Shown here one piece after another: positions 1 to 24,000 of a stretch of DNA of 24,000 bases. The notes below the pieces were generated by a model, which was not told the DNA's origin, made no database searches, and saw only the letters and a list, made by a program, of their open reading frames with translations. Position 1 is the stretch's first letter, and each line of letters starts with the position of its first letter. The translations under genes and the position numbers were made by a program. This DNA comes from Embleya scabrispora DSM 41855 (GTDB taxonomy: Bacteria > Actinomycetota > Actinomycetes > Streptomycetales > Streptomycetaceae), in the NCBI RefSeq assembly GCF_000372745.1, contig NZ_KB889665.1:125433-149432 (forward strand), in the 5' to 3' direction.

Positions 1-1
1 G

Positions 2-196
2 ACCGGCGGTGTGTCCGTTCAATACCTGCGGCCGGCGCTCGGCGCCGTGTTGCGCGCCGAGGCACGAATCGTGCACTCCGGACGCCGCCAGGCGGTCTGC
101 GACTGCGACCTGATCATGTCGGCCACCGACGGCAGCGAGACGGTCTGTGCGATCGGCCGGGGCACGGTGCTGGTGGTCGACGGCACCGCCGACTGA
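2..196 (+). CDS. C-terminal fragment of a hotdog-fold (PaaI/YdiI-type) acyl-CoA thioesterase; the 5' end lies outside the window
   Basis: The frame is open from the window edge to TGA at 194-196. The tail VQYLRPALGAVLRAEARIVHSGRRQAVCDCDL...AIGRGTVLV fits the PaaI-like pattern (fLRPa..G.l.AeA.vvh.Gr). It sits directly upstream of an acyl-CoA ligase and PaaX. Confidence 0.6.
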   Translation, partial: TGGVSVQYLRPALGAVLRAEARIVHSGRRQAVCDCDLIMSATDGSETVCAIGRGTVLVVDGTAD

Positions 197-337
197 CGGG
201 CCACCGCGAGTCACCGCGGCCCATCGCCGGCTCGCCTGCCGCCTGCCGCCTGCCGGGGCAAGGGGATGTCCTCGTGGACGAATGTCGCGTACCGTTGACT
301 GTCGTCACGATGGCAACAGGATGATGAGGTGCCGGCC

Positions 338-1990
338 ATGGAGCTCCGTCCCTCCGCGCACGTCGACACGTTCTCCCGGGATCGGCTGCCGCCGGTCGAG
401 CAGTGGCCCGAGCTGATCTTCGAGCTGCCGGAAGTGCGCTATCCGGACCGGCTCAACTGCGCGGTGGCGCTGCTCGACGACACCATCGCGCGCCACGGGT
501 CGGACCGGCGGTGCCTGCTCACCGCCGACGAGACCTGGACCTACGGCGACCTGCTCACCCGGGCCAACCAGGTCGCCCACGTCCTGACCGAGGACCTCGG
601 CGTGGTGCCCGGCAACCGGGTCCTGTTGCGCGGCCCCAACAACCCCTGGCTGGTCGCCGGTTGGTTCGGAGCGCTGAAGGCCGGCGCGGTCGTGGTGACC
701 ACCATGCCGCTGCTGCGCGCCCACGAACTCGACGCCATCCACGAGATCGGCCGACCCACCGCCGCACTGTGCGACCACCGCTTCACCGCCGAACTCGACG
801 CGGCCGAAACGCCCGGCCTGCGCGTACTGACCTACGGCGGGCCCGGCGAGGACACGCTGGCCGCCCGCTGCGCCGCCAAGAGCACCGTGTTCGAGGCGGT
901 GGACACCGCGTGCGACGACGTCGCGCTGATCGCGTTCACCTCCGGGACCACCGGGCGGCCCAAGGCCACGATGCACTTCCACCGGGACGTGCTCGCGATC
1001 GCCGACACCTTCTCCGCGCACGTCGTGCGCCCCGAGCCCACCGACCTGTTCACCGGCACCCCGCCGCTGGGCTTCACCTTCGGCCTCGGCGGGCTGGTGG
1101 TGTTTCCGCTGCGGGCGGGCTCGGCCACGTTGCTCCTGGAGCGCGCGACTCCCGAGGAACTCGCCGCCGTCGTCGCCGAGCGAGGGGTCACCGTACTGTT
1201 CACCGCACCGACCGCCTACCGGGCCATCCTCGGCGCCGGACTCGCCGACCTGCTCGCGGGCGTGCGGCGCTGCGTGTCCGCCGGCGAGGCGCTGCCGGTC
1301 GGCGTGTGGCAGGCGTATCGCGACGCGATCGGGACGCGGATCATCGACGGGATCGGCGCGACCGAAATGCTGCACGTGTTCGTCTCCGCCGCCGACGACG
1401 CGATCCGGCCGGGGGCGACCGGGCTGCCGGTGCCGGGCTATCGGGCCGTCGTCCTGGGGCCGGACGGCAAACCGGTTGCGGACGGCACGCCCGGGCAACT
1501 CGCGGTCAAGGGCCCGACCGGGTGCCGATACCTCGACGATGCGCGCCAGTTCGACTACGTGCGCGACGGCTGGAACATCACCGGCGACACCTACATCCGC
1601 GACGCCGACGGCTATCTCTGGTACCAGGCCCGCAGCGACGACATGATCGTCTCGTCCGGCTACAACATCGCCGGCCCCGAGGTCGAGGCGGTGCTGTGCA
1701 CCCACCCGGACGTGGCCGAGTGCGGGGTGGTCGGCGCCGTCGACGAGCGGCGCGGCATGGTGGTCAAGGCATACGTGGTGCTGCACCCGGGGGTGACCGC
1801 GGACGAGGCTACGGCGCGCGCGCTCCAGACGTTCGTGAAGCAGACCATGGCACCGTACAAGTACCCGCGGTCGGTCGAGTTCGTGCCCGAGTTGCCGCGC
1901 ACCGACACGGGCAAGCTGCGGCGCGGCGAACTGCGTCGGCGCGCGGCCGAGGGTACGCCGGTAGCCGAGGCGGGACCGGCTCCCGGATAG
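338..1990 (+). CDS. AMP-dependent aryl/acyl-CoA ligase (adenylate-forming family, benzoate/aminobenzoate-CoA-ligase-like)
   Basis: AMP-binding signature FTSGTTGRPKATMH, plus the downstream GDTY and SSGYNI(A)GPEVE core motifs and the C-terminal PRTDTGKLRR lysine motif. GC3 is high. ATG 338 is preceded by GAGGTG at 326-331. The ORF track offers an in-frame GTG at 329 as an alternative start. Stop is TAG 1988-1990. Confidence 0.9.
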   Translation: MELRPSAHVDTFSRDRLPPVEQWPELIFELPEVRYPDRLNCAVALLDDTIARHGSDRRCLLTADETWTYGDLLTRANQVAHVLTEDLGVVPGNRVLLRGPNNPWLVAGWFGALKAGAVVVTTMPLLRAHELDAIHEIGRPTAALCDHRFTAELDAAETPGLRVLTYGGPGEDTLAARCAAKSTVFEAVDTACDDVALIAFTSGTTGRPKATMHFHRDVLAIADTFSAHVVRPEPTDLFTGTPPLGFTFGLGGLVVFPLRAGSATLLLERATPEELAAVVAERGVTVLFTAPTAYRAILGAGLADLLAGVRRCVSAGEALPVGVWQAYRDAIGTRIIDGIGATEMLHVFVSAADDAIRPGATGLPVPGYRAVVLGPDGKPVADGTPGQLAVKGPTGCRYLDDARQFDYVRDGWNITGDTYIRDADGYLWYQARSDDMIVSSGYNIAGPEVEAVLCTHPDVAECGVVGAVDERRGMVVKAYVVLHPGVTADEATARALQTFVKQTMAPYKYPRSVEFVPELPRTDTGKLRRGELRRRAAEGTPVAEAGPAPG

Positions 1991-2027
1991 GATCGCCGGC
2001 GAACCAGACTCCGCGAGGAAGGCGACC

Positions 2028-2879
2028 ATGGCGGAGACCCCGGCCCGGCCCAGTTCGTTGATCAACACCGTGTACGGCGCGTTCGTGCGTGGTCTCGGCG
2101 GGTGGATCTCGATCGCCGACCTGATCGTGTTGATGGGCGAACTCGGCGTGGACGCACCGGCGGTGCGATCGGCGATCTCGCGGCTGAAGAAGCGCGGCAC
2201 GCTCACCCAGGAGCGGCGGGACGGCACCGGGTATCGGCTCAGTCCGGCGATGGAGTCGATCTTCGACGAGGGCGATCGGCGGATCTTCGGCAACCTGGAG
2301 CCGGCGCGGCTGGAGGACGGCTGGGTGCTGGCGATCTTCTCGGTGCCCGAGTCCGAGCGCGCGCATCGTCACCAACTGCGGTCGCGGCTGACCTGGCTGG
2401 GCTTCGGCAATGTGTCGCCGGGGGTGTGGATCGCGCCGGCCCGGCTCCTGGAGGACGCGCGGCGCACCCTGGTTCGGGTCGAACTCGCGGACTACGTACA
2501 CCTGTTCACCGGCGATGCGGCGTTCGCGCAGTTGGGCTCCGCCGTCGGGGACTGGTGGGATTTCGAGGCGATCGAGGAGCAGTACGCGCTGTTCACCGAC
2601 GAGTACGGGCCGGCCGCTGCCGAACTCGTGCGGCGGCCGGTGGTGGACACGGTCGATGCGTTTCGCACTTACGTGCCGATGTTGACGCAATGGCGGCGGT
2701 TGCCGTATCTGGATCCGGGGTTGCCTGCGGAGCTGTTGCCGGCGGATTGGAATGCGGTGGAGGCTCGGAAGGTGTTTCTCTCCCTGCACTCGCTCCTTGC
2801 GGAGGGGGCGAGGGGGCACGTTCGGGAGGTTGCCGGGTTGGCCTCGAGCACCGGCCGGGCTGATGGGGTTTTTGGCTGA
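2028..2879 (+). CDS. paaX: PaaX-family transcriptional repressor (phenylacetyl-CoA-responsive type)
   Basis: N-terminal winged-helix region SLINTVYGAFVRGLGGWISIADLIVLMGELGVDAPAVRSAISRLKKRG and overall length (283 aa) are typical of PaaX. Stop is TGA 2877-2879. Confidence 0.85.
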   Translation: MAETPARPSSLINTVYGAFVRGLGGWISIADLIVLMGELGVDAPAVRSAISRLKKRGTLTQERRDGTGYRLSPAMESIFDEGDRRIFGNLEPARLEDGWVLAIFSVPESERAHRHQLRSRLTWLGFGNVSPGVWIAPARLLEDARRTLVRVELADYVHLFTGDAAFAQLGSAVGDWWDFEAIEEQYALFTDEYGPAAAELVRRPVVDTVDAFRTYVPMLTQWRRLPYLDPGLPAELLPADWNAVEARKVFLSLHSLLAEGARGHVREVAGLASSTGRADGVFG

Positions 2880-2983
2880 CCTCAGGCGCCGGCCGGGCTG
2901 GGCGGCCTCAAGCGCCGGCCGGGCTGGGCGGCCTCAAGCGCCGGCCGGGCTGAGTGGCCTCAGGCGCCGGCCGGGCTGGGCTC
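2842..2983. repeat. 26-bp tandem repeat array: four contiguous units, plus one degenerate unit inside the paaX 3' end
   Basis: Units CCTCAGGCGCCGGCCGGGCTGGGCGG at 2880-2905, 2906-2931, 2932-2957 and 2958-2983, with 1-3 mismatches each. A degenerate copy (20 of 26 matches by my alignment) lies at 2842-2867 within paaX. Each unit contains the palindromic core CCGGCCGG. The array lies between the convergent paaX and esterase genes. Confidence 0.9.
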
Positions 2984-3032
2984 GGGTGTCGGTTGGGTTG
3001 TGGTGGGTTTGCCGGTGTTTGAGGTGGGGTGG

Positions 3033-4127
3033 TCAGGTCATGGATTTGGTCAGCCAGCGGAAGACGTCGGGGACCATTCGGCGCCAGACGTCGGTGCCGT
3101 GGCCGCCGCCGCCGATTTCGGCGAGGGTTATGGCGGTGGGGGGTTTGGCGGCGGCTTTCAGGGCCTGGGCGTCGCCGTAGCCGTCGCCCTTTTCGCCGGC
3201 CAGGTAGAGGGAGACCTTCGGGGGCTGGGGGGCGCCCTTGAGGATGGTCAGCGGGTTCGCCGACACGCGCAGTGCCGGGTCCTTGGACGTGACCGAGTCG
3301 GACTCGCCCTTGGGGTCGTTGTAACCGGACAGGCTCACGCCCGCGCCGTAACGGTCCGGGTGCAGCAGCGCCATTCGGACCGCGCAGTGACCGCCGGCCG
3401 AGTAGCCCGCGATGGCCCAGTGCTTGGGGTCGGTCTCGGCGCGGAAGTTGTCGATCACCATGCGGCGCACGTCGCCGGAGATCCAGGTGTCCGCGTTGGC
3501 CTTGCCGGGCACGTCCGCGCAGCCGGTGTCCTCGTTGCCCGCGAGCAGCTTGGTCCGCGGCGAGACCAGGATGAACGGCGCCACCTCGCCCTTGTTCATC
3601 AGGTTCTTGAGCTGGCTGTTGACGTCCAGCGTGCCGAACCACGCCTTGGCCGAGCCCGGGTAGCCGGGCAGCAGCTCGACGACGGGGAACTTCTTGTCCG
3701 CGAACGCCGGGTCCTTGTACTGCGGCGGCAGCCACACGTAGACCTCGGCCTCGACGGCCGACTGCGGGCCCTTGAGGTTGGTCTGCTGGACGCCGTCGCC
3801 CATCTTGCCGTCGGAGGCGGGCTCGAACTTGCTGACCAGTTTGTGCTCGGGCGCAGGCGGCGGGGCCGGTTCGCGGGCCTCGGTCACGTGGCCGCCACCG
3901 GTGCCCAGGAAGTCGTCCCAGGTGTCGTAGAGGCTGTTCGCGTTGTTGACCATCACGAAGACCATCAGGATGGCCGTCGCCTGGCACGTGACCAGCATGA
4001 ACAGCCGGCCGACGACCTTGACGGGCTTCGGCCCGGGAATGCGGTTCCACGCGACCAGCGCCAGCACGAGGGCGGCGATGGCCAGCACGATGGTCGTTAT
4101 ATAGAAGGGAGTACCGGTCAGGCTCAC
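3033..4127 (-). CDS. Membrane-anchored esterase-family alpha/beta hydrolase (esterase D / mycolyltransferase-like fold)
   Basis: Two N-terminal hydrophobic segments (FYITTIVLAIAALVLALVAW and MLVTCQATAILMVFVMV). The hydrolase body carries YVWLPPQYKDPAFADKKFPVVELLPGYPGS and the nucleophile elbow GYSAGG. It is a paralogue of the next gene. Confidence 0.8.
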   Translation of the reverse strand: MSLTGTPFYITTIVLAIAALVLALVAWNRIPGPKPVKVVGRLFMLVTCQATAILMVFVMVNNANSLYDTWDDFLGTGGGHVTEAREPAPPPAPEHKLVSKFEPASDGKMGDGVQQTNLKGPQSAVEAEVYVWLPPQYKDPAFADKKFPVVELLPGYPGSAKAWFGTLDVNSQLKNLMNKGEVAPFILVSPRTKLLAGNEDTGCADVPGKANADTWISGDVRRMVIDNFRAETDPKHWAIAGYSAGGHCAVRMALLHPDRYGAGVSLSGYNDPKGESDSVTSKDPALRVSANPLTILKGAPQPPKVSLYLAGEKGDGYGDAQALKAAAKPPTAITLAEIGGGGHGTDVWRRMVPDVFRWLTKSMT

Positions 4128-4167
4128 TGTGGTCTTCCAGGGGGATTCAGCGACGATCCGGACACGG

Positions 4168-5181
4168 TCAGTCGGCGGTGGGCGGGGACATGTGTCGGCC
4201 GAGCCAGCCGAGCAGATCCGGGATCATCTTCTTGAAGTGCACGGTCAGATGCCTACCGGCGGGCTGCTCGTAATACTCGATGCGTACGGGTGGTGCGGCC
4301 TTCGCGACGAACGCCTTGACCAGACGGACCTCGCCCGCGTCCGCGCCGCCCGCGGTCGCGAGCACGTCGATGTCGGCCTTGCCCGCCGCGATCAGCTTCT
4401 CCGGGCTGTTGGCGAGCCGCTCGGCCTCGTAGCCCTTCCACAGCGGAGAATCCGGGTTGAAGTAGCCGTCGATCGGCACGGCGACCTTGAACCGATCCGG
4501 GTTCTGGAGCGCGAGCTTCATGCTGCAGAACGCTCCGGTGGACGCACCCATCACCCCCCACCCGGCGGGGTCGCGCAGGGTGCGGAAATTGGCCTTGACC
4601 ATGTCGGGGATGTCCTGTGCCATCCAGGTGCCCATCTTGGGCTGTCCCGGGATGTCACTGCAGTCGAGGCTGCGCTTCTCGTCCTTCTCCAGGTTCTGCA
4701 CCGGCATCACCATGATGAACGGATGGGTCGTGCCGGCCCGGCTCTGACGTACGGCCTCCTCCTGGATCGGCAACTGGTTGTCGGCCCAGGTGTTGTAGCC
4801 ACTGCTCTGGCCACCCGCGTAGAGCGTGAGCACCGGGAAGCCGTGCTTCGCGAACGCCGGGTCGTTGTACTCCGGCGGCAGCCACACCCACACCTTGCCG
4901 GTGACACCCGACTTGGGGCCGGTGTACGAGGTCATCAGGATCGGCCCGACCGGTGAGGTCGTGGCGGTCGTGAAGTTCGTCGTGGGGCCGGTCGGCATGA
5001 CGACCTTGCTCGGCTTGGCGGGCGGCCTCGGCGCGCCGCCCGACTGGGACGGCGCCACCGTGGACCTGGCGTGTTCGGCCGTCGTGTCACCGGACGAGCC
5101 GCACGCGGACGCGGCCACCGCGAGCAGTACGGCACCGACCAATGCCGTCGCGCGACGACGGCGTGCGGAAAGGGAGTTCAA
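4168..5181 (-). CDS. Secreted or lipoprotein esterase-family alpha/beta hydrolase (paralogue of 3033-4127)
   Basis: Signal peptide with a lipobox-like AASAC|G (MNSLSARRRRATALVGAVLLAVAASACGS). It shares the block WVWLPPEYNDPAFAKHGFPVLTLYAGG with the neighbour and has a GxSxG elbow, GASTGA. Confidence 0.8.
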   Translation of the reverse strand: MNSLSARRRRATALVGAVLLAVAASACGSSGDTTAEHARSTVAPSQSGGAPRPPAKPSKVVMPTGPTTNFTTATTSPVGPILMTSYTGPKSGVTGKVWVWLPPEYNDPAFAKHGFPVLTLYAGGQSSGYNTWADNQLPIQEEAVRQSRAGTTHPFIMVMPVQNLEKDEKRSLDCSDIPGQPKMGTWMAQDIPDMVKANFRTLRDPAGWGVMGASTGAFCSMKLALQNPDRFKVAVPIDGYFNPDSPLWKGYEAERLANSPEKLIAAGKADIDVLATAGGADAGEVRLVKAFVAKAAPPVRIEYYEQPAGRHLTVHFKKMIPDLLGWLGRHMSPPTAD

Positions 5182-5338
5182 GGGAAAGGCTCCGGCAGGC
5201 GTCAGGGAGTGCTGTTGTCAAAAACGACCCTAACCGGACAGCGAGACGGTCATTCGACGGCTCTGTAACAGCCGTCCATCGATCGGCGGGACGAAAACAG
5301 CGTTTTCGTGATTTTACCGTGACCGAGTCATCCCTTCG

Positions 5339-6022
5339 GTGGAGCCACGCGTGACTTTTACCGACGGCGAGGGTACGGGCGACAACGCCGTCGGCCGCCA
5401 TCAGGAGTTGCGCTTGTCTTTCACCGCGCCCGTCCCGCGACCCCCCTCCCCGGATTCGAGCACGAGTTCGAGGTCGGGGTCGATACCGCGTACGCACGGC
5501 CTGCGCGCGACGATCGTGGTGGTCCTCGTGATGGCGTTCCTGATCGCGATCCCGTACCTGCTCAACCGCTCCGTCATCGGCGCCGCGCCGGTGCGCGCCG
5601 GTCAGGTGGTCACACTGGGCGCCTTTCGCTACCAGCCGGCGCCCGGCTGGCAGATCGACCGGGGTGCCTCCCAGGCCGATCTGGTCAGCGTGTTGGTCAA
5701 GGGCGCGACCACGTACCGGCTGACCCCGCTGGGTCGGCAGTCCTCGGCGGCGGGCGCGTTCAAGGCGGCGGCGCGCCGTTACGAGGCGACCGGACGCGGG
5801 CGGATCGGCGGCGACCCGGCCTCGGTGACCACCGCCCGCGGGCTCGCCGGCCTGGTCGCGCCGATCAGTGGGAACACCGTGGCCGGCACGCTCACCGTCC
5901 TGGTCGCCGGCGGTCAGGGCCTGGGGGTCTCGCTCACCGCTCGGCACACCGCGCCGCTGACCGAGGCCATCGCCGACGACGTGGCGACCATGCTGGACTC
6001 GGTGGAGGTGGCCGACTCGTGA
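5339..6022 (+). CDS. Single-pass membrane protein of unknown function, translationally coupled to the PrsW-like protease
   Basis: Pro/Ser-rich N-terminus, one TM helix (TIVVVLVMAFLIAIPYLL) and an extracytoplasmic domain of about 150 aa. GC3 is high. Its stop TGA (6020-6022) overlaps the next gene's GTG (6019) in a GTGA junction. The start is uncertain: GTG 5339 or in-frame GTG 5351. Confidence 0.6.
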   Translation: MEPRVTFTDGEGTGDNAVGRHQELRLSFTAPVPRPPSPDSSTSSRSGSIPRTHGLRATIVVVLVMAFLIAIPYLLNRSVIGAAPVRAGQVVTLGAFRYQPAPGWQIDRGASQADLVSVLVKGATTYRLTPLGRQSSAAGAFKAAARRYEATGRGRIGGDPASVTTARGLAGLVAPISGNTVAGTLTVLVAGGQGLGVSLTARHTAPLTEAIADDVATMLDSVEVADS

Positions 6023-7260
6023 GCGTGGCTCCGCTGACCGATCGCCGGGGCCGTCGGGACGCGGGCAGCATCGTGCAGCCCGCGCGCGCGGCGTTTTGGC
6101 TGTATCCGATCGTGCTCGCGCTCGGCGCCGCGAGCGTGGTGCCCAACTTCGTCCGGCTCTCCTCGGCGGCGCCCTCCGGCGCGCTCGGGCTGAGCGCGCT
6201 GATCCACACGTTGTGGCTGATCCCGGCGCTCGCGGTAATCACCCATCTGGACCTGTTCGAGCGCGAGCCGCTGTCGTTCTGCGTGGCCGCGGTGCTCTGG
6301 GGCGGCGTGGTGGCGACCGGATTCGCGCTCGTGGCCAACGACAACGTGCTCAGCTATCTGTCCAAGCTGGATCCGAAGTTCGCCACCGACTGGGGCGCTT
6401 CGATCTCGGCGCCGGTGATCGAGGAGACGCTCAAACTGCTCGGCGTGGTGGTGTTGATCCTGATCAACCGCCGAGTCTTCGAGAGTGTGCTCGACGGCTT
6501 CGTCTTCGGCGCGCTGGTCGGCCTCGGGTTCCAGGTGGTCGAGAACGTGATGTACGCGCTGAACGCGGCGATCCAGGCGGGCGAGACGTGGACCGCCGGC
6601 GTCGTGGTCAGCTTCTTCGTCCGCGCCGTCGTCAACGGGTTGTGGAGCCACGCGGCGTTCACCGCGATGACCGGCGCGGGCGTGGCGTACGTGGTCGTCG
6701 GCGTGCGGCGGCCGATCGCGGTACGGCTCGCGGCGGCCGGCGCGCTGTACACGGTCGCCTGGGCCCTGCACTTCGTGAACAACTCGCCGATCCTGGAGAT
6801 CGTCCTGGAGCGCACCGACTGGTATCTGACCATCGTGCAGATCGTGCTCAACGGGCTGGTCGTGCTCGCCATCGCGCGCTTCGTCTACCGGCTCGCGGCC
6901 CGGCAGGAGTATCGCTGGTTCGCGCGCGCCGTGGGCGACGAGCCGGACCTGCTGCCGTTGCGTGAACTCGCCGCGCTCGCCTCGAACAAGACCCGCAAGG
7001 AAGCGGTGGAGGCGGCCCGGCGCGAACACGGCCGCAAGGCGGCCCGGGCGCAGAGCCGGTTGCAGCGCGCCCAGTTGGGCTACGGTGTCGCGCTCGCCCG
7101 CTCCGCCGACCCGGACACCGATCCCGGCGTGGCCCGCTGGCACCGCCGGATCGACCGGGCCCGAGCCCAGGTGGTGGCCGCCGACGCGGAACCGCCCGAG
7201 TCGCCCGAAGCGCCGACGCCACATGAGAAGGTGCGCCGCGAACTGCCGGACGTGCCTTAG
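6019..7260 (+). CDS. PrsW-family intramembrane glutamic-type protease with a long cytoplasmic C-terminal tail
   Basis: Multi-pass membrane protein with the PrsW signature set: APVIEETLK (EExxK), GFVFGALVGLGFQVVEN (FxxxE), WSHAAFT and ALHFVNN (HxxxN). The C-terminal tail of about 120 aa is charged and coiled-coil-like. Stop is TAG 7258-7260. Confidence 0.8.
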   Translation: MSVAPLTDRRGRRDAGSIVQPARAAFWLYPIVLALGAASVVPNFVRLSSAAPSGALGLSALIHTLWLIPALAVITHLDLFEREPLSFCVAAVLWGGVVATGFALVANDNVLSYLSKLDPKFATDWGASISAPVIEETLKLLGVVVLILINRRVFESVLDGFVFGALVGLGFQVVENVMYALNAAIQAGETWTAGVVVSFFVRAVVNGLWSHAAFTAMTGAGVAYVVVGVRRPIAVRLAAAGALYTVAWALHFVNNSPILEIVLERTDWYLTIVQIVLNGLVVLAIARFVYRLAARQEYRWFARAVGDEPDLLPLRELAALASNKTRKEAVEAARREHGRKAARAQSRLQRAQLGYGVALARSADPDTDPGVARWHRRIDRARAQVVAADAEPPESPEAPTPHEKVRRELPDVP

Positions 7261-7313
7261 GCCGGCCGCGGTCGTCGACGGCCTCGCCCGGTCGGGAGCG
7301 GGCCGGATCCGGC

Positions 7314-7348
7314 CGGCGTCGGGCCGCCGTCGTGGCGGCCCGACGCCG
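7314..7348. terminator. Strong GC hairpin between convergent genes (bidirectional terminator candidate)
   Basis: A 12-bp perfect stem, CGTCGGGCCGCC (7317-7328) pairing with GGCGGCCCGACG (7334-7345), with loop GTCGT. Three more pairs extend it (7314-7316 with 7346-7348). It lies between the PrsW stop (7260) and the minus-strand stop (7365). There is no U-tract. Confidence 0.55.
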
Positions 7349-7364
7349 ATCCGGATGCGGTCGG

Positions 7365-7586
7365 TCAGCGACAGGTGTGCGAGTCCGGCGCGGTGTGCCG
7401 GTTCGCCTGACGAGGCCATTCGGTGTCCTGCGTCCACGCCGTCTCGTTCGGATCGGTGAGCCGGTCCTCGCGCAGCAGGTCCCTCGGTGCGGTGCTGAGA
7501 TCACGACGGCCGAGTGAACGCACCACCAGGAGCACGGTCAGTCCGAGCAGACACGCGGACACGGCGAGCACGACGAGTCCGTCCAT
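7365..7586 (-). CDS. Small membrane protein (73 aa), unknown function
   Basis: N-terminal TM helix LVVLAVSACLLGLTVLLVV. A strong SD (GGGAGGAG) lies a few nt upstream of ATG (complement of 7584-7586). Confidence 0.55.
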   Translation of the reverse strand: MDGLVVLAVSACLLGLTVLLVVRSLGRRDLSTAPRDLLREDRLTDPNETAWTQDTEWPRQANRHTAPDSHTCR

Positions 7587-7696
7587 GGTGCTCCTCCCTA
7601 CCTACCTATAGGGCAGTTGCCCTCCATGGTCCCGTGCGAAGCCGACATTGTGAACCCGACGCAGATGAACACCGGGCGACGGGTTGTGCCGTGTGG

Positions 7697-8071
7697 TCAC
7701 CGGGCGTCCGGGGGGTCGGTGTCGGCCGTGATCCGCCGCTGTCGTTCGGTTCCCGTATCGAAGAACGCGTCCAGGTACTCGGTTGGTTCCAGGGGGCTGT
7801 CCCGGGCCAGCGAGAAGACCTCCATGCCGTGTCCGACGTGCGTGTCGAACAGCCGGAACGCCTGTGCCAGACCGAGGTATTCGGCATCGTTCACGGCGCG
7901 GGCGTATTCCAGGGCGTCGGCCTCGGCCAGTGCGATGGCCTCGGCGAAGCTGCCGGCGCGCCACAACGTGATGCGTTCCTCGTAGATGTCCGGCTGATGA
8001 TGGAACAGACAGCGGACGGAGTGCCAGGCGGGGTCCTCGGTGTGCGTCGGGGTGTCAGGCGATTCGGTCAC
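7697..8071 (-). CDS. Hypothetical cytoplasmic protein (124 aa); possibly DUF4288-like, family assignment from memory only
   Basis: Non-repetitive, acidic, globular-looking sequence ([42 protein letters not shown]) with high GC3. No catalytic motif recognised. Confidence 0.5.
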
Positions 8072-8226
8072 GCGGCCGAGTGTGCCGGCGCCCGGTCACG
8101 GGTTCGGCACGTTTGCCCTTCGGGACCGGTACGCCCACACACCCTCGCGGACACCCCGCACCTCGTGCACGTGTTCGGCGTCGAATGAGGTTGGGCGGGG
8201 GTCGGTGGCCCGGTGAGAATGGCCGG

Positions 8227-9012
8227 ATGGGCGCACCGATCGAAGCGATGGACCGCAATCTCGCCGAGCACGCGTGCCACCTGCACCGGGTCACCCCCGG
8301 GATGCGGGTGGACGAGGACGATCACGTGATCGTCGCGGACAGTGGCCTGGCGCACGACACGTACAACCTCGTCGCGGGCGCGCGGCTGACCGCGCAGACG
8401 GTGGGGCCGGTCGTCGAGCGCACGGTGCGCCGGGTCGCGGCGACCGGGCGACCCTTCTCGTGGTGGGTCACGCAGGGGTCTCGGCCGACGGATCTGGCCG
8501 AGCGGCTGGTGGCGCATGGCCTGCCGATCAACGAGAGCGAGGTGGCGATGTGGGCGCGGTGGGGTGGGACCACGTCCGCCGAGGCCGTGTTCCCGGCCGG
8601 GTTGCGGATCGAACCGGTGCTCACGCGCGCGGGGTTGCTCGACTACGCCGAGGTGCTCGCCGCGCTCTGGACGCCGTCCGCGCAGGACGTCGTACGGTTC
8701 GTCGAGCTGACCGCGGAGGCCGCGCTCGGGTCCGCCGCGCGCTACCTGGTGGGATACGCGCAGGGTCGGCCGGTGGCCACCGCCGAGGTGTTCCTGCACG
8801 CCGGGGTCGCGGGGGTGTACAACATCGCGACGCTCGCCGCGCACCGGCAGCGAGGGTACGGCGCGGCGCTGACTCGGGCCGCGCTGGACGTGGCGGTCGA
8901 CGAGGGGCATCCCGTCGCGGTGTTGCAGGCATCGGCGGCGGGCGAGCCCGTGTACCGGAAGTTGGGCTTCCAGGTACTCGGGCCGGTCACCGAGCATGCG
9001 TTCGCGGGGTGA
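8227..9012 (+). CDS. GNAT-family N-acetyltransferase
   Basis: Acetyl-CoA-binding motif [17 protein letters not shown] (R/Q-x-x-G-x-G/A), followed by [17 protein letters not shown] chose ATG 8227 because the ORF-track extension from 8080 is Arg/Pro-rich and not protein-like. Confidence 0.75.
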
Positions 9013-9030
9013 GGAGCGGGTTCGACCCGG

Positions 9031-9948
9031 TTACTTGAGCAGCTCCGGGTGCAGTGCCTCGACCATTCGGCGCATGCCGTCCCGCCAGTGCACGGTGGTG
9101 CGGCCGGTGATCTCGTGCATCCGGGTCAGGTCCAGCGTGACCGAGTCGATGGTCGCGTCGGTGGAGTTGAACTCGGGCGTGACACCGGTGAGTTCGGCCA
9201 GATAGCCGCACCACTCCTCGATGCTCACCGGGTCGCTGCCGCCCCAGTTGACGGTGGTGACCTCGGGTGTGGCCGCCGCGAACAGTGCGGGGAGCGTGCC
9301 GGCGATGTCGTCCACATGAATCGGGTGGTAGATGCTCGGCGCGTTGGTGTGCACGTCGATCGGCGCGCCGCCGAGCATCATCTCCAGGTGGATGCCGGGC
9401 CAGCCGCCGTTGTCGCCGTAGGGCACCGACAGGCGCGCGATCGTGGTCGGCAGGTCGAAGCGGCGCGCACCCCAGCGGGCGGCGCCCTCGGCCGCGATCT
9501 TGCAGATGCTGTACGTCTCCAGGAACGACCACACGCCGTGGTTGTCACCGAGCGACGCGCTCTCGGTGAGTTCCTTGTGGCCGGCGGGCTGGTACACCGC
9601 GGTGGAGGAGCAGTGCAGGAACGCCCGGGCGGCCTGGTGGTGTTCCATCAGGGACAGGACGCCTCCCGCGTTCGCGTCCAGGTCCACGTCCCAGTCGCCG
9701 TTCTTGGCGACGGCGAAGTTGACCACGTAGTCGGCGTCGGCGGGCAGCGCCGCGACGTCGCCGGCGGCCAGGTCGATCCGGACGCACGTGACGCCTGCGG
9801 CCTCCAGGCGCTCGCGGGCCTCGTCGTCGTGGAAGCGGGCTGCGCCGTACACGTCGTTGTCCCGGGCGAGGATCTTGGCGACCGGTTCGGCGACTTGGCC
9901 GGTGACTCCGGTGACGACGATTTTGGCGCCTGTGAGGGTCGATGCCAT
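9031..9948 (-). CDS. NAD(P)-dependent epimerase/dehydratase-type SDR (extended SDR family)
   Basis: N-terminal Rossmann motif KIVVTGVTGQVAEPV (GxxGxxG-type) and a length of about 305 aa. The SD GGAGGA lies upstream of ATG (complement of 9946-9948). Confidence 0.75.
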   Translation of the reverse strand: MASTLTGAKIVVTGVTGQVAEPVAKILARDNDVYGAARFHDDEARERLEAAGVTCVRIDLAAGDVAALPADADYVVNFAVAKNGDWDVDLDANAGGVLSLMEHHQAARAFLHCSSTAVYQPAGHKELTESASLGDNHGVWSFLETYSICKIAAEGAARWGARRFDLPTTIARLSVPYGDNGGWPGIHLEMMLGGAPIDVHTNAPSIYHPIHVDDIAGTLPALFAAATPEVTTVNWGGSDPVSIEEWCGYLAELTGVTPEFNSTDATIDSVTLDLTRMHEITGRTTVHWRDGMRRMVEALHPELLK

Positions 9949-10162
9949 GGGGGTCCTCCGTGCGGGTCGCTGCGCTTTGCTTGCGGGATGGATTCGGTGG
10001 GGGTTGCGCGAGGTGGCGGGTCCGGGGGCGGAGGCATTTCCTGTCCTCGAACGCCGGACGGGCTGGAGGCGCGCTCGGTGGGTCGGGTGGCTGGTGGTGC
10101 GAGCTGCTGTCGGGGTGTCGCGCGGGTTGTTGTCCTCGGGCGGCGGGCGGGCCGGATTTGGT

Positions 10163-10300
10163 GGGCGGGTTGGGGTGGTGGGTGTGGGCGCACGTTAGTG
10201 CAGGATGCGATTGGGGGGAAGGGAGGGGCGAGGGGGTTCCCTTGTGTGGGGGTGCGGGCGGAACGGGGGGTGTCCGTTGGGCGTCTTCGGTGGCGGGGGA
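10163..10300 (+). repeat. Cluster of canonical G-quadruplex-forming motifs on the plus strand
   Basis: GGGCGGGTTGGGGTGGTGGGTGTGGG (10163-10188), GGGGGGAAGGGAGGGGCGAGGGGG (10213-10236), and further G5/G3/G6/G3/G5 runs at 10248-10299. All sit in the 5' region of the gene starting at 10320. Confidence 0.7.
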
Positions 10301-10319
10301 TCGACGTTCGGGGGCAGCC

Positions 10320-10895
10320 ATGGGTGTGACGGGGCACTGCCGACTGTGTGGGACTCCGGTGGCGGACGAGCGCCACGGGTATTGCGAAGGGCCGCTGTGC
10401 GGGGCCGATCTGGCCGGGCAGCGGGTGGGGAATCCGGCACTCGCGGTGCAGGTCGGATTCGAGCGGGCGCGGGTGGCGGCGGCCCCCGGAGAGGTGGTCG
10501 AGGCGCGGTTGATGGTGCGCAATCGCGGCGGCGCGGCCGAGCGGTTCCGGGTCCGGGTGTTCGACGCGGAGCGAGTCGCGGTGGCGGAGCCGGAGCCGGG
10601 TGCGCCGATCGGACCGGGGGCGCAGGTGGTGTGGATCGTGCGCTACCGGGTGCCGCGCGAGGTGGGTCCGACGGGTGCGTCCGGCGGTTCGGCGGCGGGG
10701 CTGTTGTATCACGCGGCGGTGCGGGCCGAGGCGGTGTGCGATCGGCGGGTGGGCGCGGCGGCGGTGCTGGATGTGCGCATCCGCGGCGGTACCGACCGGG
10801 TCGACCCGATGCCCGGTGGTGAGCCGCGTTTCAGCGCGTCCAGTCGGGGGCGTGCCGTGCGACCAGGCGCTGCCACGCGGGGACGCCACCCTTGA
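10320..10895 (+). CDS. Hypothetical protein with an N-terminal Cys-rich (zinc-ribbon-like) motif and a predicted beta-rich domain
   Basis: CRLCGTPVADERHGYCEGPLC is followed by a segment resembling Ig-like/CARDB-type domains (APGEVVEARLMVRNRGGAAERFRVRV...VVWIVRYRVP). GC3 is high. I chose ATG 10320 because the upstream part of ORF 9942-10895 is the G-rich non-protein-like spacer. Its 3' tail overlaps the convergent gene. Confidence 0.5.
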   Translation: MGVTGHCRLCGTPVADERHGYCEGPLCGADLAGQRVGNPALAVQVGFERARVAAAPGEVVEARLMVRNRGGAAERFRVRVFDAERVAVAEPEPGAPIGPGAQVVWIVRYRVPREVGPTGASGGSAAGLLYHAAVRAEAVCDRRVGAAAVLDVRIRGGTDRVDPMPGGEPRFSASSRGRAVRPGAATRGRHP

Positions 10896-11760
10896 GCGGC
10901 CAGGCCCGGGTCAGGCCGTAGCCCTCACGCAGTCGGTGCAGGTCCCGGGCGAGTTGCCGGCCCGCGTCGCGTATCGCGTTCCCGACGGCGGCCTCGGGCA
11001 CACCGGCGATCGCGGCCATGCGCCGCTCGTACCCGCCCACCGGGCCGGCCACGTAGACGTCGTGTTCCGCCGGGCGGGAGAGCACCAGCAACGGCGGCAC
11101 CCGGCCCTCGGCGAGCGACGCGGCGAGTCGGTCGTGGCCGTCGAGGACCACGTGCGTCTGGAACATGCTGATCCACCAGACCAGGACAGGGGGCAGCGAG
11201 CCGTCCCGGACCTGCTTGCGATACGCCTTGACCCGCCCGTCCTCGGCCGACGCGAGCGGGTGCAGCGGCAGGATCTCCCAGTAGTGGTAGGTGTGCGCGT
11301 TGAAGTCGATCCGCCCCTCGGGCCACGTGGCCAGTGTCGGCGCGGCGAACTCCGGAAAGCGCAATCGGGTGCGATCCATGTCCCGTGAGAGCACCCACGC
11401 ACCACCGTACAGCGGCCCGGTCCGGCTCAGCTCGTCCGCCATGCGATGCGCCCAACGGGCGTACCAGACCGGGTCGTTCGGGGTGCCCAGGGCGCGTGCC
11501 TCGGCGGCGCGCAGCGGGGCGAGCGGGGAGCGGTACGGGGTGGGGCAGCGATAGTCGACGCCGTACCAGCCGGGGTCGGACTCGGCGAGCAGCAGCGGTG
11601 GTGCGTCCACCTCGGGACCACTCTCGGACGAGGCGTCGACCAGGGCGAATCTGCGGTTGCCTGCCGCCAGGAGCCGCAGCGACGGCCGCGCCGACTCGGG
11701 TACGTCCAGGCGCAACGCGTCCCAGTCGCCGCCCGGCCGGGTGAGATTCGTGCGGTTCAT
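10831..11760 (-). CDS. Uncharacterised protein with a C-terminal ParB/sulfiredoxin-like (ParBc) domain
   Basis: The segment RVKAYRKQVRDGSLPPVLVWWISMFQTHVVLDGHDRLAASLAEGRVPPLLVL follows the ParB N-terminal-domain pattern (G.l.Pi.V ... lvDGhHRl.A....G...vP..v). I did not recognise the N-terminal ~170 aa. An AGGA lies upstream of ATG (complement of 11758-11760). Confidence 0.6.
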   Translation of the reverse strand: MNRTNLTRPGGDWDALRLDVPESARPSLRLLAAGNRRFALVDASSESGPEVDAPPLLLAESDPGWYGVDYRCPTPYRSPLAPLRAAEARALGTPNDPVWYARWAHRMADELSRTGPLYGGAWVLSRDMDRTRLRFPEFAAPTLATWPEGRIDFNAHTYHYWEILPLHPLASAEDGRVKAYRKQVRDGSLPPVLVWWISMFQTHVVLDGHDRLAASLAEGRVPPLLVLSRPAEHDVYVAGPVGGYERRMAAIAGVPEAAVGNAIRDAGRQLARDLHRLREGYGLTRAWPLKGGVPAWQRLVARHAPDWTR

Positions 11761-11800
11761 CCGGTGATCCTAGAGCCGCGGCCGTGAACCGGCCGGCAAC

Positions 11801-12274
11801 ATGTCCGGAATGAAGGCATCGCTGTGGTTCACCTGGACCCTGTCGGGTTCCGGCTGGGCCGACTGCACCATCGCCGACACCTCCGGAGAGGCGCAGTTGG
11901 TCGTCTCCTGCGTCACCCACGCGCCCGAGGAACTGATCGGCGCGGTGACCCGGCTCGCGCTCGGCGAGCCGGGCGATCACAAGGTGATGTTCGAAGCCGA
12001 ACCGAACGGCTATCTGTGGCACCTGAGTCCGGATGGCGACGCGGTGGACGTCCGGATCGTCGAATACGCCGACGCGTCCGTGCGCACCCGGCCCGGCGAC
12101 GTGTTGTGGGAGGCGCGCCACCCGATCGAGCTGCTCGCGCGAAGCGTGCTGCGCGGATTCGACCGGGTGGACTCCGACCTCGGTGGGGACGGTTGGTGCG
12201 CCGACTGGCGACGGCCCTTTCCGCGGCGGGAGTTGGAGGCGCTGCGGACGGCGTGGGACAAGCTGAGGAGGTGA
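11801..12274 (+). CDS. Small acidic hypothetical protein (157 aa), divergent partner of the ParB-like gene
   Basis: GC3 is high throughout and the sequence is non-repetitive, Trp-rich and acidic. It is separated by only 40 bp from the divergent gene ending at 11760. No family recognised. Confidence 0.55.
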   Translation: MSGMKASLWFTWTLSGSGWADCTIADTSGEAQLVVSCVTHAPEELIGAVTRLALGEPGDHKVMFEAEPNGYLWHLSPDGDAVDVRIVEYADASVRTRPGDVLWEARHPIELLARSVLRGFDRVDSDLGGDGWCADWRRPFPRRELEALRTAWDKLRR

Positions 12275-12305
12275 GCGGTTCGGGCGCGCCGGCACCCGAC
12301 CCGCC

Positions 12306-13934
12306 TCAGCTCGCGGTCGACCCCCACGGCCAGGCGGCGTCCCGGCCCGCCTCCAGCAGCGGAACCATGGTGAACGCGGCGTCGGTCAGGCCGCCGAAGG
12401 TGTGCCGATTGTGTGCGCCGGACGGGGTGTGTCCGGTGTGGTAGCCCGCCAGGTTCCAGGTGTACAGCGGCGTGCTCTCCGGGAGCGATGCGGTGATTGC
12501 CTGCGCGTCGTGATTGTTCTGCTCGTCGGTGACGATCAGCACCCGGTCGTGCGCCCGGTACTCCTGACGCAGCGCCAGGGCGGTGTCCGTGCCGCCGCCG
12601 AGGAAGAAGCCGTCGTGGCGCCAGCGCTCCAGCGAGCGCAGCAGCGACTCGCCGCGGCCCAGCGGGAACGCCTTGGTCCGCGCGCCGGACGGGTCGTTCC
12701 AGGTGCGCCGGGCGCTGGAGAAGGACACCACGTCGGCATAGCCGCAACGGCGGCCCAGCGCGATGCCGAACAGCGCGGCGGCGTCCCAGCGTCGGAGCGT
12801 GCCGTCCCGAGAGAAGCCCGAGTCCATGCTGGAACTGGTGTCCACCAGAATCAGCGTATGGCCGGGCAGTTTCGGGATGTTCGCCAGCGCGTGGCCGAGC
12901 GCCAGCTCCAGTGGCTGGGACCAGCGCAGCGACGGCGCGGCGCGGTACGCGGACACGAACCGGAACGGCAACTGTCGGGCCCGAAGCACCTCTTCGGGGT
13001 CGGCCAGGCGAGCCGCGACCTGCCCGGCGAGCACGTCGTCCACGCCTGCCTCGTCGAAGTTGCGCAGGTTGCGCAGCAGCGCCATGTACCCCATCGACGG
13101 GATCACCGCGGACCACGCCGCGGCGTCCATCGGCCCCTGGAGCCAACCCGCCAGCGCTTCCCAGGTGATCCCGGCGGCACGCAGCCGCTCGCCCGCGTCG
13201 GGTGCGCGCAGCAGCGCCGCGCGGTCGGCGACGGGTACGGCCATCAGCTCGGCGCGCGCCGTGAGCATCGGGTCCGACGCGGGCGGCGTGGCCGTGTCGG
13301 GGTGGTGCCTGCGGTCCAGTGCGTAACCGAACAGCGCGCCCTGCCAGGGCTTTTCCGGGGCCGGGCGCGGGTGGATCAGGTTGAGCACGTCGCCGAAGCG
13401 GTAGCCCTTGGTCGCGGTGTCGTACTTGAGCAGCGCCTGCGGCGTGTACAGCCGGCGCACCGCGTCCTCGATCCCGCGCTTGATCGGCTTGGGTACGTTG
13501 CGGCCGTAGCGCGAGGTCCAGTAGGCGAGCAGCTCACCGGGCTCGTCGGCGCGCCGCAACACCGCGTCCACCGCCTGCCGGGACAACCCGGGCAGCCCGA
13601 ACTCCAGGCGGGCCCGCGTCATTTCGGCGGCGCCGACGATGGCGGCGGTGCGCATGTTGGCATCGCGGCGCAGCCAGGTGAGCAGGCCGAGCAGCCATTC
13701 GCCGTCGTATACGGCCAGTTCCTGGACGAGCTGGGTGAACCGGTCGTCGCGCGCGCCGCCGCTCTCGTAGAACGTGTCGTTGCCGACGAAGTTCGTGACG
13801 GCGAGCAGGAACAGTTCGCTGCGTGCGTCGCGCGTGTAACCCGTGCCGCCCTGGTGGTTGACCGTTTTCTCGCCGGTGCTGCGAATCGGCGAGGCGGTGG
13901 CGGGTCGGGCACCGCGCAGGTTGAATCGAGACAT
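12306..13934 (-). CDS. rsr: Rsr, the bacterial Ro60 orthologue (TROVE domain plus C-terminal vWA domain)
   Basis: TROVE-type N-terminal region (VNHQGGTGYTRDARSELFLLAVTNFVGNDTFYESG...WLRRDANMRTAAI) and a vWA domain with the MIDAS motif LILVDTSSSMDS (DxSxS). The chosen start is MSRFNL (complement of 13932-13934). The longer ORF to 14330 would run through the structured RNA upstream. Confidence 0.9.
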   Translation of the reverse strand: MSRFNLRGARPATASPIRSTGEKTVNHQGGTGYTRDARSELFLLAVTNFVGNDTFYESGGARDDRFTQLVQELAVYDGEWLLGLLTWLRRDANMRTAAIVGAAEMTRARLEFGLPGLSRQAVDAVLRRADEPGELLAYWTSRYGRNVPKPIKRGIEDAVRRLYTPQALLKYDTATKGYRFGDVLNLIHPRPAPEKPWQGALFGYALDRRHHPDTATPPASDPMLTARAELMAVPVADRAALLRAPDAGERLRAAGITWEALAGWLQGPMDAAAWSAVIPSMGYMALLRNLRNFDEAGVDDVLAGQVAARLADPEEVLRARQLPFRFVSAYRAAPSLRWSQPLELALGHALANIPKLPGHTLILVDTSSSMDSGFSRDGTLRRWDAAALFGIALGRRCGYADVVSFSSARRTWNDPSGARTKAFPLGRGESLLRSLERWRHDGFFLGGGTDTALALRQEYRAHDRVLIVTDEQNNHDAQAITASLPESTPLYTWNLAGYHTGHTPSGAHNRHTFGGLTDAAFTMVPLLEAGRDAAWPWGSTAS

Positions 13935-13955
13935 GGGAACCCCCGTGGAGATGGG

Positions 13956-14126
13956 GGGAGGTGCCGCGTCGGGGTGCCCGAGATCAAGGTCGGCCGGGCG
14001 TTCAAGGTGCTCTACCGCTGAGCTACCGCCGGCGAACCGGCGACCGGGACTCGAACCCGGGACTGCCCCATTATCAGTGGAAGAAATCCCGGCCTGCGCA
14101 CCGGGCACCCCGACATTGGTCCTCCC
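13956..14126 (-). ncRNA. yrlA: YrlA-type Y RNA candidate with a circularly permuted tRNA-like module (boundaries approximate)
   Basis: Minus-strand read 14070->14003: UGGGG-CAGUC-[CCGGG-UUCGAGU-CCCGG]-[UCGCCGG-UUCG-CCGGCGG]-UA-[GCUC-AGCGGUA-GAGC]-A-CCUUG. This gives a T-arm with a canonical 7-nt T-loop, a 7-bp acceptor-like stem capped by a UUCG tetraloop, a U8/A9-like linker, and a D-arm with a GG loop. The module is closed by three helices: 7 bp (14094-14088 with 13998-13992), 14 bp (14114-14101 with 13981-13968) and 6 bp (14126-14121 with 13961-13956). It lies directly 5' of rsr on the same strand. Confidence 0.75.
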
Positions 14127-14308
14127 GAGATCATGACCACGCCCGGTCGGGACTGTGTCCCATCGTCCTTGAAATGGAAGTAACCGGTCGTGTGCGCACC
14201 GGGAGGTGCGTTGCTTCGTCGGGAAGCCTAGGCGGATCGGGTCGTCGGGGACATCGATTTTCGGCGTGCCGAGGTGCCGGAGGGGTCGGTGGTGCGACGC
14301 TGGGTTGC

Positions 14309-14638
14309 ATGACCGCACCTCGTGATCCATCCGCTCCGGACGTGACCATCCTTACCGGCGGCGCGCTGTGGCCCACGCCGGGGCAGTTGCGCGCCGAGCT
14401 GCCGGACGGGGCGCGGGAGCAGTTCGAGGACGAGTACGGCCGGGCGCTGGACCACGCGCGCGACGCGGGGGATCTGGCCCAGCTCGCGAACGTGCTGATC
14501 CCGTGGCAGCGGCGGCTGGTGCACCACCGCAACGGGGACTACGAGGCCGTGTTGGAGCGGGCCCGGCGGATCCGAGACGGCGATCTGTCGGGCATCGTTC
14601 CGCCGCGGGTGGGCCGGTTGATCCGGGCACACCGGTGA
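14309..14638 (+). CDS. DUF6247-like small protein (antitoxin-position gene of a two-gene module)
   Basis: The pattern LRAELPDGAREQFEDEYGRALDHARDAGDLAQLANVLIPWQRRL matches my recollection of actinobacterial DUF6247 proteins. I chose ATG 14309 because the ORF-track extension from 13961 overlaps the Y RNA and is not protein-like. Its stop TGA (14636-14638) overlaps the next gene's GTG. Confidence 0.6.
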   Translation: MTAPRDPSAPDVTILTGGALWPTPGQLRAELPDGAREQFEDEYGRALDHARDAGDLAQLANVLIPWQRRLVHHRNGDYEAVLERARRIRDGDLSGIVPPRVGRLIRAHR

Positions 14639-14883
14639 ACTATGGCGTCGAGTATCACGTCGAGGCGGAGGCGATCCGGCGCACCCTGCCGGCCGCCGCG
14701 CGTCGGGCCTGGGTCGAATTGGAGCGACGGTTGCGCAAGGACCCGTGGAATGCGGGCGCGCGGATGAGCGGCGGCCTCAAGGACACCCTGGAGGCGGCGT
14801 TCGCGGCGCACGGCTTCGCGACCTACATCGTGCAGGAGAACCGGGTGATGGTGAGCGTGATCAACCTGGTGTGGATCGGGTGA
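14635..14883 (+). CDS. Small RelE/ParE-superfamily-like protein (toxin-position gene)
   Basis: 82 aa. The layout YGVEYHVEAEAIRRTLPAAARRAWVELERRLRKDPWN...ATYIVQENRVMVSVINLV follows the RelE/ParE pattern (Y.v.f...a...l..lp......i...l..L..dP ... v.Y.v.......v.vl.v). It has a 4-nt GTGA overlap with the upstream gene. Confidence 0.5.
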   Translation: MNYGVEYHVEAEAIRRTLPAAARRAWVELERRLRKDPWNAGARMSGGLKDTLEAAFAAHGFATYIVQENRVMVSVINLVWIG

Positions 14884-14887
14884 GCTT

Positions 14888-14938
14888 GGTGCCGGGTGCC
14901 GGGTGCCGGGTGCCGGGTGCCGGGTGCCGGGTGCCGGG
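14888..14938. repeat. Perfect heptanucleotide microsatellite (GGTGCCG)x7, which also forms a G3N4 G-quadruplex motif
   Basis: Seven perfect head-to-tail units at 14888-14936 plus GG. A degenerate extra copy (GGGTGCCGGTG) lies near 14948-14958. The array starts 5 nt after the stop at 14883 and lies between convergent genes. Confidence 0.95.
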
Positions 14939-15006
14939 ACCGATGTCGGGTGCCGGTGTACGGAGGCCGGGTTCGGGCGGCACCGAGGAGGGTCCGGTGG
15001 GTCGGC

Positions 15007-15606
15007 TCAGTCGGTCGTGAGGGTGAAGTGGTGGGTGGGGAAGGTCAATGGGATGTCGCTCGGGCCGGTCGGGCAGGTCGCGTGCAGGGTGCCGGCCGGG
15101 GTCAGGTCGAGGGTCCCGGCGCGGAAGGACCGCGGGACCTGGAACGCGAGTTCGACCGAGGCGAGGTAGGGGTCCGGCTGCGGCGAGGCGTTCAGGACCG
15201 GGACGCGGCGGCCGTCCGGGAGACGGAGCACCACCTCGTCGGCGAGCTTTTGGCCGTAGGCGAAGGTGCAGCCCGCCGGGTCGAAGCCGGTGGAGCCGCC
15301 GGCGGCGGTCGAGCGCAGTCGGGCGTGCAGGCCGATCAGGACGAACTTCGCACCCTGCGGAGCGGTGCCCACCTGCGGCAGGCGATCGGTGACCCGGGGC
15401 GGTTCCGGCGCGGTGGTGACGCCCACGGCCAACTCGAAGGTGACCGGGCGACCCTGCCATGACGTCGTGGCGGACACGACGCCGTCGGAATAGCCGGTGA
15501 TCTCCCGATCCTGAGCCGCGGCCGCGGTGTCGCCGCAGGCCGCACAGCACGCGGCGGCGAGCAGGGCGAGGACGCTCGGCGGTACCGCGCCACGCCGCAC
15601 GGGCAT
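15007..15606 (-). CDS. Putative lipoprotein or secreted beta-rich protein, unknown function
   Basis: Signal peptide MPVRRGAVPPSVLALLAAACCAACGD has Cys residues in a lipobox-like context. The mature part is beta-strand-rich. I preferred the start at the complement of 15604-15606 over the ORF-track start at 15690, which adds 28 non-signal residues. Confidence 0.6.
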   Translation of the reverse strand: MPVRRGAVPPSVLALLAAACCAACGDTAAAAQDREITGYSDGVVSATTSWQGRPVTFELAVGVTTAPEPPRVTDRLPQVGTAPQGAKFVLIGLHARLRSTAAGGSTGFDPAGCTFAYGQKLADEVVLRLPDGRRVPVLNASPQPDPYLASVELAFQVPRSFRAGTLDLTPAGTLHATCPTGPSDIPLTFPTHHFTLTTD

Positions 15607-15800
15607 ACTCCGCCGTGGCCTGGACACGCACTCTCCTCCTCGATCCTGGTTGCTCCGCCAATGCAACCAGGGGTTCGGCCGGGGGGACACCGTTGCGGGT
15701 GGATCGGCGGGAAGTCCCTCACAAGAGCCTCACCACCGACGCGGCGGTCGGCCGTGCGGGTGGATCCCGATCGGCGTGGTTGTGGCCCGGGGCATCGGGG

Positions 15801-15838
15801 CGACGGTTTCCGGGTGTCATATCGTCTGGAAACCGTCG
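15801..15838. promoter_or_regulatory. 11-bp perfect inverted repeat upstream of the ECF sigma gene (operator or leader hairpin candidate)
   Basis: CGACGGTTTCC (15801-15811), a 16-nt spacer, then GGAAACCGTCG (15828-15838), about 45 nt upstream of ATG 15884. It is followed by (GGGAAC)x3 at 15852-15869, which runs into the SD-like GGGAGAA. Confidence 0.4.
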
Positions 15839-15883
15839 GTCACAGCGCCGCGGGAACGGGAACGGGAACGGGAGAAACGAACG

Positions 15884-16816
15884 ATGACGGAGCACGAATT
15901 GCTGGCCGAACGGTTCGAGGAGAACCGGAGCCACCTGCGGGCGGTGGCGTATCGCATGCTCGGCTCGCTCAGCGAGGCCGAGGACGCGGTCCAAGAGGCA
16001 TGGCTGCGCCTGGATCGCTCCGACATCAGCGATGTGCACAACCTCGGCGGCTGGCTGACCACCGTGGTCGGCCGGGTGTGCCTGGACATGCTGCGCTCGC
16101 GCAAGTCCCGACGCGAGGACATGTGGGACACCCACGTGCCGGACCCGATCGTCTCCCGCGCGGACGGGACCGACCCCGAGGAACTCGCGGTACTCGCCGA
16201 CTCGGTCGGACTGGCCATGCTGGTCGTGTTGGACACGCTCCCGCCCGCCGAGCGCTTGGCCTTCGTCCTGCACGACATGTTCGCGATGCCGTTCGACGAC
16301 ATCGCGCCGATCGTGGACAAGTCGACCGCGGCGACCCGACAGCTCGCCAGCCGGGCCCGGCGCAAGGTGCAGGGCGCCGCGCCCGAGCCGGACCTGCCCC
16401 GTCAACGCCGGATCGTGGACGCCTTCCTCGCCGCCTCCCGGGGCGGCGACTTCCAAGCCCTGCTGGACCTGCTCGACCCCGACGTGCTGCTCCGCGCCGA
16501 CACCGGCGGCGGCCCGATCGGCGTGTCGCAACTGGTCCGCGGCGCCCGCGCGGTGGTCGAGCAGGCGCTGAGCTTCGCCCGCTTCGCGCAGTACGCCCGA
16601 CCCGTGCTGATCAACGGCGCGCCGGGCCTGCTGAACGCGCCGGGGGGTCGTGCGTTCGGGGTGATGGACTTCACCATCGTCGGCGACAAGATCGTCGAGA
16701 TCAACATCCTCGCCGACCCCACCCGCCTGGCTCGGCCCGAGATCGAGGAGCTGGCCGGTCCCACCGGGCCGGTCGACCCGAAGCTCGGGGGACTGCTGGG
16801 GCTGCCCACCGAATGA
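15884..16816 (+). CDS. ECF sigma-70 family factor with a fused C-terminal SnoaL/NTF2-like extension (SigJ/ECF41-like)
   Basis: Region 2 (RAVAYRMLGSLSEAEDAVQEAWLRL, WLTTVVGRVCLDMLRSR) and region 4 (LPPAERLAFVLHDMFAMPFDDIAPIVDKSTAATRQLASRARRKV). These are followed by about 140 extra residues (DAFLAASRGGDFQALLDLLDPDVLLRAD...INGAPG...ILADPTRL) typical of ECF41-type extensions. ATG 15884 has GGGAGAA upstream. Confidence 0.85.
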   Translation: MTEHELLAERFEENRSHLRAVAYRMLGSLSEAEDAVQEAWLRLDRSDISDVHNLGGWLTTVVGRVCLDMLRSRKSRREDMWDTHVPDPIVSRADGTDPEELAVLADSVGLAMLVVLDTLPPAERLAFVLHDMFAMPFDDIAPIVDKSTAATRQLASRARRKVQGAAPEPDLPRQRRIVDAFLAASRGGDFQALLDLLDPDVLLRADTGGGPIGVSQLVRGARAVVEQALSFARFAQYARPVLINGAPGLLNAPGGRAFGVMDFTIVGDKIVEINILADPTRLARPEIEELAGPTGPVDPKLGGLLGLPTE

Positions 16817-16823
16817 ACCGGCG

Positions 16824-16859
16824 GACGCCGACCCGACGCGACCGCGTCGGGTCGGCGTC
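16824..16859. terminator. Near-perfect 17-nt-arm palindrome between convergent genes (bidirectional terminator candidate)
   Basis: GACGCCGACCCGACGCG (16824-16840), AC, then CGCGTCGGGTCGGCGTC (16843-16859). It lies 8 nt after the sigma-factor stop (16814-16816) and upstream of the minus-strand stop at 16927. Confidence 0.6.
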
Positions 16860-16926
16860 GGGCCGCCCGGATGCCGTCGACGGCTCGACTCCGCTGTGGG
16901 GTGGGCCGGTTCGGCTGTGGGACGGG

Positions 16927-17637
16927 TCAGTTCGGCGGGCCCGTGGTGCTCGGGTTGTTCGAAGCACCGGGGGTGCCCGGGGTGATCAGACCGCTCTCGT
17001 AGGCGAAGACCACCGCCTGGGCGCGGTCGCGCAGGTCGAGCTTGTCCAGGATGCGGCTCACGTGGGTCTTCACCGTTTGCTCGGCGAGTACGAGATGGGC
17101 GGCGATCTCGCCATTGGAGCGGCCCTGCGCGATCAGCCCGAGCACCTCGGTCTCGCGCGGGGTGAGGATGCCCAGTCGGGTCGAACTCGCGCGGGTGATC
17201 GGCCGGTTGCGGGCGAAGTCGGCGATCAGGCGCCGGGTGATCGAGGGCGCGAGCAGGGCGTCGCCGGCCGCGACGATCCGGACCGCGGCGATCAGGTCGG
17301 CCGGCGACGCGTCCTTGAGCAGGAAGCCGCTCGCGCCCGCGCGCAGCGCCTCGTAGACGTAGTCGTCGATGTCGAACGTGGTCAGCATCAACACCTTCGG
17401 CACCCGGTCGAACCCGCCCGGTTCGCCGAGCAGTTCGCGGGTCGCGGCCAGGCCGTCCAGGTTCGGCATCCGCACGTCCATCAGGACCACGTCGGGCCGG
17501 GTCTGCCTGGTCAATCGCACGGCCTCGCGGCCGTCGGCCGCCTCGCCGACCACCTCCAGGTCCGGCTGGGCCGCGAGCAGCGCGGCGAAGCCGGCGCGGA
17601 TCATGGCCTGGTCGTCGGCGATCACTACGGTGGTCAT
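16927..17637 (-). CDS. NarL/FixJ (LuxR-type HTH) two-component response regulator
   Basis: Receiver domain (VVIADDQAMIRAGF...PDVVLMDVRMPNLDG...KVLMLTTFD) and a C-terminal LuxR HTH (LTPRETEVLGLIAQGRSNGEIAAHLVLAEQTVKTHVSRIL). It has a 4-nt overlap with the kinase gene. Confidence 0.92.
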   Translation of the reverse strand: MTTVVIADDQAMIRAGFAALLAAQPDLEVVGEAADGREAVRLTRQTRPDVVLMDVRMPNLDGLAATRELLGEPGGFDRVPKVLMLTTFDIDDYVYEALRAGASGFLLKDASPADLIAAVRIVAAGDALLAPSITRRLIADFARNRPITRASSTRLGILTPRETEVLGLIAQGRSNGEIAAHLVLAEQTVKTHVSRILDKLDLRDRAQAVVFAYESGLITPGTPGASNNPSTTGPPN

Positions 17638-19088
17638 GCCGCTCCGGGGGTGGTCGTGGCCGGCGTGGCGTCGGCCGGCGGTAGGGGAAGCATGGCAGCG
17701 ACCCGGAAGCCGCCGTCGGGCAGCGCCTCGGTGTGCAACTCGCCGGCCAGCATGGCGGCCCGCTCGCGCATGCCGATCAGACCTTGGCCGGTGCCGGTGC
17801 CGGTGCCGCCCGGGCCGGAATCTGCGGTGTGGTCGTGGGTCTCGACGGGTCTGTTGGGCGCTCCCGCGCTTCCTCTCGCTCCCGGTGCCTCGGGCGTTCC
17901 GGATGCGCCGGCCGCTCCGGGTGATCCGGGCGCTTCGGGCGCTTCGGGCGCGGAGTTCACGACGGTGATCCGCAGCGCCGAGGCGTCGCCGGTCACGGTG
18001 ACCCGAACCGTGGTGCCCGGCGCGTGCCGGACCACATTGCTCAGCGACTCCTGGACCAGCCGGTACGCGGACAGTTGTACGCCCACCGGCACCCGATCCG
18101 GCGTGGGCACGGTCTCCGCGACGGACAGGTGCGCGTCGAGGCCGGCCCGGTGCGCGGTCTCGATCAGCACCGGCAGTTCGGCCAGACCCGGTTGCGGGCT
18201 GACTTCGGCGCCGGCGTCCGTGTCCTGGCGCAGCACGTGCAGCAGGCGGCGCATCTCGGTGAGCGAGCGGCGCGCTTCGGCCGCGATCGAACCGAACTCG
18301 TCGGCGGCGGCGGGTGGCAGGTCGGCGATCCGATACGGAGCGCTGTCCGCCTGCACGGTGATCACCGACATGTGGTGGGCCACCACGTCGTGCAACTCGC
18401 GGGCGATCCTGGTGCGTTCCTCAAGGAGGGTACGCCGGGCGTGTTCGGCCTGGCTGATCTCCTCGACCACGACCAGCCGGCGCTGGGCGGCGCCTCGGCT
18501 GCCGATCGCCTCGGCGGTGAGCGGGGCCAGCGCGGACAGGATCGTTATCGGCAGCAGGTCGCCGAGCCGGACCGGACCCCTGAGCACCACCAGGGCCGTG
18601 CCGGCCGCGAGCAGGATCAGCCACAGCGTGACCAGCACGCGGCGCGGCGCCCGCAGCGCGATCACGGTCAGCACCACGACCAGGCAGAACACCGAGGTCA
18701 CCGCCCACGGCCACGGCTCGGAGTCGGACACCGGGTGGGTCGGCGCCGCCGTCGCGATCGCCGCGGCCAGCGCCAGCCACCAGGCGGCCAGCGGGCGATA
18801 CAGGCACAGCAGGACCGGGAGCGCGCGGGCGATGGCGGCGACGGTCGCGCCGGGCGCCGACACGTCGTAGTGCTGGTACAGGTCGAGCCACCCGGCCACG
18901 GCGATCAGCAGCGCGGTCAGTGACAACACCCACGTCGTGCGGGGGGTGTGCGGCAGCGGGGCCACCGCGTCCGGCGACATCGCCTCGCGCAGCGCGGCCA
19001 GGACGGTCGAGGGTCGAACGATCTTCACGGTTGGTGATGGTATGCCCGGAGAGCCCGGTCGGTCGGGCGGGGCGAGGACGGCGCTCAT
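17634..19088 (-). CDS. HisKA_3-type sensor histidine kinase (intramembrane-sensing architecture) with a low-complexity insertion in the ATPase domain
   Basis: Multiple N-terminal TM helices with short loops. H-box ARELHDVVAHHMSVITVQAD. The HATPase region runs SNVVRHA...RITVVNS...GQGLIGMRERAAMLAGEL. The SD GGAG lies upstream of ATG (complement of 19086-19088). Confidence 0.9.
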   Translation of the reverse strand: MSAVLAPPDRPGSPGIPSPTVKIVRPSTVLAALREAMSPDAVAPLPHTPRTTWVLSLTALLIAVAGWLDLYQHYDVSAPGATVAAIARALPVLLCLYRPLAAWWLALAAAIATAAPTHPVSDSEPWPWAVTSVFCLVVVLTVIALRAPRRVLVTLWLILLAAGTALVVLRGPVRLGDLLPITILSALAPLTAEAIGSRGAAQRRLVVVEEISQAEHARRTLLEERTRIARELHDVVAHHMSVITVQADSAPYRIADLPPAAADEFGSIAAEARRSLTEMRRLLHVLRQDTDAGAEVSPQPGLAELPVLIETAHRAGLDAHLSVAETVPTPDRVPVGVQLSAYRLVQESLSNVVRHAPGTTVRVTVTGDASALRITVVNSAPEAPEAPGSPGAAGASGTPEAPGARGSAGAPNRPVETHDHTADSGPGGTGTGTGQGLIGMRERAAMLAGELHTEALPDGGFRVAAMLPLPPADATPATTTPGAA

Positions 19089-19139
19089 GGCGATCTCCGG
19101 GGTGGGGGCGAACGGGCGTACGGTCGGCGGACGCGCGGA

Positions 19140-19679
19140 TCAGGCCGGTGACACGAACGTCCGGCGGGCCAGGCCCGCCTGTACGTCGGTGAGCGCCTTG
19201 ATCAGGCACAGGCACACCGCGAAGAAGGCGAGCCCGCCGATCGCGTGCACGGCCCGGACCCCGCCCAGGGTCGGTCCGCCCCACGCGTCGTGATAGTCGC
19301 CGTCGCCATACCGGATCGGGTAGGTCAGGTTGCGGAGTGTGTTGCCGTACGCGTACCCGGCCAGGACCAGGGTCGGGATGCCCAGCGCGGCGTCGGGAAC
19401 GCTGTGGCCAAGCACCCGGAGCGCACCGGGGGCGGCCCGATCGGTTGCCTCGCCCAACCGCGGATCCAGGAACCGCCGGGCCGCCGCGAGTCGCAGTCGA
19501 GCCGCGCGGGACGACCCACCGGTGAGCACCAGGCCGATGCTCAACAGGCCCAGCGGCAGTGCGATCAGTGCGTACGCGGAGCGTCGGGCGGCGTGGCGCG
19601 GCGAATCGGGCGCGAATCGGCGCAGGACGCGCCGCGAGCGGACGGGGACGGGGGCGTGGCGGGCCGGGGTGAGCGTCAT
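19140..19679 (-). CDS. Stand-alone membrane 'putative sensor' domain protein; first gene of the kinase/regulator operon
   Basis: Several TM helices (YALIALPLGLLSIGLVLTGG, IPTLVLAGYAYGN, AIGGLAFFAVCLCLI). It resembles the sensor module often fused to HisKA_3 kinases in actinobacteria (from memory). The chosen start is MTLTPARH (complement of 19677-19679). The upstream part of ORF 19140-20135 is not protein-like. Confidence 0.6.
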   Translation of the reverse strand: MTLTPARHAPVPVRSRRVLRRFAPDSPRHAARRSAYALIALPLGLLSIGLVLTGGSSRAARLRLAAARRFLDPRLGEATDRAAPGALRVLGHSVPDAALGIPTLVLAGYAYGNTLRNLTYPIRYGDGDYHDAWGGPTLGGVRAVHAIGGLAFFAVCLCLIKALTDVQAGLARRTFVSPA

Positions 19680-20233
19680 GGCGAGGTCCTTGGGGCGTGC
19701 CCACGAGTACGCGGTACGTGCTGTTCGGTACGCGGGCGGTCGGTGCGCGATGCGCGGCGCGCGGGTGCCGGCTTCGGCACCGTGTTTCCCAAGGTAGGAG
19801 CGGGCGCGGCGGTGGACATCACACTGCGGCGCCAACTCCGGAGTGATACCGCGGTAGGGGGTCGGCCGACCGGCGGGTTCGGAGCCGGTGACGCGCGATG
19901 GGCGGCATGCCCGGGCGACATCGCGCGGGTCGGTACGCCGGACCCGGGCGGTCGGGGCCGCGAAGGGGAGAGAGGTCGGGCGGCGGCCTGCGGCGCCGGG
20001 CAACGACCGGGCCGCCGGGTCAACCGAACGGTGACCCGGGCCGATGTGAGAAGAGGATCGGCCCGCCGAGATCCAGGCGGCTGCGGAGACCGGGACTCGA
20101 GGCCCCGTACATTTCACCGCCCTTGCGGGCTCCATGGAGTATCCGCGACCTACGCACCGGTGGGCCGACCGGAACCGTAGCGTGCCGGGCCGGCTCGGGG
20201 CCAGGCAATTGACGGGTGCCCGGCGCCTCCGGG

Positions 20234-20259
20234 CGACCGTCGGGGTTTCGCGACGGTCG
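20234..20259 (-). terminator. 9-bp GC hairpin immediately 3' of the small minus-strand gene
   Basis: CGACCGTCG (20234-20242) pairs with CGACGGTCG (20251-20259), with an 8-nt loop. It lies 5 nt beyond the stop (complement of 20265-20267). There is no U-tract. Confidence 0.4.
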
Positions 20260-20264
20260 TCCGG

Positions 20265-20432
20265 TCAGGACGAGTGCGTCTGCGCCTCGGCGTCCTTCTT
20301 GGCGTAGTGCTCACGCTCGCGCCGGTCCGCTCGCAAAATGCCGCGGATCACGAACGTGAAGCCGGCCGCGACCACGAGGAAAGGGGTGAGTTCGGCGAAG
20401 GCGCCGAGGGCGTTCAACACGATGACTCCCAT
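20265..20432 (-). CDS. Small membrane protein (55 aa), unknown function
   Basis: MGVIVLNALGAFAELTPFLVVAAGFTFVIRGIL is followed by a charged tail. GC3 is very high across these 55 codons. The longer 130-aa ORF-track version is Arg/Pro/Gly-rich upstream. No clear SD. Confidence 0.5.
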   Translation of the reverse strand: MGVIVLNALGAFAELTPFLVVAAGFTFVIRGILRADRREREHYAKKDAEAQTHSS

Positions 20433-20655
20433 GGGTGGTGCAGCCGCACGACCGTGCCACCGGCCGAACCGGTCGCACGAACCGCAGCCGGTCCGCTCCG
20501 CCGTTCGTCCTCCGAGCGGCGGCACAACACTACCGCCCACGCCGAGGTCGACCGTCGGCGACCACGCGTCGGCCGTCGGTTGTCGTTCGCGCCGAGGACC
20601 GGTCGACCTCGGGAGGACCGCATGGTCGTGGGGCGGCCGTGCTTGACTGACCGGC

Positions 20656-20946
20656 ATGTCGCTGGGCCTGATCGTCCTCTATACGTCCCGACTCGACGCG
20701 TGCCGCGACTTCTACGGGTCGCTCGGCCTCGATCTCGTCCGCGAGCGCCACGGCGCCGGACCCGAGCACTACGCGGCGACGCTTGCCGACGGCGTCGTGG
20801 TCGAGCTCTATCCGGCGCGGCCCGATCGGCTCACCGGGTACCTGCGACTCGGCTTGACCCTGGACACCTCGCTGCTCCCACCGGGGCGGCACCGGCTGAC
20901 CGACCCGGACGGGCGAGTCGTCGACGTCTCGGTGATCCGCGGGTGA
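20656..20946 (+). CDS. Small VOC-family (glyoxalase/bleomycin-resistance fold) protein
   Basis: The start of the 96-aa sequence, LIVLYTSRLDACRDFYGSLGLDLVRERHGAGPEHYAATL, and the end, LTDPDGRVVDV, fit the single beta-alpha-beta-beta-beta VOC module pattern. Confidence 0.65.
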   Translation: MSLGLIVLYTSRLDACRDFYGSLGLDLVRERHGAGPEHYAATLADGVVVELYPARPDRLTGYLRLGLTLDTSLLPPGRHRLTDPDGRVVDVSVIRG

Positions 20947-21028
20947 CCCGGTTGCGGGCCTGTCGCCCGGCCTGTTTGCCGGTTCGATTGCCGGTCCGAT
21001 TGCCGAGCCGCCGGGTCGTCGGGCGTGG

Positions 21029-21463
21029 TCAGCGGGGGCCGCCGGCGGCTTCGGTGAAGCGGCGGAGGTCTTCGACATGGGCGCCCCAGCCGTCGCGGTG
21101 CGCGGCGGCGAGACTCGGGCCGTCCGGGAGGTGGTTCCAGCCGGTCTCGCGGACCCGGAGCTGGGTGCCCGGGCGTGCCCGGGTCAGCTCGATGGTCACC
21201 GTCGTGGACACCGCCCAGTCGTCGTCGGCCCAGGTGAACCGCAGCATCCGGCACGGGTCGAGCGCCTCCACGCGGCCGGTGGTCAGGCGGGCCTCGCCGT
21301 TGGCCCCGCTCCAGCGCTCGGACAGCCGACCGTTCACCCGCGCGTCCAGATCCAGGTAGCTCCACCACAAGGCGCGCGTGTCCGGGTCCACGAGGGCACG
21401 CCAGACCGCCTCGGCGGGCGCGGCGATCACGACACTGACCTCGACGAGCGGTTCACGAACCAT
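21029..21463 (-). CDS. SRPBCC-superfamily protein (AHSA1/START-like)
   Basis: VEVSVVIAAPAEAVWRALVDPDTRALWW...LRFTWADDDWAVSTTVTIELT...GTQLRVRETGW is a typical AHSA1-type SRPBCC layout. The chosen start is MVREPL (complement of 21461-21463). The rest of the 423-aa ORF upstream is not protein-like. Confidence 0.75.
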   Translation of the reverse strand: MVREPLVEVSVVIAAPAEAVWRALVDPDTRALWWSYLDLDARVNGRLSERWSGANGEARLTTGRVEALDPCRMLRFTWADDDWAVSTTVTIELTRARPGTQLRVRETGWNHLPDGPSLAAAHRDGWGAHVEDLRRFTEAAGGPR

Positions 21464-21790
21464 GAACCAACGGTAGATCTCGCGAACGCCCACGTCAGCC
21501 CGCTGACGGTTCGCGAACGGTTCGCTGAAGGTCAAGTTTGCGCCGTGTGCGCGCCGCGTGCGCCTCCGCGGCCGGAGGGTGCTGCCGCGATGTGGCCGGT
21601 ACCGGGCGCGCAGGCGATGGTTTGTGGGCGATTCATGGCTTTCGCCGGAAAAAGCGAACCGGCTTGAAACGCCCGCTGTCGCCGGCCGATGCGCCCGCCC
21701 GCGATTCGTCGATTGGCGATCACCGTGGATGGGGAACGCACAGCCACGGATGCGTAATCCGCATCGCCGGCCATCGGGAGGAATCCGCCC

Positions 21791-22213
21791 ATGCCCCACC
21801 CGCCGATCGCAGCTCTGCGAAGCGCGTTCACCGCGTCCGCCAAACCGGGCAGCCAGGACTGGCCCACCCTCGCCGACTTCACCGTGTTCGCCGCAGCCGG
21901 CCGCGCATGCGGCCGGGCCCCGCTGATCGGGCTGCCCGGCTGGACCTGCGACGACGCCGCGCGCGTGCTGGCCCTGGCCGAACTGGCGGCGCGCACCCCC
22001 GAGGTCGACCTGTCCGCCCATCTGCGCACCCTGTACTGGCGCGGCGACGCGCACGAACGCCGGGCCGTGCTGCGCGCGTTGCCCTACCTCTCGGTCGCCC
22101 GGCGGGACCCGGCGCTGGCCACCGCCCTGGTCGAAGACGCACTCCGCACCGGCGACCCCCAGCTGATCGCCGCCGCCCGCTTCGCCGGAGTCGCCACCTC
22201 CGAGCCGGGGTAG
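21791..22213 (+). CDS. Hypothetical protein (140 aa); possibly EboA-like, recollection only
   Basis: A good SD (GGGAGGA at 21775-21781) precedes ATG 21791, and GC3 is high. Blocks FAAAGRACGRAPL, GWTCDDAARVLAL and TLYWRGDAHERRAVLRALPYL resemble EboA-domain proteins as I remember them. No other ebo genes are present. Confidence 0.5.
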   Translation: MPHPPIAALRSAFTASAKPGSQDWPTLADFTVFAAAGRACGRAPLIGLPGWTCDDAARVLALAELAARTPEVDLSAHLRTLYWRGDAHERRAVLRALPYLSVARRDPALATALVEDALRTGDPQLIAAARFAGVATSEPG

Positions 22214-22363
22214 CCGGACCACCCCCGACGGTCCGACGAGTACTCGGCGCGGCCACACGCGGGTCCCGCAACGTTGACGTCGGCCACCCTGCCACCCCAC
22301 GGCCGGGGGGCCGACCCCGCCCCAACCGGATCCGCCGCCCCGCTGCGGACTACGGCCCCGGCT

Positions 22364-22378
22364 CGGGAGAAGCTCCCG
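22364..22378 (-). terminator. Short hairpin just 3' of the WS/DGAT-like gene
   Basis: CGGGAG-AAG-CTCCCG (22364-22378), about 10 nt beyond the stop (complement of 22388-22390). Confidence 0.3.
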
Positions 22379-22387
22379 CGCGAAGCC

Positions 22388-24000
22388 TCAGAGCGTGAGT
22401 TCGTCCAGCGCCGTCGACCACGACGCGCACAAGGACTCGGCCAACCCCGCGGTCAGGCCGGTGTCGACCACGGCGCTCACGCACAGGGAGTCCTCGAACA
22501 TGGCGAGAAACATCCCGAACGGCATGCCCTGGGGCATGCCGTCGAAGGGGATCGCGCCGATCATCGGCGACCCGCGGAACGCGTACGGTCCACGCAACCA
22601 CTGGTGGACCGGGCCCGCCGCCAGGTCCACCTGCCACGGCGACGTCGCCGCCCGCAGGTTCCACCGCGCCCCGGATGCCGGATGCGCCGCCCTGAGCGCC
22701 TCCTTGACCAGGGCCAGCCGGCGCGCCGGGTCCGCCTGATTGCACGGCAGCCGTACCCGGGTGGGCCGGGCATGGCCGCCCGGCTCCGTGAGGTCCGCGT
22801 CGCCGTCGGCGGAGGGGGCCGGTACGAGGGCCCAGACCGGTCGCGGCCTGCGTCGCCACGGGACGCCCGCGCAGTCCCGCAGCGCGCCCGCGAGCGCGGC
22901 GAGGAACAACTCGTCCGGGGTGGCCTCGGCCGTACGCAGTCGCTCGGCGTCCAGACTCAGCCGGCCCAGGTGCCGCGTGCCGGTCAGCCCCCGTGTGGCG
23001 AACGGCCGGGTGGACGGCGGGATCAGACGTCGCACGCGGGCGCGCGCGCCGGGGTCGCCGGCCGCGTGCGGGTGCGCCGGCGCGATGTCGATCGGCTCGA
23101 CGCCGAACAGCCGCCGACTCACCTCGACCAACGACGCGCCGTCGAGCAGAGAGGGGTGCGCCTTGACGATCACCGCCCATTCGTCGTGCGCATGGCCGTG
23201 GACGAGCCGGGTCTCCCACAGCGGCCGATCCCGCGGCAGCCGATCCGCCAGCGCGGCGTCCACCGCCACGTCGAGGCGATCCGGGCCGACCTGTTGCACG
23301 TGTACATGCCGGGCCGGATCCACCGGGCCGCGTCGGCGATACCCGCCCTCCATGCGGTACGCCAGCATGGGCACCCGCCACAGCCGCGCCGCCACCCCCT
23401 CGCGCAGGTCCTCGACGGTCGGCACGAGGCCCCGAAAGCGCAGTACGCACCCGAGTTCGACCGACCCGGTCTGCTCCGCGTCTCCGTGCTCCGGGCGCGC
23501 GTGCGGCCGGCCGCCGGTCCGCAGCCCACTGCGACCCGGCCGGACGCAGTCCACCAGGTAGTCGCGATCGATCCCGACGGCCGAGCGCGGCTCGCCGAGC
23601 AGCGCCCGCACGCCCGAGTCGTCGTAGCCTCGACGGTGCGTCAGATACGGCGTGGACGCCAGGTGCGCCTCCGCGAGCCGCTCCGCCCCGGTCGGCTCGA
23701 TGGGCGGCTCGGTCACGAACCGCAGCCGGACCGGCAGGAATTCGGCCAATACCTCGTGAACGACCTCGACCGGCACATCGTGCGGATGCCGTACATGGAA
23801 GACATCCACACCACCGCCCCCGGCGACGTCGGCGAGCCGGGTCATCACCCGTGCGGCCTCGTGGACCGGCATGAAGTTGAGTCGGCCCTCCGGCGCCGAG
23901 ACCACTCGCACCACCGGCCGCACCCGCTGCGGCAACCGCGCCGCCCAGCCCAGTGCCGCGCAACCGCCGGTCACCTCCGCTCGTTCGACCATGTATCGCA
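22388..24000 (-). CDS. Fusion protein (5'-partial): C-terminal part of a NAD-binding thioester/acyl reductase-like domain, followed by a wax-ester-synthase/DGAT-like acyltransferase domain
   Basis: The frame stays open past the reported Met to the window edge. The N-terminal visible part (RLNFMPVHEAARVMTRLA...VDVFHV) resembles the end of NAD_binding_4-type reductases. The middle carries WAVIVKAHPSLLDGASL, a variant of the WS/DGAT HHxxxDG active-site motif. The C-terminal region is consistent with the WS/DGAT C-domain. Confidence 0.6.
   Translation of the reverse strand, partial: RYMVERAEVTGGCAALGWAARLPQRVRPVVRVVSAPEGRLNFMPVHEAARVMTRLADVAGGGGVDVFHVRHPHDVPVEVVHEVLAEFLPVRLRFVTEPPIEPTGAERLAEAHLASTPYLTHRRGYDDSGVRALLGEPRSAVGIDRDYLVDCVRPGRSGLRTGGRPHARPEHGDAEQTGSVELGCVLRFRGLVPTVEDLREGVAARLWRVPMLAYRMEGGYRRRGPVDPARHVHVQQVGPDRLDVAVDAALADRLPRDRPLWETRLVHGHAHDEWAVIVKAHPSLLDGASLVEVSRRLFGVEPIDIAPAHPHAAGDPGARARVRRLIPPSTRPFATRGLTGTRHLGRLSLDAERLRTAEATPDELFLAALAGALRDCAGVPWRRRPRPVWALVPAPSADGDADLTEPGGHARPTRVRLPCNQADPARRLALVKEALRAAHPASGARWNLRAATSPWQVDLAAGPVHQWLRGPYAFRGSPMIGAIPFDGMPQGMPFGMFLAMFEDSLCVSAVVDTGLTAGLAESLCASWSTALDELTL

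Follow-up and report, generated by a model that had tools for sequence, protein, structure and literature searches.

The window, a 24,000-nucleotide stretch of the Embleya scabrispora DSM 41855 genome, contains rsr (12306–13934, minus strand), which encodes a 542-aa orthologue of Ro60 that matches the Pfam TROVE family (E 5e-13) and is 100% identical to the NCBI E. scabrispora TROVE-domain protein. In a sister Embleya genome rsr is monocistronic and gene callers leave ~390 nt unannotated. Pfam searches with guessed ORFs neighbouring the gene were mostly empty and uninformative for the Y RNA. Upstream of rsr, and also on the minus strand, positions 13956–14126 specify a 171-nt element that extends from the 5′ to the 3′ side of its outermost rod helix, as defined by sequence and minimum free energy (MFE) folding. 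This element is very probably a YrlA-class Y RNA. YrlAs are bacterial non-coding RNAs that mimic tRNA and are partners of Ro proteins. All the structural hallmarks of YrlA set out in two studies (Chen et al. 2014, PMC4201824; Wang et al. 2018, bioRxiv 10.1101/312249) occur in the window: location next to rsr on its strand, a T arm, a closed acceptor stem, a UA linker and a D arm in that order, and a long stem in which the two ends of the RNA pair. YrlAs are encoded within 4 kb of a Ro60 orthologue on the same strand (PMC4201824); here the 3′ end of the RNA (13956) and the rsr ATG (13934) are separated by 22 nt.

The MFE fold of 13956–14126 (−91.8 kcal/mol, z = −3.35) reproduces the elements described below, in agreement with the architecture put forward in a preliminary description of this DNA. 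The ends of the RNA form a rod whose outermost helix pairs GGGAGG (14121–14126) with 13956–13961 through 6 bp. Above it, the 14-bp helix P1 is formed by GUCGGGGUGCCCGG (14101–14114; sequence and MFE fold) and UCGGGCACCCCGAC (13968–13981; sequence, fold and family covariation), and the 7-bp helix P2 by GGCCGGG (14088–14094) and CCCGGCC (13992–13998; covariation). P1, P2 and the outer helix constitute the long stem typical of YrlA. The preliminary description had a rod of 7-, 14- and 6-bp helices ending about 20 nt before the rsr start codon, which is correct, the exact distance being the 22 nt given above. Compensatory changes occur in the family at 6 of the 7 consensus pairs of P2 and in the inner seven pairs of P1, while the outer part of P1 covaries among the loci with long rods. 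The rod with its outer helix forms in all 38 loci in which the module is the last before rsr, and its middle segment covaries.

The tRNA-like domain is carried at the distal end of this rod. Its T arm, CCGGG-UUCGAGU-CCCGG (14044–14060), is identified by sequence, by the match to the Rfam YrlA model (RF02553) and by covariation, and displays the tRNA-like loop U54 U55 C56 R57 A58 together with the G53:C61 pair. The acceptor-like stem UCGCCGG-UUCG-CCGGCGG (14026–14043; sequence and MFE fold) comprises 7 bp closed by a UUCG loop, a closed stem being characteristic of YrlA; compensatory changes are found at 5 of 6 aligned pairs, and at least 7 bp form in 53 of the 54 relatives. The segment that follows (14009–14025), assigned from the alignment, consists of the UA linker (U8 and A9; 14025–14024) and the D arm GCUC-AGCGGUA-GAGC (14023–14009). 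The linker and the D arm (GCUC/GAGC, A14, G18 and G19), which are diagnostic of YrlA, are invariant in 54 of 54 sequences. All of these elements lie on the minus strand precisely where they had been placed from inspection of the sequence. The variable loop, CAGUC (14061–14065), is 5 nt long, and its last base, C48 (14061), pairs with G15 (14018); among the relatives this counterpart of the tertiary Levitt pair (15:48) takes only two forms, G:C in 48 and A:U in 6.

In the region corresponding to the anticodon stem, the two G residues at 14066–14067 pair with C14007 and C14006, respectively, and are equivalent to the tRNA pairs 27:43 and 28:42. Across the family these pairs are GC/CG/AU in 37/16/1 and GC/AU/CG in 50/3/1 sequences with no mismatches, and the Mycobacterium smegmatis-type RNA has AA opposite UU at the same positions. 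Adjacent to them, CCA-CUGAUAA-UGG (14068–14080) forms a hairpin in which 14080–14078 pair with 14070–14068, resembling an anticodon arm and corresponding to the ‘V’ arm of Chen et al. 2014. At alignment columns 54:64 the hairpin has C-G in 44 relatives and the compensatory G-C in 8 of the 54, and its loop in the family is C-U-N-N-U-A-A. These data revise two details of the preliminary description. Its 5-bp anticodon-like helix, CCUUG with UGGGG, is rejected as a whole since three of the five pairs clash with the better-supported hairpin at 14068–14080, although G14066:C14007 and G14067:C14006 stand and covary. The loop at 14087–14071, described as single-stranded, holds part of the same conserved hairpin and so is not entirely unpaired. 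That the C-U-N-N-U-A-A loop is a genuine mimic of an anticodon loop, recognised by a factor that binds or modifies tRNAs, is a distinctly unlikely reading.

Orthologues linked to rsr in Streptomycetaceae, Nocardia and other actinobacteria show the structure to be conserved and to covary. In the family alignment of 54 such orthologues, 35 pairs are formed at 98.9%, compared with 34–48% when the partners are slid, and the covariation score is 0.333 compared with 0.04–0.07. Compensatory changes were found at 18 of the 35 pairs, the covariation that the preliminary description anticipated in the regions upstream of orthologous rsr genes. A covariance model, R1, was built from 32 relatives, excluding the window, all Embleya sequences and the M. 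smegmatis-type YrlA. R1 aligned over the whole length of the model to the window at 13972–14109 (minus strand; 118.7 bits, E 4.2e-27), which defines the core of the element, and also the full M. smegmatis-type YrlA (70.8 bits), whose locus is an exact match to the published YrlA probes and rsr primer. These two scores bear out the initial proposal of a YrlA-type Y RNA with a permuted tRNA mimic. A YrlA adjoining a phage Ro gene in a mycobacteriophage scored 44.3 bits. R1 matched 154 times in 764 kb of rsr loci, always on the rsr strand and nearly always within 500 nt upstream of the gene. By these model scores the Embleya element and the M. smegmatis-type YrlA are members of one covariance-model family.

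At the Rfam gathering threshold nothing was reported over the window. When RF02553 was applied directly it gave a local match of 34.1 bits (E 1.1e-5), below its cut-off of 69, to the tRNA-like core only (model positions 24–84 of 114); the check with the Rfam YrlA model suggested in the preliminary description is thus positive for the core but not at the cut-off. The same model recovered none of 15 actinobacterial rsr loci at 69 bits and scored only 39.3 bits, again below the cut-off, against the published-type mycobacteriophage YrlA. The low score of the window is therefore a fault of the model rather than of the RNA, and, as all 15 loci are missed, the 69-bit cut-off is uninformative for actinobacteria. 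That RF02553 misses the actinobacterial YrlAs tested also explains why the Embleya RNA is unannotated. Searching the window with Rfam in E-value mode returned extras at chance level, for example an antisense match to Scr2736 (15.7 bits, E 6.9). A literature search on Streptomyces Y RNAs found nothing specific. The YrlA-type RNA beside the Embleya rsr is a fresh instance of a documented class of non-coding RNA and does not represent a new class.

The internal loop between P1 and P2 is bridged on its 5′ strand by the conserved motif GGUGCGCAGG (14093–14102), the equivalent of which is GGUGCG[A/C]AGGC in 47 of 54 family members. It sits where the Rfam YrlA consensus has GGCGAAUG and, on the basis of this conservation, is a putative Rsr-binding site. 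The 3′ strand of the loop, GACCUUGAUC (13982–13991), retains a GAUCUC block across the family. No exact match to the published motif GNCGAAN0-1G was found at the homologous place, where the window has UGCGCAGG (14100–14093), its relatives UGCGAAGG and the validated M. smegmatis-type YrlA GCCGGACG; the occurrence of these three sequences at one place shows that the motif is loose within actinobacteria. Two other candidates for the Rsr motif were ruled out, GACCAAUG (14121–14114) since the segment varies among relatives, and an exact GACGAAG (14220–14214) as it is not conserved in Embleya; the latter probably lies at or before the start of transcription. The window has UUUC (14086–14083) in place of the YUAY sequence of YrlA. 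The A column of YUAY is occupied by U in all four Embleya sequences and by A in 48 of 54 relatives; apart from this substitution, which is specific to the clade, the column is homologous, and the architecture is the same.

The YrlA is not the only Y-like module in the window. A minimal module (14119–14207, minus strand), missed in the preliminary description, has the P1, loop, P2 and UUAC-UU architecture without a tRNA-like domain and is YrlB-like; R1 matched it at 28.7 bits with filters off. A homologous module is found in 65 of 81 loci, and its P2 covaries. The GGGAGG segment (14121–14126) is common to the two modules, as it can pair either with 13956–13961 to close the YrlA rod or with 14201–14206, in which case it acts as the 3′ strand of the P1 of the minimal module. 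A third Y-like module with a degenerate T arm, recognized from sequence and fold, lies on the same strand 6.1 kb from rsr (20060–20165; R1 33 bits, E 1.7e-6). Almost every one of the 81 rsr loci included in the comparison had between one and three Y modules. The preliminary description was incomplete in that it missed the upstream module, took the hairpin for a loop and treated a documented class of RNA as highly novel.

The Embleya RNA is most readily compared with the YrlA of M. smegmatis (Chen et al. 2014, RNA 20:1715; PMC4201824), another actinobacterial RNA encoded ahead of rsr and in the same orientation. The two share the order of CCA-CUNNUAA-UGG hairpin, 5-nt variable loop, T arm, 7-bp acceptor stem, UA and D arm, the closure of the acceptor stem by a 4-nt loop, and the presence of a second Y RNA in the same leader. 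They differ in the order of the modules, which is minimal module, YrlA, rsr in Embleya and YrlA, YrlB, rsr in M. smegmatis, and in the stem motif, which is GGUGCGCAGG opposite GAUCUC in the former and GCCGGACG opposite CACCUCACACGC in the latter. The Embleya RNA also has, unlike its M. smegmatis counterpart, an additional rod of ~20 bp below P1, and its acceptor stem is closed by UUCG rather than ACGC, so that C74, the residue before the added CA, is not part of the encoded sequence. The YrlBs of M. smegmatis and Salmonella Typhimurium have in common with 14119–14207 and 20060–20165 a Y stem, neither Embleya module carrying a full tRNA-like domain, and the M. smegmatis YrlB retains a T-arm-like hairpin, as does the distant module 20060–20165 (PMC4201824). 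This likeness to the published YrlBs consists of architecture and partial matches to the YrlA stem model, not of demonstrated sequence homology, and the positions differ from those of published YrlBs, one Embleya module being upstream of YrlA and the other 6 kb away.

The tRNA-like domain of S. Typhimurium YrlA, the RNA represented by RF02553, is known from a crystal structure (PDB 6CU1, cited in bioRxiv 10.1101/312249). Like the Embleya RNA it is a circularly permuted tRNA mimic with a closed acceptor stem, and T and D arms, UA linker, Levitt pair and 5-nt variable loop are common to both. The Ro-binding site of the Salmonella RNA is on the stem formed by its ends; the Embleya stem is likewise formed by the ends and would carry the corresponding site. 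The Salmonella RNA lacks the 7-bp acceptor stem of Embleya (bioRxiv 10.1101/312249), and the Embleya RNA is further set apart by a hairpin inserted into the anticodon-stem region and by a GC-rich stem of much greater length. The UA ‘kink’ dinucleotide conserved in YrlA is UU in the Embleya window. The RtcR/RtcBA operon context of Salmonella is absent, Embleya rsr being monocistronic. More distant relatives, Deinococcus radiodurans Yrn1 and the metazoan Y RNAs, are associated with Rsr or Ro60 and likewise combine a long terminal stem bearing the Ro site with a distal effector module, although no similarity to the Embleya element was detected. The T and D arms of Yrn1 have a different orientation with respect to the 5′ end of the RNA, and its Ro helix resembles that of metazoans on both strands (PMC4201824).

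A -10-like hexamer, TAGGCT (14225–14230, minus strand), is conserved in the four Embleya loci, and 48 of 54 relatives have a TAnnnT in the 25 nt preceding P1, making this hexamer a candidate promoter of the Y RNA–rsr transcript. A scan for consensus sigma-70 sequences found no promoter. The only terminator call, at 14105–14088, lies inside the YrlA stem and was judged spurious; the scan found no terminator separating YrlA from rsr, and thus a free RNA would require processing. By analogy with the known systems, transcription from a promoter near 14225–14230 would yield the minimal module (14119–14207), YrlA and rsr in one transcript, from which YrlA would be excised. The stem may then bind the Rsr ring through the GGUGCGCAGG/GAUCUC loop region, leaving the elbow of the tRNA-like domain as a possible effector-binding module. 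In Deinococcus and Salmonella a Y RNA tethers Rsr to PNPase. Further characters of YrlA are binding by Rsr in vivo and the modified bases pseudouridine 55 and dihydrouridine (Chen et al. 2014), and the M. smegmatis subtype is cleaved at the +1 position and receives CCA on its 5′ half. Cleavage by RNase P after the UUCG loop (predicted between G14033 and C14032) and addition of a CCA tail, giving a two-piece RNA, is probable because the acceptor stem is of 7 bp as in M. smegmatis; the stem feature of the RNase P/CCA subtype, a 7-bp acceptor stem stacked on the T arm, is present in the window, but the UUCG loop does not supply the encoded AC to which CA is added in M. smegmatis.

The region might instead be mainly a cis-acting structured leader of rsr, in which Rsr binds modules in its own 5′ UTR and autoregulates its translation by exposing or hiding the ribosome-binding site. 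In one set of competing pairs GGGAGG would join either CCUCCC copy, upstream or downstream; in the other, CCUCCC/CCCCC would pair with the Shine-Dalgarno sequence GGGGG. Besides the absence of a terminator before rsr and a rod that stops 22 nt short of the ATG, this reading draws on GGGAGG and both CCUCCC copies, which are invariant or nearly so, and on a possible hairpin at 13940–13957 that would sequester the ribosome-binding site (CCCCC 13957–13953 with GGGGG 13944–13940). An analogous hairpin between rod 3′ strand and Shine-Dalgarno sequence is predicted in nearly all of the 38 long-rod loci despite spacers of 20–53 nt and differing flanks. Thermodynamic modelling, however, revealed no consistent coupling of the state of GGGAGG with Shine-Dalgarno pairing, and the signal is partly trivial, as a complement of GGGAGG is automatically a complement of the Shine-Dalgarno sequence. 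Furthermore, rod and hairpin overlap by just 2 nt in the window, and the M. smegmatis and Salmonella homologues undergo processing and work as free RNAs bound by Rsr (PMC4201824). A leader acting mainly in cis is therefore unlikely, although it is compatible with additional release as a Y RNA. Distinctly unlikely is a combined model in which rsr leaders in Streptomycetaceae-like actinobacteria string together as many as three Y modules and at the same time serve as an autoregulatory switch. In such a switch GGGAGG would pair with the upstream CCUCCC to close the minimal module or with the downstream copy to close the YrlA rod, the downstream CCUCCC would alternatively sequester the rsr ribosome-binding site, and occupancy of the modules by Rsr would set translation of rsr or processing of the precursor.

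It could also be argued that the element descends by decay from a tRNA gene, or marks where two tandem tRNA genes once met, and is now functionless. ARAGORN calls a tRNA-Ile(GAU) at 14036–14104, the Rfam tRNA model is barely at its cut-off on the equivalent part of one related locus (L033), BLAST matches tandem tRNA junctions in cyanophages, and YrlA has been suggested to derive from a dimeric tRNA (bioRxiv 10.1101/312249). The ARAGORN call is a false one, as it takes the hairpin at 14068–14080 for an anticodon loop and has no real D arm, while the Rfam tRNA model gives no match in the window. The domain differs from a tRNA in that T arm, acceptor stem and D arm are in permuted order and the acceptor is closed, leaving no free end. 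Conservation with compensatory changes across more than 50 species, in an element invariably adjacent to rsr and on its strand, is unlike the behaviour of a pseudogene. Decay is thus refuted as a description of the present-day element, for which it is very improbable, but a tRNA ancestry is plausible as the origin of YrlA. A third alternative is a protein-coding reading. The preliminary description held that no ORF explains the region, which is imprecise; mechanical ORFs do cross it, including a stop-free frame (12306–14330) in frame with rsr that could specify an N-terminal extension of Rsr from 14330. The deposited protein of 542 aa, however, begins at 13934; the alignment with 12 homologues begins at M1 (MSRFN), and R3, F4 and N5 hardly vary. 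Within the region the Embleya sequences are offset from one another by indels of 1 and 2 nt, conservation tracks base pairs rather than codons, and the ~390 nt are unannotated by gene callers in the sister genome. The starts of the homologues, the indels and the pairwise pattern of conservation refute a coding leader, making an extension of Rsr scarcely credible.

Assignment of the element to YrlA completes the Ro–Y RNA locus of E. scabrispora, which current annotation pipelines leave blank. The locus leaves the concept of Y RNA unchanged and on its own gives no means of testing what the tRNA-like module does. The comparative data refine the structure of actinobacterial YrlAs, which retain an anticodon-arm-like hairpin and have equivalents of the tRNA 27:43 and 28:42 pairs, an acceptor stem that is of 7 bp almost throughout, and a long rod at the terminus. 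A clade-specific covariance model would recover actinobacterial YrlAs that RF02553 misses. The comparison also uncovers a conserved minimal Y module, for which genetically tractable Streptomyces offer an experimental setting.

The rsr gene (12306-13934, minus strand), which encodes the 542-aa bacterial Ro60 orthologue, gives a Pfam TROVE match and is 100% identical to an E. scabrispora TROVE-domain protein. A gap of 374 nt separates it from a divergent DUF6247 gene that starts at 14309. The preliminary description held that no ORF explains this gap. Mechanical ORFs do cross it, among them one that extends rsr in frame to 14330, but these were rejected as unsupported: 12 Rsr homologues, aligned from M1, share an MSRFN start, gene callers left the equivalent 393 nt of a sister genome empty, and the gap sequences of four Embleya differ by 1- and 2-nt indels.

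On the minus strand the gap contains, in the order proposed earlier, a T arm (14060-14044), a 7-bp stem closed by UUCG (14043-14026), a UA linker (14025-14024) and a D arm (14023-14009), all of which are evident in the sequence. The proposed rod helices of 7, 14 and 6 bp are likewise present and end 22 nt before the rsr ATG. RNAfold recovers every one of these elements (−91.8 kcal/mol, z = −3.35).

We retrieved 80 rsr loci from Streptomycetaceae, Nocardia, Spirillospora, Nocardiopsis and Actinokineospora, almost every one of which has one to three T-arm-containing modules within 500 nt upstream of rsr. For 54 sequences of a well-defined module type orthologous to that of the window, RNAalifold returned a consensus comprising P1, a conserved internal loop, P2, a small hairpin, the T arm, the acceptor stem and the D arm. 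On this structure 98.9% of cells are paired, a figure that drops to 34-48% when partners are slid by 1-3 columns; sliding likewise lowers the covariation score from 0.333 to 0.04-0.07, and 18 of 35 pairs have compensatory changes. Of the 54 relatives, 53 have an acceptor stem of 7 bp or more. The Levitt pair, between D-loop position 15 and the last variable-loop position (48), is G:C in 48 and A:U in six without exception, exactly the behaviour described for YrlA by Chen et al. (PMC4201824).

We built a covariance model (R1) on 32 relatives, none of them Embleya, and it matched the window RNA over its full length (118.7 bits, E 4e-27). In 764 kb of rsr loci R1 gave 154 matches, every one of them on the rsr strand and nearly every one just upstream of rsr. 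A probe sequence given by Chen et al. 2014 was used to retrieve a Mycobacterium smegmatis-type locus from metagenome data; this locus contains exact copies of both published YrlA probe targets and of the published rsr primer, and its YrlA scored 70.8 bits, full length, with R1. These scores and exact probe and primer targets place the window RNA and the M. smegmatis-type copy of a validated YrlA in one structural family. The YrlA-YrlB-rsr locus lies on contig L085 (1730-1999, minus strand), where YrlA and YrlB have in common 5′ GCCGGACG..CGAUCGGUUA and 3′ CACCUCACACGC; its stem motif differs from the GGUGCG[A/C]AGG / GAUCUC of the Streptomycetaceae family.

At gathering thresholds Rfam reported no match in the window. 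In E-value mode the Rfam YrlA model, RF02553, matched 14006-14067 with 34.1 bits (cut-off 69; E 1.1e-5), limited to model positions 24-84, the tRNA-like core. The search suggested in the preliminary description therefore yielded a local match to the core that falls below the cut-off. We attribute the shortfall to the model, because none of 15 actinobacterial rsr loci reached its cut-off and a mycobacteriophage YrlA adjoining a phage Ro gene scored 39.3 bits.

The region previously regarded as a large single-stranded loop (14087-14071) in fact contains a conserved hairpin, CCA-CUGAUAA-UGG (14080-14068), corresponding to the ‘V' arm that Chen et al. describe. In 44 relatives the middle pair of this hairpin is C-G, and in eight it is G-C. 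Among the 54 relatives the loop (14077-14071; alignment columns 56-62) reads C (54/54), U (54/54), N, N, U (48/54), A (42/54), A (52/54), a C-U-N-N-U-A-A sequence signature resembling an anticodon loop, in keeping with the origin from dimeric tRNA that has been proposed for YrlA. This signature explains why ARAGORN called a ‘tRNA-Ile(GAU)' at 14036-14104, an instructive false positive that lacks a real D arm and takes CUGAUAA as the anticodon loop, and why a relative's locus (L033, 3824-3893) gave an Rfam tRNA match just above cut-off. The hairpin conflicts with three pairs of the CCUUG/UGGGG helix suggested initially, while the top two stand: G14066:C14007 (GC in 37, CG in 16, AU in one) and G14067:C14006 (GC in 50, AU in three, CG in one), with no mismatches. 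These two pairs, equivalent to 27:43 and 28:42 of tRNA, precede a 5-nt variable loop; at the same positions the M. smegmatis-type RNA has AA paired with UU. At the place homologous to the published GNCGAAN0-1G motif the window reads GGUGCGCAGG, which is not an exact match; 26 relatives have GGUGCGAAGG, the M. smegmatis-type RNA has GCCGGACG and the Rfam consensus has GGCGAAUG. All four Embleya carry U in place of the conserved A of YUAY.

P1 of the family corresponds to the inner portion of the 14-bp rod helix. The extension of P1 and the outer GGGAGG/CCUCCC helix occur in the 38 loci whose last module before rsr has this stem type, all of which fold to a 20-27 bp rod whose middle segment varies in sequence and stays paired. 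In the window this segment is poorly paired (2 bp), and in the three other Embleya CAAC/GUUG lengthens the rod helix. The near-perfect rod may, speculatively, be a processing stalk.

A second, minimal Y-like module missed previously, mini-Y (14119-14207, minus strand; 28.7 bits with R1, filters off), lies immediately upstream of YrlA and shares its P1 (CCUCCCG/CGGGAGG) and GGUGCG loop, together with a covarying P2 and UUAC-UU. It has no tRNA-like domain; a small apical region that includes GGGAC-ACA-GUCCC takes its place. Of 81 rsr loci, 65 carry a homologue, and the consensus fold shows the stem architecture of YrlA. The mini-Y and rod helices are mutually exclusive since both use GGGAGG (14126-14121), and the two states differ by at most 1.3 kcal/mol in the window. 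The GGGAGG is Shine-Dalgarno-like, and the CCUCCC copies with either of which it can pair (14201-14206 and 13956-13961) resemble the anti-Shine-Dalgarno end of 16S rRNA; the downstream C-run can alternatively pair with the rsr Shine-Dalgarno GGGGG to form a hairpin (13957-13940, minus strand). This hairpin, which would sequester the ribosome-binding site, overlaps the 3′ strand of the rod, and almost all of the 38 long-rod loci have a predicted equivalent. Speculatively, the overlap could link folding of the Y RNA with translation of rsr, and energy modelling gave no confirmation of such coupling. A conserved TAGGCT (14230-14225) is a plausible −10 element, and no terminator was found between YrlA and rsr. 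On the plus strand, antisense to mini-Y, 14140-14223 gives a weak match (15.7 bits, E 6.9) to Scr2736, a Streptomyces sRNA family; the two have in common CGCACCGGGA, the reverse complement of the invariant UCCCGGUGCG. The match may be due to chance; another possibility is that Scr2736 overlaps a Y module that was annotated on the other strand.

In many loci from Streptomyces and Kitasatospora, the 500 nt before rsr hold an array of as many as three modules, in the order YrlA, mini-Y (sometimes with a T arm) and a further YrlA-like RNA that has a long rod. The Embleya array is reduced to mini-Y and one YrlA that combines the hairpin of the first module with the rod of the last. A third Y-like module (20060-20165, rsr strand; R1 33 bits, E 1.7e-6) lies 6.1 kb from rsr and overlaps the start of a mechanical ORF (19140-20135); it has a 12-bp P1, GGUGCGUAGG, UACU, a degenerate T-arm-like hairpin (CGGGGC-CUCGA-GUCCCG) and, upstream, the −10-like hexamer TACGGT. 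In Nocardia and Kitasatospora further R1 matches lie 3′ of rsr on the same strand (L028 6497-6639, 117.6 bits; L031 9187-9323; L062 9180-9316 and 9383-9519), and may be additional YrlA copies outside the leader. Several YrlA-like copies near one rsr have been reported earlier.

By analogy with homologues (PMC4201824; bioRxiv 10.1101/312249), the stem would bind Rsr, the tRNA-like elbow would recruit an effector, and the Y RNAs would be processed from a precursor common with rsr. The 7-bp acceptor stem suggests that RNase P cleavage and addition of a CCA tail probably occur as in M. smegmatis, although the UUCG acceptor loop lacks the AC present in the M. smegmatis-type RNA, making this step less certain.

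Since 2013-2014, YrlA RNAs have been reported from over 250 bacteria and phages, actinobacteria included. The fold of the 13956-14126 RNA, its conservation and covariation, its linkage to rsr, its R1 score and its homology to a validated YrlA confirm the original identification: it is an unannotated member of this already known class, with clade-specific features in the long rod, the variant motifs and the companion mini-Y. The finding also exposes a useful gap in the Rfam YrlA model.
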